In this document: positions 1 to 64,000 of the stretch, one piece after another
Layout: every line of letters begins with the position of its first letter
Position numbering within the stretch: the first letter of the stretch is position 1
NCBI GenBank assembly: GCA_038046765.1
Contig: JBBSVN010000003.1
Coordinates: forward strand, 32,001 to 96,000
Length of the DNA: 64,000 nucleotides
Origin: Candidatus Micrarchaeota archaeon
Lineage (GTDB): Archaea; Micrarchaeota; Micrarchaeia; Anstonellales; Bilamarchaeaceae
Direction: 5' to 3'
Made by a program: the position numbers and the translations under genes
Notes under the pieces: model-generated
The model's input: only the letters and a program-made list of their open reading frames with translations
What the model was told of the DNA's origin: nothing
Database searches by the model: none

Positions 1-1144
1 TTCCAATCTTTAATTTGTAACCTTGTGCTATCGCTTCTTTTTCTGATAAACCAACATAAGCGATTTCAGGATCAGAGAAAACAACTGCAGGGATAATACT
101 CGTGTCGAATGCGCTTTTCATTCCACAGATTACTTCAGCCGCAACTTTGCCATCCATAAATGCTTTATGTGCTAGCATCGGTCCATCAACGATATCTCCA
201 ATTGCATAAATATGGTAGTCATTTGTTTTTCTTTGTGCATCAACTTTTACAAATCCTTTTTCATTTAACTGAACCTGTGTTTTTTCTAGTCCTAAATTTG
301 CTGTATTTGGTTTTCGTCCTACTGCGACTAAAACTTTTTGTGCTTCAATTGCGACCATTCCTAAATCTTTCGAGTTTATCGAAACAGTCGATTTTAAATC
401 TCCTTTTTGTATTCTTTCTGGAGTTGCGCCCTCATAAAGATCGATTCCAAGTTCCTTCATTTTAGTATAAACTGGTGCGACTATGTCCCGATCAAGTTGC
501 GAAAGTAAAACGCTTCTTGCGATCATACTAACCTTTGTACCTAATTTTGCATAGAGCATTCCCATTTCAATTGCAATATATCCCGCGCCTAATACGATCA
601 TGGATTTTGGAATTTCCTTTAGTTTTAACGCATGAGTTGAATTAATTACAATGTTTCCATCTGGTTCAAAACCCGGCAAATATGTGGGACTCGAACCCGT
701 TGCTACGATCGCTTTTTCAAATTCAACATAAGCAGTTTTTTCTTCGGTGGTTATTGAAACTTTCCTAGATGAAACAAACTTAGCCTCTGCATTAATCAAG
801 TTTATATTATACTTCTTAAATAATCCAGCAATTCCGCCTCGTAATTGTTCTATATTTTTCTCCTTCCATTCTTGAAGCTTTGCATTATCCATCTTTACAT
901 CCGCACAAATAAGTCCGAATTTAGCACCTTTCTTAGTCATTTCGTACTGGTTTGCGGCATAAATTAATGCCTTAGAAGGAATACAACCATGATTTAAGCA
1001 AATCCCGCCTAATCCGTTTGGGTCTTTTTCGATTACAGTTACTTCTTTTCCAAGTTGTGCTGCTCGTATTGCTGCAACATATCCGCCTGGTCCTCCACCA
1101 ATTACTGCGATTTCTGTTCCTGCTGGAATATCCCCTACTACGAT
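1..1144 (-). CDS. lpdA: Dihydrolipoamide dehydrogenase (E3), runs off the window start; not in ORF track
   Basis: Manual translation (I)VVGDIPAGTEIAVIGGGPGGYVAAIRAAQLG, redox motif CLNHGCIPSK, and a GAGYIA NAD-binding motif. Probable start ATC at 1144 behind AGGTGA; an in-frame GTG lies inside the SD itself. Confidence 0.95.
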   Translation of the reverse strand, partial: MVVGDIPAGTEIAVIGGGPGGYVAAIRAAQLGKEVTVIEKDPNGLGGICLNHGCIPSKALIYAANQYEMTKKGAKFGLICADVKMDNAKLQEWKEKNIEQLRGGIAGLFKKYNINLINAEAKFVSSRKVSITTEEKTAYVEFEKAIVATGSSPTYLPGFEPDGNIVINSTHALKLKEIPKSMIVLGAGYIAIEMGMLYAKLGTKVSMIARSVLLSQLDRDIVAPVYTKMKELGIDLYEGATPERIQKGDLKSTVSINSKDLGMVAIEAQKVLVAVGRKPNTANLGLEKTQVQLNEKGFVKVDAQRKTNDYHIYAIGDIVDGPMLAHKAFMDGKVAAEVICGMKSAFDTSIIPAVVFSDPEIAYVGLSEKEAIAQGYKLKIG

Positions 1145-1330
1145 AAAAATCACCTAAGAATTAAATTGATGTTATTTATTAGAAAAATGTTTCCCTCTAA
1201 ATAAATAAAAAGCAGTATGGTGTGGGGTTAGGTGAATGACGAATTTACATAGACACTTGTGTTTTTAATTTATTTCTAAATATACTTTATAATAATACTA
1301 ATAGAAGGAATATTCGTACAAGGTGAACTT

Positions 1331-1699
1331 ATGAGTTGTCCATTTCATCGAACAAAACCTACAATAATAATACCTGAAAAACAATCGAACTTTTCATCGT
1401 TAGCTGTTCTAGCATTTGCCAGCCTTTTAGCAGTTCCTCTTTTTGCCGGAGGACGTAGAGAGGAAAAACCCTTTTCAAAACACGCTGCAAGTGAATTTTG
1501 CTATGACGTCAACAGTTTTAGCGTAAGGAAACCCTCTACGGCAAAACAAAATGCAGACGCAATACATTTAAATATTTTTAACGCACCAGAAGATCTTGTT
1601 TTTCCAGCTATAGTTACTACTCAAGTAGGCACCAATGTAACTGCTCGGATTGAAGGAAAAACCTATTCATTTAGTGTATGTTCTAGTCATAAGCCTTAA
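1331..1699 (+). CDS. Hypothetical protein with one hydrophobic segment
   Basis: 122-aa ORF preceded by AGGTGA SD; no family recognised. Confidence 0.6.
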   Translation: MSCPFHRTKPTIIIPEKQSNFSSLAVLAFASLLAVPLFAGGRREEKPFSKHAASEFCYDVNSFSVRKPSTAKQNADAIHLNIFNAPEDLVFPAIVTTQVGTNVTARIEGKTYSFSVCSSHKP

Positions 1700-1747
1700 A
1701 CCTAACAAAATCGCAAGTAATAAAAAGCAAAAAAACTAATTATCTTT

Positions 1748-2428
1748 ATGGATAGTGATGGGGATGTTGTAGTAAGTAAAGAAATGCTAAAAGCAATAGG
1801 AGCAGACACTAGGATAAATATTTTAAAAGCATTAAAAGAAAGACAAAAAACTCAGAGTGAACTTGCTACTGAACTAAAATTAAGCCCTCCAACTGTGCTA
1901 GATCATGTCCAACAATTGGAAAATGCAAAACTAATAAAGAGATCAGAAGAGTCAATAGAAAGAAAATGGAAATATTACGAATTAACTTCAACTGGTAGAA
2001 AGTTGGTTGAACGAAAACGCATAAATATGATTTTTCTTTTGTCCGCTTTGGCACTATTTGTAATCGCTGCATTTGCACTATTTTATACTAATCCGTTTAG
2101 TGTTCAGGGATCAAATTTCGTTTCAGTTAGTCAAAAATCCTTTGCACCAATAGAAGTAAATAGTGAAATAATTCCTACGTCTAATCAAATTTTTGTTATT
2201 GAAAAATCATCTGGAACAAGTACGGATTCCAATGCTGAGTTTCTAAATAATCAGACTTCGCAAAATTCTTCTGTTAGAACCCCTGCCGAGGCACCCCCCT
2301 TATCCAGATCAGTTATAACTGAACCTCGGGACCAGCCGTCTCCTGGAGTAAATTCTCCTGAACCTGCCCCAGCCATACAAGAAAATAATACTAATTTAAC
2401 AAACCACACACAAAATAGCTCGGGATAA
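1748..2428 (+). CDS. ArsR-family wHTH regulator fused to a TM helix and a low-complexity C-terminal tail
   Basis: KAIGADTRINILKAL...TQSELATELKLSPPTVLDHVQQL...YYELT, followed by a hydrophobic helix and an S/P/N-rich tail. Confidence 0.85.
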   Translation: MDSDGDVVVSKEMLKAIGADTRINILKALKERQKTQSELATELKLSPPTVLDHVQQLENAKLIKRSEESIERKWKYYELTSTGRKLVERKRINMIFLLSALALFVIAAFALFYTNPFSVQGSNFVSVSQKSFAPIEVNSEIIPTSNQIFVIEKSSGTSTDSNAEFLNNQTSQNSSVRTPAEAPPLSRSVITEPRDQPSPGVNSPEPAPAIQENNTNLTNHTQNSSG

Positions 2429-2507
2429 GTTCTATAAATTCGTTTGTTTTAATTATTTAATACTATTAAACTTGTTTTTGAATATACTTATAGGGGTGTT
2501 TTTTAAA

Positions 2508-3983
2508 ATGTCATTTGAACAAAAAGAATTCAAAAAACCAGAATTTACAAAAATAAATGATTACATCTGGGAGATTCCAACTAGTTTTAAACAAGGTATG
2601 CGTGTTCCAGCAAGAATTTACGCAACAAAAAAGATACTCGATGCAATAGATTTACATGTTTACGATCAAATTACAAATGTTGCAACGCTACCTGGAATTG
2701 TAAATCATGCCTATTGTATGCCTGATGGCCACTCTGGGTACGGATTTCCAATTGGCGGAGTAGCTGCAATGGATATTAACAATGGCGGAGTAATTTCGCC
2801 AGGAGGAATCGGGTTTGATATTAATTGCGGTATGCGTTTAATCACTACAAATCTAACTATAAAAGATGTTCAACCGAAACTAAAAGAATTAATCGATCTT
2901 TTATTTAAGCGTGTTCCAGCTGGAGTTGGAAGCGAAGGATTTGTAAAAATGAACAAAACTGAATTTAGGCAGGTTATTGAGCAAGGAGCCAGGTGGTGCG
3001 TAGACAAGGGCTACGGTTGGCAGGAAGATTTGGAAGTAACTGAACTAAACGGTTGCTTCGAAGACGCAGATAATACAAAAGTAAGCGGCAAAGCCGTTGA
3101 ACGTGGTATGAATCAAATCGGAACACTTGGTTCAGGAAACCATTACCTAGAAATACAACATGTAAAAGAAGAAAATATAATCGATAAAGCGCTTGCTAAA
3201 AAATGGGGCATATTCCCAGATCAAATCGTTATTATGTTTCATTGTGGTTCACGTGGTTTTGGTCACCAGGTTGCAACTGATTATCTTAATCTTTTCTTAA
3301 GTGTTATGGAAAGTAAATACAAAATAAAGATACTCGATCGAGAATTAGCATGCGCTCCGTTTAATTCTCCTGAAGGCCAGGATTATTTTAAAGCAATGAA
3401 ATGCGCAGTTAACATGAGTTTTGCAAATAGGCAAACAATCGTTCAAAGAATAAGGGAAGCATTTTCAACTGTTTTTAAGGTTGATTCTGAAAAACTTGGT
3501 ATGAAACAAGTTTATGATATTGCACATAATCGGGCTAGCGTTGAAAAACATTTAGTTGATGGATCATGGAAAGAATTAGTTGTGCATAGAAAAGGAGCAA
3601 CCGCAGCCTTTGGCCCAAATCGACCCGAAGTTGTTGCTAAATACCGAGAAGATGGTCAACCAATCATGATCGGCGGAAGTATGGAAACTGGAAGTTACTT
3701 ACTTTCTGGTTTAGAATCTGGTGCTCAAACCTGGTACACAACAGCGCATGGTAGCGGACGAACGATGTCACGAACACGAGCTAAAGGCCAGTTTAGGGGA
3801 GACGAGCTACTAAAAGACATGGAAAAGCGAGGAATTTATGTTAAAAGCGTTTCAAATGCTGGAGTTGCTGAAGAAGCGGGCGCTGCATATAAAGATATTG
3901 ATGAAGTAATCGAAGCAGCTCATCTAAGCGGAATATCTAATAAAGTTGTTAAATTAATTCCGATTGGGAATGTTAAGGGGTAA
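2508..3983 (+). CDS. rtcB: RNA-splicing ligase RtcB
   Basis: MPDGHSGYGFPIGG, GFDINCG, GTLGSGNHYLE, HRKGAT, HGSGR motifs; ATG at 2508 preferred over upstream TTG. Confidence 0.97.
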   Translation: MSFEQKEFKKPEFTKINDYIWEIPTSFKQGMRVPARIYATKKILDAIDLHVYDQITNVATLPGIVNHAYCMPDGHSGYGFPIGGVAAMDINNGGVISPGGIGFDINCGMRLITTNLTIKDVQPKLKELIDLLFKRVPAGVGSEGFVKMNKTEFRQVIEQGARWCVDKGYGWQEDLEVTELNGCFEDADNTKVSGKAVERGMNQIGTLGSGNHYLEIQHVKEENIIDKALAKKWGIFPDQIVIMFHCGSRGFGHQVATDYLNLFLSVMESKYKIKILDRELACAPFNSPEGQDYFKAMKCAVNMSFANRQTIVQRIREAFSTVFKVDSEKLGMKQVYDIAHNRASVEKHLVDGSWKELVVHRKGATAAFGPNRPEVVAKYREDGQPIMIGGSMETGSYLLSGLESGAQTWYTTAHGSGRTMSRTRAKGQFRGDELLKDMEKRGIYVKSVSNAGVAEEAGAAYKDIDEVIEAAHLSGISNKVVKLIPIGNVKG

Positions 3984-4001
3984 TAAATTAAGGGATAACT
4001 C

Positions 4002-4934
4002 ATGGAAACAAGCATGGATCATTCAAAAGATTTAAGCAATTTGGAGCGTATTCCAATTACTCTAGTTACAGGTTACCTTGGTTCAGGTAAAACAAGTTTG
4101 CTTAAGCATATCCTAGATCGATCGAAAAAGAAAATCGCAATAATCATGAATGAATTTGGTGATATTGCAATTGACTCAAAAGTAATTAAGGGTAAGAATG
4201 TAGAAATAGCAGAGCTATCTGGGGGTTGCGTTTGCTGTTCGATGACTGGCGAATTTGAAGCCGCAGTAAAAGAAATTATTGAATTAGCAAAACCCGAATG
4301 GATAATTCTAGAAACAACAGGAGTAGCTGAACCTAGTTCACTAGTTTTTGAAATAGGAAATGATCTAAATCAAGTTCGTTTAGATGCAATTGTTACTATC
4401 GTTGATGCTGATGCGATGCTAAGGTTTCCTCAATTAGGTCATACTGGTAAAGAACAGATACAAATTGCAGATATCATTATCTTAAATAAAATCGACTTAG
4501 TTGACGAATATCAAATCCAGGATGTTATTGCCAAAATTCAGGAAATAAATCCTAATCCAAGAATAATCATCGCAAAAGCAATTCGTTCGAAAGTTCCTCC
4601 TGAATTTCTATTTGGGTTAAATCGGGATCATATAATGCAGGAACATAAAAAACACAACAATGAAACTGAAGTTTTCGTATTTGAAGAGGACATTCACTTA
4701 AATAAAGAAAAATTAGTAAAATTCTTAGAACATCTTCCAAAGGAAATTTATCGTGCAAAAGGATTTATAAAATGTGAAAACAAAGAAACTTACCTTTTAA
4801 ATTACGTTGCTGGAAGATTTGAATTAGAGCCTTTTGCAGCTAAATCAACTGAATTAGTTTTTATTGGAAAAGATGTTTTAAAGCACGAAACAGAAGTAAA
4901 AAAAGCGTTGCAGAAATGTAAACTTACTAAATAA
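4002..4934 (+). CDS. COG0523/CobW-family metallochaperone GTPase
   Basis: GYLGSGKT Walker A, NEFG, GCVCC, ETTG, NKID, C-terminal RAKG. Confidence 0.93.
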   Translation: METSMDHSKDLSNLERIPITLVTGYLGSGKTSLLKHILDRSKKKIAIIMNEFGDIAIDSKVIKGKNVEIAELSGGCVCCSMTGEFEAAVKEIIELAKPEWIILETTGVAEPSSLVFEIGNDLNQVRLDAIVTIVDADAMLRFPQLGHTGKEQIQIADIIILNKIDLVDEYQIQDVIAKIQEINPNPRIIIAKAIRSKVPPEFLFGLNRDHIMQEHKKHNNETEVFVFEEDIHLNKEKLVKFLEHLPKEIYRAKGFIKCENKETYLLNYVAGRFELEPFAAKSTELVFIGKDVLKHETEVKKALQKCKLTK

Positions 4935-4966
4935 TCAATCCAAGTCGATAAATTAAAGTTGATATA

Positions 4967-5404
4967 ATGCCTTACAAATTTTTTGATGATGTTGCAATTG
5001 CAGATGTTGCTTTTCTAGCTACTGGAAAAACAATCGAAGAAATGTTTGAAAGCGCAGGACAAGCGACAACAAACACCATGGTTAGTGACCTTAATTCAAT
5101 TATACTAAAAAAAGAAATTGTTTTCGAACTCAAATCAAACAGCCTAGAACAATTACTCCATGATTTTTTGCAGGAACTCATATTCTATAAAGATGCAAAA
5201 CTTCTTCTGTTTAAAGAATACCAGTTAAAAATAGAAGAGCGTTACAGTCAGTTCTTTTTATCTGCTAAGTTAAAAGGAGAAAAACTTAATATGAAAAAGC
5301 ATGATCTAATCGTTGATGTTAAGGCAGTTAGCTGGCATATGTTTAAGATAGAAGAAGATAAGGAAAATAAAGAATGGAATGCTTTTGTTGTTTTGGATAT
5401 TTAG
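4967..5404 (+). CDS. Archease (RtcB cofactor)
   Basis: YKFFDDVAIADVAF at the N-terminus, DVKAVSWH, C-terminal VVLDI; same operon as rtcB. Confidence 0.92.
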   Translation: MPYKFFDDVAIADVAFLATGKTIEEMFESAGQATTNTMVSDLNSIILKKEIVFELKSNSLEQLLHDFLQELIFYKDAKLLLFKEYQLKIEERYSQFFLSAKLKGEKLNMKKHDLIVDVKAVSWHMFKIEEDKENKEWNAFVVLDI

Positions 5405-5405
5405 T

Positions 5406-5828
5406 TTACTTAAACGGATTAACAACCGTTATCCAAGGTATTCTCTTGAAGTCTTTTTCGTTTTCTGTGATTATTATATCTATCTTTGATTCTTCCATAG
5501 AAGCAACAATAAGTGCATCAAAAAAATGAATTCCAAATTCATCTACCAATGCATTCGCTCTTTGAATCGTTCCTATGTTAAAAAATAAAATATTAAATGC
5601 TATTTTATAATCCGTTATCCTTGTATTTATGTCTAATCCTTTTATGTTATATTTACTAGTTAGTACATTGGAAAATTCTGATAAATTCTGAATGCTAATA
5701 AAAAGATTTCTTTCATTTACACTAGAACTAATAATATTGATCGCTAACTTTTGCTTTTCAGGGTTTTTGTCATCTTCTGCGTAAACTAATATATTAGTGT
5801 CCACTAGTTTTCTTGATCCTTGGTTCAT
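5406..5828 (-). CDS. PIN-domain (VapC-like) toxin
   Basis: LVDTNILVY...QNLSEF...HFFDALIVASM...IITENEKDF; ATG at 5828 overlaps the upstream antitoxin. Confidence 0.9.
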   Translation of the reverse strand: MNQGSRKLVDTNILVYAEDDKNPEKQKLAINIISSSVNERNLFISIQNLSEFSNVLTSKYNIKGLDINTRITDYKIAFNILFFNIGTIQRANALVDEFGIHFFDALIVASMEESKIDIIITENEKDFKRIPWITVVNPFK

Positions 5829-6069
5829 AAAGTTCTTCTCGGCTTGTGTATCCTTTAAAGCCAATATGCATCCCTTTGCGCATTCTTGAGAGCATTCTTT
5901 CTACTGCTGCTTGTCGTTCATGCTCTTTTTTTAAGTTGTTAATATAACTAGAAACTGCCTCCCAAATAAAGTCACTAAGAGAGCCCTTTTTCCCTCCCAT
6001 TACCTCTTGAGCATACTTCCTAATCTCGTTTTCTTTTTCTTGGCTAACAGAAATCATTATATTTCCCAT
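5794..6069 (-). CDS. Antitoxin, RHH-like
   Basis: MGNIMISVS...KKGSLSDFIWEAV...SREELYE; overlaps the PIN gene. Confidence 0.75.
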   Translation of the reverse strand: MGNIMISVSQEKENEIRKYAQEVMGGKKGSLSDFIWEAVSSYINNLKKEHERQAAVERMLSRMRKGMHIGFKGYTSREELYEPRIKKTSGH

Positions 6070-6108
6070 GAGTATCAACTATATATATCTATGGAAATAC
6101 TTATATAT

Positions 6109-6510
6109 CTATTTATTACCCTCTTTCTCGTTTGCCTGTATAAGTGCCTTTTTCAAAACCTCCAGACTCATTAAAGCACATTTTAATCTTGACGGGTTTT
6201 TGCTTAAATCTATTTTTATAATCCGCAAAATATCTTCTTTTTCATACTTTGCCAAGTCAACTAGCTTTTTACCTTTAATTTCTTCTGTAAGTAAACAAGC
6301 AGTTGCCTGACTTATTGCACAACCAGAACCTATGAATTTTGCTTCTTCTATAACTCCATTTTTTTCATTTACCCTAAGAAACAGTTCTATTTTATCTCCG
6401 CAAAGTGGGTTGTAGCTTTTTGCGGTTCTATTGGCTCCATCTAGCTTTCCAAAGTTTATTGGATTTTTGTAAAGTTCTAGTATAAAATCTTGATAAATAT
6501 CGTTTGGCAT
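6109..6510 (-). CDS. sufU: SufU/NifU-family Fe-S scaffold
   Basis: NPLCGD, GCAISQA, RLKCA cysteine motifs. Confidence 0.93.
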   Translation of the reverse strand: MPNDIYQDFILELYKNPINFGKLDGANRTAKSYNPLCGDKIELFLRVNEKNGVIEEAKFIGSGCAISQATACLLTEEIKGKKLVDLAKYEKEDILRIIKIDLSKNPSRLKCALMSLEVLKKALIQANEKEGNK

Positions 6511-6524
6511 CTTATCAACTCAGT

Positions 6525-6557
6525 TGCTACTGGCTACTTGCCACATGCTAACTGCTA
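6525..6557. repeat. Degenerate heptamer tandem repeat
   Basis: tgctact ggctact tgccaca tgctaac tgcta. Confidence 0.55.
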
Positions 6558-7523
6558 ATCAATATCTACATTAATTCCCTTTTCATCTATTTCTGTTTCT
6601 TTTTTCAAAAATTCTTTGTAAGTTGAATCTGTTTGACTTAATGTTTTTAATTTTCCCTCTTCAAGATATTTTGGATCGATGTACCTGAATTTTTTTCTAA
6701 GTTTTAACTGTGGGGTTTCCAAATTTACCTTGTAGTTAATTTTATTCTTAAGAGTTTGTAAAAATTTTAAGATGTGTCTATTGCCACTACTCTTAAGTTT
6801 CTCTAATACATATTCATCATCCTGGTCTAAATCTTCTAAGGTGATAATTTTCTCGTTAAGCGCCCGTTTCAAACATTCTGACATCAAATAATATCTTATT
6901 GTACTTTCCGGTCCTCCCCAGTGTTCACGATGGCACTTTGAGAATAAATACGCAAACTTTGTAGCTGTTTCTTTTGAAGAAAATACGATCGCACCATCGT
7001 GCACGATCAAATTATCAAAACATTCCTTCGCTGTTTCTTTACTATGTTCATAGTATATTTCCCTAAGTGCATAATCTATCCTGTCAGCACATAATTCGCC
7101 CTTTGGCTGCTCGAGCAATTTAAAATTTTCCAGGTTCGCCATTTTTCTAGGATTAAATCCATATTTCTTAAGTATGCTAGAAATTTTTGTTCTAAGTATT
7201 ACTTTTTCATGTATGCTGTCCTGATAACCTTCTTTAAGCGGGTCTCCTATAGCCCAATCTGCTATATGCGAAAAAGCAGTGTGAGAAACATCATGAATTA
7301 ATCCTGCGGTTTGTTCTTGTATCTCTGCGCCTAGTTTACGTAATAAAAGCATTACTCCAATTGAATGCTCGTATCTGGAATATCCTTGAAGATGGTAATA
7401 CTTTTTTGGTAAACCGTATTGCGAGATTTTCTTTAATCTTTGCATTGGTTTAGACTCTATTAGTTCTATTAAAACAGGCTCTTCTAGTTCATAGTCTCCA
7501 TAAATAAAATCAGAAATTTGCAT
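6555..7523 (-). CDS. HD-domain phosphohydrolase (YdhJ/SAMHD1-like)
   Basis: RYEHSIG, HDVSHTAFSH, ADRIDY. Confidence 0.9.
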   Translation of the reverse strand: MQISDFIYGDYELEEPVLIELIESKPMQRLKKISQYGLPKKYYHLQGYSRYEHSIGVMLLLRKLGAEIQEQTAGLIHDVSHTAFSHIADWAIGDPLKEGYQDSIHEKVILRTKISSILKKYGFNPRKMANLENFKLLEQPKGELCADRIDYALREIYYEHSKETAKECFDNLIVHDGAIVFSSKETATKFAYLFSKCHREHWGGPESTIRYYLMSECLKRALNEKIITLEDLDQDDEYVLEKLKSSGNRHILKFLQTLKNKINYKVNLETPQLKLRKKFRYIDPKYLEEGKLKTLSQTDSTYKEFLKKETEIDEKGINVDID

Positions 7524-7526
7524 GTT

Positions 7527-8738
7527 CTAAACCTTAAAAACTTTTTTTACTTCTTGTATTGCCCCAAGTAGTTTATTCACATCCTCTTTCGTGTTGTATA
7601 AATAGAAACTTGCTCTTGCACTAGCTGGGATTTTCAAATAGTCATGAAGTGGCATTGCGCAGTGATGACCGCTTCTTATTGCAATATTAAGTTCATCTAA
7701 TATTGTTGCAACATCGTGTCCATGAACACTTCCGATATTGAATGCTATTGCACCTACTTTCTTATTTGCGTTTTTTGGTCCCAAAACTTTTACATTTTCG
7801 ATCTGATTAATTTTATCTAGTGCGTACTTTGTAGTCTCTTTTTCATGTTGTTCGATTTGATCAAGTCCTATATTTTCTAAATACTCTATGGCACTACCTA
7901 AACCAATCACCTGTGCAATTGGCTGTGTTCCTGCTTCAAATTTATATGGCAGTTTGTTCCAAGTGCTTTCGTAAGTTTTTACCTCACTAATCATTTCGCC
8001 TCCGTAAAAGAAAGGGTCGCTTTTTTCTAATAATTCCTCTTTAGAATAAAGAATGCCGATTCCAGTTGGACCTAGCATCTTATGGCCTGAAAAACAAAGG
8101 AAATCACAATTCATTTTTTTTACATCAATTTTCATATGCGGTACGCTTTGCGCGCCATCTATAACTGATACGGCTCCTGCTTCATTTGCCATCTTACATA
8201 TTTGATTTACATCATTTATTGTTCCTAAAACATTTGATGCATGTGTTAGTGCAACGATCTTTGCTCCTTTTATTTTATTTTTTAAGTCCTCATAATCTAA
8301 TTCATAATTATTTGTTATTTTTACAACTTCTAATTTCGCGCCAGTTTTTTTAGCGAGCTGCTGCCATGGGACAAAATTACTGTGGTGTTCCATTACGGAT
8401 ATTACTATCTTGTCTGGTTTTTTTACAAATTTTTCCCCATAACAACGCATTACTAAGTTTATTGCATGGGTAGTTCCGCTAGTATAAATTATCTCCTTTT
8501 CACTTTTTGCACCAATAAAATCTCTTACTTTTTCGCGGGTTTTTTCGTATTTTTCAGTTGCAATTTCACTTATTTTGTAAACGCCCCGGTGTACGTTTGC
8601 GCTAAATTCCTCATAGTATTCATTCATTGCAGATATAACTTTTTTGGGTTTTAGTGAAGTCGCTGCAGAATCTAGGTAAACCAACTCTGGGTTTTTTTCG
8701 AATATTGGAAAATCCTTTTTAATCTCATTTAAATTCAT
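7527..8738 (-). CDS. sufS: Cysteine desulfurase
   Basis: YLDSAATS, SGHKMLGPTG, RSGHHCA. Confidence 0.96.
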   Translation of the reverse strand: MNLNEIKKDFPIFEKNPELVYLDSAATSLKPKKVISAMNEYYEEFSANVHRGVYKISEIATEKYEKTREKVRDFIGAKSEKEIIYTSGTTHAINLVMRCYGEKFVKKPDKIVISVMEHHSNFVPWQQLAKKTGAKLEVVKITNNYELDYEDLKNKIKGAKIVALTHASNVLGTINDVNQICKMANEAGAVSVIDGAQSVPHMKIDVKKMNCDFLCFSGHKMLGPTGIGILYSKEELLEKSDPFFYGGEMISEVKTYESTWNKLPYKFEAGTQPIAQVIGLGSAIEYLENIGLDQIEQHEKETTKYALDKINQIENVKVLGPKNANKKVGAIAFNIGSVHGHDVATILDELNIAIRSGHHCAMPLHDYLKIPASARASFYLYNTKEDVNKLLGAIQEVKKVFKV

Positions 8739-8795
8739 GGAAATCATCTATTCTAATCAGATTATAATATATAATCTTAGAGCGATAATTTTAAA

Positions 8796-8811
8796 ATTAG
8801 GCGTGCCTAAT
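8796..8811. promoter_or_regulatory. Palindromic operator (DtxR/MntR-like) in the divergent sufS/sufC promoter
   Basis: ATTAGGC-GT-GCCTAAT; resembles TTAGG-N4-CCTAA DtxR-family boxes. Confidence 0.6.
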
Positions 8812-8891
8812 ATATTACTATAATTACTATTTACCTAAGATATTAATTATAGGGTATATCTATAATTTCTTAAAAATCGGTGAAATAATTT

Positions 8892-9632
8892 ATGTTTGAA
8901 ATAAAAAATTTATTTGTTAACATTGGTCCAAAAAAAATTATTGATGACTTAAGTCTTAAAATCAACGATGGCGAAGTACATGCGATAATGGGGCCAAACG
9001 GTGCTGGAAAAAGTTCCTTAGCTAATGCGCTTATGGGTTATCCAAAGCTTGAAGTCAGCGGTCAAATAATTCTGGATTCAGATGATATTTCTAGTTTAAA
9101 GGTAAATGAACGCGCGCAAAAAGGGCTATTTTTGGGATTTCAAAATCCGCAGGAAATTGATGGTGTAAACGTTTATAATCTGCTTCGAAAAGCTAAGTTT
9201 GGTGAACAGATCAAGGATAAAAAAATAAATATGGAAGAAATGTTAAAACTCCAAAAATCTGTCGAAGAAATCACCTCTCGTCTTGGTATGGGTAAGGAAT
9301 TTATTAAGCGAGACCTAAATGTCGGGTTTTCAGGTGGAGAAAAGAAACGAAACGAAATGATTCAAATGATATCTTTAGATCCTAAGGTAGTTATTTTAGA
9401 TGAAATTGATTCTGGGTTAGATATAGATGCATTAAGGCATGTTGCAAATGCAATAAATCAAATGCGTTCTGTTGATAAAAAGAAGTGTTTCTTGCTTATT
9501 ACTCACTATGACAGAATTTTAGAACATCTAAAACCGGATTTCGTTCATGTAATGGTTGCTGGAAAAATCGTTCGTAGTGGTGATTATACTCTTGCTAAAG
9601 AAATAGAAGAGAAAGGGTATAAAGAATTTTAG
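8892..9632 (+). CDS. sufC: Fe-S assembly ATPase
   Basis: GPNGAGKS, FSGGEKKRNE, LDEIDSGLD, ITHY. Confidence 0.96.
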   Translation: MFEIKNLFVNIGPKKIIDDLSLKINDGEVHAIMGPNGAGKSSLANALMGYPKLEVSGQIILDSDDISSLKVNERAQKGLFLGFQNPQEIDGVNVYNLLRKAKFGEQIKDKKINMEEMLKLQKSVEEITSRLGMGKEFIKRDLNVGFSGGEKKRNEMIQMISLDPKVVILDEIDSGLDIDALRHVANAINQMRSVDKKKCFLLITHYDRILEHLKPDFVHVMVAGKIVRSGDYTLAKEIEEKGYKEF

Positions 9633-9642
9633 GTTGGTACTA

Positions 9643-11049
9643 ATGACAGAAGGAAAAGAAGCTTTGGAATCTTTAAGTAATTACAAGCTAGGTTTTAGCG
9701 ATGACATTAAATATACTTATAGTACTGCGTTAGGCCTAGATGTTGGCACTGTAAAAGATATTTCAAAACACAAAAATGAACCTGAATGGATGCTTGAAAA
9801 AAGACTCCAGGCATACAATATTTTCATTAGTAAAAAAATGCCTGATTGGGGGGCCGATTTAAGCGGAATTAACTTTAAGGATCTTACTTACTACAAAAGT
9901 GTTAATGATAAGAACGTTGATGCTTGGGATATGGTTCCGGATAAAATTAAACAAACTTTCGATAAGATAGGAATTCCCGAAGCGGAAAAGAAATTTTTAA
10001 GTGGTGCCAGTGCGCAATACGATAGCGAAGTAGTTTATCATAATTTAAAGGCCGAGTGGGAAAAACTCGGTGTCATATTTACTGATATGGATAGCGCAGT
10101 TCGGGACTATCCGGAAATTGTCAAGAAGTATTTCGGTACAATAATTCCTGCAACCGATAACAAGTTTGCCGCATTAAACGGTTCAGTTTGGAGTGGCGGT
10201 AGTTTTGTTTATGTTCCAAAAGGAGTTCATGTTCCAATCCCACTTCAAGCTTACTTTAGGATAAACGCGGAAAAAGTCGGTCAGTTCGAAAGAACGATTA
10301 TTATTGCTGAAGAAGGCTCGAGCGTACATTATATCGAGGGTTGCAGTGCCCCAATCTATTCCGCATCTTCATTACATAGCGCCGTAGTTGAACTAATCGC
10401 AGAAAAAGGTGCACACATAAGATATACAACGATCCAAAACTGGAGCGATAATGTTTACAATTTAGTTACCAAGCGGGCGGTTGCTCATGAAAATGCTCTA
10501 GTTGAGTGGTTAGATGGAAATATCGGCTCAAAGGTCACAATGAAGTATCCTAGTATTTATCTAAAAGGAGAAGGCGCAAGGGGCGAAGTTATAAGCGTAG
10601 CTTATGCTGGAAAGGGACAACATCAGGATGCTGGAGCAAAAATATTTCACATGGCTCCAAACACAACCTCAAGAATAATTTCAAAAAGTATCAGTAATCA
10701 TACTGGCAGAACCAGCTATAGAGGAATGGTTAAAATTCTAAAAGGGGCCAAAAAATCAAAGTGCTATGTTCAATGCGATGCTTATATGCTCGATAAGGAT
10801 TCAAGAAGCGACACTTATCCAAACATACAAATTCAGGAACAAGATGCTACGGTTGGTCATGAAGCCAAAGCAGGAAAAATTAGTGATGAAAAATTGTTCT
10901 ATTTAATGTCTCGTGGGCTAAGCGAACAGGAAGCTTTGCAAATGATTGTAATGGGATTTATCGAACCTTTTACAAAAGAACTTCCGTTAGAATATGCAAT
11001 TGAGCTTAATCGGCTTATACAAATTCAATTAGAAGGTGCAGTGGGTTAA
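9643..11049 (+). CDS. sufB: Fe-S assembly protein
   Basis: AQYDSEVVY, WSGGSF, GQFERT, YIEGC, HEA, FYLMSRG. Confidence 0.97.
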   Translation: MTEGKEALESLSNYKLGFSDDIKYTYSTALGLDVGTVKDISKHKNEPEWMLEKRLQAYNIFISKKMPDWGADLSGINFKDLTYYKSVNDKNVDAWDMVPDKIKQTFDKIGIPEAEKKFLSGASAQYDSEVVYHNLKAEWEKLGVIFTDMDSAVRDYPEIVKKYFGTIIPATDNKFAALNGSVWSGGSFVYVPKGVHVPIPLQAYFRINAEKVGQFERTIIIAEEGSSVHYIEGCSAPIYSASSLHSAVVELIAEKGAHIRYTTIQNWSDNVYNLVTKRAVAHENALVEWLDGNIGSKVTMKYPSIYLKGEGARGEVISVAYAGKGQHQDAGAKIFHMAPNTTSRIISKSISNHTGRTSYRGMVKILKGAKKSKCYVQCDAYMLDKDSRSDTYPNIQIQEQDATVGHEAKAGKISDEKLFYLMSRGLSEQEALQMIVMGFIEPFTKELPLEYAIELNRLIQIQLEGAVG

Positions 11050-11054
11050 TTAAC

Positions 11055-12194
11055 ATGTTTTCAAGACTTTATCAGGAATATGTTACAATGATTTCAAACT
11101 CAAGAAGTGAACCCGAATGGGTATTAGAAGAACGTTTGCAAGCATTAAGTGCAATTGACAACTTTATTGAAGAAGATAAAAGTCAGAAACTTGCAAATGA
11201 CCTCACTTTTCTTTTTGAAAAAACAAAATCAATTAAAGGAGCTAAAAAAGAAATTCTTGAACATGAAAATATTGGGTTCCTTTCACTAGGGGAAATTCTT
11301 AATAGCAACAAATCAGAATTCTATCAAGAAATATTTCTCAATCGTTTTAATCATTCATTTAGGAATCCCCAAATGGCATTTCTAAATGCTTTTTTTACTG
11401 ACTGTACTTTTTATTTCGTTGATGATAATACAAATGCTCAAATTGCAATCGACTCCCTTTCTGGCCTCAGCCTGAACTTTTTTATACTTGGTAATGATTT
11501 AGATTTTGATTTAATAAACTCCGTAAGTGGTCTAACTATGCAATCAAATGAGTTATATACTGGCGAAAATTGCAACGTTAATTCTCTTATTTATCAGGAT
11601 AACTGCAAGCAAAGTTTCGTTTCCCAAGTAAATCTAATAAATAATTTTAGTACTGTTCACGCTAATGCTTGCTGGTTCGGTGGGGGAAGCGGGGAAATAT
11701 ACAATAAACTTATTGGTACAAATGCCAATGGTTATGACTTAGAAATATTTGTAGCTGATGCAGATAACAAATTACAACTAAATTCTGTTCTTGAACATGC
11801 TCAGTTAGGTACTAAAGGAAATATTCACATCAAAGGAATTGGTAAAGATGTTTCTAGTTCCAAATCCAATGGGATGATAAAAATTAATAAAAATGCTCCA
11901 AAAAGTGAGTCATTTTTGGATCAACACGTAATATTACTTGGTCCAAACGCTATTTCGGAGGCTAACCCAGACCTCGAAGTAGAAAATAACGATGTTTCAT
12001 CAAGACATGCTGCAACTGTGTCTATGCTTGATGAAGATAAGCTTTTTTATCTTAAATCAAGAGGTATTGAAGAAGATTTGGCAAAAGACCTGCTCGTACG
12101 TGGATTTCTTGAGTCTGCAGTAAGAAAAATTAAAAGCGAGCATATGCAAGACTATGTTCTTGCTGTCCTTGAGTCAAAATTGCAAACACAGTAA
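11055..12194 (+). CDS. sufD: SufD-family protein
   Basis: ANPDLEVENNDVSSRHAATVS...FYLKSRGI; follows sufB. Confidence 0.88.
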   Translation: MFSRLYQEYVTMISNSRSEPEWVLEERLQALSAIDNFIEEDKSQKLANDLTFLFEKTKSIKGAKKEILEHENIGFLSLGEILNSNKSEFYQEIFLNRFNHSFRNPQMAFLNAFFTDCTFYFVDDNTNAQIAIDSLSGLSLNFFILGNDLDFDLINSVSGLTMQSNELYTGENCNVNSLIYQDNCKQSFVSQVNLINNFSTVHANACWFGGGSGEIYNKLIGTNANGYDLEIFVADADNKLQLNSVLEHAQLGTKGNIHIKGIGKDVSSSKSNGMIKINKNAPKSESFLDQHVILLGPNAISEANPDLEVENNDVSSRHAATVSMLDEDKLFYLKSRGIEEDLAKDLLVRGFLESAVRKIKSEHMQDYVLAVLESKLQTQ

Positions 12195-12323
12195 TTTTAG
12201 TGATTTACATTAAATTTCCAAAAAACCACTAGTTTAAAAACTTATCCTCGAATATTATATATAACTAGTCTTATCTTTAGTCACGTTCTTAAATGTGGCG
12301 AGGCGTAAGCCGGAGGTTTTGAA

Positions 12324-12683
12324 ATGAAAAAAATAAAAAAAGTATTTAAAAGCAACAACGTTTTATCTGCTCTTATAAATAAACTTAATATGAGCCAAAA
12401 CGCAATATGGAAAAAGGTAGCTTATGAATTAAATAGGCCAAGAAGGAGTCAGGTAGAAGTAAACCTAAGTAAGCTTTCTACGATTGTAAAAGAAGGAGAT
12501 ACTGTACTTGTACCAGGGAAAGTTCTTGGATCAGGAAATCTTGATAAAAAAGTCACGATTGCAGCATTTTCTTTCACAAAAAGTGCATCAATGCTTTTAG
12601 CGAAAACTGGTTCTAAACAGGTTTCTTTTGAAAAACTTCTAGAATCAAATCCATCTGGAAAAGGAATTATTATTGTTAAATAA
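12324..12683 (+). CDS. rpl18e: 50S ribosomal protein L18e
   Basis: RPRRSQVEVNLSKL...VPGKVLGSG...AAFSF. Confidence 0.95.
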   Translation: MKKIKKVFKSNNVLSALINKLNMSQNAIWKKVAYELNRPRRSQVEVNLSKLSTIVKEGDTVLVPGKVLGSGNLDKKVTIAAFSFTKSASMLLAKTGSKQVSFEKLLESNPSGKGIIIVK

Positions 12684-12695
12684 GGTGTATTTGGA

Positions 12696-13109
12696 ATGTT
12701 AACTATTGACGGTAATGGTCTGGTATTAGGAAGAGTAGCGACACAAATTGCAAAAAAATTAATCCAAGGGGAAGAAGTTCACCTTGTAAATTGTGAAAAA
12801 ATAATTATCACTGGAAATGAAAAAGAAATAACTGAACACTATACTCAAAGAAGAAGGTTGCAGAACAAAGGTACTCCTGAAAAGTCGCCTGTGTGGCCAA
12901 AAGTTCCTAATTTACTTGTAAGAAGAATTATTCGAGGTATGTTACCATGGAAAAGTTCTAGGGGTAAAATTGCTTTTAGACGATTGCGTGTTTATGTTGC
13001 AAATCCAAAAAATATGGCTGCGGTTACAGTAGATGTTGCAAAACCAGCTTCGATTTCAAAGTTTATAACTATAGAAAATTTGTGTGTAGCCTTAGGTTAT
13101 GCAAAGTAA
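12696..13109 (+). CDS. rpl13: 50S ribosomal protein L13
   Basis: IDGNGLVLGRVA...RRIIRGMLP. Confidence 0.96.
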   Translation: MLTIDGNGLVLGRVATQIAKKLIQGEEVHLVNCEKIIITGNEKEITEHYTQRRRLQNKGTPEKSPVWPKVPNLLVRRIIRGMLPWKSSRGKIAFRRLRVYVANPKNMAAVTVDVAKPASISKFITIENLCVALGYAK

Positions 13110-13126
13110 AATAATGGTGAATACTT

Positions 13127-13804
13127 ATGGTTGAAGAATCTAAAGATAAGAAAACAAAAGAAATTAAGGAACAAAAGAGACCAAGAAAAGTAAAAGATAC
13201 AAAAGATGCTCCAAAGGAAGTGTCTAGTGTTTCTGTAGAAACAAAAGAAAACCTTTCTGTTGCTACTCCTGTTGTTCATTCAAAAGCTGCTTCAATAAAC
13301 GATCAAGTAAAAGAAGTTAAAACAGAAGCTAAAACCGAAGTACAACCAGTACCTCAAGAAGAGAAAGCTAAAAAAGTTCCAAGAAAAAAATCAAAGAAAT
13401 CTGACAAAGCAACAATAAGTAGAGGTAAGCGAAAGGAAAGTGTTGCAAGGGCCACTGTTGTAAAAGGTAAAGGTCAGGTCAGAATAAATCACAGGAGCTT
13501 GGAGTCTTATTATAATAATAAGTATGTTCGTGCGATTGCAATCGAACCACTTCATTTACTAGGAGATCGATCAAAAGAAATAAACGTTTCAATAACGGTA
13601 AATGGTGGCGGAGTAATGGGTCAGGCTCAGGCCGCAAGAAATGCAATTGCAAATGCTCTGGTAGGGTACTTTGAAGATGACACATTAAAACAGATGTTTA
13701 TTAACTTTGACCGAACCTTGCTAATTGAAGATGTAAGGCGTGTTGAGTCAAAGAAATACAAGGGTCCAAAAGCAAGAGCAAGATACCAAAAATCTTACAG
13801 GTAA
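13127..13804 (+). CDS. rps9: 30S ribosomal protein S9 with a long charged N-terminal extension
   Basis: GKRKESVARA...GGGVMGQA...KARARYQKSYR. Confidence 0.96.
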   Translation: MVEESKDKKTKEIKEQKRPRKVKDTKDAPKEVSSVSVETKENLSVATPVVHSKAASINDQVKEVKTEAKTEVQPVPQEEKAKKVPRKKSKKSDKATISRGKRKESVARATVVKGKGQVRINHRSLESYYNNKYVRAIAIEPLHLLGDRSKEINVSITVNGGGVMGQAQAARNAIANALVGYFEDDTLKQMFINFDRTLLIEDVRRVESKKYKGPKARARYQKSYR

Positions 13805-13876
13805 TCTGTTTTCTGGATTTTTATTTATTTTTTATTTTATTATCTTTCGCAAGTTTATATTTGAGGTGCAAATACG

Positions 13877-14074
13877 ATGGAGTTTCCAATACGATGTTTT
13901 ACATGTGGTGCAATAATCGGCGATTTATACGAACAGTATAAAAACGGTTTAAAAGCAAAAAGTACTGCTGAAGAAACATTAAATAGTATGGGTATCGATA
14001 GATACTGCTGCAGAAGAATGTTCATTTCACACGTTGAATTAATTCAGGGTATATCTAAGTACTCAAGAATTTAA
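13877..14074 (+). CDS. rpoN: RNA polymerase subunit N (Rpo10)
   Basis: PIRCFTCG...RYCCRRM. Confidence 0.97.
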   Translation: MEFPIRCFTCGAIIGDLYEQYKNGLKAKSTAEETLNSMGIDRYCCRRMFISHVELIQGISKYSRI

Positions 14075-14103
14075 CTGTGCTTGTATTTCCCTTTTATTTT
14101 TAA

Positions 14104-14221
14104 GGGGCTGTGAGGTAACCTGGTATCCTGCAAGCTTGGGGTGTTTGTTATCTGTGTTCAAAAGTTATCGTTTCCAGAACCCAAAACTGAAAACAGAAAA
14201 CTGATTTTCACGGCGGCCCCA
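14104..14221 (+). tRNA. tRNA-Pro(GGG) with a 45-nt intron (14163-14207) at T-loop position 59/60
   Basis: Acceptor GGGGCTG/CGGCCCC, anticodon arm CAAGC-TTGGGGT-GTTTG, T stem CTGTG/CACGG interrupted by a relaxed-BHB intron; CCA not encoded. Confidence 0.88.
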
Positions 14222-14333
14222 TAAATTTAATATAATAAACTAGAAATAATTCACATAAAAATAAGTTAATTTTTTAAATTTCATGTTTATATCTCGCGGT
14301 CAAACGCGATTTATTAAAGGAAAGGTGTAACAT

Positions 14334-14966
14334 ATGGCTGAAAAACCAACTATGCTTGTAAAGCAAGAAACTTATCTGTAAGCGGGGGTACATATAGGTA
14401 CCAAAATAAGGACTAATGATATGGAAGAATTCATCTTCAAAAGAAGGGATGATGGCCTATATATATTAGATTTAAGAAAAGCAGATGAAAGGCTTTTACT
14501 AGCGTCAAAATTACTTTCAAAATACAAACCAGAAGATGTATTAGTAGTAGCATCACGTACTTACTCTGGTAATCCAGCAAGTAAATTTGCAGCATTAACT
14601 GGCGTTGACTTAATTAGAGGAAGATTTATACCTGGAACTATGACAAATTTAGACTACAAAAACTTCAAGGAACCAAGTGTCATTTTTGTATGTGATCCAA
14701 AAGGAGAAAAAGAAGCAATCGTAGAAGCTTCTAGGAATGGAATTCCAATTATCTCATTAGCAGATACAGATAACGAAACAAAATTCCTGGATTTAGTAAT
14801 TCCGATTAATAATAAAGGTAAAAAATCTTTGGCATTGGTATTTTATATATTATCAAGAGAACTTATGCTTTCACAAGGTAAAATAAAATCTTATGAAGAG
14901 TTCCCACATGAAATCTCTTACTTTGAGCAGACTGAAGTGCCAAAAGAAGAACCAAAGAAGCAATAA
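14334..14966 (+). CDS. rps2: 30S ribosomal protein S2, with an in-frame TAA at 14379-14381
   Basis: AGGTG SD then MAEKPTMLVKQETYL*AGVHIGTK...GRFIPGTMTN...IPINNKG. Confidence 0.9.
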
Positions 14967-15035
14967 TTTTATCTTTTTTTATTTTCTATTATTTTTTTAT
15001 TGGTTTTATTTTTCTGGTTTTATTTCGTAGAAATT

Positions 15036-15683
15036 CTATAATATTTTTTCTATTTCCTCCAATTTTTCTATTTTAAATTTAGCTTCCGATAAATCTAAGT
15101 TTTTGTTTATTTTTGTGATTAATGCAATACTTTTCATTCCTGCTTTATTTGCGCCTTTTATTCCAGCTGGAGCATCTTCAATTACAATACATTCTTGTGG
15201 TGCGATCTCAAGTTTCTTGGCTGCCCTTAGAAATATTTCTGGATTTGGTTTGCTATTTTTTATTTCATCTCCTGCTACGATTATATCAAAAAATTCTTCT
15301 ATTTTAAGACCAACAAGAACCATCTTAATCCATCTTCTTGGTGATGATGATGCAACAGCTAGTTTGAGATTCTTTGTTTTTAAATTTTTGAGTAATTTCT
15401 GGAGTTTTTTATCCTCTTTTAAGTTTTTTTGTAGTATTTCCTCATAAATAGGTCGTTCGATTCTTTGGAGTTCTTCGACAGTCGTATTTATATTATACTT
15501 TTTTATAATTTCAGTCCAGAATGCTCTTTCGTTCCAACCTAAATATTCTATCAATTCCTTTTTTGTTATTTTATGTCCAAATTGTTTGACTGTTTGTATT
15601 TCGGCCTTAAAATGTAAATCTTGGGAGTCAATAAGCACACCATCCATGTCGAAAATTATTGCCTTTACTATAAATTCTTTCAT
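15036..15683 (-). CDS. HAD-family phosphatase (beta-PGM/CbbY-like)
   Basis: FDMDGVLIDS, ASSS, KPNPEIF, IEDAPAG. Confidence 0.93.
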   Translation of the reverse strand: MKEFIVKAIIFDMDGVLIDSQDLHFKAEIQTVKQFGHKITKKELIEYLGWNERAFWTEIIKKYNINTTVEELQRIERPIYEEILQKNLKEDKKLQKLLKNLKTKNLKLAVASSSPRRWIKMVLVGLKIEEFFDIIVAGDEIKNSKPNPEIFLRAAKKLEIAPQECIVIEDAPAGIKGANKAGMKSIALITKINKNLDLSEAKFKIEKLEEIEKIL

Positions 15684-15734
15684 AATCAGGCTGTACATTT
15701 ATCTTTTTTAAAACGTTGCTTTGTCGGAGGTTTT

Positions 15735-16472
15735 CTAGTCAAGTTTTATGTTCTTTCTCTTTTCCTTATACCCCCATTCTAAAAGTGTTTTCAAATTCTC
15801 TACATCTGCAGCATTATACCTAACTAATTTGTCCAATGCTTCTAAATCGTTGTTCTTTTTGTATTTTTTCCATAGAATTACTGCGTCATAACCATTCATT
15901 CCTTTAAGATCATCTTCTCTTTCTAAACCAAACTGCGCTTCTATTTTTTTAAGTCCGCCCCGAACTCCTAATGAAGATAATAAAAATCTGGTATCAACAT
16001 GTAAACTTGGGACTTTTGCTTGCGGGATATCTCTTCTTATAAAAGGAATATCAAAGAGTGATCCGTTAAATGTTACGACCATTTCGTATTCTTTAATATC
16101 CTCTACAAATTGATCTAAGTTCTTCCCATGAACATAACTGTGCGTTTTACTTCCGTCAAATAATCCAATTACTGTTGTATAATCTCTGTGCTTAGAAATT
16201 CCAGTTGTTTCAATGTCTAAATAAGCGATTTTATTAAAATAAGGAAATGCTCGCCATGCTTCTCTTCTAGGTAGGGTGTTTCCAAAATATTCCGCGTTCT
16301 TGTTTGCAAGTGCCTCCCTAGATGCATGGATAATTGCGCAGTGTTCTATATGATCTTGCGAATTAGAAAAATTATCGATGTAGTCATTCCAGTTTTTAAC
16401 ACCATTTTCCCATAATGCACGTTCTTTTTTCTCTCCGAATTTTGGTAAATGAATAAATGTATTTTCTAGCAT
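15735..16472 (-). CDS. RNase H-like exonuclease (YprB/RNase_H_2)
   Basis: YLDIETTG, TFNGSLFD, GGLKKIE, YNAADV. Confidence 0.9.
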   Translation of the reverse strand: MLENTFIHLPKFGEKKERALWENGVKNWNDYIDNFSNSQDHIEHCAIIHASREALANKNAEYFGNTLPRREAWRAFPYFNKIAYLDIETTGISKHRDYTTVIGLFDGSKTHSYVHGKNLDQFVEDIKEYEMVVTFNGSLFDIPFIRRDIPQAKVPSLHVDTRFLLSSLGVRGGLKKIEAQFGLEREDDLKGMNGYDAVILWKKYKKNNDLEALDKLVRYNAADVENLKTLLEWGYKEKRKNIKLD

Positions 16473-16511
16473 ACGGGGGATTAAGCAGATTAGAATTAAA
16501 TATCTGTTTAC

Positions 16512-17072
16512 TTAATTTTTGCTTTTGGAAGGGTTATAAAGATCAAATCGAAAACTTACTGTTTCTCTTTTGGGGTCTTTATTATAAATGAGGTTTTCGA
16601 CAAACCCATTCTTTCTATAGAAGCGTAATGCGTGTTCATTTTTCTTTGAATCCACTGTTATAAATCGCGATGCTATATTCTCTTGGCTATTTCTAACAAT
16701 TCCGATTATTACTTCTAAAATTGTTTTTCCCAGTCCTTTTTTGGCATATCTTTCATCTACTGCAAGTCTACCTATTTTTACAGAAGGGAATGATTTATAC
16801 GGAATTCCTGCAGCTTCAAACTTACTTCGTTCTTCATCTGCTAATCTTATTGAATCGGTTTGTAGCGAAAAGTAACCTATGATCTTTTTTTCTTCGTATA
16901 TTATCAATGTTGATTGGGTAACCATCTGTTCTCTATGTTTTTCTAGTTCTTCTCTTAAAAATTCGTCTAAATCTGTATTTCCACAATTAAAATCAGATTC
17001 TTTTATTAGTGGACTTAGCAGTTGGGTGTATTTGACGAAACTTATTTTGTTAAAATCTAAAGCTTCGTCCAT
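16512..17072 (-). CDS. GNAT acetyltransferase, toxin-type
   Basis: FNCGNTDLDEFL, PSVKIGRLAVD, RFITVDS, FYRKNGF. Confidence 0.88.
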   Translation of the reverse strand: MDEALDFNKISFVKYTQLLSPLIKESDFNCGNTDLDEFLREELEKHREQMVTQSTLIIYEEKKIIGYFSLQTDSIRLADEERSKFEAAGIPYKSFPSVKIGRLAVDERYAKKGLGKTILEVIIGIVRNSQENIASRFITVDSKKNEHALRFYRKNGFVENLIYNKDPKRETVSFRFDLYNPSKSKN

Positions 17073-17090
17073 TTTTATCACTAGCTAAAG

Positions 17091-17246
17091 CTATTCTTGT
17101 TTCTTAATATACTTCTTGTAAGCTTTATCCGCATTCTTTAGTAGTTGCTCTTTTTTTTCGCTGTATTCCACATTTTTTAAAGATGCGATAAATGCTTCTG
17201 CATCTTTGCCATGTAAAACAGGAGTTGATTCTATTGGTTTAGCCAC
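17091..17246 (-). CDS. Small putative antitoxin (51 aa); not in ORF track
   Basis: AGGTGA SD, GTG start, MAKPIESTPVLHGKDAEAFIASLKNVEYSEKKEQLLKNADKAYKKYIKKQE; directly upstream of the GNAT gene. Confidence 0.8.
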   Translation of the reverse strand: MAKPIESTPVLHGKDAEAFIASLKNVEYSEKKEQLLKNADKAYKKYIKKQE

Positions 17247-17584
17247 ATATTTCACCTATTTATAATATATAATTATAATCTTTAGTCTATTTAATGGTTG
17301 GTTTAGTTAAAAATTAAAATTAGATGTGAACCGCACAAGCCGCACAAGTTACCCTGCCGAATCCTATACGGATATACGCAATCAAACATTGCGTATAGAT
17401 CGAGACCGGAACGCTTCATGGTCTCGAGATATTTAATCACAATATATTCAAGCAATACTTATTTAAATCCAGAGAATTTTATTTAGTTATTTAAAATTCT
17501 CTAGCTATCAAAATATTAAACATATTTTGACATATTTTTGTTTTTTACAGAAATTGACAGAAAGAGAAACTGCTTATTTTTGAT

Positions 17585-18652
17585 TTATCCAAGCTTTCTT
17601 ATAGCTTTAGCCAACTCTTTTGCATCTACTTCAAACATATGTGATTTGTATCTATCTGTTTTATTCAAATAAAGTTTTCCAAATGCCCCAGTAATTTCAA
17701 CTCCTCGATCTCCTCTTAATTCTTCAAATGTTTCTCTTTTAACTACATGCCATTTCCTAAAATCAAAGAATCCTAAGATTTCCTTATCTATGAACCAAAT
17801 TGTATTGGTTTCATGGTCATAGTAAGGCGGTGCGGCATCAAACCAATTCTTATTTGGTGAAATCGTTAGCGGGTGCATCTCCATTTTCTTTCTTTTGTAA
17901 TCCTTAAAAATCAGTCTAAAAATTATTTGGTCTGTTTGGACTAGATAACTCTCATTTTGTAGGTCCGTTATCTTAACTATATTTGGTCTGCCAGATTCAA
18001 AAATAAATTTTTCACCAGTTTTAGTGTTAAATATCCATAATCCGGTTGCGGGCACAGAAGCTGGCCCCGGAAATCCTATGATCATACTACTAGATCCAAT
18101 TAAAACATTTTCTTGATCTAAATTTACAAAACCACGAAAATCTGTAAATCCATCTATTTTTGGTTCTGTTTGTAGTCCATCTCCAAAAATTACAATTTCT
18201 GTAAATCCATCTTGACTGTACTTTACTGTAAAAAAATTTCCGTTTCTATCAAAACCTAATAATCTTGATATAACTAAATCTCCTTCTCTGACAAAATTAA
18301 CCCCCCATGCTTCACTAACTATTTCTGCCTCTCTAAATTCCTTTGGTCTAGAAATTAAATAAGAAAGTCTTGGGTCAATATAATCTCCAGTTAATGCAGG
18401 CATAGTTTGCTCATGAATTAATCTGGGTTCTGTTCCTTCTTTTTCTAATTGGTAACATCTTAAATTATGTGCAAAAAAATCTTCTTTTTCCGCTTCATTT
18501 GCATTTTTGTGTTTTTCTAGTACTTCTTCGATTCTTAGTTTTGTAAGTTCGTCTTTGTATTTTCTAGTCATTACAATTAAATCCTTTGGCCTTCGTAATA
18601 CGATGTCTAACTGTTCACCAACAAAAAGTTTTTTTAAATTAGGTCTAGACAT
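17585..18652 (-). CDS. Hypothetical protein, beta-rich C-terminal part
   Basis: 355-aa ORF; no family recognised. Confidence 0.7.
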   Translation of the reverse strand: MSRPNLKKLFVGEQLDIVLRRPKDLIVMTRKYKDELTKLRIEEVLEKHKNANEAEKEDFFAHNLRCYQLEKEGTEPRLIHEQTMPALTGDYIDPRLSYLISRPKEFREAEIVSEAWGVNFVREGDLVISRLLGFDRNGNFFTVKYSQDGFTEIVIFGDGLQTEPKIDGFTDFRGFVNLDQENVLIGSSSMIIGFPGPASVPATGLWIFNTKTGEKFIFESGRPNIVKITDLQNESYLVQTDQIIFRLIFKDYKRKKMEMHPLTISPNKNWFDAAPPYYDHETNTIWFIDKEILGFFDFRKWHVVKRETFEELRGDRGVEITGAFGKLYLNKTDRYKSHMFEVDAKELAKAIRKLG

Positions 18653-18822
18653 AAAATCTCTTTAAATAAAACTTCTTAAAAATTAGCGTTTTTTATTTCC
18701 TAGAGCACCTTCCCCAAATATTCTCCAGTATGCGTCCCGCTCCTATTTTCCCATTCCTGTATATACTCGTCCAAATAAGTTTTACCGATTCCCAAATCTG
18801 AGGTTATAGAAGTTGGACGAGT

Positions 18823-18880
18823 ATGTCATGAAGAAACGTCTTCATGAGCATGCTCGCGAATCCGTCTGGTGTTCGCGACA
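18823..18880. repeat. 58-nt twin-hairpin element, copy 1
   Basis: atgtcatgaagaaacgtcttcatgagcatgctcgcgaa-N11-ttcgcgaca; homologous to 53481-53538. Confidence 0.8.
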
Positions 18881-18970
18881 TAGATCGAGTCGAGTTTTTT
18901 ACTTGACTCGGGATATTGTTACTTAACAATTCCCATTTATATCTAAAATTGGGTATTCTCATTACCCATT

Positions 18971-21790
18971 TTATTTTCTCAACACCTTCTCTAAGTAAAA
19001 TCCAGTATGCGTTCCTGCTTTTGCAATATCTTCCGGCGTACCTTCTGCAACAACTTTTCCTCCCATATCTCCGCCTTCAGGACCTAAATCGATAATCCAA
19101 TCCGCGCTTTTTAATACATCAAGATTATGTTCGATAACTACAATGCTGTTTCCCTTATCAACTAGTCTCTGTAATACGGTTAATAACTTATTAACATCGT
19201 CAAAGTGTAATCCAGTGGTTGGTTCATCAAGTAAATACATTGTGTTTCCTATTCCACGCTTAGATAATTCTGTTGCTAATTTCACACGCTGCGCTTCCCC
19301 GCCTGATAAAGTTGTTGCGCTTTGACCTAATTTTATATAACCTAATCCAACATCCTTAATCGTTTGAAGTTTGTTGTTTATTGATGTAATATTTTGGAAA
19401 AATTCTTGTGCTTCATCAACACTCATTCCTAAAATTTCTGAGATATTTTTACCCTTATAAGTCACTTCCAACGTTTGCGAGTTATACCTTTTACCTTTAC
19501 AAACTTCGCACATTACATAAACATCAGCTAAAAAATGCATTTCAATTTTTATCATTCCATCTCCTTCACAGCTATCGCATCTTCCTTCTGCTACGTTAAA
19601 TGAAAACCTTCCGGGCGAATAACCGCGCGTTTTAGATTCAGGAGTGTTCGCAAATAAATCTCGAATTGGAGTAAATAAACCAACATAAGTAGCTGGATTG
19701 GATCGTGGTGTTCGGCCAATTGGGGATTGATCGACTTGAATTATTTTATCTAAGTGTTGCATTCCCTTTACATTTTTGTGTTTTCCTTCCCTTAATTTAG
19801 TTCCATTTAATGCAAATGATAACCTGGGATACACGATATTATTTATCAAAGAGGATTTACCAGAACCAGATACTCCGCTTATACAAACAAAAATACCTAG
19901 TGGTATATTCACATCAATATTCTTGAGGTTATTCTCACTAGCTCCTATTATTTCAAGCATTTCTTTAGGCTTTCTTCTTTCCTTAGGTTTAGGTATTGAT
20001 TTTTTACCTGATAGATAAAGTCCGGTTATTGATTTTTCATTATTCATTATATCTTTTGCAGTTCCTTCTGCTACAACTTCCCCTCCTTTAATTCCAGCAT
20101 ACGGACCCATATCTATAATATGATCTGCTTCAAACATTGTTTCTTCATCGTGTTCAACAACTACTAAAGTGTTTCCTAAATCTCGAAGTCTTTTTAGTGT
20201 TCCAAGTAGCTTCGAATTATCTCTTTGATGTAATCCAATCGATGGTTCATCTAAAACATAGACAATTCCTGTTAAATTCGCTCCAATTTGTGTTGCTAGT
20301 CTTATTCTTTGTGATTCTCCACCTGATAGCGTTGCACTTTCGCGTGAAACTGTCAAATAGTTTAATCCTACATTTTCCAAGAACTCTAGCCTTGAATTAA
20401 TTTCTTTTAAAATTGGAGTTGCAACCTTTAGTTCGCTTCCAACTAGCTTTAATTTTACAACAAAATCTCTTGCTAAATTTATCGGCATGTCACAAATTTC
20501 CATTATATTTTTGTTTCCGATTAAAACCGAAAGCATTTCATCTTTAAGTCTTTTACCCTTACATTTAGGGCAAGTTTCTTCTCTCATATATTTGGCAATT
20601 TCTTCTTTTCTGCCCTCTGATTCCGTTTGATGGTATAGCCTTTGTAATTGGGGGATAATTCCTTCAAAATTTCTTTCATATTCGTAAGTAGAACCCCGCT
20701 TACTCTCATACCTAAATTGCATTTTATCTTTAGTTCCATACATTATTATATTTAATTTCTCCTCTGGTATTTTAGCAATTGGTTCATCAATTTCAATTCC
20801 AGAATTTATTGCTACTTCGCGAATTTGTTGTAATCTCCAGCCTGCTTCCATTAATCTTCCATAACAAACTATTGCTCCATCAATTATTGATTTTGTTTTA
20901 TCAGGAATTATTAAATCAACATCAAACTCCATCTTAAATCCTAACCCATGGCATTCCTGACACGCTCCAAACGGAGAATTGAATGAAAAATCTCTTGGTT
21001 GGATTTCACCTAAAGAAATTCCATGTTCTGGGCAGGCGTTTTTCTTTGAATATATTTTTTCTGTTCCTCCAATTTTTGCAATCATGACTCCGTTTCCTTC
21101 TTTTAATGCTGATTCTATCGCTTCATGGAGCCTTTCTTTATTTTCAAGTTTGAGCGTTATTTTATCAATAATTGCAGAAATGTTTTGCTTTTTGTTCTTA
21201 TCTAAATCGTTAGGCATTTCTTGTTCTATACTAATTAATTCTCCATTAACATAAACATTGTAAAGACCGGTTTTCTTTAGTTTTTCAAATTCTTTTTCAA
21301 AACGCCCTTTTTCTCCCCTAGCAATTGGCGCAAGTATTTCAATTTTTTCATCAAGTTTTACGCTAGAAAAAAGATTTTCTGCAATTTCATCTGGTCCTTG
21401 CTTAGAAATTTGTTTTTTACATATTGGGCAGTGCGGAATACCGACACGCGCATAAAGTAATCTTAAATAATCATAAATTTCAGTAACTGTTCCAACTGTT
21501 GAACGAGGATTTCGAGAGGTTGTTTTCTGGTCTATTGAAATCGCTGGAGAAAGCCCTTCAATGCTATCAACATCTGGTTTGTTCATTATTCCTAAAAATT
21601 GCCTAGCATATGGAGAAAGAGATTCAACATACCTGCGTTGTCCTTCAGCGTATAAAGTATCAAAAGCTAAAGTTGATTTGCCTGAACCAGATAATCCTGT
21701 AATAACAGTAATCTTGTCACGTGGAATTTCTACACTTACGTTTTTGAGATTGTGCTCTCGTGCGCCTTTAATTATGATTTTGTCTTGGAT
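18971..21790 (-). CDS. uvrA: Excinuclease ABC subunit A
   Basis: Frame extends upstream of the track ORF to (I)[17 protein letters not shown]...GLSGSGKS; two ABC domains and zinc fingers; start ATC at 21790. Confidence 0.97.
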
Positions 21791-22025
21791 GGTTTCACCT
21801 AAGTTACTTATGTTTTACTTATTGACTTAAGCCTCGCTAGTCTTGCGTAATTCTTTAAGACGCGATTCGCGATGCATTTTCAACACGAAGCGTGTTGGAA
21901 AGCTAGTGAACGAAGTTCACTGGATATTGACTTTAGCATTTCTTATTTCAATATATGTAGGTCAATTAAGGTATTTATAAGGTTTTATTTTATTAGTTGT
22001 TTTTATTTTTATTACTTTGCCAGAA

Positions 22026-22595
22026 TTAGGATTTTATATGTAAAACTTGTTCTATCTTAGAAACTCTTTGTCTAAGTTCAAGCATCTGCTCAGACATTGT
22101 CTGGTCAATCTTTTCTAATCTTTTGTGGTTACCTGCAAAACCATGTTCAAGTTTTTCATCTATACTTTCTAGTTTTTCATTGGTTTTATCCAACTTATTA
22201 TTCACATCAGAAAACCCTTCTTTATTCTCTGTTCTTGCCTCTCTCATTTCTCTAGTCAAATTATCTAAATGAGCTGCTGCAACATCTAATCTTTCTGCAT
22301 TTTCTTCTTCATAAGAACCACGCAGAACTTCAAACTTTACAAATTCTGGTTGTTCAACTTCCTGTTTTGTAATCTGTTCAACATTAACCAGTTCTGTTCT
22401 GATATTAATTTTTTTAAGAAATTCTTCAGTAACTAGTCTGTCCTTATGTTGAATGATAATTTCTACAGATTCATCAGCATCTGCTAGGTTTTTTACAGTT
22501 CCTTTTATTTTTAATTGCCTAGCTACCCTTTCTACGAATGCACGATAGCCGACTCTCTGGACAATTCCCTTTACTAAAAGCTTAAGCGTTCGCAT
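22026..22595 (-). CDS. Acylphosphatase-like domain fused to a coiled coil
   Basis: VKGIVQRVGYR...GTVKN, followed by a heptad-rich C-terminus. Confidence 0.85.
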   Translation of the reverse strand: MRTLKLLVKGIVQRVGYRAFVERVARQLKIKGTVKNLADADESVEIIIQHKDRLVTEEFLKKINIRTELVNVEQITKQEVEQPEFVKFEVLRGSYEEENAERLDVAAAHLDNLTREMREARTENKEGFSDVNNKLDKTNEKLESIDEKLEHGFAGNHKRLEKIDQTMSEQMLELRQRVSKIEQVLHIKS

Positions 22596-22697
22596 AATAA
22601 TCGTAAGTTAATTAACTACTTAGCTTATATAAAAAGATTCCTATAATTCGTCAATAAACGTAATTCTGATTATGGCAAGTCAAGAAGTCTTATTGCG

Positions 22698-23216
22698 TTA
22701 CTTTACTAGAATTATCTTTTTCTCGAAAAAATTACTCTCCAAGTTCCCGGTAATTCTTTTTCCAACTATTTCATATCCATTTTTTAAATAAAATTCATTT
22801 AATTTTACATAATACGATACGGCATCAAAGCGAATATAATAAATTCCCATCTCCCTGGCTTTTTGCTCAGCAAACTTTAAGAGTTCTGTTGCTACTCCCT
22901 TGTCTTGGTATTTTGGCAGTACTGCTAAAGCAGAAACATAAATTGCAGAAGCAATTTCATCGTTCCAAAACTTTTTGTCATTTTCATTATAATAAAAAGG
23001 AGCGAAAAGACTAAGCGTAATTGTTCCAACCGCTAAATGTTCATAATAAGCGATATAAACTTCTTTTTCTTCTATTCTCTTTATTACTTTTTCTTTTGTG
23101 TGTCCACCTTTCCAATGATTCATTGCTTGTTCGGCTAACCAATCTGTACAAGTCGATAAGATATCAAAAATCGCTTTCCAATCGGTTGATCCAGCTTTTT
23201 TGATAAAATAGGTCAT
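22698..23216 (-). CDS. GNAT acetyltransferase
   Basis: LAVLPKYQDKGVA...FYLKNGY. Confidence 0.88.
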   Translation of the reverse strand: MTYFIKKAGSTDWKAIFDILSTCTDWLAEQAMNHWKGGHTKEKVIKRIEEKEVYIAYYEHLAVGTITLSLFAPFYYNENDKKFWNDEIASAIYVSALAVLPKYQDKGVATELLKFAEQKAREMGIYYIRFDAVSYYVKLNEFYLKNGYEIVGKRITGNLESNFFEKKIILVK

Positions 23217-23230
23217 GTGTCCTTCGCCCT

Positions 23231-25153
23231 TTATTTCTTGAGTTCCCGAATCTTATCTCTTATTGCAATCGCTCGCTCAAAGTCCAGCCTTTCAGCTGCA
23301 CTTTTCATTTCCTCTTCAAATATTTGAATCATTTGTTCTCGCTGTTTTGCATTCATTGACTTAGGAATTGCTGCTTCGATCTCCGCGTCATCCAAGTCCT
23401 TGGGAATCGGTTTAATTATCGTTTTAGGAGTTATGCTGTATTTAGTGTTAAATTCTATTTGCTTAGTTCTCCTTCGTTCGGTTTCTGCAATGGCCTGCTT
23501 CATCGCGTCTGATTTTGAATCAGCATACATTATTACCTTTCCATTAGCATTTCTCGCTGCTCGTCCAATCGTTTGAACTAGTGATTGTGTTGAACGCAAG
23601 AATCCCGTTTTATCAGCATCAAGAATTGCAACTAATGAAACCTCTGGAATATCTAATCCTTCTCTAAGTAAATTAATCCCGACTAGTGCGTCAAATTTCT
23701 TAGCTCGCAGTGCCCGAATTAGTTTGGTTCGCTCCAGCGTTTCAATCTCAGAGTGTAAATAACGCACATTCGCGCCTTTTTCATGCAAATATGCAGATAA
23801 ATCTTCGGACATTCTTTTAGTTAACGTAGTAATAAGAGTTCGTTCATTTCGTTTGGCTCGTTCTTTCACTTCATTTAGTAAATCATCAATCTGCCCTTTA
23901 GTTGACCTAATTTCTATCTCCGGATCGATTAAACCTGTTGGTCTGACAATCTGTTCAACTATCTGCTTAGAATTCTTTAATTCGTATTCGCTAGGAGTTG
24001 CTGAAACAAAGATTACGTTTTCCATAAATTTTTCAAACTCTTCAAACTTTAGCGGTCTATTATCAAATGCACAAGGAAGCCTAAATCCATTTTCAACTAA
24101 TGCTTTCTTTCTAGTGTAATCTCCGCTATACATTGCATGTAATTGCGGAAGTGTTACATGTGATTCATCAATAAATATCTGGAAATCTTTTCCAAAGTAG
24201 TCTAGTAAACAATAAGGTCTGGTCCCAGCCATCCTGCCATCAAAATGTCTTGAATAACTCTCTATTCCCGAGCAGTATCCTAGTTCACGAATCATTTCTA
24301 AATCATACTTTGTTCGTTGCTCTAATCTCTGGCGTTCAAGTGGTTTTAACGTTGGAGCGTATTCTAAGAGTTCTGCTTCAATTGCTTTTAGTGCCTTTTC
24401 TTTTTCTTCATCTGAAATAACAAAGTGTTTAGCTGGTAAAAGTAAATAGTTTGAAACATTATTTTTTCGTCCAGTAATAACATCAAAGAATTCGATTGCG
24501 TTTATTTTTTCATCTTCAAATACTATTCTTACGGCATTATCAGAAAAAGGAGGTAATACTTCAAGTACGTCTCCCCTAAATCTAAATGAACCCTTACCTA
24601 GCACTGAATCGTTGCGTTCGTACTGCATTTTAACTAAGTTATACATCAATTCCTTTCTCTTAAAATTCATTCCAAGTTTAAAGTCAATTCCCAAACTTTC
24701 ATAAGTTCCAGGGTTTCCTAAACCATAAATACATGATACAGATGCAACGATTACTGTTGGTGCTTTAGAAAGCAGATAAGATGTTGCCTGAAGTCTAAAT
24801 TCTTCTATTTTTTCGTTTATCTGTGATTCCTTTTCCAAGTAAGTGTCTGTCTGGACAATATAACTTTCAGGCTGATAATAATCATAGTAAGAAATAAAGT
24901 AGCCTACTTTGTCTCGAGGGAAAAACTGCTGAAATTCTGCGTAAAGTTGAGCTGCTAAAGTTTTATTATGTGAAATTACAATTGCCGGTTTATTTAATTT
25001 AGCAATTACATTCGCCATTGTAAAAGTTTTTCCAGAACCAGTAACTCCTAGAAGTGTTTGCATTCCTGGTTTTTGTGCTCCTCTAAAGAGTTTTTCAATT
25101 GCCTGGGGCTGATCACCCGCTGGAGCGTAAGAAGATTCTAAGGAAAAATTCAT
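23231..25153 (-). CDS. uvrB: Excinuclease ABC subunit B
   Basis: GVTGSGKT, YYDYYQPE, DESH, LLREGLD, QTIGRAAR, C-terminal UVR domain. Confidence 0.97.
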   Translation of the reverse strand: MNFSLESSYAPAGDQPQAIEKLFRGAQKPGMQTLLGVTGSGKTFTMANVIAKLNKPAIVISHNKTLAAQLYAEFQQFFPRDKVGYFISYYDYYQPESYIVQTDTYLEKESQINEKIEEFRLQATSYLLSKAPTVIVASVSCIYGLGNPGTYESLGIDFKLGMNFKRKELMYNLVKMQYERNDSVLGKGSFRFRGDVLEVLPPFSDNAVRIVFEDEKINAIEFFDVITGRKNNVSNYLLLPAKHFVISDEEKEKALKAIEAELLEYAPTLKPLERQRLEQRTKYDLEMIRELGYCSGIESYSRHFDGRMAGTRPYCLLDYFGKDFQIFIDESHVTLPQLHAMYSGDYTRKKALVENGFRLPCAFDNRPLKFEEFEKFMENVIFVSATPSEYELKNSKQIVEQIVRPTGLIDPEIEIRSTKGQIDDLLNEVKERAKRNERTLITTLTKRMSEDLSAYLHEKGANVRYLHSEIETLERTKLIRALRAKKFDALVGINLLREGLDIPEVSLVAILDADKTGFLRSTQSLVQTIGRAARNANGKVIMYADSKSDAMKQAIAETERRRTKQIEFNTKYSITPKTIIKPIPKDLDDAEIEAAIPKSMNAKQREQMIQIFEEEMKSAAERLDFERAIAIRDKIRELKK

Positions 25154-25185
25154 AGAACATTATTAACAAATGATAAATAAAAAGA

Positions 25186-25722
25186 TTAGCTTATATCTAG
25201 TCCATAATTTTCCAAGCAATCTAATATTTGATTTTTAATGTCGTCATTTTCTTTTCTTTCTAATATATTTGTGTAATTTCCCTTTTCGAGTGCTTTGCTA
25301 AATAATTCTTTATAAATATAAAATGTACCATTTAATTTGTCTTTGTTTTTAAAAATATATTCAAATATAAAATAAATTCCTTTAAATTCTAATCTATTTT
25401 TATAAAATATAATCTTTCTTATAAATTTAAAATCTTCGGTAAGTATGTTGCCATTACTTTCTGATGCGTGATATAAACAGGCTTTTTCTCCTTTACCTGC
25501 ATTTACTTTTTTACATATATCCAGAAATTTTTCATCTGGTTTATTTTTAATTTGGGATATTATTAAATCCTTCAAAATATGCTCGACTTCTTTGTAATTT
25601 TTTAGTTCTTCTTTTACTTCCTGTGGGATCTGTACTTCTTTAAAATGGCTAAAAAAATTGTGTGCTTCTAAATCAATTAAAAGTCTAATCGCACAAGTAT
25701 CGATATAAGTTTTATCTACCAT
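25186..25722 (-). CDS. PIN-domain nuclease-like protein
   Basis: YIDTC, IPQEVKEEL, GKGEKACL, ILTED acidic motif pattern. Confidence 0.7.
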   Translation of the reverse strand: MVDKTYIDTCAIRLLIDLEAHNFFSHFKEVQIPQEVKEELKNYKEVEHILKDLIISQIKNKPDEKFLDICKKVNAGKGEKACLYHASESNGNILTEDFKFIRKIIFYKNRLEFKGIYFIFEYIFKNKDKLNGTFYIYKELFSKALEKGNYTNILERKENDDIKNQILDCLENYGLDIS

Positions 25723-26059
25723 GTTTATCATTCTTATATTTTTTCCTTGAACTAATAAATTTGTTTACTGCTTTTTTTATATTTGTAAATTTTATTAAAA
25801 ATACATATGTTAAAAATGCCAAAAAATAAGCATCATAGCTTATTTTCATTTCTGCTGCTTCTTTTTCCATTTTTTTTACAAGGAATACTGGCAGCTTAAA
25901 GTTATGTGTTTTAGTTAAAGGTCTGTCTGTTTCTCTGATCATTGTTATATTTTCTGTCATTGGTACTCTGTGTTCGTAATCTTGCTTTATCTCTAAATCT
26001 TTACTCTGATCTTTTGTATATATTTCCCTTTCAGAAAAGTAATTATTCATATTTCTCAC
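25712..26059 (-). CDS. Hypothetical protein, possibly RHH-like
   Basis: KTHNFKLPVFLVKKMEKEAAEMKISYDAYF; overlaps both neighbours. Confidence 0.55.
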   Translation of the reverse strand: MRNMNNYFSEREIYTKDQSKDLEIKQDYEHRVPMTENITMIRETDRPLTKTHNFKLPVFLVKKMEKEAAEMKISYDAYFLAFLTYVFLIKFTNIKKAVNKFISSRKKYKNDKHGR

Positions 26060-26627
26060 TCTCTAATTTTTCTCTGACATCTTCTAATTCTTTTATTAGT
26101 TCCTTTAATCTTTCGATGCCTATTTCAAAATCTATATTTTTTCTTATATGCCTATCTTGAGCGTCAATTACGTTGAATTTTAAGTATGCTAACATAGCTA
26201 TTTTCTTTTTTTCAAATCGACTATCATTATTCCTAGTATTTATTGACCACATAAATTCATCTAATATAGATGTCGAAACGTAAGCTCCTTCTTCATATCT
26301 ATTTTTTAATTTTAGTTTTTCTATCAATTCTTTTATTATTAACTGATACTCATCCGTTTTTTTTGTTTCTTTTATTATTGCACTAAAATCCTCTTTGTTA
26401 TCTTTAATTAGTATTGGCGCTACGGTTCCGATTATATATGGGGCATATTTATCTAATTCATCTATGTTTAGACCAAGTTCCTTGATCGTTAATCTGTTTA
26501 TTACTAAGCTTACTCCGAAAGGTGCGTATTTAATTTTAATTCCATTTTTTTCTCCTAGTTTTATCAAGTTCCCAACAATTTTTTTCAAATCAGTTATTTC
26601 ATCCAAGTTTTTTATTGATTCTGCCAT
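26043..26627 (-). CDS. Hypothetical protein with a COMM-domain-like C-terminus
   Basis: LDEFMWSIN...AYLKF...IDFEIGIERLKELIKELEDVREKL; 194 aa. Confidence 0.55.
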   Translation of the reverse strand: MAESIKNLDEITDLKKIVGNLIKLGEKNGIKIKYAPFGVSLVINRLTIKELGLNIDELDKYAPYIIGTVAPILIKDNKEDFSAIIKETKKTDEYQLIIKELIEKLKLKNRYEEGAYVSTSILDEFMWSINTRNNDSRFEKKKIAMLAYLKFNVIDAQDRHIRKNIDFEIGIERLKELIKELEDVREKLESEKYE

Positions 26628-26953
26628 TTACACACCTTGCTATAACATTCCTTAGTCTATAAATCTAACAATATGTTATATTTATATTATTACTTGTCAT
26701 AAATCTTAAAATATCTGTTTAATCCTTAATCATCCTAAATACTATATTTGTTCATTTATTATATAACTTTGTGTCCTTCTTTTGTTAACTCCTTTCAAGT
26801 CATAAAATTATAAAAAACGAAAAGAAGTGACATATATTTAAAAACGTATTCCGACACATTAGTTGTGTAATTCATTTGTCTTTAGTGTAATTTTTCTAAA
26901 AAATAAAAAAAAATTAAACAAACAAAAATACAAATTAACTTAGAGGTAATGCT

Positions 26954-28351
26954 ATGCAAACTGAACACGCACCATTTGTACTAAGAGATGGGGAATTGAT
27001 CCCACCAAACGCGAATACTCTGAATCTTTCAAGTCCTACTGCTAATTATGGTGTAATCTGTATAGATGGGATGATTGCTACTATTAAAATTGTTGACGAT
27101 AAAATTTATCTTGTTTTTCCTGATTTTGGGGCTCATCTAGCAAGGCATATTTTAAACAGTTCTAGATCGGTTAGAAATGTCGATGACGAAGATTTAATTA
27201 GTTTAGATCGGGCGATAAACCTAGGTCGGTCTTATGAATCTCACCCTTCTTTAAAACTAACTCTTGAAAAGGGAAAACAACTTGATTTTCAAATATATAT
27301 GGAAAAATTTGTAAACTTATTTTTCCGATTAATTTCAGAAGGATTTGGTCAATCTAATTATATTCGTCCAATAGTAGTTCTATCAAATTCCCGTATGGAT
27401 GATGAGACAATCCCTAATGATTGTGCAATTGATGCTTCATTATACAAAGCAAATTATTCAGTTATTCCGATGTATTGGCCAGCAATACTTGGCCCCAGAC
27501 ATCCATCTTTCCCTGGTTATTCTCTTCTTGTCCCTCAAAACTATTTAGCACCAGCTCCAGATACTTCAAAAATTCAATTTAAAGCTGGTTCTACCTATGA
27601 CCCAACTAGAAATCCTGGTGTAGCAGAAAAAAATAGGCATAACGGATTGTTCGGATCAGGCAAATCTTATCTTGCAAACGATATTGTTCTAATGGATTAT
27701 ACAAGAACTCGTTTGTCGGAAGGAAGCGGGTCTAATTTAGTTTTTGTTTCTCCAAGCGGAACGTTCTTTAGTCCAAAAATTGACGGAACTGTTTTTCCTG
27801 GTCTAACACAGAAATTTGTACATCAGGATTTAGTTCAAGGTGAAGTAGGCCAAACCTTCGGATGGAAATCAGAATATCGAGATATTTATTTATCTGAATT
27901 AGCCGAGCTTTCAAAAACAGGTCATGAACTATTTTTAACTGGAAGTGCTGCTGGAATTATTCCCGTTAGAAAAATTATTCTGCCAAAAGTCAAGAATCCA
28001 ACTTCTAAAGATGACCTCGGTATGTTTGATTTTAAATCTGGAAGAGAAACTTTAACTGCAATCGTACGTGATGCTTATCAATCTTTTAGCATAGGTGAAG
28101 CGTGCGATATTCAACATGCTGGAAAGAAAGTTCGGATGACTGGATTTGAGTCTGTTCCATTAATGATCGAGCTCCCTCCAGAAGTTGCTCAAAGAACTTT
28201 GGAAAAATTAACTCATTTTAGCCCTAACTTCGAACCAGTTTCGCGTCCACTAGATCAAATAATGCGAAGCGGAAGAGTAACTCAAATTAATTCTTTAGCT
28301 AGAAATCGTGTCGAAACAGTTTCTGGAAGAAGACAAGCAGCGTTAAGGTAA
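26954..28351 (+). CDS. Divergent PLP-dependent class IV aminotransferase-like protein
   Basis: NYG, YIRP, FKAGSTY, EGSGSN, PGLT, FLTGSAAGIIPV, with large insertions. Confidence 0.75.
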   Translation: MQTEHAPFVLRDGELIPPNANTLNLSSPTANYGVICIDGMIATIKIVDDKIYLVFPDFGAHLARHILNSSRSVRNVDDEDLISLDRAINLGRSYESHPSLKLTLEKGKQLDFQIYMEKFVNLFFRLISEGFGQSNYIRPIVVLSNSRMDDETIPNDCAIDASLYKANYSVIPMYWPAILGPRHPSFPGYSLLVPQNYLAPAPDTSKIQFKAGSTYDPTRNPGVAEKNRHNGLFGSGKSYLANDIVLMDYTRTRLSEGSGSNLVFVSPSGTFFSPKIDGTVFPGLTQKFVHQDLVQGEVGQTFGWKSEYRDIYLSELAELSKTGHELFLTGSAAGIIPVRKIILPKVKNPTSKDDLGMFDFKSGRETLTAIVRDAYQSFSIGEACDIQHAGKKVRMTGFESVPLMIELPPEVAQRTLEKLTHFSPNFEPVSRPLDQIMRSGRVTQINSLARNRVETVSGRRQAALR

Positions 28352-28352
28352 A

Positions 28353-28778
28353 TTAAGCCTCAATTTTATTCTTAATTTCTTTAGCAAACTTTGATCTAAT
28401 TTCAATTCCAGGATCGGGATCCCGGTTCCATTCTATTTTTACTTTATCATCCTTAAAACTTGGAATTATGTATATTTTATAATGAGCTACGAGATTATAT
28501 CCTTCTTTAGAAATATCATCATCTGATAAATGCGTTATTGCGACGGGATTACAAGCTTTCCGAACTGCTTTTGAAATATTCTTTGTAACAATAAAAAGAT
28601 GCGATGCAAGCGTGTCTGGTAAATCTATAAAATTCTCATAATGTTTCTTTGGAATAACAAGAACATGGTATTTGTTAATTGGACTTTGGCTTATTACAGC
28701 ATAACAAATATTATCATGGTAAATAATCGCTTCTTCATCCTTATATTTACAAAACACGCAAGTTTTTTGTTTAGTCAT
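28353..28778 (-). CDS. HIT-family protein with a degenerate triad
   Basis: CVFC, HVLVIPKKH, HYKIYIIP. Confidence 0.8.
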   Translation of the reverse strand: MTKQKTCVFCKYKDEEAIIYHDNICYAVISQSPINKYHVLVIPKKHYENFIDLPDTLASHLFIVTKNISKAVRKACNPVAITHLSDDDISKEGYNLVAHYKIYIIPSFKDDKVKIEWNRDPDPGIEIRSKFAKEIKNKIEA

Positions 28779-29661
28779 TCAGCATCATCTTAACAATAGC
28801 CTTCTGCGTATATAATCTATTTTTAGCTTGCTGCCAGATTACGCTGTTTTTACTATCAAGTATTTTTTCAGAAACCTCCATCCCACGAAATGCTGGTAAG
28901 GGGTGCATTAAAACAACATCTTTTGGTGCCTTACTTAGCATTTCTTCATTAACTTGATAACTTAGAAAATCCTTCATTCTTTTAGTGGATTCTTCTTCCA
29001 TTGTTTCTTTTATCCAAGGTGAAACATAAATTATGTTTGCACCGTTTAATGCTTTTGAAATGTCATTTGTAATTTCAATTATTGCGTGTTTTTTAGCTTC
29101 TGTCAAATACTTTGCATTTGGTTCATAGTTTAGCGGGCTAAGGAACGTAAAATTCAGTCCCAATTTCGTAGCTCCAATTAGTAATGAATTAGCAACATTG
29201 CTTGTCGGTTCACCGATAAAAACAATCTTGTTTCCTTTTTTTAATTTTCCTAATGATTTTAGTGTGTATAAATCTCCTAGAGCCTGACAAGGATGTTCAA
29301 CATCGCTTCCAGCATTTATTATTGGAATTTTAGATTCTTTACTTAGTTCAGCAAGCATATCATGCGGAGTTAACCTTGCAATTACTAATGAAGCGTATTG
29401 TTCCAAAGCTTTTGCTGCATCTTTTAGTTTTTCTCCACGAACTAACTGCGTAAAACCATAATCTAGATGAATGAATCCGATTCCGCTTTCTTCTAATGCT
29501 GCTGCAAATGATACAAGCGTCCTAGTAGATGGACGGTTAAACAATAGTGCAGCGAGTTTTCCCTGCCTTTCTAATTTTTTATCTTTTAGTTCATCTGCGA
29601 GCGTGAATATTTTTTCTATTTGATTTTTATCTAAATCTAACATTGAAATTAATGATTTCAT
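28771..29661 (-). CDS. argF: Ornithine carbamoyltransferase
   Basis: PSTRT, HPCQAL, MHPLPA, QAKNRL. Confidence 0.85.
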   Translation of the reverse strand: MKSLISMLDLDKNQIEKIFTLADELKDKKLERQGKLAALLFNRPSTRTLVSFAAALEESGIGFIHLDYGFTQLVRGEKLKDAAKALEQYASLVIARLTPHDMLAELSKESKIPIINAGSDVEHPCQALGDLYTLKSLGKLKKGNKIVFIGEPTSNVANSLLIGATKLGLNFTFLSPLNYEPNAKYLTEAKKHAIIEITNDISKALNGANIIYVSPWIKETMEEESTKRMKDFLSYQVNEEMLSKAPKDVVLMHPLPAFRGMEVSEKILDSKNSVIWQQAKNRLYTQKAIVKMMLND

Positions 29662-29744
29662 GATTTTTCACCTAAAGATAATTTAGAGGTTAATACTTTT
29701 AAACAATGATTTAAATCATTAGGTTTTAAAATTGTTTCAGTTAA

Positions 29745-30746
29745 ATGTTATTTATGGGAGCAGTAACTAAAGAAGCATTTAAACGCCGAGTTGAAGATGT
29801 AAAAGTTGCAAGAAGAATGTTTGATATTACTAGCCTTAAATTTGATCCTTATCTTTTTGATATAGGTGGTCAAGCAGATATTTTGTCTGCAACAGATACG
29901 CTTACTGCAAAGCGATATGCTGTTAAACTTTTAAGGATCACAAGTCCAAGTTCTATCTTAAGTTTCTCTGTTGAAGCTAAGTTACTTATGCGATTGGAGC
30001 ATCCTTTTATTAGCATGGGAATAACTGATTTAAGAACCTTAGAAAATGATCCACCTGAAATTAAAGAACATTTAGTATCCAATCACCTGATTATGGCTCA
30101 GGTTATTCCTTCGCCATATATAGTTATGGAATTAATCGAAGGCATGGATTTACATGTTCGTAGGGGTAGCGGTTTTATTTCGATTAAAAGTTGTGTTGAG
30201 ATTACAATAAAAATCTGCAAGGCAGTAAGCTATTTGTTTTCTAAAGGAATTTTACACCGAGACCTAACACCAGATAATGTGATTGTTGATGATATGTTTA
30301 ACCCCACTCTGATTGATTTTGCACTTAGTGGGGCATGTGCTGAAAACTTCCGTGTTAATCCATTTCATCTTCCAGAACCAAGTGCTTTTAAAAAGAAGTA
30401 TAATAGTATAATTGGCGCAGACGAATACCTTGCACCTGAAAGAGGTCCACCAAATTTTGTAATTGACGATGTTCGGTCTGAAATATATTCTCTTGGTGCG
30501 ATTTTGTATTTCTTGATTGCCAAACGTCCACCTCATTTAATGCGAACTGGTATATTGGACACTGATTTTTCTATTGCCAAAAAAGAAGATATTCCAAGTT
30601 TTTATTCTGTAGGCCAGGGAAATTTAGTTCCACCTAAACTCGAAGAATTAGTCAGAATCGCTTTAGAATACGATCCAAAAAATCGATTTCAAACGCCTGG
30701 TGAAATGATTGCCGCGCTTAAATCGGTTTTAAGAGAGTGCATGTAA
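29745..30746 (+). CDS. Hanks-type Ser/Thr protein kinase
   Basis: YAVK, HRDLTPDN, DFA, YLAPE, YSLG, DPKNR. Confidence 0.9.
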   Translation: MLFMGAVTKEAFKRRVEDVKVARRMFDITSLKFDPYLFDIGGQADILSATDTLTAKRYAVKLLRITSPSSILSFSVEAKLLMRLEHPFISMGITDLRTLENDPPEIKEHLVSNHLIMAQVIPSPYIVMELIEGMDLHVRRGSGFISIKSCVEITIKICKAVSYLFSKGILHRDLTPDNVIVDDMFNPTLIDFALSGACAENFRVNPFHLPEPSAFKKKYNSIIGADEYLAPERGPPNFVIDDVRSEIYSLGAILYFLIAKRPPHLMRTGILDTDFSIAKKEDIPSFYSVGQGNLVPPKLEELVRIALEYDPKNRFQTPGEMIAALKSVLRECM

Positions 30747-30853
30747 TTTCTTACGGTTTATCAGATTTTTCTAATAAAAAGTATAAGAAATGTTGGGTTT
30801 TTTTAAGATTTAGCAGTATTTAACATTTTCATAATTATCCTTTTAAATGTTGG

Positions 30854-31501
30854 GTGAAAAAACTAAACATGTATAAAAAGAAATTATCAAACCCAAGTTT
30901 CGTCATCTTAGTAATCTTACTGATATTATACATTTTATTTTCAGAGACCCAATCTCTAGGTACATTTAAAACTTATATAGAGCCATTGCTAATACTATGG
31001 TTTTTAGCCACTCTGATTATTCATTGTTATGAAGAATACGTTTTTCGAAATAATCTAATTAATTCTCTGTCTTTTTTAGAAAAACTGAATTTTAAAAAAG
31101 TAGATTCTAGAGAGTTATGGTCTGGTATTTATCGTAATCGAACCTTTAATCTGAGCCTAAAAATTTTTAGACCAACTAAATTCGCTCATTTCTATTACTT
31201 AAGGATAGACACACTAAATAAACGAAATAATCTCACGCTTAAAATCCAGCCTATTGATTATAAAAATAAAACGATTGAATCGAAATATAGTTATATCGCA
31301 CCAAGAATTGAAAGTTTGGGTCTTTTTTCTAAATTTTCAACAGTATTGCCATCTTTTACCCTTCCTAATTCTATCCTAGAATTCTTTGTAATTTCTGAAA
31401 AACAAACTTATTTTCTTCTCCCAGAAAACTTATTTGATGAGGTAAATTTAGTCGAAGCTTTGAATATCATTTGCGATATAATGGATAAAGAAGAACTTTG
31501 A
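30854..31501 (+). CDS. Hypothetical membrane protein (2 TM)
   Basis: Two N-terminal hydrophobic helices. Confidence 0.6.
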   Translation: MKKLNMYKKKLSNPSFVILVILLILYILFSETQSLGTFKTYIEPLLILWFLATLIIHCYEEYVFRNNLINSLSFLEKLNFKKVDSRELWSGIYRNRTFNLSLKIFRPTKFAHFYYLRIDTLNKRNNLTLKIQPIDYKNKTIESKYSYIAPRIESLGLFSKFSTVLPSFTLPNSILEFFVISEKQTYFLLPENLFDEVNLVEALNIICDIMDKEEL

Positions 31502-31508
31502 TATATCA

Positions 31509-32723
31509 TTACTTCCTCATAACAATTATACTTTCCCTTACATTTATTTTTTTAGGTTTAACATCTGCTAATCTATTAGCTGCTACAATTATTTCGACTT
31601 CCTTAAATCCAATTCGTTCTGCCATCTCTGCTAAAACTTCATCAACTAAAACATGCGTTTCATAAATCACTGAATTAGCTACATTAAAATAGCATGCTTT
31701 ACCTGGTTTAAGAATTCTATGAATTTGTTTTAGCGTTAGTTCCATATCATAAAAATAAGTTCCAATTATCGGTATTTTCTCTCCAATTTCCCCAACTTCT
31801 GGAGGCATCTTTTCAATTTTTTTATCTAACGTAATAAATGATCGAACCATTTGTGTTCTTGTTTCTTTAGTAATCTCTTTACTCATTCCAAGCAAACTTA
31901 ATTCTAATCCGTAAACTTTAGAATAATCAATATTATTTAGATATGGGGGCGAAGTTACGATTAAGTCAACACTTTCGTCTTTAATACTCTGGCAAATTCT
32001 TGCATCATCTAAATGAATTTCTGGCTTAGATCCACTAAAGGAATTCCCTTCCAAATCCGTCAGCATATTTTTTACTTTTTTCCTAAAAGCATCTTTAACT
32101 GGAATCGCTCTTTTTGATCGGTCAATTTTGAGTACTCCCCCATCTTTTACAATTAAACTGCATTGAGGAAGTATTGAAAGAAGTGCTAGAAGCATTAGCC
32201 CACCGACTTTTTCGTCAAGGTTTTCAATTTCTTCTCGCAAATATTCTATTATGTTCAAATTACTTTTTGGAATACACGCGCGAGGATCGAATAATTCAAA
32301 GTGCCATTTGAACCTGTTTTCGCCCTTTGTTTCTTTTAGTTCATTGTTTCGATTTTTTTGTAATTTTTCAAAAACTTTTTCTACAAATTGCCGTGCATTT
32401 GAAATGTCATCTTTAGAATAATCTCTAGTTTTAACTTGAGAAATAAATACTGCTAATGGCGAGGCATCAAGACCGATTGCCTTGAGCCCCTGGACTTTGG
32501 CTCTTAGCACAGTTGTTCCAATACCGCAAAATGGATCTGCAATCAATACGTTTTCTTTTTGCTCGGTTATTTTTTCCCTAGTAATTGCCCATTCTACCAA
32601 TTCAGGAGAAAACGCTTCTTTGTAATAAAACCAGTTATAAATCGCTTTAGTTTTGCTTATTTCGAATGTAACAAACGGAGCGAGGAACAAGTTTTCGGAT
32701 ATTTTAATTGGAGTTATTGACAT
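31509..32723 (-). CDS. Amino (N4-C/N6-A) DNA methyltransferase
   Basis: DPFCGIGTT (motif I) precedes TSPPY (motif IV). Confidence 0.85.
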   Translation of the reverse strand: MSITPIKISENLFLAPFVTFEISKTKAIYNWFYYKEAFSPELVEWAITREKITEQKENVLIADPFCGIGTTVLRAKVQGLKAIGLDASPLAVFISQVKTRDYSKDDISNARQFVEKVFEKLQKNRNNELKETKGENRFKWHFELFDPRACIPKSNLNIIEYLREEIENLDEKVGGLMLLALLSILPQCSLIVKDGGVLKIDRSKRAIPVKDAFRKKVKNMLTDLEGNSFSGSKPEIHLDDARICQSIKDESVDLIVTSPPYLNNIDYSKVYGLELSLLGMSKEITKETRTQMVRSFITLDKKIEKMPPEVGEIGEKIPIIGTYFYDMELTLKQIHRILKPGKACYFNVANSVIYETHVLVDEVLAEMAERIGFKEVEIIVAANRLADVKPKKINVRESIIVMRK

Positions 32724-32839
32724 AAATATAACTGTTAAAAGAAGTAGTTAAAAAGATAAAGAAAATCTAAACTTTTTTATAAACAATAGCTTTTCATAAA
32801 GTTTTGCTGTAAAAACAGATTATCTACAATGTGTTAATT

Positions 32840-34777
32840 ATGTCAATTTCTTACTCCCAAGAACTAAATCCTGAACAGATGCAAATCATCGATAATGCTA
32901 GCGGAGTCTGTCTAATTATCGCTGGTCCGGGATCTGGAAAAACAAGAACAATTCTATATAAAATTGCAAAACTTATTGAGGATGGAAATTCTCCTGAAAG
33001 TATTTTATTACTTACATTTACAAACAGGGCAGCGCAGGAAATGAAAAATAGACTGGAGAAACTGGTCGGTATTGGAGCTAAGAGAGTAATCGCAGGTACG
33101 TTTCATTCATTTGCAAACATTCTTCTAAGACGTCATGCGAGTTTAATCGGGTTTAATAATAAATTCACGATTCTAGATGAGCAAGATAGCGTTTCTTTAC
33201 TTAAAAAAATAATCTCAGATCGAAAAGCATTAACTGGTAGTACAGAAGTTTCAAGTAACGGAAAAAAAACAAAGAAAAAAGATGAACTAGCTGGTAACGA
33301 CCTTAAACGATTGATATCTCTGTCAAAACTAAGGATGATCTCTTTAGAAGATTTGGTAATGCACAGCGAACTAATTTACTTAAAGGATAATCTGCAGGAA
33401 CTAAACCTTATTACAGAGCGTTATGCTACAATAAAGAAAAATACAAATTGCATGGACTTTGATGATTTATTAGTTTATCTTTACATTCTGTTTCGTGATA
33501 ATGAAAACTTAAGAAAATTCTATTCTGGTATTTACCTAAGTATATTTGTTGACGAGTTTCAGGATACTGATAAATTGCAGTCTGCAACGCTTGACTTGTT
33601 ATACGATAAAGACCGGACAAAAAACTTTATCGTAGTTGGTGATGAATCTCAAAGTATTTACTCATTTAGAGGCGCTGAAATTCAAAACATACTAAAATTC
33701 AAGGATAAACATCAAGCAAAAGTTTTCTATTTACTTAAAAACTACCGAAGTACAAAACAAATCGTTGAACTTGTAAACGAAGTAATAAAAAACAGTAAAG
33801 AAGCCTTAGAAAAACAACTCGATGCTGTAGGTGAACATAAAGACGCCCAAGTTCCTGTTTTAATTGCAGTAAATAATCGAAAAGAAGAAGCATTTGCTAT
33901 AGCTGATGGAATAGAAGAGCAGGTTGCATGCAAGGAATCTGTTGCAGTTCTTTTTAGGTCTGTTTATTTGGCTTCTGAACTTGAACTGGAGTTATCTAAG
34001 CGTGGAATTACTTACGAATTACGTGGTGGTTTGCAGTTTTTTGACCAGCAACACGTAAAAGATTTAGTTGCCTTACTTAAGCTCTGTGTAAATAAGAATG
34101 ATTTTGCTTCGCTTAAAAGATTGTTCTTACTCTTTCCAGGAATTGGGGAGAAAAAGGCAGAAGACATGACTAATTTAGTACAAAAGCATTCTGTTGATGA
34201 CTTTAAGAAATCTATTGAAAACATTCGCCATCTTTCTCCTTTAGTTTTTGAAAAACTTAATTTTTCCTTAGAAAATAAAAACGCGGCAGGAGTCTTAAGT
34301 GCATTTTACGAATGTTTCTATTCTGGATATATGAAAGAATACTTTGATGATTTTGCAGAACGACAACTTGATATAGATGCGTTAATCAGTGTTGCATCGC
34401 AATATGAAAATATAGAAGAATTTGTTTCTGTTTTTGTCTTAAATAATAATGATAGTTTTAAGAAAAAGAATAAAGATAGCAGCGAACCAAAAGTAATCCT
34501 CTCAACAATTCACCAAGCCAAGGGTTTAGAGTGGGATAACGTTTATGTTATGGGATTAGCCGAAAGTTTATTTCCTTCTGCAAAAGCTAGTTATTTAGAA
34601 GAAGAGCGAAGACTGTTCTACGTTGCATCATCTCGTGCAAAGAAAAGATTATTCATGACTTATCCGCGGGTTGCAGATAGATTTTACAAGTTTGAAGAAC
34701 TTCCTGTTTCAAGGTTTGTTGCTGAACTACCGGAAACTGTTTATCGAATCGAAAAGAGTTGGAGCGAAGGAGATTAG
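32840..34777 (+). CDS. UvrD/PcrA-family helicase
   Basis: AGPGSGKT, VDEFQDT, QSIYSFRGA, NYRS, STIHQAKGLEW, EERRLFYVA. Confidence 0.95.
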   Translation: MSISYSQELNPEQMQIIDNASGVCLIIAGPGSGKTRTILYKIAKLIEDGNSPESILLLTFTNRAAQEMKNRLEKLVGIGAKRVIAGTFHSFANILLRRHASLIGFNNKFTILDEQDSVSLLKKIISDRKALTGSTEVSSNGKKTKKKDELAGNDLKRLISLSKLRMISLEDLVMHSELIYLKDNLQELNLITERYATIKKNTNCMDFDDLLVYLYILFRDNENLRKFYSGIYLSIFVDEFQDTDKLQSATLDLLYDKDRTKNFIVVGDESQSIYSFRGAEIQNILKFKDKHQAKVFYLLKNYRSTKQIVELVNEVIKNSKEALEKQLDAVGEHKDAQVPVLIAVNNRKEEAFAIADGIEEQVACKESVAVLFRSVYLASELELELSKRGITYELRGGLQFFDQQHVKDLVALLKLCVNKNDFASLKRLFLLFPGIGEKKAEDMTNLVQKHSVDDFKKSIENIRHLSPLVFEKLNFSLENKNAAGVLSAFYECFYSGYMKEYFDDFAERQLDIDALISVASQYENIEEFVSVFVLNNNDSFKKKNKDSSEPKVILSTIHQAKGLEWDNVYVMGLAESLFPSAKASYLEEERRLFYVASSRAKKRLFMTYPRVADRFYKFEELPVSRFVAELPETVYRIEKSWSEGD

Positions 34778-34798
34778 GTATGCCGATGCAGTTTTACT

Positions 34799-36007
34799 TC
34801 AATAACTATCGTATCCTTTTCTAAATGCTCTATATAAATGCGTTTCATTACTAAGTTCATTTTTAATCCTCTGTATTGCTGGTCTTCGGTCAGCCCATTC
34901 TAGAGGCACTGCTTCTTTTGAAATCCAGGTATGCTCAAAATCTATTCCTATTACTTCCTTTCCATTCCAGATTGCATTTCTTCCGGCGGCATCATTTATT
35001 GCTATCCCATTCTTATGCGCGAACCTAATAAACCTGCCATAAGCTTCCCAGATGGTTACCTCATTTATTTTGTCTAAACGGGTTCCTTCTACCCACCTAA
35101 ATAAAGAAAATTCTTGATCATTTACAAATAATTTTCCAAGTGGCCTTTCAACCTGTACACCGCGCTCTAGCATTACTTTAGCTTTTTCCAATTGGTCTGC
35201 TTCGCATGGATGCTGCAATAATACAGCTATATGATCAGATGTTTTATTATCAATTCTAGACATAGGAATATCACTGCTTTGAAGTGTGCTTCCAAATATT
35301 GCCAGTAAATTAGAATAATCATTTTGGAATATTGCCCAAAGAGGTTTGTGTCTTATAATTCTACGAATGTGTTTTGCAAATTCTTCTAAAATCGTGTGAT
35401 TAATCTCAACATCGCTTTCAATTCTTTCCTGAGTTTTTAAAGAATAAAAATAAAATTCATCTAGCATCTCTCTAATTTTTTCCTTACTAGAATTTGGTAT
35501 TCTTCTTTTTAACCAATATAAAGTATCCATAACTCTTCTGTTTTCTGTTATATCTAAGTAAAATGGCCAGTATTTCCATGCTTCGAGCTCTTTTATTGCG
35601 TTTAATGCAAATTCTGTTCCTCGTTCTTTATCATCTGTAAAATGTATGTACAAACTTCGTAAAAATAAGCAACCAGCTAAATAAACATGGAATCCATTAA
35701 TTAGATCAGTTACAAATATGTCCTTTGATTCTATTTTCATTTCCATAGGACTGCTAAAAGTTGCCATTGCCAAAAGTCTGCGTAGCTCTTTTGGATCCAA
35801 AGGTTGTTTTACTTCTTCGACTACTCCTCTAAAAAATGTTTCAAAATATTTAGATTCAACTCGGTATGCTTTTGGATATTTGCTTATTAATGGTTTAGCT
35901 CTTTTTCCATAAATACTTGGTTTTGTAGTTGCATTAGCAATTACTCTGCCTTCTGCTGATTTTGGATCTATTACCAAGACTGGACTATGCAATTGTCTTC
36001 TTTTCAT
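34799..36007 (-). CDS. Hypothetical protein with a C-terminal atypical kinase-like domain
   Basis: HKNGIAINDAAGRNAIW...IDFE resembles a kinase catalytic loop plus DFG. Confidence 0.6.
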   Translation of the reverse strand: MKRRQLHSPVLVIDPKSAEGRVIANATTKPSIYGKRAKPLISKYPKAYRVESKYFETFFRGVVEEVKQPLDPKELRRLLAMATFSSPMEMKIESKDIFVTDLINGFHVYLAGCLFLRSLYIHFTDDKERGTEFALNAIKELEAWKYWPFYLDITENRRVMDTLYWLKRRIPNSSKEKIREMLDEFYFYSLKTQERIESDVEINHTILEEFAKHIRRIIRHKPLWAIFQNDYSNLLAIFGSTLQSSDIPMSRIDNKTSDHIAVLLQHPCEADQLEKAKVMLERGVQVERPLGKLFVNDQEFSLFRWVEGTRLDKINEVTIWEAYGRFIRFAHKNGIAINDAAGRNAIWNGKEVIGIDFEHTWISKEAVPLEWADRRPAIQRIKNELSNETHLYRAFRKGYDSY

Positions 36008-36039
36008 GTTATTTATAATGTTCGAAAGAGAATATAAAC

Positions 36040-36456
36040 TTAAGCTTTTGATTGGTTCGTTATTGCTTCCTTCGACAATCTATCTGCCCATTCATTCTCT
36101 TCCCTTGGAACGTGCTCGAACTTTACGTTTAATTGCATGCAAAGAGCAACTACTTTCCTATTTAATTCCTTTAAGTGCGGAGCCTTAACCTTATAAATTC
36201 CTTTTAACTGATTAACCAAAAGCTGGCTATCGCTTCGAACTAAGATTATCTCGTCCTTTTCTCCTTCTTTTTCTATAATTTTCCTTGTTTCCTCTAACGC
36301 TCGAACTGCGGCAGTATACTCTGCAATGTTGTTAGTTCCGTTTCCTAAAAATTCGCTAAGTTCTAAAATAGTTTTTCCATCTTTACGAATAACAACCCCT
36401 ATTCCCATAGGTCCGGGATTTCCAAAACAAGCGCCATCAATATTAATCGTAATCAT
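36040..36456 (-). CDS. rnhA: Ribonuclease HI family
   Basis: IDGACFGNPG, TNNIAEY, SDSQL, HVPREENEWAD. Confidence 0.93.
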   Translation of the reverse strand: MITINIDGACFGNPGPMGIGVVIRKDGKTILELSEFLGNGTNNIAEYTAAVRALEETRKIIEKEGEKDEIILVRSDSQLLVNQLKGIYKVKAPHLKELNRKVVALCMQLNVKFEHVPREENEWADRLSKEAITNQSKA

Positions 36457-36559
36457 AAAAGAACCATACAAAACAATCGGGAGAAGCTTTTTTAAGATAA
36501 GCATTGTAAATAATTCTGAGTTATATATTCAAACTACTTAAATTAATCGAGGTGTATAA

Positions 36560-37348
36560 ATGGGAATGGGAGATTCTTCTAAAGAAGATACAATCACAAT
36601 GAATAAATCTACAGTTTATTTAGTAATAATCGCATTATTAGGAATTTTATTAATAGGATCAATTTTTACACAGGGCTTTGGTATTATTAAATCAACAACA
36701 GTCGCACCAACTCCGACACCAACCCCTACGCCAACTCCGACACCAACTCCGACACCAATAGGTGTAACTGCATTAGCTACTTTTAAGGGCTATGCACAAA
36801 AAATCGGATTGGATACTGCAAAATTCAACAGTTGTTTGGATACATCTAAATACAGTACAGAAGTACAAAAAGACTTTTCAGATGGATTAGCTTTAGGAAT
36901 TCAAGGTACTCCGTCATTTATGATAGGAAGACGAGATGGGGCTCCACAAACATTAGTTGGTGCTCAACCATATTCTGTATTTAAAGCTGCAATAGAAGCT
37001 GAATTAGCAAATACCAATCAAACAAATGTAACTACTAAAACAAGTACGTTTGCTGATGATGATCCTAAATTGGGGTTAGATAGTGCACCAATTCTGATTA
37101 TTGAATTCTCAGATTTTCAGTGCCCTTTCTGTGAAAGGTTCTACTCTGCTGCTTATCAAAATCTTCAAACAGATTATGTAAAAACAGGTAAGGTTCAAAT
37201 TGTTTTTAGGGACTTTCCTTTAAGCAACATACATCCAAAAGCAGAGCTTGCAGCTCAAGTTGCACAATGTGCATTTGAACAAGGTAAATTTGAAGAGATG
37301 CATGACGTTCTTTTCAAGAATCAAAATGAATGGTCAAACCTTAACTAA
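36560..37348 (+). CDS. Membrane-anchored DsbA-like thioredoxin, circularly permuted
   Basis: TM helix, PT-repeat linker, GTP/GAQP half first, EFSDFQCPFC half last. Confidence 0.85.
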   Translation: MGMGDSSKEDTITMNKSTVYLVIIALLGILLIGSIFTQGFGIIKSTTVAPTPTPTPTPTPTPTPTPIGVTALATFKGYAQKIGLDTAKFNSCLDTSKYSTEVQKDFSDGLALGIQGTPSFMIGRRDGAPQTLVGAQPYSVFKAAIEAELANTNQTNVTTKTSTFADDDPKLGLDSAPILIIEFSDFQCPFCERFYSAAYQNLQTDYVKTGKVQIVFRDFPLSNIHPKAELAAQVAQCAFEQGKFEEMHDVLFKNQNEWSNLN

Positions 37349-37410
37349 TTTTTTTTTATTTTTTAATTTTATATTTTTTATTAATCTTAATTATGTCCGG
37401 GCGTAAAATT

Positions 37411-38067
37411 ATGAAAAACTTGCATTTGATCTTTTTTACAATTTTTTTAGGATTTTTTTTACTTGGCTGTACTTCGCAGACTGATTATAAACAAATCAAT
37501 CTTTCAGAACTTGTTAAAAATAATTCAGAAAAAATCGGATCAGATTCTTCACCTGTTTTGATAATCGAGTTTTCGGATTTTCAATGTTTATTTTGTAGGA
37601 AATTTTATATCCAAAGTTGGCCGAGTATAAAAAGAGATTATATCGATTCTGGAAAAGTTCAGTTAATTTATAAAAATTTCCCACTTCTGGAGATTCATCC
37701 TGACTCGCAAATGGCAGCTGAAGCAGCAGAGTGTGCAAATGAACAGGGTAAATTTGAATTATTCCATGATGAACTTTATAATTTACAACAAGTAAAAGGA
37801 AGCGGAACTGTTCCAATTTCCAAACAGGATTTAAAAGATACGGCTTCTATAGCTTCTTTGGATTTGACTAAATTCAATATCTGCTTTGAATCTGGAAAGT
37901 ATGCTTTAGAAGTTCAAAAAGACTTTAGTCAAGGTGTTAAACTAGGGATAAAAGGTACTCCTGCATTTTTAATTATAAAAAGAGGGGGAACCAAAGCAAA
38001 ATTCTTATCCGGAGCATTACCTTATTCAGAGTTTAAAGCAGCAATCGATGAAATTTCATCTGAGTAA
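37411..38067 (+). CDS. DsbA-like lipoprotein, canonical domain order
   Basis: LLGC lipobox, EFSDFQCLFC, GTPAF, GALPY. Confidence 0.9.
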   Translation: MKNLHLIFFTIFLGFFLLGCTSQTDYKQINLSELVKNNSEKIGSDSSPVLIIEFSDFQCLFCRKFYIQSWPSIKRDYIDSGKVQLIYKNFPLLEIHPDSQMAAEAAECANEQGKFELFHDELYNLQQVKGSGTVPISKQDLKDTASIASLDLTKFNICFESGKYALEVQKDFSQGVKLGIKGTPAFLIIKRGGTKAKFLSGALPYSEFKAAIDEISSE

Positions 38068-38195
38068 TTCTCTGGTAAATATCTCTAGTAAATACTAGAT
38101 AAGCTTTAAAACACTCTTTTACATTTATTTAATGCATTATTGCTAGCTTTAATGCTGCTAAAATATCAATTAAACAAATTTATCAAATGATTTAA

Positions 38196-38930
38196 ATGGC
38201 AAACGTTAATATTGCAGAATTAAGAAAAGTGCGTGATTATAAAATCACTTCAATACGGGAGGATGTACATAATATTATCATACTGACTTTATCCTCTGTT
38301 ACTAGTGATAGATTACCAAATTCACTTCCAGGCCAGTTTCTAAATTTACATACAGCTGATTTAGAAAATAAACCCATATTTAGGCCATATTCAATAGCGT
38401 CTTCACCAGGTGTAACTGACTTAGAACTATGCATAAAAATACTTCCAGATGGAAAATTTTCTGCGCCACTAAGTAAAAAGAAAGTTGGTGATACAATTGG
38501 TGTTTCAGGTCCGTATGGTTTTTTTACATATGAAAACCAAACGAATGCTGTCTTTATGACTGCTGGGACGGGAATAGCGCCAATTATGGCTATGCTAAGA
38601 ACGATTGTTGAGAAAAATGTCCAAGGTAATTTCATTTTATTTTATTCAAATAAGACCAAAGATTCAATCATATACTTTGATGAACTTAATCAGATGATGG
38701 TTAAAAATCCAAGTATAAAAATTATATTTACACTAACTCAAGAAACAGACGGGCCATGGGCTGGGGAAAAGGGCAGAATTTGCGATCCTATGGTAAAAAA
38801 ATATCTTAATAAGGCTGAAGATTTTGATTATTATTTCTGCGGTCCATTGGAATTTATTAAGACCATGAAAACATGTGTTGTTTCTCTTGGGGCTAAACCG
38901 GAAAAAATAAAAGCAGAAGGTTGGGGTTAA
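38196..38930 (+). CDS. Ferredoxin-NADP reductase-like FAD/NAD oxidoreductase
   Basis: PGQF, RPYSIAS, GPYG, AGTGIAP, CGP. Confidence 0.92.
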   Translation: MANVNIAELRKVRDYKITSIREDVHNIIILTLSSVTSDRLPNSLPGQFLNLHTADLENKPIFRPYSIASSPGVTDLELCIKILPDGKFSAPLSKKKVGDTIGVSGPYGFFTYENQTNAVFMTAGTGIAPIMAMLRTIVEKNVQGNFILFYSNKTKDSIIYFDELNQMMVKNPSIKIIFTLTQETDGPWAGEKGRICDPMVKKYLNKAEDFDYYFCGPLEFIKTMKTCVVSLGAKPEKIKAEGWG

Positions 38931-38941
38931 TATTAATATTT

Positions 38942-38976
38942 AGCATTGAGCAATGAGCAGTGGGCAATGAGCAACT
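38942..38976. repeat. Heptamer tandem repeat
   Basis: agcattg agcaatg agcagtg ggcaatg agcaact. Confidence 0.7.
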
Positions 38977-39042
38977 TATAATTAGTTTCGTGGCTCAGAG
39001 CACACGGCCCAAAGCTCAAGGCCAAACTAATGGTGATTTTAT

Positions 39043-39507
39043 ATGAGTGAAAAAATAATTGATACAATCGTTGATGGAGGAAAAGCAACAGCTGGCCCGC
39101 CATTAGGTCCAGCATTAGGTCCATTAGGTGTACCAGCACCAAAAGTAATTGCAGATATAAATACAGCAACTAAAGCATTTGAAGGAATGAAAGTTCCAGT
39201 AAAAGTCATAGTAGAAACTTCTACTAAAACTTATCGAATTGAAGTAGGTACCCCTCCAATTGCTGAATTGGTAAAAAAAGCAGCAGGTGTAGAAAAAGGT
39301 TCTGGAACCAAAGAAGTAAAAGCAGGTAATATTACTTTTGAAAAAATAAAAGAAATTGCAACAAACGCTTCCAAATCTCTTGGTAAAGATCTTAAGCAAA
39401 AGGTCAAGGAGATTGCCGGTACCTGCGTAAGTATGGGTATATCTGTTGATGGCAAGGGTGCTAAAGACTTCATAAAAGCAGTAGATGAAGGTAAGTACTC
39501 CTTCTAA
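39043..39507 (+). CDS. rpl11: 50S ribosomal protein L11
   Basis: GGKATAGPPLGPALGPLG...GTCVSMG. Confidence 0.97.
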   Translation: MSEKIIDTIVDGGKATAGPPLGPALGPLGVPAPKVIADINTATKAFEGMKVPVKVIVETSTKTYRIEVGTPPIAELVKKAAGVEKGSGTKEVKAGNITFEKIKEIATNASKSLGKDLKQKVKEIAGTCVSMGISVDGKGAKDFIKAVDEGKYSF

Positions 39508-39567
39508 TTCTATTTAATCCTTTTTTATTTTTTAAGTTTAGTTTTTAACTAATTTGGTAGTTTGTTT

Positions 39568-40458
39568 ATGGTATACACTAGTTTTCTCTCACCTATCGAT
39601 GACTATTCAAATCTCGCATTTAGACTTCTTTGTCAGCGTTATGGTGCGGAAGCAACATGTGTTCCGCTTGTAAATTCAACCGCACTTTCCCGAGACCGCT
39701 CTAAAATTTCATTAGTTGATGTTCATATCGATGAAAAAAATGTTGGTGTGCAGGTTGTTGGCAATGATGCGGAACAGCTTGCGATTTCGTGTAAAATAAT
39801 TCTTGAGGAAAAGCCATTTGTGAAGTGGCTAAATATTAATTGTGGTTGCCCATCTGCACGTACGATGAATTCTGGGGGTGGAAGTGCTTTTTTAAAATTT
39901 CCAGATAAGATTGCCTTAGCAGTAGAAAAAATAAAAAAACAATCAGACACACCTATGTCAGTAAAGATACGTATAAACGAAGATTTTGAAAATACTGTAT
40001 CTGTTTGTAAGACTTTAGAACGAGCCGGAGTTGACTTTCTAATAATCCATGCCAGAACCGCACGACAAGGTTATTCGGGTCAAGCGGACTGGGAATTTAT
40101 AAAAATGCTTAAAGAAAAGCTGTGTGTGCCTTTAGTTGGAAACGGGGATATTACTAGCCTTGATCAGGCAAATAAATATATCAAAGATGGCTATGCTGAT
40201 TCATTTATGGTTGCACGGGCTGCGATGCGAAATCCAAAGATTTTCTGCGGCCAGGCTCTTGAAAGCGAGCAAGAAAAGCTTGCGATTTTTCATGAGTACA
40301 TTGGTATTTATAAAACGTATTTCGGTTCTTTAGAATTAAAAGACCTAAAACTTAAATCAATGAATTTTTTAAATGGTATCCCAAATGCGGCATATTTTAG
40401 AGATAATATTGCAAGAGTTAAATCAACTGATGAGTTGCTTAATTTCCTTGATTTCTAA
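39568..40458 (+). CDS. dus: tRNA-dihydrouridine synthase family
   Basis: NINCGCP, SVKIR, HART, GNGDI, MVARAA. Confidence 0.9.
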   Translation: MVYTSFLSPIDDYSNLAFRLLCQRYGAEATCVPLVNSTALSRDRSKISLVDVHIDEKNVGVQVVGNDAEQLAISCKIILEEKPFVKWLNINCGCPSARTMNSGGGSAFLKFPDKIALAVEKIKKQSDTPMSVKIRINEDFENTVSVCKTLERAGVDFLIIHARTARQGYSGQADWEFIKMLKEKLCVPLVGNGDITSLDQANKYIKDGYADSFMVARAAMRNPKIFCGQALESEQEKLAIFHEYIGIYKTYFGSLELKDLKLKSMNFLNGIPNAAYFRDNIARVKSTDELLNFLDF

Positions 40459-40608
40459 TTTTATGCCATTTTTATACAACTTAATAAATAAATAATTCAT
40501 TCTGTGAATAAATTTTCTCAAATGTCAGGTTTAAATATCTACTTTTATCATAATAGTTAGTTTTCATATTAAAAAATAAATGTATCGAAAATATATAGGT
40601 GATAAATA

Positions 40609-41367
40609 ATGAAAAACTTTATAGTATTGAGCGTAGTGTTCATGCTATTAGTCTTTGGTTGTACTCAACAAACCAATACTAATACAACAAACACTCCAGC
40701 ACCAGTAAATAATGTGCCAACAACCCCAGCACCAACCGTGGCAAAAGCTGATTTTTCAATTGATTCTCCAGCCGTAGGTTCTACTGTAGCTTCTGGAACA
40801 GTTGTAGTTAAACTTACACCAAAGAATTTCAAAGTAGTTGCACCAGGTGCAAACGTAGCTGGTGAAGGTCATTTCCATCTATTTTTGGATGATGGTTCAT
40901 ACATACCATGTGCTTCAACAACTTGTGAAGTAACTAATGTATCAGCTGGTACCCATACAATTAAGGTAACGGTACAAAACAATGATCATTCAACAAACGT
41001 AGATGTCGCAGCAAAGAGTGTAACATTTACTGTTGCAGCTCCAGCAAGTGTTGCTCCAACACCAACTGGTGGATATAACTTTGAGATAGTATCTCCAACA
41101 GCTGGTTCTTGGGTAGATCGAGGCACTGTTACGGTAACTTTAAACCCATTGAATTTCCAGGTAGTTGCACCAGGTACTAATGCAGCAGGCCAGGGTCACT
41201 TCCACTTATTCTTAAATGGGGGTACTTACATACCGTGCGCATCAACAACGTGTACTGTTACAAATGTTCCTCCGGGACAAAATACAATTAAGGTAACGGT
41301 ACAAAAGAATGATCATTCTGATGCAGTAGGCGCAATGACAAAAACAGTTAGTTTCTACGTAAAGTAG
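40609..41367 (+). CDS. Lipoprotein with two tandem Ig-like GHFHL domains
   Basis: VFGC lipobox; duplicated GHFHLFL..G.YIPCASTTC...NDHS. Confidence 0.8.
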   Translation: MKNFIVLSVVFMLLVFGCTQQTNTNTTNTPAPVNNVPTTPAPTVAKADFSIDSPAVGSTVASGTVVVKLTPKNFKVVAPGANVAGEGHFHLFLDDGSYIPCASTTCEVTNVSAGTHTIKVTVQNNDHSTNVDVAAKSVTFTVAAPASVAPTPTGGYNFEIVSPTAGSWVDRGTVTVTLNPLNFQVVAPGTNAAGQGHFHLFLNGGTYIPCASTTCTVTNVPPGQNTIKVTVQKNDHSDAVGAMTKTVSFYVK

Positions 41368-41449
41368 ATCTAATTTTTTTTCTTTTTATTTTTCTTTATT
41401 CTATTTTTAAAATTAGCCTTGATAATTTCTTTTTTTGATATTTTTTTCC

Positions 41450-41605
41450 TTATTTCTTTAGTTCCTTATATCTAATTAAGGTGTTCTTTTCTTGTTTTTC
41501 AATGGCATCCTTATATTTAATAAGGGCGACAATACCTATCCCTGTGCTGATAAAGCCAGCTATTGCAGCACTAATTAAGATTTTGTCTGAAAGTTTTCTT
41601 TTCAT
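41450..41605 (-). CDS. Small single-TM protein (51 aa); not in track
   Basis: MKRKLSDKILISAAIAGFISTGIGIVALIKYKDAIEKQEKNTLIRYKELKK. Confidence 0.55.
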   Translation of the reverse strand: MKRKLSDKILISAAIAGFISTGIGIVALIKYKDAIEKQEKNTLIRYKELKK

Positions 41606-41642
41606 AAATAATATAATAAATAAAAAAAGATAAAAAGATACT

Positions 41643-42668
41643 TTATTCTGAAACTAATTTTTCAAGTAGTTTTATCGTACTAATTACATCGTCTACATGC
41701 GCTACGCCAACCGTAGAATGTATATATCTAGTTGCAACGCATACTGCAATTGAAGGTATCCCGCTTTTTACATTATGTACTGAAGCTGCATCTGTTGCTC
41801 CTCCTTCGATTACTTCTAGTTGCAGGTTAATATTCATCTTCTTTGCGGTTTCGATTATTTTTTGTGTGAGTTTTCTATCTGCTACGTTTCCGCGTGCGCT
41901 TGCTTCTACTAGAGTCACTACCGGACCTTTACCTAAGGCAACTGGTGCGTCATCTGGTTTTAATTCTGGGTGATCTCCTGCTACTGCGGTATCAACTGCA
42001 ATAAACGCGCGGGGGTCGAGCTTGTAGCTTGCAGTTTGGGCTCCTTTTCCAAATGTTGAAACTTCCTCTTGGCTCGTGCCTATTAATAGAATATTATGGG
42101 GCAATTCTTTTGCGAGTTTCAAAAGAATGTAGCAACCAATTCGATTATCAAGCGCCTTGCCAGAAATCATTTTTTCGCCCATGCGTTTAAACTGGGTTGG
42201 AAAAGATATGGGGCTACCTATTTCTATTCCCATATTTATTGCTTCCTCTTTATTTAATGCACCAATATCAATGAACATACTCCTATAATCTATTACGCTT
42301 TTTCGCTCTTCATCTTTCATAATGTGGGGTGGTTTACTTCCGATTACTCCAGTTAGAAGTCCTTTTTTTGTTCTTAAAAGTACTTGTTGGTTTACTAAAG
42401 TTCGGTCATCAATGCCGCCAATTTTTATAAACTTGATAAATCCCCTGTCGTCAATATGCTTTACCATTAGTCCAATCTCGTCCATGTGCGCGCCTAAAAT
42501 CAGCGGATTTTTGCCAATTACTTTATACGCAATGACATTTCCAAAATTATCAATTTCAGTCTTAAGTCCGGATTTTTTAAATTCCTCAACCATTATTTTG
42601 GCAATTTCATCTTCGTTCGAGCTTATTCCATCTGCTTCAGATAATTTTTTCATTAATTCGTAGTCCAT
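41643..42668 (-). CDS. M42 (TET) aminopeptidase
   Basis: AHMDEIG, KALDNR, QEEV, GGATD, RYIHS. Confidence 0.94.
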   Translation of the reverse strand: MDYELMKKLSEADGISSNEDEIAKIMVEEFKKSGLKTEIDNFGNVIAYKVIGKNPLILGAHMDEIGLMVKHIDDRGFIKFIKIGGIDDRTLVNQQVLLRTKKGLLTGVIGSKPPHIMKDEERKSVIDYRSMFIDIGALNKEEAINMGIEIGSPISFPTQFKRMGEKMISGKALDNRIGCYILLKLAKELPHNILLIGTSQEEVSTFGKGAQTASYKLDPRAFIAVDTAVAGDHPELKPDDAPVALGKGPVVTLVEASARGNVADRKLTQKIIETAKKMNINLQLEVIEGGATDAASVHNVKSGIPSIAVCVATRYIHSTVGVAHVDDVISTIKLLEKLVSE

Positions 42669-42739
42669 ATATGCACCTTTAAATGTTATTGATCTAAATA
42701 TCGTACTTAAGTAATAAATTTCTTTGCAAGTTGTTAATT

Positions 42740-43645
42740 ATGCGTTGGCTTATTTATGCAATTATATCCGTTATAACTGCCGCTTTTTGGGAATTATTTT
42801 CAAAATTTTCCTCATCAAACAACCCGATATATAACAATATTATAATATATTTTACTGCATCTCTGCTTAGTCTGCTTTTTTTATTCTCATCAAAAAAAGA
42901 ATTTAGATTATCCAGGTGCGGTTTATTTTCGGGTTTTTTAGCCGGAATTGGAAACATATTTTTTCTTTTTGCATTATCTGAAAATAACCTAACTATTATT
43001 GCCCCTTTTGTATCTCTATCCGGGGTGATTTTCTTTTTCTTTTATTATATGCATGAACGTCCTAAATACAGTAATCATCAGAAATTTTTGGTGCTTTGCG
43101 GTTTTATTTTATCTATATCTGGAGTTTTTATTGTTTCTATTGGCAAGTTTGGCTTACTTGATTTTTTTAATTCAGTTATTACAAATCCATCTTATCTTTT
43201 ATTCGGTTCAGGTACAGCTATTCTATTTGGGGCTGCAACTTATTTTACTTTCCTTTCAGATGCTAAAGAAAAACAAACAGAAGAGATATATCTTTTTTCC
43301 AATTTCCTTTCCTCATTAATATGCGCTCTGTTTATACTACTTGTTTTTAGCCTTAATTTTTTCCCAAAATTTCAGGACAGAGGTCTAAATAATTATCTCT
43401 ATCCTTTTTCAAGTGGTGTTCTAGTTTTTCTTGCCGTTCTATTTGCATTCAAGGCATTTACGCGTACTCATTCTAAAAAAGGATTTGAACAAACCATTAT
43501 AAGTATAATAGTTAATAGTGAAGCAATTCCGATTCTTTTAATTTCTTATGTACTCTTATCGGAATTTGTTCCTTTTGCATTTGCCGGAACCATTCTGGCA
43601 ATAATGGGGTTATCTTTAATTAATTATGCAGCTAAATTAAAGTAA
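42740..43645 (+). CDS. EamA/DMT-like membrane transporter
   Basis: About 10 TM helices with an internal two-fold pattern. Confidence 0.65.
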   Translation: MRWLIYAIISVITAAFWELFSKFSSSNNPIYNNIIIYFTASLLSLLFLFSSKKEFRLSRCGLFSGFLAGIGNIFFLFALSENNLTIIAPFVSLSGVIFFFFYYMHERPKYSNHQKFLVLCGFILSISGVFIVSIGKFGLLDFFNSVITNPSYLLFGSGTAILFGAATYFTFLSDAKEKQTEEIYLFSNFLSSLICALFILLVFSLNFFPKFQDRGLNNYLYPFSSGVLVFLAVLFAFKAFTRTHSKKGFEQTIISIIVNSEAIPILLISYVLLSEFVPFAFAGTILAIMGLSLINYAAKLK

Positions 43646-43664
43646 TTAAATTTTGGTGAAAACT

Positions 43665-44072
43665 ATGAAAAACATGAAAACAGACACAATTGTTGAAGAA
43701 GTAATGTTTAAGGCAAGTCCTCATGATGTTTATGAGGCATTCATGGACGAAAAAAAACATGCTAAATTTACCGATGCAAAAGCTAAAATAAGTCGAGACG
43801 TTGGCGGTAAATTTGAAGCTTACGATGGTACGATCAATGGTAAAAATCTTGAATTAGTTCCAGATAAAAAAATTGTCCAAGAATGGTACTGTGAAACAGA
43901 TGGCTGGCCAGAAGGACACTACTCAGTCATAACTATAATTCTTAAAAAGAACAAGGATGGTACAATTCTGGATTTTGAGCAAACAGGAGTGCCAAAAGAG
44001 GCATATGAAGATATCGAACAAGGTTGGAGTTCATATTATTGGGAACCTATGAAGAAAATGCTTGAGAAATAA
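43665..44072 (+). CDS. SRPBCC/AHSA1 domain protein
   Basis: GGKFEAYDG...ELVPDKKIVQEW...GWSSYYWEPMK. Confidence 0.9.
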   Translation: MKNMKTDTIVEEVMFKASPHDVYEAFMDEKKHAKFTDAKAKISRDVGGKFEAYDGTINGKNLELVPDKKIVQEWYCETDGWPEGHYSVITIILKKNKDGTILDFEQTGVPKEAYEDIEQGWSSYYWEPMKKMLEK

Positions 44073-44211
44073 CTGTTTAAACTTATCTATTCAATTATTT
44101 ATCTAATCTATAATTACAATTACAAGAAAAAGCAATTTCTTTGCGAACCGTCTGCTTTCTTTTTCTAAGAAGGACAGATGTAGGAAAGAAAGCGGTCGAA
44201 GGTGAATTTTA

Positions 44212-44367
44212 ATGGCAATAGTGGAATTTGGTGAATTTAAAGGAAACAAATTAATTATATTAAAAAGAGATGAAAGCGATCAATATGCATTTAGTTTTGG
44301 TAAAGGAAAGGCTAAACTTATTGTTGAAAATTTTGAAGCAATAAAGAAATTTGCTGAAGAAGAATAA
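44212..44367 (+). CDS. Small protein (51 aa); not in track
   Basis: AGGTGA SD; MAIVEFGEFKGNKLIILKRDESDQYAFSFGKGKAKLIVENFEAIKKFAEEE; T-rich tail downstream. Confidence 0.85.
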   Translation: MAIVEFGEFKGNKLIILKRDESDQYAFSFGKGKAKLIVENFEAIKKFAEEE

Positions 44368-44403
44368 TTCTATTTTTTATAATTTTTTATTTATCTTCTA
44401 TTT

Positions 44404-44878
44404 TTATTTCTTACCTCCTTCAAATACAGTAAGGACAACTGGAGTTATTCTATTTTTTACTTCTGATTCTTTATTTTTTATCTCTTGTTTTTCAAGTTTT
44501 TCTTTAACCTTTTCACGAATTATTTTCGCACGTTCAATTATCTTACCAATTAAGGCTAGGCTTTTTCCTTCTGTTAATCGGTCGTTAAACTCATCCATTG
44601 CCCTCTGTATCTTGGTTTTGAGTCTTTTTTTAATTCTAGCAAATCGAATGTCTGTAATTGGTCTAGGCTCGAAACTATGTTTTAATCGTTTCACTTTATC
44701 TCCCCTGATGGCCGCGTTTTTTCCTCCCTTCTCTAGCCTCATCTAGTACTGCTTGCTTTCTTGAGCCTAAATCCTGTATAGTTTCACGAAGAGTTGATCT
44801 ACCATATCCAGCTTTTTTGACGTTTCCATCTTCATATGTTTTTCTACCTATTTCTTTAATCGCAGTTAGTCTAGTCAT
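44404..44878 (-). pseudogene. Basic hypothetical gene split over two frames (44696..44878 and 44404..44742)
   Basis: First ORF has a GGAGA SD; the two frames join at an A6 run if one A is removed. Confidence 0.4.
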
Positions 44879-44931
44879 AATATCTCCAAATAGATATTAT
44901 CCGAAATGGTTTTTAATGGCTTCTTTTGACA

Positions 44932-45426
44932 TTATTTAATATGACAAGTAGCCATTCCGTGTTTTTCTAAGTATCTCTGATGGTATTCTTCAGCCCTGTA
45001 AAATTCGCTTGCCTTAGTTATTTCTGTTGCAATTTTATTCTGGTATTTACCTGATTTTTCAAGCTCTTCTTTAGCTTTTATTGCTTTTTTCTTTTGCTCT
45101 TCATTATGATAAAATATAGCAGATCTATATTGTGAACCGACATCTGGTCCTTGCCTGTTTAAGGTAGTTGGATTGTGCATACTCCAGAATGCTTCTAAGA
45201 GTTTTTCATAACTTATTATTTTTGGGTCAAAAGTTACTTCTACTGCTTCAGCGTGTCCTGTATCCTCTTCACAAACATTATGGTATGTAGGATTTTTTGT
45301 TTTTCCTCCCGTATATCCAACTTGGGTATCAGTTACTCCTTTAAGCTCCCTAAAACCAGCTTCAACTCCCCAAAAACAGCCTGCTGCAAAAGTTGCTTTA
45401 TCGTAAATCTTATTGTTTTTTTCCAT
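44932..45426 (-). CDS. msrA: Peptide methionine sulfoxide reductase A
   Basis: GCFWG, GHAEAV, QYRSAIF, AEEYHQ. Confidence 0.97.
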
Positions 45427-45445
45427 GTTTTTATCGAGTCAACTA

Positions 45446-46831
45446 TTATTTAAATAGTTTTGCCAGAATTTTTAGGATAAGTCTTAGCTTTGAACTTTTG
45501 TTTTTACCTCTCACTTCTAAATTGCCTAAAATAAGTGCCTTAACAAGTTTTTTGTTCTGCAAGATTTTTATTATCTTTTTTATTTCCTCCAATTTTTCGA
45601 TCTTTTTTCTAAACTCAGTTGCAAGTTTTTTGCCCTTAGTAGCTAAAACTAGCTTTTTTAGTTTACTTATTTCCTTTGAAAGCTTAGTTTCTAGTTTACG
45701 TGCCAAGTTCGAAACTTCCTTGCAAAGTTTTTCAAGTTTTTTAGGAGTTTTAATTTTAAGTGCTTCAATTAACTTGTTTCTAATCTGGTTTATTAATTTT
45801 TTGATAGTTATTGCAAATTTCTGTTTAGACTTTAATTGATTTAAAAAGTTGACTTTTAGTTTTTCAAATATCTGATTTTTCTGAATTTTAAAATTATTTA
45901 ATTTTTTATAGTTTAGTTTTTTATCTGATTTGAAATCATGAGCTATTCTTCTTATTAATTTAGGGCTGTTTTTAATTTTCATCCTAATACGCGGGCTGAA
46001 CTTATCAGAATCATCTAGACTTTTGTATTCTATTTTATCATCTTTGTCCATTCTTATTAAGGATGTAAACATATTGGAATGATTAAATATATCCCCATTA
46101 TGTGAATCTTGCAACTTTTCCGTTGTTTCTTGGAAATCTATTTTTGAGTAACCTAAATCTAAATTCATGTCCTTTACTTGAGGAATTAAAGTTGAATTAT
46201 ATTCTGTATCTAGAAAAAACAATTCATTTCTGAACATTCTTTCTTTAGCCCCTAGTTCTGCTCCTAAATTTGATTCTACGTTAATATTTGCAGTTATATT
46301 CAATTTACTTAGCTTATCGTACGTATTAGTTACATTCGCATCTTCAAATTTAAAACTTGGAAGTTTTGGTAAAAATAAGGTGCATTGCAGATTAAAATAA
46401 GGCGTTTCATTTTCATTTAATTTATCAGTCTCAGTTCTATCGTAAAATCTTTGATCAGATTTAAAATTAATATTAAAAAAATGAGTAATAATGCTGTTTT
46501 TTAGTTGGAGATCGAAAATTATATTGTTATTCTGTTGAAAATTTTCCTGATAAGGAATGGGAGAAGTGGAATTTAGAAAGGTGCTGTCTTGAAAAATATT
46601 TTTGTCTGAATTCATATTTTTTACTTTTAGTTCTTCTAGGCTTTGTTTTTCAAGAGCTTTAGCTTGATTTCTAGATATTATTTCCTCTTCTTTAACTGGT
46701 CTACATTTTAGAAATCTTTGTGCAATTATGTGTGGAGGACATACTCTTCCACTTCGTTCTGTCCCTACCCAGACCCTTCTAATGTTAAAAATTTTGTCTT
46801 TAAGGTATGCCTGAAACCTTTTCATTTCCAT
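45446..46831 (-). CDS. Hypothetical protein with a Lys-rich helical C-terminus
   Basis: 461-aa ORF. Confidence 0.6.
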   Translation of the reverse strand: MEMKRFQAYLKDKIFNIRRVWVGTERSGRVCPPHIIAQRFLKCRPVKEEEIISRNQAKALEKQSLEELKVKNMNSDKNIFQDSTFLNSTSPIPYQENFQQNNNIIFDLQLKNSIITHFFNINFKSDQRFYDRTETDKLNENETPYFNLQCTLFLPKLPSFKFEDANVTNTYDKLSKLNITANINVESNLGAELGAKERMFRNELFFLDTEYNSTLIPQVKDMNLDLGYSKIDFQETTEKLQDSHNGDIFNHSNMFTSLIRMDKDDKIEYKSLDDSDKFSPRIRMKIKNSPKLIRRIAHDFKSDKKLNYKKLNNFKIQKNQIFEKLKVNFLNQLKSKQKFAITIKKLINQIRNKLIEALKIKTPKKLEKLCKEVSNLARKLETKLSKEISKLKKLVLATKGKKLATEFRKKIEKLEEIKKIIKILQNKKLVKALILGNLEVRGKNKSSKLRLILKILAKLFK

Positions 46832-46881
46832 ATTAATCGCTTATATAATAAGATTAATAACTCGAAGTGATTGATCAAATA

Positions 46882-47019
46882 TTATAATTTGTGCGTAACT
46901 TCCTTGTTTTGTCCTATATTATTCGATGCCTTTTTAAGGTTTGTTTTTTCTTCATTTTCTTTGTCCCTAGCGCTTGGAGTAGAATTTTCTTTCTTTTGTT
47001 TTACTTCTGGTTCAGACAT
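46882..47019 (-). CDS. Small charged hypothetical protein (45 aa); not in track
   Basis: MSEPEVKQKKENSTPSARDKENEEKTNLKKASNNIGQNKEVTHKL. Confidence 0.35.
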   Translation of the reverse strand: MSEPEVKQKKENSTPSARDKENEEKTNLKKASNNIGQNKEVTHKL

Positions 47020-47102
47020 ATACTAAAATATTAAGGATATGAAATTAATAAATTATTGCTTCTTTTGAAACGTATCTACTTTTCTACAGCACATACTTCT
47101 TT

Positions 47103-47285
47103 CTATTTTTTCATTAACTCCTCTTTTTCTTTTCTTAGATCTTGTCTTTTTAGTTCCTTGTAAACCGCCTGATGAAAAGGGCAGGTCGTTTCACTTTCAG
47201 GCTTTGATTTTTTTATCATTTCATTCAATTCATTTCGCGGTTTTCCCCGAACGTACAAATAAAATAAAAATTTTGTTAAACCCAT
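47103..47285 (-). CDS. Small hypothetical protein
   Basis: 60-aa ORF. Confidence 0.4.
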   Translation of the reverse strand: MGLTKFLFYLYVRGKPRNELNEMIKKSKPESETTCPFHQAVYKELKRQDLRKEKEELMKK

Positions 47286-47436
47286 AAATTTATTCTAAGG
47301 TGTTTACTTTAAAATCCTAACTCCTACACCTTTTTAATATGTCGATTGCTTCTTCATCTTCTACTTGTGTAAAATTTTTATAAAATTGGCCAATTGCAAA
47401 AAGAGGGATAGACTTAAAATTAGAAAAAATAAAAAG

Positions 47437-47595
47437 TTAGTTATCTTCAGCCATCTTCTTATTTAGCTGTTCAATTTCGTAATGTAATTCCTTATTTTTC
47501 TTTAAAGGATCCATCTTGGCCTTTAATAATAAATCGTCAAGTCTTTTTCTAAGTATTGATTTTCTCTTTCCTAAATCCTTTTTGCTCATTCCGAT
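47437..47595 (-). CDS. Small basic helical protein (52 aa); not in track
   Basis: AGGTGA-TTTTT-ATC GGA ATG AGC; (I)GMSKKDLGKRKSILRKRLDDLLLKAKMDPLKKNKELHYEIEQLNKKMAEDN. Confidence 0.75.
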   Translation of the reverse strand: MGMSKKDLGKRKSILRKRLDDLLLKAKMDPLKKNKELHYEIEQLNKKMAEDN

Positions 47596-47784
47596 AAAAA
47601 TCACCTGTAATTTTTATTCTGTTGAAATCCAGCAGAATTTCCCCATCCCATAAAATGCACCAAATAAAAGTTTATTGTTAAATAAAACTAAACATACTAT
47701 GTTTTTATTGGTATTGGGTTAAATCGGTCGTCAGCACAAATTCAATAATTAAAAATCCCACCTAATATTATTAGTCTGATAAAT

Positions 47785-48471
47785 ATGGAATTTACCCAAG
47801 AACAAATCAGCGAAACAAATAGATTCATCCAAAAAGTCTACGCTTGGATGTTTTTAGGCTTACTTATTTCTGGTTCTATAGCCTTTTACACCTCTACACA
47901 GGATTGGCTCTTAACTTCAATCTTTGGGAACAAACTAGTCTTTTATGCTCTTTTGATTTTCCAACTAATCCTAGTTGGCGGTCTTGTTGCTTTTATTAAA
48001 AAAATTCCTTCTTACCTTGGTGCAACAACATTTCTTTTGTACTGTGCTATAACTGGTCTAACTTTATCAGTAATATTTATTGTTTTCGAGTTCAATTCAA
48101 TCATTCAGGTCTTTTTCATTGCAGCAGGCATGTTTGGTTTTATAAGTGTTTATGGGTACTTTACAAAAACCGATCTTACTGGGTTAGGTCATATTTTAAT
48201 TATGGGTTTATTCGGACTTATCCTTCTATCAATTGTTAATCTATTTATAAAAAATTCTTTTGCGGATATAATCATAAGTTTTATCGGAGTTGTAATCTTT
48301 ACTGGGTTAGCAGCTTATGATACTCAAAAGATTAAGAAAACAAATATTCTTGGAAACGAAGGTACTGATGAGGATCATAAAGAAGCAGTTATGGGGGCAC
48401 TTACATTATATTTGGATTTTGTCAATCTCTTCCTTAGTCTTTTAAAGTTATTTGGAAAAAGAAGAAGGTAA
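47785..48471 (+). CDS. Bax inhibitor-1/YccA family membrane protein
   Basis: KVYAWM...TGLTLS...AYDTQKIK...GALTLYLDFVNLF. Confidence 0.95.
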   Translation: MEFTQEQISETNRFIQKVYAWMFLGLLISGSIAFYTSTQDWLLTSIFGNKLVFYALLIFQLILVGGLVAFIKKIPSYLGATTFLLYCAITGLTLSVIFIVFEFNSIIQVFFIAAGMFGFISVYGYFTKTDLTGLGHILIMGLFGLILLSIVNLFIKNSFADIIISFIGVVIFTGLAAYDTQKIKKTNILGNEGTDEDHKEAVMGALTLYLDFVNLFLSLLKLFGKRRR

Positions 48472-48632
48472 TCTATGTCCTTATTACCAAATAATACATA
48501 TTTATTAGTTGGGGTCTAAGATTAATTTTATCGATGAAAGGGAAAATACCAAATGAAACAGTCATCCATGTGTAGCCCCCAATAAATTAGTTCGCGTTAG
48601 TTTGTTGGTTCGGTATAATTAATCTAGTAAAA

Positions 48633-49040
48633 TTATCTTATTCCCGTATCTATATCGATGTCCAAATTAGTTGTTTGGTTCGGTTTAATTTCGATAGTTG
48701 CTGGTAAGTTTCCTGCTCCGAATCTTTGATTCTGCTTTTCAAGGTCTATTAAATATTTTCCTACGGGTAACTGTAAATTATAGCTACCACTTAGTTCTGG
48801 TTTGATTATTGCGATTTTGGTTGTTTGGTCTAAGTTCCAAACATATAATTGCCATGCCTTATAAGTTTCATTTGTAGGTTGACATCTTGGATCTGGTGGA
48901 TAACGTTCAACAGGACAAATTGGGCCAATTGTAATTCTTCCGTTTAGCGTTCCCTTTTCCAAAGGTATAGTTTGAACACATCCGAAAATAAGTAGTAATA
49001 TCGAAAACACTAATGCTAAAAAGATTAGTTTTAGTTTCAT
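48633..49040 (-). CDS. Lipoprotein, carboxypeptidase-regulatory-like fold
   Basis: IFGC lipobox; GPICPVE...IDTGIR. Confidence 0.75.
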   Translation of the reverse strand: MKLKLIFLALVFSILLLIFGCVQTIPLEKGTLNGRITIGPICPVERYPPDPRCQPTNETYKAWQLYVWNLDQTTKIAIIKPELSGSYNLQLPVGKYLIDLEKQNQRFGAGNLPATIEIKPNQTTNLDIDIDTGIR

Positions 49041-49071
49041 ATGCTTAAGAATTAGTGCGAATTAATAATAG

Positions 49072-49223
49072 TTCGCTACGCCCCGAGGACAGTTATGAAC
49101 AGGTTAACCGTTCATCTGTCCTTAGTTCTCATTAACATTCGCCCCGAGGATCTAGTAAACGACGTTTCGTTAACTGTCTCCTCTGTGCTCCGCTCAACTG
49201 TGGTTTCGCTACGCCCCGAGGAT
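49072..49223. repeat. Three direct copies of the tRNA-Asn 3' end
   Basis: cgccccgagga at 49079, 49140 and 49212; 49072-49089 is identical to 49205-49222 over 18 nt. Confidence 0.8.
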
Positions 49224-49325
49224 GACTCGAACATCCGACCCCTTGATAACTATCTTTTGTTTAAGCCTATATCTAGACTTTAAACTGTTAACAGTCAAGT
49301 GCTCTACCTACTGAGCTATCGAGGC
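49212..49325 (-). tRNA. tRNA-Asn(GTT) with a 41-nt intron (49248-49288) at canonical position 37/38
   Basis: GCCTCGA/TCGGGGC acceptor, CTTGA/TCAAG anticodon stem, GGATG-TTCGAGT-CATCC T arm, BHB helix CTGT/ATAG. Confidence 0.93.
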
Positions 49326-49663
49326 TTAAGTATTTGCCAGTTATAAACTCCTTACTAAAAGAAAAGAGCACGTTCTTATGATTTACCTGTTAGACGCAGC
49401 ACTATTAAAATACTAATGACTGCGTTAGCCGTTTACTAGTTGCATTAATTAACTTAGTTCTAGAGAATATAAATTAATCCCAAATCAATTTATTAAGCTT
49501 TCGTGTAAATTAGTAATAAATCTGCGTAACAAATCAGCTAAAGTATCATTTTTATAAAAACAATAGCTATATATACCCCATTATCTATATATATTATTTA
49601 ATAGTAGAATTTCTAAGAAATTAGAACCAAACTATAATAAAATAAAATATAGGTGAATAAGTA

Positions 49664-49804
49664 ATGGCATACGAAGGAGGAGACAGAACAATGTACGATG
49701 CTACATGTTCAAAATGCGGTCAACCATGTCAGGTACCATTTAAACCATCAGATGGTCGACCAGTTTACTGCAGGAATTGTTACAAACCAAAATCAAGATT
49801 CTAA
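49664..49804 (+). CDS. CxxC-x17-CxxC zinc-ribbon small protein; not in track
   Basis: AGGTGA SD; MAYEGGDRTMYDATCSKCGQPCQVPFKPSDGRPVYCRNCYKPKSRF. Confidence 0.92.
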   Translation: MAYEGGDRTMYDATCSKCGQPCQVPFKPSDGRPVYCRNCYKPKSRF

Positions 49805-49877
49805 TCTTAATTTTAAAACAATTTCAGCATTTTTTTAATTTTTTCTTTATTTTTTCTTTTTATTAAAATAAATAGAT

Positions 49878-50864
49878 CTAATTTTCTCTAGACGTCATAT
49901 AATTAGTTAAATCAATTAATACTTGTTTAGCATGGCTTGTGTTTAATACATCTAAATTCTTTTTTGCACTTTCAATTAAATCTCTGGCTTTTTTGTCTGC
50001 TCTTTCAATTGAACCATACTTCTTGAAAAGTTCAATCACATACCTTATTTCTTTTTCTCCAGCTTTTCTTGATTGTAAAATTTCTTTAAGCCTTTTTGAC
50101 TCATCGTTTGTTGTTTTTTCCAGAGTATATATTACCATAAGAGTTCTTTTACCCTCAGTAATATCGCCGCCTATCTCTTTTTTATACTTCTCAAAATTTC
50201 CGGTGACATTTAATATATCATCTTGAATTTGAAATGCTTTTCCTATATTTTGCCCATATGTTTTAAGCGCTTCTCTTTCTTTTTGCGATGAATTAGCTAA
50301 GAACGCTCCGAGTTCGCAGGAAAATGCCATAAGTTCAGTAGTTTTTCCATCGATCATAGATATATACTCGCTTTCGCTTATGCTAAATTTATTATTTTGA
50401 TGCCAATCAAGTTCCCTTCCTTGGCCTTCAACAACTTTCTTAAAAGTCAAAGCGTACATTTTTTGTACTTCTTGTAACTTTGCGGGTTCTAAGTCCAGAT
50501 GAGTAATCTTTTGCCAGATCAAAGTATAAAGTGCGTCTCCTGAGTTAAGTGCAATAGGTAATCCATATTCTATATGTAACGTTGGTTTACCGCGCCTAAA
50601 TTCCGAATTATCGCAAATATCATCGTGAATTAGGGTAAAATTGTGGAATAGCTCGATTATTGCAGCGGCTTTAATTATTTTTTTAGGATCGCCGTTGCAG
50701 ACTTTATTGCATAAAATTGCCAAAAGAGGTCTTATCCGCTTACCTCCTCTTTTAATATACTCTAAAAGCATACCATAAACTTCTTTCGGTTCATTTGCAA
50801 GCGTTCGTTCGATTTCTTTTTCAATTTCTTGCATTTCTTCTTTTGCAATTTCGTAAAAAGACAT
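49878..50864 (-). CDS. Polyprenyl (GGPP) synthase
   Basis: GGKRIRP, HDDICD, RRG, FQIQDD, EGKRT. Confidence 0.95.
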   Translation of the reverse strand: MSFYEIAKEEMQEIEKEIERTLANEPKEVYGMLLEYIKRGGKRIRPLLAILCNKVCNGDPKKIIKAAAIIELFHNFTLIHDDICDNSEFRRGKPTLHIEYGLPIALNSGDALYTLIWQKITHLDLEPAKLQEVQKMYALTFKKVVEGQGRELDWHQNNKFSISESEYISMIDGKTTELMAFSCELGAFLANSSQKEREALKTYGQNIGKAFQIQDDILNVTGNFEKYKKEIGGDITEGKRTLMVIYTLEKTTNDESKRLKEILQSRKAGEKEIRYVIELFKKYGSIERADKKARDLIESAKKNLDVLNTSHAKQVLIDLTNYMTSREN

Positions 50865-50869
50865 TAGAA

Positions 50870-51175
50870 TCACTTCTTCACGATTTGTTTGTGGCTACAT
50901 TTATTACAAATAATTTCGAAACAATTTAACTTACGGTTAAAACTTACCTTAACCGTTTCTTCTAAAACCCATAAGGATTGGCATTTTCTGCAAAACTTTT
51001 GTTTTTGTGCCTCGCTTAATCGAATTTTATATTTTTTAACCATTTTCCATGCTAGCTCAATGTAGCGATGTGCAAGTTTTTTATCAACATTATAAACCTT
51101 TTCGGCTTCCTTTATATAAATATCAATCGCATCTTTTGCGATATTCTTTATAAATACTTTCTTATCATTCTTCAC
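50870..51175 (-). CDS. rnp4: RNase P protein Rpp21-like (component 4)
   Basis: LAHRYIELA...KIRL...FCRKC...CNKC. Confidence 0.8.
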   Translation of the reverse strand: MKNDKKVFIKNIAKDAIDIYIKEAEKVYNVDKKLAHRYIELAWKMVKKYKIRLSEAQKQKFCRKCQSLWVLEETVKVSFNRKLNCFEIICNKCSHKQIVKK

Positions 51176-51180
51176 TATTA

Positions 51181-52026
51181 GTGATCAATTTGGAAGATTT
51201 TATATATCAATACTATCTAAAGCCAATAATAAATGGCGAAGGGTATAACCCAATTAATACTGCTACTTATGCAATAATTGCAATAATCTGTTTATACTTG
51301 ATTTTTCTAGCGTTTAAAAAGTATAACTTAAAGGTCGACCGTAATTTCGTAAAAGCAGTGTTTCCATTCGTACTTTTTGGTTCTACAGTTCGGGTGGTTA
51401 CTGATGCTATAACAAGCGGTGTGTTTAAACCCGTAACTATCGTTCACGAGCTTATTTTAAAATCTGGAATATACAATTACAGTTATTTTACGGTTACTCC
51501 TGGAATTTATATTATAGTTGCATTCTTGCTTTTTGCTTCTATGATCGTACTAAAACTACTTAAAAAGAGCGAATATTTAGGCTATGTTGGTGCAGTTCTT
51601 TTTGTATTTCATCTGTTACTTCTGATTCCTTTTATGACTTATTGGGTCAATTTGATTCCAGTTTTAGTTTTAGCACTAATTCCTGCTTTAATCGCAAGTC
51701 GCGTCTTTAAAAATGATTTTTCAACTTTAATGGTAGCCGGGCACGCGCTAGATGGGGCTGCAACCTTCTGGGTTATCGATGTTTTTGGGCCAAGCGTAGG
51801 TTTAAAATATTTCGAACAACACGTACTAGGTTCAGCTATAGGAGACTTCTTTGGTACTTATTTTGCTTTTTATCTGGTTAAAATCCTAATTGTGTTTGGA
51901 GTCTCTTATTTACTAATAAAAGAAAAAGAAGATGAAAACTTAAAGAATTTTGTTGCCTTAGCTATTGCAATTATGGGATTTGCGCCTGGAGTTAGGGATA
52001 TTCTTAGAATGCTTGTTGGTGGCTAA
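51181..52026 (+). CDS. DUF63-family membrane protein
   Basis: GYNPINT, HALDGAAT, YFEQH, GFAPGVRD. Confidence 0.85.
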   Translation: MINLEDFIYQYYLKPIINGEGYNPINTATYAIIAIICLYLIFLAFKKYNLKVDRNFVKAVFPFVLFGSTVRVVTDAITSGVFKPVTIVHELILKSGIYNYSYFTVTPGIYIIVAFLLFASMIVLKLLKKSEYLGYVGAVLFVFHLLLLIPFMTYWVNLIPVLVLALIPALIASRVFKNDFSTLMVAGHALDGAATFWVIDVFGPSVGLKYFEQHVLGSAIGDFFGTYFAFYLVKILIVFGVSYLLIKEKEDENLKNFVALAIAIMGFAPGVRDILRMLVGG

Positions 52027-52038
52027 TTTTAATTTAAG

Positions 52039-52626
52039 TTGATTAACTTGATAGTTGGAATCGATCTAGCTGGTAGCGAGAAACGAGATACTGGATTTTG
52101 CGTAATCACAGATAAACTAGCTAAAGTTCAAATTCTTAATACAAACGAGCAAATAATTGAAAAAATTACAGAATTAGCAGACTTGATTCGCATTGTATGC
52201 ATTGATGCCCCCTTAACTTTACCTTCCGGAAGAATTTCTCTAGAAGAAAATAATGGAATTCATTTTAGGCAGTGTGATCTTGAACTTCGAAAATTAGGGA
52301 TTCGTTTTTTTCCAATTACACTTGGCCCGATGCGAATGCTCACTAAACGTGGAATGTTTCTAAAGGAAGAAATACTTAAGATTAATCCTAAAATTAAAGT
52401 TATTGAAGTTTATCCTGGGGCGAGTTACGATATTTTTAAAGTTAATCGCAAAGACGAAAAGCAAATAATCAAATGGATAAAATCTTTTGTAGAAATAAAA
52501 GATCTCGCATATACTCAAGACGAACTCGATGGAATTTGTTGTGCGATTACTGGGAAGTTATATTTGGAAGGTAAAGCTAGGGGGATTGGGAACGATGACG
52601 GAAAAATAATCATTCCAATTATTTAA
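52039..52626 (+). CDS. DUF429 RNase H-fold nuclease-like protein
   Basis: GIDLAG, IDAPL, IEVYP, DELDG. Confidence 0.85.
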   Translation: MINLIVGIDLAGSEKRDTGFCVITDKLAKVQILNTNEQIIEKITELADLIRIVCIDAPLTLPSGRISLEENNGIHFRQCDLELRKLGIRFFPITLGPMRMLTKRGMFLKEEILKINPKIKVIEVYPGASYDIFKVNRKDEKQIIKWIKSFVEIKDLAYTQDELDGICCAITGKLYLEGKARGIGNDDGKIIIPII

Positions 52627-52628
52627 GC

Positions 52629-53408
52629 TTACCTTATATCAACTGGTCCAGCTAAAACCATCCTAAAGGAAACGTTCCCTGTTTGGTCAAAGAATTCCAT
52701 GCAAGGCGAATCATTAACTCGATGGGATTTTCCATTAGGCATTCTTAATACTGCATTGGTATCAACTGGTGCGCCGTTTTGATTCGGCATTACTGCATAC
52801 TTAAGATCTTGGTTTGTTGTTTGTCCTTCAACCCGAAAGTTTGAATTTATTGCAGAAACACTAGGTTTAATTGTTACATATCCTAAGGAATCCATTACAT
52901 GTGAATTTGTTTGTCGGTCTAATGTGTAAGTAAATGCGCCTTGATAAACTGCCATATTTATGCTTACAGGTATTCTTGATCCATTTAAATCATAAGAAAA
53001 AGCTAGAAGCGGTCCGTTATTAGTAACCGTTTGAGTTTCAATATACTTTCCGTTTGGTAATCTACCATATTGCTTTCCATTTGATGCATCAAAAACAATC
53101 TCACTAACTGAATAATACCTATTATTGGGTGCCTGTCCTTGGTTTATTATAAATGAACCGTCGATACTTGTTAGTCTAAAAAGTGTTCCTTGCGTTACGT
53201 TAGTTTGAGTTTCTCCGTCTCTAGTATAAGTCCAAGGACCCTGAATTCCCATTGCAGTTATCTGTTGTCTTGATACTTGCAAATATCTTTGTAAATTAGC
53301 TGCAGTTAATTCTTCCGGTAGTTCCTGTCTTTTTCTTGGTCTTGCTGCAAGTTTTTCTTCAATTGCTGGAGGTTTTACTTCTGGTTGCTTAAACGTTGGC
53401 GTTGCCAT
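52629..53408 (-). CDS. Hypothetical protein, beta-rich
   Basis: GGTGA SD then ATG at 53408 (MATPTFKQ). Confidence 0.7.
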   Translation of the reverse strand: MATPTFKQPEVKPPAIEEKLAARPRKRQELPEELTAANLQRYLQVSRQQITAMGIQGPWTYTRDGETQTNVTQGTLFRLTSIDGSFIINQGQAPNNRYYSVSEIVFDASNGKQYGRLPNGKYIETQTVTNNGPLLAFSYDLNGSRIPVSINMAVYQGAFTYTLDRQTNSHVMDSLGYVTIKPSVSAINSNFRVEGQTTNQDLKYAVMPNQNGAPVDTNAVLRMPNGKSHRVNDSPCMEFFDQTGNVSFRMVLAGPVDIR

Positions 53409-53480
53409 AAAAATATCACCAACGTAATTGGGGGGGGGCAAAGTTTATAATTCTGTCTACAAATTCTGCAGAATTTGGAG

Positions 53481-53538
53481 ATGTCGCAAAGAAACGTCTT
53501 TGCGAACATGCTCGTGAAGGGTGCTCCTCTTCACGACA
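53481..53538. repeat. 58-nt twin-hairpin element, copy 2
   Basis: atgtcgcaaagaaacgtctttgcgaacatgctcgtgaa-N11-ttcacgaca. Confidence 0.8.
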
Positions 53539-53663
53539 GCCAGAGAAGACCTTCTGCTCTTCTCTGGATTTTGTGTTCGCGAGTTTAGTGTTTTGGATTT
53601 TTTGTTCAAAATTCCGAACACTTTTACCACTTTCTGGTCGATTTTTCGAACACTTTTTGTTTT

Positions 53664-54398
53664 TTACAAGCTTTCCAAAAACTCTTCTTCTAAGAAATGT
53701 AATTTTCCCGGAACAATTATTGCAAAAGGCGATTTACCTAATTGATCTACCTTGGTTAATAGTTCTTCTATTTTTCCATAATTTATTTTCTCGTCCTTTT
53801 CTCCAATTCTTGATAAAACAGCAATTGATTTATTCGTCAAAAATTCTTCTGTATCTGTTTTCTTTATTAGTTCCAGTCCGAGTTTAGCTTCCATCGGTTC
53901 TGGTTGCGTATCTAATAAAACCAGTGTATGTGCTCCTCTTTCTAAGTTTTCCTTAATTAGATTAAACCATGAATCAGGTTTATACTTCTCTCTTGGTGTT
54001 GCAATCGAAGCTGTTTTTCCAAATTTATATATTTGTAATCCGCATTTACCAGCTGCTGCTACAAAAATCGAAGAATTATGGATAACAAGCGTTTCAATTT
54101 TTGCCTTTTTCATATCTATAAGTAATGCGCTATGCGTTGTTGCGGTTAAAGGATCGCCACCACAAAGTAATGCAATTCTTTTCTCCTTAGCTCGTTTAAC
54201 TAGAAAATCACTTTCAATTGATTCGCGTTCAAGTAGGTTTATTTTCTTGTCTAACCTTTTTTCCAGTTCTGCTATTTTTTCCTTTTCCATTGGCAAGGTA
54301 TACGCTTCTATATATATTTCATCACACTTTTTAAGTTCTTCCATGCCTAACTCTGTTAAATCAAATGCGATTCCAGTACCGATTAAAGTGAATTTCAT
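53664..54398 (-). CDS. dph5: Diphthine synthase
   Basis: EAYT, GDPLTATTH, GLQIYKFG, HTLVLLD, LHFLEEE. Confidence 0.95.
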   Translation of the reverse strand: MKFTLIGTGIAFDLTELGMEELKKCDEIYIEAYTLPMEKEKIAELEKRLDKKINLLERESIESDFLVKRAKEKRIALLCGGDPLTATTHSALLIDMKKAKIETLVIHNSSIFVAAAGKCGLQIYKFGKTASIATPREKYKPDSWFNLIKENLERGAHTLVLLDTQPEPMEAKLGLELIKKTDTEEFLTNKSIAVLSRIGEKDEKINYGKIEELLTKVDQLGKSPFAIIVPGKLHFLEEEFLESL

Positions 54399-54438
54399 GA
54401 TTTATTATTGATAAGTTAATAATTAATAGTTGAGTCAT

Positions 54439-54879
54439 ATGTCTACTAAACCCAAATACAAACCAAAGCCACCTAAACCATCTGCAAAAGTTCGTGCAGA
54501 AAAGGATATTATGCTTGCTACACCTACTGCCATGGCAAATATTGCAAGAATGCGCAAAGATCGAATGAAAAGGTTACCTAAAGAAGAGCTGCTTGTTAGA
54601 AATTTAGATGATGCAAAGCTTAATTACTCAAGGGTTTTAGATACATTATTTGTCTTAGGCAGAAAAGACCATGATGAATCAATAAGATTACTTGCGTTAA
54701 TTGCGCTATTAAATACTTATGGAAGAATTTTAGACTCAAAAACAGTACTAACTGTTTTTAGTGTCCGATTGCCTACTATTGATGGTTCTTTTGAAGTAGA
54801 TTTAGCTAAAAATAAGGTTACTTTTTCTTCTTTTAGAGACCAGATATTTGATATTTGCGATCTTTTAAAAACAAGCTAA
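54439..54879 (+). CDS. Basic orphan protein, paralog A
   Basis: Shares TPxAMA and GSFxVDLA motifs with the next ORF. Confidence 0.65.
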   Translation: MSTKPKYKPKPPKPSAKVRAEKDIMLATPTAMANIARMRKDRMKRLPKEELLVRNLDDAKLNYSRVLDTLFVLGRKDHDESIRLLALIALLNTYGRILDSKTVLTVFSVRLPTIDGSFEVDLAKNKVTFSSFRDQIFDICDLLKTS

Positions 54880-54905
54880 ATAGATTAATTTTAATGGTTG
54901 ATCTT

Positions 54906-55322
54906 ATGCGTGAAAAAATTCAAGTACACAGGAATAACCCAAAGCCGCTATCCAAAGAAGCTAAAATAAGAAGAAAAAGAATCCATGCAGACATAATTGT
55001 TACACCTAGAGCAATGGCGCGTGCAAATACAGAAAGACGAAAACGTTTTGCTAACTTTCCGCCTGCAATAGATTTTGATACAGTAAAAACAGAAACACCA
55101 GAAAATATTAAAAAAGCTAGAAAAGCAAGGAGTTTATCTCAAAATCAGGATGTTAAGGATGCATTAACTGTGCTTATAGATTTATATAATAAAATAATTG
55201 AATTAGGGGAAATAAAATTATCTCATCAAATTGGCAGCTTTGTTGTTGATTTAGCTGCTGGTACAATAACGAAGATAGGATCTTCTAATAAATCGTTCAA
55301 AATCGGAGAACTTTTAGATTAA
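54906..55322 (+). CDS. Basic orphan protein, paralog B
   Basis: TPRAMA...GSFVVDLA; start may be 54894 or 54906. Confidence 0.65.
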   Translation: MREKIQVHRNNPKPLSKEAKIRRKRIHADIIVTPRAMARANTERRKRFANFPPAIDFDTVKTETPENIKKARKARSLSQNQDVKDALTVLIDLYNKIIELGEIKLSHQIGSFVVDLAAGTITKIGSSNKSFKIGELLD

Positions 55323-55338
55323 TAAAAATTAATTTTAA

Positions 55339-55374
55339 GACGCGGTATTTAAGGAGTAGATATTTTACCGCGTC
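55339..55374. terminator. Hairpin between converging transcription units
   Basis: gacgcggta...taccgcgtc, 9-bp stem. Confidence 0.45.
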
Positions 55375-55399
55375 CTAGTTTTTCTTTATAGAAAAGTTT

Positions 55400-55738
55400 G
55401 CATACTATTCGCTTTAGGGTCCAAGCAACCAGCGTGTGCTTTGCTAATATCTAACCAGACTTCTCTCGCGATACGTCTGTCCTTGATACCGGGCATTAGA
55501 CAGCAAGGTCAGAGGTTTAAGACTTGCAATAGATTATATTCTAAATGCACTGTTACGAATTCCCATTTACAGATGCACAAGATTCCAAGGACAATTGTAT
55601 AGGCCTCAAACTTTTAATGGATGGCTCCTAGTTTCCTAAGATTTTTTGTTTTACCGCTCCATCATACTTGGTTTATCCAGCGAATAATATGCGTTGAATG
55701 CAAGAGCATTCAATCCTTCAAACATAAGCCCGAAGGGA
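55400..55738 (-). ncRNA. Large structured ncRNA candidate, class unknown
   Basis: Gap with no ORF in the track; 14-bp closing helix, multiple stems with G-U pairs favouring the minus strand, GNRA loops, TATA-like TTTAAAT about 25 nt upstream. Confidence 0.7.
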
Positions 55739-55817
55739 ATATTAATACAAAAGAAAGATTTAAATAGATTTATTTTTACCTTGGAGAACTAGTTTCACAT
55801 TGTTTTCCTTAGACTAA

Positions 55818-56186
55818 CTAAAAAATTAGTTTATCTCCGATTAGGATGTTATGATTCTTTGTAAAATTAGCGTTTACTTCTAAGATGTATTTTGCTGATT
55901 CTGATGAACAAACCGTTTGAGATGGAAACATCGAAGAAGAAAGTTTTTCTATCGTAATTATTCTTTTATCTTCTGAAATAAAAATAACGTCCAGTGGAAT
56001 TAGTGTAAACATATTCCATATTTTATAGTTGCCTGATTTGTCAAAGATAAATAACATTCCCTGGTTTTTTGCTAAGGATTTACGAAACATTAATCCAATT
56101 ACTTTTTTTATAAAAGTGTCTGCCACTTCGAGTTCGAGCGATATCTCCTTTGATTTAGTTTTTATTAAAATTTTTTTAGTAAACAT
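55818..56186 (-). CDS. DUF192 protein
   Basis: EVADT...GLMFRKSL...GMLF...PLDVIF...YILEVN. Confidence 0.9.
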   Translation of the reverse strand: MFTKKILIKTKSKEISLELEVADTFIKKVIGLMFRKSLAKNQGMLFIFDKSGNYKIWNMFTLIPLDVIFISEDKRIITIEKLSSSMFPSQTVCSSESAKYILEVNANFTKNHNILIGDKLIF

Positions 56187-57120
56187 ACTCAACAAATCTC
56201 GCACGCTCTTGTTTATTGTTCGAACTTATAATAAGTGAATTTGTAGTTATTTGATTCTCATCCTTTCTAACTCCCTTTAGTAAATCGCCATCAGTAACGC
56301 CTGTTGCGATAAATGTCATTTCTCTTCCTTTTGCTAGTTCGTCTATATTGTAAATCTTATCTAAATCAGTTATTCCCATTTTGTGCGCTCGTTCCTTTTC
56401 ATTATCATCTTTGCATTTTAATCTTCCTTCAAAGTATCCTCCTAATATTTTTAATGCAACTGCAGTAATCGTTCCTTCTGGTGCTGCACCAATTCCTAGA
56501 AGCATATCTACATTGCAAATCTCAAAAGCAGTAGTTACTCCTCCAAACACATCCCCGTCAGTTATGAGTTTTACATTTGCGCCCTTTGCCTTTATTCTAG
56601 AAACGATCTCCGCATGTCTTGGTCGATCTAGGACAACAACCGTAATTTGATATAATTCTTTACCTGTTTTTTTAGCAATTGCATCTAAATTTTCTTCAAC
56701 CGATTTAGATAAAGATACAACATTGCCAATTTTAGGCCCAACTGCTATTTTTTCCATGTAAACATCTGGGGCGTGAAATAAATTCCCTTCCGGAGCTGCT
56801 GCAAATACGCAAATCGCATTTGGTTTATTTTCAGCACATAAATTAGTTCCTTCTAAAGGATCAACGGCAATATCTACCTTTAAACCGGTTCCTTTGCCTA
56901 ATTTTTCGCCAATAAAAAGCATTGGCGCTTCGTCTCGTTCGCCTTCTCCGATTACTACTGTTCCGTCAAATTCGATATCATTAAACTTAGCGCGCATCGC
57001 TTTAGTTGCTGCATCATCCGCAGCGTGTCGATCATTTTTACCAATCCAAGGGTAAGACGCGATTGCTGCTGCGATAGTAACTTTTAGGAATTCTGTTTCG
57101 AGTTGTTTAGTTATTTTCAT
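56176..57120 (-). CDS. glpX: Fructose-1,6-bisphosphatase class II
   Basis: VIGEGERDEAPML, DPLEGT, LDRPRH, DGDV, TGVTDG. Confidence 0.96.
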   Translation of the reverse strand: MKITKQLETEFLKVTIAAAIASYPWIGKNDRHAADDAATKAMRAKFNDIEFDGTVVIGEGERDEAPMLFIGEKLGKGTGLKVDIAVDPLEGTNLCAENKPNAICVFAAAPEGNLFHAPDVYMEKIAVGPKIGNVVSLSKSVEENLDAIAKKTGKELYQITVVVLDRPRHAEIVSRIKAKGANVKLITDGDVFGGVTTAFEICNVDMLLGIGAAPEGTITAVALKILGGYFEGRLKCKDDNEKERAHKMGITDLDKIYNIDELAKGREMTFIATGVTDGDLLKGVRKDENQITTNSLIISSNNKQERARFVEYVY

Positions 57121-57141
57121 GTAAATTACCTTTTGTGGATT

Positions 57142-58155
57142 CTATTTCGTATTATAAACTCCCTTCATATGCTCAATCGTAGTTGGTACGTAATCATAAG
57201 CGTGTCCAGCTGAACCAAATGCAATAAATCTTTCCTTAATTACTTTTTGCATTGCTTCCCGAGCTGGAGTTAAATATTCCCTTGGGTCAAATTTATCTGG
57301 GTTTTCATAAAGAAATTTTCTAACTGCTGCAGTTGAAGCGAGTCTTAAATCAGTATCAACATTTATTTTCCTAACTCCCGCTGCTATCCCCTCTTTAATT
57401 GCCCATAAAGGAACGCCATAAGTTGGTGCTAGTTTTCCGCCGTATTTATTTATCTGTGCAAGTAACTCTTGTGGAACTGAAGAAGATCCATGCATTACCA
57501 TATGTAAATTAGGACATCGTTTATGAATTTCACGAATAATATCCATTGCAAGTAAGTTTTTATCTGGGTCTGGTTGTACTTTAAATTTATAAGCGCCATG
57601 AGATGTTCCAATAGCAACTGCGAGCGCGTCAACACCCGTTTCATGAAGAAACGTTTCAACCTGATTCGGGTCAGTTAAATGAATTTTTCCAGAACCTACT
57701 CCATCTTCAATCCCACCTAAAGTTCCAAGTTCTCCTTCAACTGTTACCCCGAATTTATGAGCATATTCAACTGCTTCTTTGGTTACCTTTACGTTTTCTT
57801 CATAAGTTGTTGGAGTTTTCGCATCTTCTTTTAATGATCCATCAAGCATTACTGAAGTAAAACCCAAGGAAATTGCTGTTTTAACTGATTCCAGATTGTT
57901 TCCATGGTCTAGGTGTAGTGCGATGGGTATTTTCGGGTATTTCTCAACACAAGCCATCATGATATTTCTCAAAAATATAAGATCGCTGTATTTTAACGCA
58001 CCACGAGAAGCGGCCATTATAACTGGAGAAGAAACTTCTTCGGCTGCACGCATTATCGCTTGCGCCTGTTCCATGTTGTTAACGTTAAAATGCGGTACTC
58101 CGTACTGTTTTTTTGCTGCTTCATCTAAGATTTGTTTCATAGGTACTAAAGGCAT
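57142..58155 (-). CDS. fba: Fructose-bisphosphate aldolase class II
   Basis: HLDHG, VEGELG, GTSHGAYKF, MHGSSS, KINVDTD. Confidence 0.96.
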   Translation of the reverse strand: MPLVPMKQILDEAAKKQYGVPHFNVNNMEQAQAIMRAAEEVSSPVIMAASRGALKYSDLIFLRNIMMACVEKYPKIPIALHLDHGNNLESVKTAISLGFTSVMLDGSLKEDAKTPTTYEENVKVTKEAVEYAHKFGVTVEGELGTLGGIEDGVGSGKIHLTDPNQVETFLHETGVDALAVAIGTSHGAYKFKVQPDPDKNLLAMDIIREIHKRCPNLHMVMHGSSSVPQELLAQINKYGGKLAPTYGVPLWAIKEGIAAGVRKINVDTDLRLASTAAVRKFLYENPDKFDPREYLTPAREAMQKVIKERFIAFGSAGHAYDYVPTTIEHMKGVYNTK

Positions 58156-58283
58156 AAGTTTCACCTTGGATTATTATTTTTGCAACTCTTTTAACACTTG
58201 ATAAGAAGGAGTTGAATTCGACCCCTTTGAAATTATTATTTGTTTATAAATTTTATATTGGCTACCTTATTTATATCTCTTGT

Positions 58284-59150
58284 TTAACTTTTTGAAGCTT
58301 CTTTTTCAACTAAAATTTTCTTATTTCTTACTCTTACTTCTGTTAATTCATTATAATTAGCTTGTGTCGATACGCTTGTACCTGTTTTTTCTTCTAGTTC
58401 TTTCCTAGCATTTCCCGCAACAGTTCCGCCTTGAACTGCAGCGTCCTTATTTTCCGGAAATCCTTGCGCATCCTTCTTTTTCGCAATTTCGGTTGTTGAA
58501 GCTTCACCTAGCATGGTAAATATCAGTTCAAGATCTGTCATGTGATCACGCAAATTATCTTTTGGATTATCAAGTGCTTTGAAATTTTTGTATTCTGATG
58601 GAGTCATACCAAATGTTGCCTTGCTAATTTCAGATGTAAGAATAGCATATTCTAAATGTTCTTTCACACCGCGTTTTTTCCATTCTTCTGTTAGTTCATC
58701 CCGAACTGCGATTCCACGCATTCGTTTTTCAATCCAAGAATCAGAATAACCTTTTTGTTTATATATTTCACGCATACGTTTTGTCGCGATTTCAGGATTT
58801 TCAATCTCTTCAAGTCGTTCATAACCCACTTTGGCTAACCAGAGTTTGAAAGGTTCTGCTTTGGGTGATGGGATTGATTGAATTAAACGAAATAATTGCT
58901 CGGTATCTGCAACATCGGTTAGACGCATTTTGCCATCAGTAGCTTCCATTTTCAAACTGTGACAATTTGTCACGGTTTCATTTCCTTGAGCTTTTAAACG
59001 CTCTTTAAGTTTACGCCAGTAAGCACCGGGATCAACACTGTCGGTTAAAACCGCAAGAACATCAACAATAGAAAAATACCATTTATGGTTAACTTCGTTC
59101 CAAATTCTACGAACTTTTTTTTCTTCAAACAAGATTATGCCGTTGCTCAT
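58284..59150 (-). CDS. Bro-N domain protein
   Basis: KWYFSIVDV...YWRKLK...IQSIPSPKAEPFKLWLA...LRDHMTDLELIF. Confidence 0.88.
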   Translation of the reverse strand: MSNGIILFEEKKVRRIWNEVNHKWYFSIVDVLAVLTDSVDPGAYWRKLKERLKAQGNETVTNCHSLKMEATDGKMRLTDVADTEQLFRLIQSIPSPKAEPFKLWLAKVGYERLEEIENPEIATKRMREIYKQKGYSDSWIEKRMRGIAVRDELTEEWKKRGVKEHLEYAILTSEISKATFGMTPSEYKNFKALDNPKDNLRDHMTDLELIFTMLGEASTTEIAKKKDAQGFPENKDAAVQGGTVAGNARKELEEKTGTSVSTQANYNELTEVRVRNKKILVEKEASKS

Positions 59151-59244
59151 ATTATACGCCTTTTTTATCAGAAAATTCGTTATTTTACTTAAGCAGGTTA
59201 AGGAATAAAAATGTACTTGCATTTAATAATCCATTGATGATTCT

Positions 59245-60141
59245 ATGAATTCCAAGATACTTGCACATTACCTTGATTTTTCTACGTATACCTATCCCGG
59301 ACTATACTTATCAAAGCTAAAAAATGATTTACCTGATGAGGTTAGATCTATAGGAGAGTTTGTTAGAAGGCAAATAATTCATCGTTCAACCTTGAAAGAT
59401 GGAAATATTGGAACGAATTTAGATAAAAAATTTGGAGATATGAATAAAGTTGCATGGTACAAACAACCAGAAGATGATATTTTAACAACTGCTTCATCAA
59501 TGTTCGCTGAATTATACCATCGCAATTCACTTGGTTTTATAAAAAATAGAAAAGAAAATGACAAATTAATTCTTACCTGTAGGTCTACCTCAATTTTAAT
59601 GGCCTCGATTTTAAAATCAAAAAGTATTCCATGCAGGGTTCGTTCTGGTCATGCCCCATATTTTGATATGGGGGAACTAAGAAATGTTAGTACTGATCAT
59701 TGGATAAATCAATATTGGAATTCTAAAGAAAAAAGATGGATTACTATTGATGTTGATGGAAGCTGGAGTATGAACGAACCTCTTAATGCTTACGATTTAC
59801 CTTTGGGTAAATTCTATTTCCCTGCTGATTCTTGGCTTGGCATTCGTTCTAGTATACTAGATCAAAATAAATTTCGGAATGCAGCGCCAGAAAAAGGTTT
59901 AATTACTGTTTGCTGGGCATTATTTTACGATTTTCACTGTTTAATGAATGATGAGGTTATTTACCTTCATGTCCCAGAACCAGCTACTTATATAAAATTT
60001 AATAAGTTGTCTAAACAAGAATTAGAAGAAATTGATAATTTAGCTGTTTTAATGCAAGACCCAGATAAAAATTTCTTTGACTTACAAAAAATTTGGGAAA
60101 CTAATAAGAAATTTAGGTTGTTAAAGGGCGGATTATTATAG
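59245..60141 (+). CDS. Transglutaminase-like domain protein
   Basis: TCR...RVRSG...DHW...W...D catalytic triad pattern. Confidence 0.8.
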   Translation: MNSKILAHYLDFSTYTYPGLYLSKLKNDLPDEVRSIGEFVRRQIIHRSTLKDGNIGTNLDKKFGDMNKVAWYKQPEDDILTTASSMFAELYHRNSLGFIKNRKENDKLILTCRSTSILMASILKSKSIPCRVRSGHAPYFDMGELRNVSTDHWINQYWNSKEKRWITIDVDGSWSMNEPLNAYDLPLGKFYFPADSWLGIRSSILDQNKFRNAAPEKGLITVCWALFYDFHCLMNDEVIYLHVPEPATYIKFNKLSKQELEEIDNLAVLMQDPDKNFFDLQKIWETNKKFRLLKGGLL

Positions 60142-60166
60142 TAAAAATATTTCGTGTTGTTCAAAT

Positions 60167-61225
60167 CTATTTCACAAAATAAAACAACACCGCAATAATC
60201 AAATACATTATCACTAACTGTGCTCCTTCAAACCAGTTCGTGCTTTCATCTGATGAAATTTCGTTTACAATTAATACACTAGCAAATACTGCAATTATTT
60301 CAAATGGAGTAAACACCAAATCCATAGGTTGCTTCATAACTATTCCTGCTAATACTGCAACAGGAGCTACAAACAATGCAATCTGCAAACTAGAACCAAC
60401 AGTTATCCCTATTGCGACATCAAGTTCATTTTTCATTGCAAAAGATACTGCGGAAATATGTTCAGCTGCGTTACCTACTATTGCAACTATTACTGCACCA
60501 ATAAATAGTTCAGTTAAATTAAAACTTTTTGCAAATGTTTCTATCTGAGCAACAAATATTTCGCTGATTAATGCGAGAAAAACTGTTGATATTAGAAGAA
60601 CTAAAATTGCTTTATTCCGACTCCACTTTGGTTTTTCATCTTCATGACTTTTATGGCTATGACTGGTAAATAAATGACTATGCGTTTTTAGAGAAAACAA
60701 TATGCTAAGTAAATATAACGAAATTAATAAAATTGAAACAATAATGCTTAACCCTAGTTCGTCTTTTGGATTTCTTACCTGATCTGGCATTAAATGGAAT
60801 AAACTAGGAATCATAATGCTCATAAAAGCAATTAAAAGCATGGTTGCATTTAGTCCTGCCAAATGCTTTGAAAATTTCTGTTCCTTGTATTTTAAACCAC
60901 CTAGTAACAAACTTAGTCCAAGAACGAAAAGTATATTGCCAATTATACTCCCTGCTATCGATGCTTTAACTAAGTCAAGTAATCCTTTATTGATTGCCAA
61001 AAGTGCGATTATTAATTCAGCTGCGTTTCCAAATGTCGCATTTAATAATCCGCCAATATGCCCGCCATATATTTTAGCTAATTCTTCAGTTGCTTCGCCC
61101 ATTTTAGCGGCTAATGGTAGAATCGCAAGTAATGAAACTACAAAAAGTATCGTGCTGTTTGTTCCGATATAATTTAACGCGAACGCTAAAAATACAAAAA
61201 TAAATAAAATATCCTTAATTTGCAT
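60167..61225 (-). CDS. cax: Ca2+/H+ exchanger
   Basis: Two GNAAE alpha repeats, GSSLQIAL, NWFEG. Confidence 0.93.
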   Translation of the reverse strand: MQIKDILFIFVFLAFALNYIGTNSTILFVVSLLAILPLAAKMGEATEELAKIYGGHIGGLLNATFGNAAELIIALLAINKGLLDLVKASIAGSIIGNILFVLGLSLLLGGLKYKEQKFSKHLAGLNATMLLIAFMSIMIPSLFHLMPDQVRNPKDELGLSIIVSILLISLYLLSILFSLKTHSHLFTSHSHKSHEDEKPKWSRNKAILVLLISTVFLALISEIFVAQIETFAKSFNLTELFIGAVIVAIVGNAAEHISAVSFAMKNELDVAIGITVGSSLQIALFVAPVAVLAGIVMKQPMDLVFTPFEIIAVFASVLIVNEISSDESTNWFEGAQLVIMYLIIAVLFYFVK

Positions 61226-61802
61226 ACTGTTTGTACACCCAATCATTCATTTTTTGAGCTTTGCTTTTATAATAATAACCAAAAGTTAATCCAAATATCA
61301 ATCCACCTAAATGCGCTGCGCTTGCTGTTCCTGAAGCAGGATTAAAAGAACCGATTAATTCTAAGACAAACCAAATTATAGTCATTGTTCGAATTGAAAC
61401 TGGAAAAAAGAAGAATAACAAAGTTAGTTCAGGCATTAAAATCGAAAGCGCTCCGAGCATTGCGTAAATTGCCCCGCTAGCCCCTAATGCTGGAATGGGT
61501 GGAATTATTCCAAAATAAATAGTAACTAGATACGCGATGCTACCAATAATCCCCCCAAATAAGAATAAAATCAAGAAATCTCTTTTACCAATCGTATTTT
61601 CAAGGTAAGGACCAAAGGCAATTAGCGCGTATGCATTGAAAAAAAGATGCATTACTCCACCGTGTAAAAATATGCTCGTAATTAACATCCAAGGCATTAA
61701 GTTTGTTGGATTTAGTATAAACATTTTTTCGAAACCAGGAACGGATAGTTGGACGACAAATACAACTACAATTAAAAAAAGCAAAATATGTGTTATTTTC
61801 AT
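61215..61802 (-). CDS. Rhomboid intramembrane protease
   Basis: HLFFN, GASG, AHLGG. Confidence 0.95.
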   Translation of the reverse strand: MKITHILLFLIVVVFVVQLSVPGFEKMFILNPTNLMPWMLITSIFLHGGVMHLFFNAYALIAFGPYLENTIGKRDFLILFLFGGIIGSIAYLVTIYFGIIPPIPALGASGAIYAMLGALSILMPELTLLFFFFPVSIRTMTIIWFVLELIGSFNPASGTASAAHLGGLIFGLTFGYYYKSKAQKMNDWVYKQYAN

Positions 61803-61823
61803 GAGTTTTCAACCTTTCCCGAG

Positions 61824-62621
61824 CTATTCTTTCAAATAATTAATCGTTTCTTTTCTAGAACTAATAAATGCTTCGATTTCAACGTACTTTTCCATTCCAG
61901 CGTCTTTTATTTTCTTAAGTAAGTTCGCTTCGATCTGGAAAACTCCTGCACTACTTTCCATCTCAACGTAGATACTTATTGGTTTAGTTTTCCCTTCTTT
62001 AACCCTTACCTTTGTAATCGATAGTGCGCTTAATCCGTGCATGTCTCGTTTTCCTTTTTCGTATGGAATTCTTGCTCGTCCTTGTTCCATATCACATCCA
62101 TCTGCAAGAGGCACAATTTTAGCTTCTAAACTAGTCGATTGATAATTTCCCATGTGACAAAGTATTGCTTCTAAGATTAACTTCTTTTTTCTTTCGTTTA
62201 GTTCGTTAATTTCATTTGTTGTATGGTATAATCTATCTAATATTCCTTTTACTATAAAAAATCCAGTTAATTCATGTTGATCGCGTAATATCGAGTTTCC
62301 AATGTCGTGTAAGTATCCTGCGATGATTACAACCTCCAATGCATCTTCAAACGTTGCTTTTTTACATTCTTTTAGAAGGTTTGGTTTAATTCCTTTAGAA
62401 TATAAAATTTGAAGTATTTTTGCACTTATAAAAGAAACAATTTTAGCGTGAACATCTCCGTGGTCGTTGTAACCAAGTCTACCAACAGTTACATCGTTAC
62501 TAATAACAAGCGCTAGTTCGATTTCTTTATCCGTTCGTAAAAAGTCAAGGGTCTTTCTAGCTTTAGGGAATTCTTTTATTTCATCGTCCAAGTTTTTGTT
62601 AATTGTTTCACGAAGGTTCAA
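61824..62621 (-). CDS. HD-domain protein
   Basis: YNDHGDVH, LHDIG, ADGCDM..GRAR; GGTGA SD with TTG start. Confidence 0.88.
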   Translation of the reverse strand: MNLRETINKNLDDEIKEFPKARKTLDFLRTDKEIELALVISNDVTVGRLGYNDHGDVHAKIVSFISAKILQILYSKGIKPNLLKECKKATFEDALEVVIIAGYLHDIGNSILRDQHELTGFFIVKGILDRLYHTTNEINELNERKKKLILEAILCHMGNYQSTSLEAKIVPLADGCDMEQGRARIPYEKGKRDMHGLSALSITKVRVKEGKTKPISIYVEMESSAGVFQIEANLLKKIKDAGMEKYVEIEAFISSRKETINYLKE

Positions 62622-62633
62622 AGAATCACCAAA

Positions 62634-63959
62634 TTAAGAACGTTGTTGTTTTGCTTCGTATTCTTCTAAAAGTTTTAGGACTTTCTCTGAAGATTTTGTA
62701 GATTGGTCATTATCTTTCCAATATTTTACGGACTCCTTTTTATAGTCTATTGCCGTTTTTCCATCCGCGTCTTTTATATCCACGCGTGCACCTTTTTCTA
62801 GGAGTAATCTTATTCTATCTATTCCCTCATTTGTAACAGCCCAAATAAGGGGTGTTCTTCCAATGTTATCTTTGGCATTTATATCCGCACCATTTTCTAA
62901 TAAAATTTCAATTCTTTTTTTAGTTTCTCTTTCTGAAACCTCATGATATACACAAGTTATTGCGTGGTGGATAGGAGCCCAACCTCTTTGGTCTTGTGCA
63001 TTAACATTTGCGCCTTTTTCGATTAAAAGTTTAATTGTAGATAATTTTCCACGCTCGTTTAAAGCTTCCATCAAAGGAGTTTCTTGATTTCCATTTCGAC
63101 CGTTTACATTAGCTCCAAACTTAAGTAATAGCTTAATTAGATTATTATCCCCCCATCTAGCAATCCTACCTAATAATGTAAATTCCCGTCCAATCTGAAC
63201 TTTTCTTACTTTGTTTAAATCAAAATCACTATTTGCTGCAAATATTTCGATTAAAAGTCGCTCCATTAGTTTAGGCTTGTCGTACACATAGTCTAGGATT
63301 GTTTTGCCGTCATCATCTTCTAACAAAGGATCAGCTCCATTTCTTATCAAATGTTCTAAAACTCCTTTATCCCTCCAAAAAAAGCAAAAACGTTTAATCG
63401 CAGTTATTAAAGGTGTAGAGCCGTCACCTCTTCGTGCATTTATATCTGCCCCGTATTTTAGTAAAAGATCGATCATAGGAATATTTCCGTTCCACACTGC
63501 CACAGACATAGGACAACCGTGATCAATAAGAGAAGGATCTTTTAGATTTATTTCAGAGATAATCAATTCTGCGGTTTCTAAGTTATTACTTCTAACTGCC
63601 ATCCACAATGCATTTCCTCCTTTATCATCTATTTCAACTACACTTGCTTTATGTTTTAAAAGTAGTTTAACCATTTCAGAATTTCCTTTTTCAGCAGCAT
63701 GCATTAACGCAGTCTTACCTTTTTCATCTTTTGCATTTACTTCGGCTCCACTTTCAAGCGCTTCTTCTAATTTTCTAATGTTTCCTCTTTTTGCTGCATC
63801 CAGTAATTTTTTATTATGTTCCATTGCCCAGTTTTCAACTAGAATATCTCTTCTTTGTAATGCTCGTTGTTCTGAATGCGGTGAAGTTGTTAATTCTCTT
63901 TTTTGCCCCCCTTGCAATAATGCATTAGCACTTATTACATACTTTTCTGCTTCTTTCAT
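62634..63959 (-). CDS. Ankyrin-repeat protein
   Basis: Multiple G.TPL..A...G.......LL..GA.VN repeats. Confidence 0.93.
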   Translation of the reverse strand: MKEAEKYVISANALLQGGQKRELTTSPHSEQRALQRRDILVENWAMEHNKKLLDAAKRGNIRKLEEALESGAEVNAKDEKGKTALMHAAEKGNSEMVKLLLKHKASVVEIDDKGGNALWMAVRSNNLETAELIISEINLKDPSLIDHGCPMSVAVWNGNIPMIDLLLKYGADINARRGDGSTPLITAIKRFCFFWRDKGVLEHLIRNGADPLLEDDDGKTILDYVYDKPKLMERLLIEIFAANSDFDLNKVRKVQIGREFTLLGRIARWGDNNLIKLLLKFGANVNGRNGNQETPLMEALNERGKLSTIKLLIEKGANVNAQDQRGWAPIHHAITCVYHEVSERETKKRIEILLENGADINAKDNIGRTPLIWAVTNEGIDRIRLLLEKGARVDIKDADGKTAIDYKKESVKYWKDNDQSTKSSEKVLKLLEEYEAKQQRS

Positions 63960-64000
63960 TATTCTTTCTAGTTCCTTTGAACTTTTTGATTTTCTAGATT

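Follow-up and report, generated by a model that had tools for sequence, protein, structure and literature searches.

The window, a stretch of 64,000 nucleotides from a Candidatus Micrarchaeota genome, carries a gene for a large structured RNA on its minus strand. A sequence-only reading had placed such an RNA, with its own promoter, in a gap between ORFs, and every element that it named was found in place on the minus strand. The extent that it gave held only in part: the conserved unit is 55400-55740, while a hairpin at 55339-55372 that it had included was not kept in five aligned relatives. This strong, separate hairpin lies between the RNA and a convergent ORF and is possibly a terminator. 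The gap had been described as free of ORFs, and none was conserved on either strand among 30 homologues.

From its sequence, a BRE/TATA-like promoter was recognized at 55758..55777 (minus strand; TATA at 55766-55758), and most copies had a similar motif upstream, which agrees with the proposed promoter. Of 30 distinct copies, 22 had a TATA-like motif 40-100 nt upstream of the 5′ splice site, compared with ~10% of random positions; the motif pattern was tuned on the same copies in which it was counted. The predicted precursor is a transcript of ~340 nt (55400..55740, minus strand) with its start placed by the TATA position. Its 5′ exon forms two leader hairpins on the minus strand (55694..55736, at 55715-55736 and 55694-55713), as judged from the fold and from relatives; leader hairpin 1 was found in most relatives and leader hairpin 2 was optional. 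A U-rich, terminator-like sequence on the minus strand forms the trailer, directly after the 3′ strand of the outer helix P1a (55400..55413).

The RNA gene lay just downstream of a DUF192 gene in 9 of 19 genomes and upstream of a diphthine-synthase-like gene (dph5) in 7 of 19, the neighbours in relatives being read by eye and not by profile. This site, beside DUF192 and/or dph5, was kept across several genera. Two convergent ORFs without a Pfam match (54430-54879 and 54855-55322, plus strand) lie between the RNA and dph5; relatives carry different genes there.

Fold and covariation

When 55395-55740 was folded, none of 100 shuffles was as stable as the minus strand (z = -4.89), against 7 of 100 for the plus strand (z = -1.55), which supports the proposed structured RNA on the minus strand. 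The overall fold is a compact four-way junction with four arms. The helices described earlier, namely a 14-bp helix, its 7-bp extension and stems with GAAA and GCGA loops, were all present. The 14-bp helix is the outer, or exon, helix P1a, in which a 5′ strand (55679..55692) pairs with a 3′ strand in the 3′ exon (55400..55413). Its sequence is free and its pairing is kept: 10 of 10 pairs had changes on both sides, and at least 6 of 8 pairs were formed in 20 of 30 copies. The extension is the inner helix P1c (55665..55671 with 55421-55427), which a 7-nt junction loop would cap once ligated. All 30 copies had 5-6 of 6 P1c pairs, and the pair 55668:55424 covaried (E<0.005).

The remaining arms are also on the minus strand. 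Arm P2 (55614..55664) consists of an A-rich internal loop and a variable GAAA hairpin (55626-55641), and its pair 55659:55619 appeared in the covariation test. Arm A (55515..55611) has two lower helices, 55611-55603/55523-55515 and 55599-55594/55530-55525, supported by covariation and conservation; above them, an internal loop leads to an upper helix, which is capped by an apical loop bearing a near-invariant GGG (55564-55562). Arm D (55428..55509) is a long irregular helix with an internal loop and a terminal GNRA hairpin (55456-55479), which we take to hold a loop-E-like internal loop.

Two interleaved 9-bp helices had been reported; both were present, and the pseudoknot pairing was kept in nearly all copies, alongside compensatory changes. 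In PK1, 55585..55593 of the arm A internal loop pairs with 55478-55486 of the arm D internal loop. Six of its pairs were kept in 20-21 of 21 copies outside genus g3, and five in 6-8 of 8 g3 copies after a one-column shift of the alignment by hand. In PK2, the other side of the arm A loop (55532..55535) pairs with the other side of the arm D loop (55453-55456), and its four pairs were kept in 26-28 of 29 copies, three of them with changes on both sides. Both strands of one internal loop pair in this way with both strands of the other.

Changes on both sides were seen at 68 of 90 proposed pairs in 20 copies (0 of 500 shuffles), and 86.9% of cells paired, against 30-43% for slid partners, on a structure drawn from the same alignment. 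A tree-aware null (our own implementation, 200 simulations, 29 copies) gave 14 pairs at E<0.5, 8 of them at E<=0.01. All 14 were in proposed nested helices, which covary beyond this null; among the 29 copies, no pair of PK1, PK2 or the kissing contact described below reached E<0.5. The test excluded L074, L098 (duplicate) and L070 (a deleted copy); the genomes G001 and G120 were omitted from alignment A4.

Bulge-helix-bulge and the probable circular product

The sequence-only reading was right about the RNA itself and missed its ends and its product. The 14-bp and 7-bp helices are separated by 7-nt gaps that form a 4-bp helix flanked by two 3-nt bulges, the motif called bulge-helix-bulge (BHB). 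On the minus strand, its 5′ half (55672..55678) comprises helix 55678-55675 and bulge 55674-55672, and its 3′ half (55414..55420) comprises helix 55420-55417 and bulge 55416-55414. The canonical endonuclease cut falls after the second bulge nucleotide. The rule fits the intron of tRNA-Asn (49212-49325), which has the same geometry. The predicted cuts are 55673/55672 and 55415/55414. They give exactly 55672..55415, which, with the RNA contigs described below, defines a mature circular RNA of 258 nt (55415..55672, minus strand). The leader hairpins and the 14-bp helix of the earlier reading are real, but they lie outside the mature circle.

Predicted circles measured 250-264 nt in 28 of 30 distinct copies. 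With the 4-3 geometry (bulge length) assumed and pairing counted, 16 of 30 distinct copies formed all 4 pairs of the central helix and the other 14 formed 3 of the 4; the first outer pair was present in 25. The window copy has an A-C mismatch in this helix, and forcing the BHB costs 2.7 kcal/mol relative to the predicted minimum. Of 40 near-invariant positions, 38 were inside the circle. Because conservation sits in the circle and the outer helix keeps its pairing only, we regard the exons as a processing handle.

Parts of the stretch occur in six RNA sequencing runs, which belong to three studies. Four of the runs (X1, X3, X4 and X5) were examined over 49001-61000; X2 and X6, the latter with only 4% of words, were not among these. 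The RNA was present in RNA libraries as assembled contigs, which carry no strand. A closed 258-nt circle was assembled in all four runs, from two studies and in two sequence variants; circularity is read here from assembled contigs, which show neither strand nor level. Runs X1, X3 and X4, which come from two samples of one study, each have a 288-nt contig that shows no difference from the window, spans 55414-55671 and links 55671 back to 55414. Its length is that of the 258-nt circle plus a 30-letter assembly overlap. In X5 (the second study), a relative with 16 differences was found, and the loose ends of its 288-nt contig close the same circle. For this variant, 12 differences were listed, and a pairing partner was assigned for 7; of these, 6 leave the pair intact or improve it and 1 disrupts it. 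A sequence search of the genome did not find the joined form. The junction has two letters of ambiguity, so that three cut registers yield a 258-nt circle, and the canonical cut is the middle one; this 2-nt overlap would also be compatible with template switching by reverse transcriptase. Most of the DNA around the gene had no contig cover, and the runs were picked for containing the stretch, so contig depth cannot rank genes.

The enzymes for such processing are encoded. The genome has a 407-aa tRNA splicing endonuclease matching PDB 4FZ2 (E 2e-129), which we take to be the epsilon2 enzyme of ARMAN-2. RtcB is encoded in the window at 2667-3980 (plus strand), ~51 kb from the RNA gene, and the genome also encodes a Lig_C-domain RNA ligase. 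The BHB is described, in the cited excerpts, as the motif recognized by the archaeal splicing endonuclease (PMC5829648, PMC3239211), and epsilon2 enzymes of Micrarchaeota as cutting both strict and relaxed BHBs (PMC3239211). We conclude that tRNA-type splicing very probably turns the RNA into a circle.

Two further observations concern this machinery. There is a second ORF with a tRNA endonuclease domain, of 175 aa (L104, G000 C10:76880-77122), and similar short matches are common across the family; the two genes with this domain occur throughout it, with a match in 98 of 99 genomes. The tRNA-Asn gene (49212-49325, minus strand) has a 41-nt BHB intron, was found by Rfam and missed by ARAGORN, and an unspliced contig of it was seen in run X4.

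The splice helix includes a CCC that was kept in 8 of 30 copies where its partner in the precursor is not G, which suggests a second job for this CCC. From the sequences, we propose that ligation frees the CCC to kiss the near-invariant GGG of the apical loop, in which case kissing would be possible only after splicing; we regard this proposal as evenly balanced. The three G-C kissing pairs (CCC/GGG) hold in 28-29 of 29 copies. At a fourth position, a junction C, found in 6 copies, goes with a loop G; in the other copies the loop base is A, G or U. The covariation of the kissing contact amounts to one event in one clade, with the fourth pair being U-U in 6 of 29. Anticodon loops of tRNA follow the U33 rule; the 7-nt junction loop follows from BHB geometry and has no U33, and mimicry of an anticodon loop was rejected.

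Distribution and known RNA families

Homologues were found, as the sequence-only reading had suggested checking, in one family of Micrarchaeota, and the searches gave no full-length copy beyond it. By BLAST, 29 of 61 relatives matched at E<=0.1, mostly through short AT-rich pieces, and five were real homologues. With a covariance model of the 3′ part, 19 of 99 family genomes, in 10 of 23 genera, proved to carry the RNA, in 22 copies altogether. The full-length model matched 14 of 73 family genomes and none of 77 genomes of other families in the order. Beyond the family, 124 genomes of the phylum gave one 60-nt piece only (E 0.007), and the same piece was met in 133 genomes of the class. We treated this match (G225) as chance, as it was partial and no BHB was seen. 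With laxer filters, 40 hand-picked genomes lacking a full-length match gave short pieces in 5 (E 0.007-0.86) and nothing of full length. A search pattern that catches 16 of 22 known copies found 15 loci in 185,579 species genomes, all titled Candidatus Micrarchaeota, and 9 copies in metagenomes. The latter were untouched by training and scored 186-241 bits with the model. The same pattern, with its catch of 16 of 22, found no match in viral contigs. More distant relatives could escape these searches.

The window copy was 46-66% identical to other copies. In genus g3, the RNA was at other sites, and three genomes had two copies, which were dispersed, inverted or in tandem. Among RNA-less genomes, a DUF192 search matched in 8 of 10, none with the RNA within 1.5 kb, and G010 has an intact empty site in which DUF192 and dph5 sit almost side by side. 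In the RNA tree, copies group by host genus (12 changes; minimum 10, shuffled mean 19.2, 0 of 200), which argues for mostly vertical inheritance with loss. The gene thus appears to be accessory, not essential, inherited mostly vertically and open to loss.

Some copies are unusual. In the tandem pair of G002 (L061 1150-1795), each copy has a BHB and the second lacks the promoter motif; one precursor might give two circles. The copy of G001 (L070 1501-1725) lacks ~60 nt of the core and keeps the BHB, giving a 190-nt circle, unless this is an assembly error. The copy of G120 (L069 1501-1849) has insertions and a 314-nt circle. These last two variants mark expendable and expandable sites of the RNA.

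Rfam gave no match to the RNA, so its novelty stood. In the whole window only tRNA was found; 55395-55740 gave two unrelated weak hits (E 3 and 4.9), and ten homologous loci including the tandem pair gave two other unrelated hits (E 7-8) at E<=10. A very diverged RNase P RNA, offered earlier as an alternative, was not supported. The genome search with RF00373 matched contig C5 (E 8.5e-13) and not the RNA locus, and the RNase P RNA there was full length with both P4 strands. Letters resembling CR-I and CR-V vary among the homologues, and the Rpp21 gene called nearby is 4 kb away. SRP RNA, canonical or permuted (RF01857), was likewise rejected, with a full-length SRP RNA on contig C2; both canonical RNAs are therefore present elsewhere in this genome (1.5 Mb, 90% complete), which also has a full 23S rRNA on contig C15. 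The RNase P RNA (263 nt, L032) scored 48 bits against an Rfam cut-off of 84, and the SRP RNA (260 nt, L001) scored 75 against 96.5, so standard annotation would miss both.

Profiles of the circle, plain and midpoint-permuted, had no other genome match below E 2. We had supposed a resemblance of the circle to motifs of 23S domain V, and rejected it, as it was not collinear and the circle profiles missed the genome's full 23S. A tRNA intron was excluded because no tRNA matched at the locus and the exons are variable hairpins. A tmRNA was excluded because ARAGORN found none, a circle has no 3′ end, and no ORF is conserved. Translation of the circle itself was discarded, since neither its length modulo 3 nor its ORFs are conserved among homologues. 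The covariance models of raiA, OLE, ROOL and GOLLD gave no match. Omega/HEARO RNA was rejected, the neighbours (in relatives, as read by eye) being DUF192, dph5 and variable genes and not TnpB or IscB of an IS200/IS605 element. Among the 40 near-invariant positions there were no C/D or ACA boxes such as guide RNAs carry.

The search for a partner protein used co-occurrence of Ro60/TROVE, reverse transcriptase and endonuclease-domain genes, and found none; Ro60/TROVE was absent from this 90% complete genome. Two reverse transcriptase genes in the genome (L117 1291-2363 and L118 1291-2516; G000 contig C4) are both interrupted at an AG-repeat, so that each consists of two ORFs; they look like diversity-generating retroelements with a possible frameshift. 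Many reverse transcriptase matches in the family share similar frames of 220-250 aa.

Proposed origin and role of the circle

We propose the following biogenesis. The TATA/BRE promoter would drive a precursor of ~340 nt whose ends pair into the outer helix, the BHB and the inner helix. An endonuclease of the epsilon2 type would cut both bulges and RtcB would seal the 258-nt circle, leaving the variable flanks as disposable exons. The circle would fold into four arms, of which two would be locked side by side by PK1 and PK2. Ligation would release the CCC from the splice helix to kiss the GGG loop, so that splicing would complete the fold. We hold the promoter-driven precursor, its excision and sealing at the BHB and the four-arm pseudoknotted fold, taken together, with high confidence. 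The circle may then be a structural RNA that withstands nucleases and acts as a scaffold for proteins or its own copies, like raiA, OLE or ROOL; by analogy, we consider a scaffold its most likely role. The whole chain, from a stand-alone gene through a BHB-excised circle and a ligation switch to a stable accessory scaffold RNA, is the account that we favour, with moderate confidence. A bolder version seems to us rather doubtful: splicing would be an on-switch, the junction loop completing a triple-pseudoknot core of a catalytic or self-assembling circular RNA in which a double internal-loop crossover joins the long arms.

Other readings share part of this evidence. With the same biogenesis, the circle might be a ribozyme or bind a ligand or an RNA in trans, which we consider unlikely. 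Such a role would fit with a four-way junction, a pair of pseudoknots and the many unpaired bases among the 40 near-invariant positions, and the GGG loop could read the CCA end of tRNA or the anti-Shine-Dalgarno of 16S rRNA instead of its own junction. However, no Rfam ribozyme matched, BHB splicing explains the ends so that self-cleavage is unneeded, the GGG has a complementary partner in cis, and the RNA has no linked substrate gene. False back-joined cDNA can arise from structured RNAs whose ends pair, and the circle is known from contigs; it could be an artefact of template switching or assembly, or a by-product of splicing, with the linear transcript or the joined exons doing the work. 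This is the least probable of the alternatives. In two variants from two studies, the joint coincides with the register at which the enzyme cuts, and the contigs are self-closing; copies with as little as 46% identity retain the BHB geometry, and exons whose sequence varies freely are unlikely products.

The patchy presence (19 of 99 genomes), the clean empty sites, the two copies in three genus-g3 genomes and the two reverse transcriptase genes would be expected of a selfish or recently tamed element, such as a free-standing BHB intron or a retrozyme-like or viroid-like RNA exploiting the host splicing enzymes. We find this improbable, because several genera share the DUF192/dph5 site, copies group by host genus in the RNA tree, and the dispersed duplicates carry the promoter and were thus copied as DNA. 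Moreover, reverse transcriptase genes are not enriched (6 of 19 carriers, 22 of 80 others), viral contigs gave no match to the pattern that catches 16 of 22 known copies, and no ORF is conserved. It is more improbable still that the RNA belongs, in circularly permuted or strongly diverged form, to a known family, whether RNase P, SRP, an rRNA domain, a group I/II intron or others, including omega/HEARO RNA, raiA, ROOL, GOLLD and OLE. The permuted SRP RNA of Thermoproteus is circularized by the same route, according to the cited excerpt (PMC4731332), and the RNase P and SRP RNAs of this genome are divergent, scoring under the Rfam cut-offs. Against this, the genome has full-length RNase P, SRP and 23S RNAs at other loci, plain and midpoint-permuted profiles found nothing, Rfam at E<=10 gave unrelated weak hits only, and the raiA topology, as described in the cited sections, differs (PMC12968392).

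The account that we favour has partial precedents. The SRP RNA of Thermoproteus tenax is permuted and circular and is made by BHB splicing (PMC4731332). As described in that excerpt, it too has its own TATA promoter, a short leader and trailer forming the BHB, a cut by the splicing endonuclease and a circle as the product, and its ligation creates a loop needed for function, as proposed here. Unlike the present RNA, it is a rearranged universal RNA with known partners that replaces the canonical gene; here the canonical SRP RNA is present, no family matches, and the gene is accessory and sometimes duplicated. Besides one permuted SRP RNA, the cited literature names tRNA introns, precursors of rRNA and single mRNA introns as BHB substrates. 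The archaeal circles described there comprise tRNA introns (including the C/D guide intron of tRNA-Trp), circular 16S/23S pre-rRNA, mature circular 23S and the HVO_1309 5′ UTR intron (PMC7714728, PMC12558985, PMC12918454). The present RNA shares with them the 3-4-3 BHB, the junction at the bulges and the encoded enzymes, but it has no host tRNA, rRNA or mRNA, and its exons are variable stubs with conservation in the circle. Like raiA, OLE, ROOL and GOLLD, it is stand-alone, non-coding, multi-junction and pseudoknotted; those RNAs are bacterial or from phage, their circularity is not described in the cited sections, and at least ROOL is dispensable in one strain (PMC12968392, bioRxiv 10.1101/2024.12.08.627333). 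PK1 of raiA joins the P3b apical loop to a linker and its PK2 comes from one linker, as given there, whereas here two internal loops pair by both strands (PMC12968392).

No known self-cleaving ribozyme in Rfam matched the RNA, which speaks against a viroid-like cccRNA or retrozyme. Viroid-like cccRNAs, as the cited part of one report has them, are also small, highly paired, protein-free circles of ~250 nt in metatranscriptomes (bioRxiv 10.1101/2022.07.19.500677). Retrozymes are comparable small circles. Unlike both, the present RNA is chromosomal with a promoter, inherited by genus and branched, not rod-like, and host splicing accounts for its ends. The literature excerpts described neither this RNA nor a stand-alone BHB-circle gene of unknown function, the supplements of cccRNA catalogues being outside their scope. 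The circle could stand in such catalogues, e.g. that of bioRxiv 10.1101/2022.07.19.500677, without its gene.

The RNA had been put forward as a possible new class of large ncRNA. The lack of an Rfam match, the homologues, the covariation and the presence in RNA libraries bear this out: it is a real, conserved and uncatalogued RNA family, and its splicing route is already known. It would be tractable, with a 340-nt transcript, a solved structure for a close relative of the endonuclease and a size that fits cryo-EM. A BHB-flanked intergenic RNA together with circular contigs would serve as a search rule for more such genes. If our account is true, this gene exists for the sake of an intron-like circle, and its exons have shrunk to a handle for processing. 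Large ornate RNAs of unknown function are few, and this one would be an archaeal and circular addition to them, from streamlined genomes with little DNA to spare.
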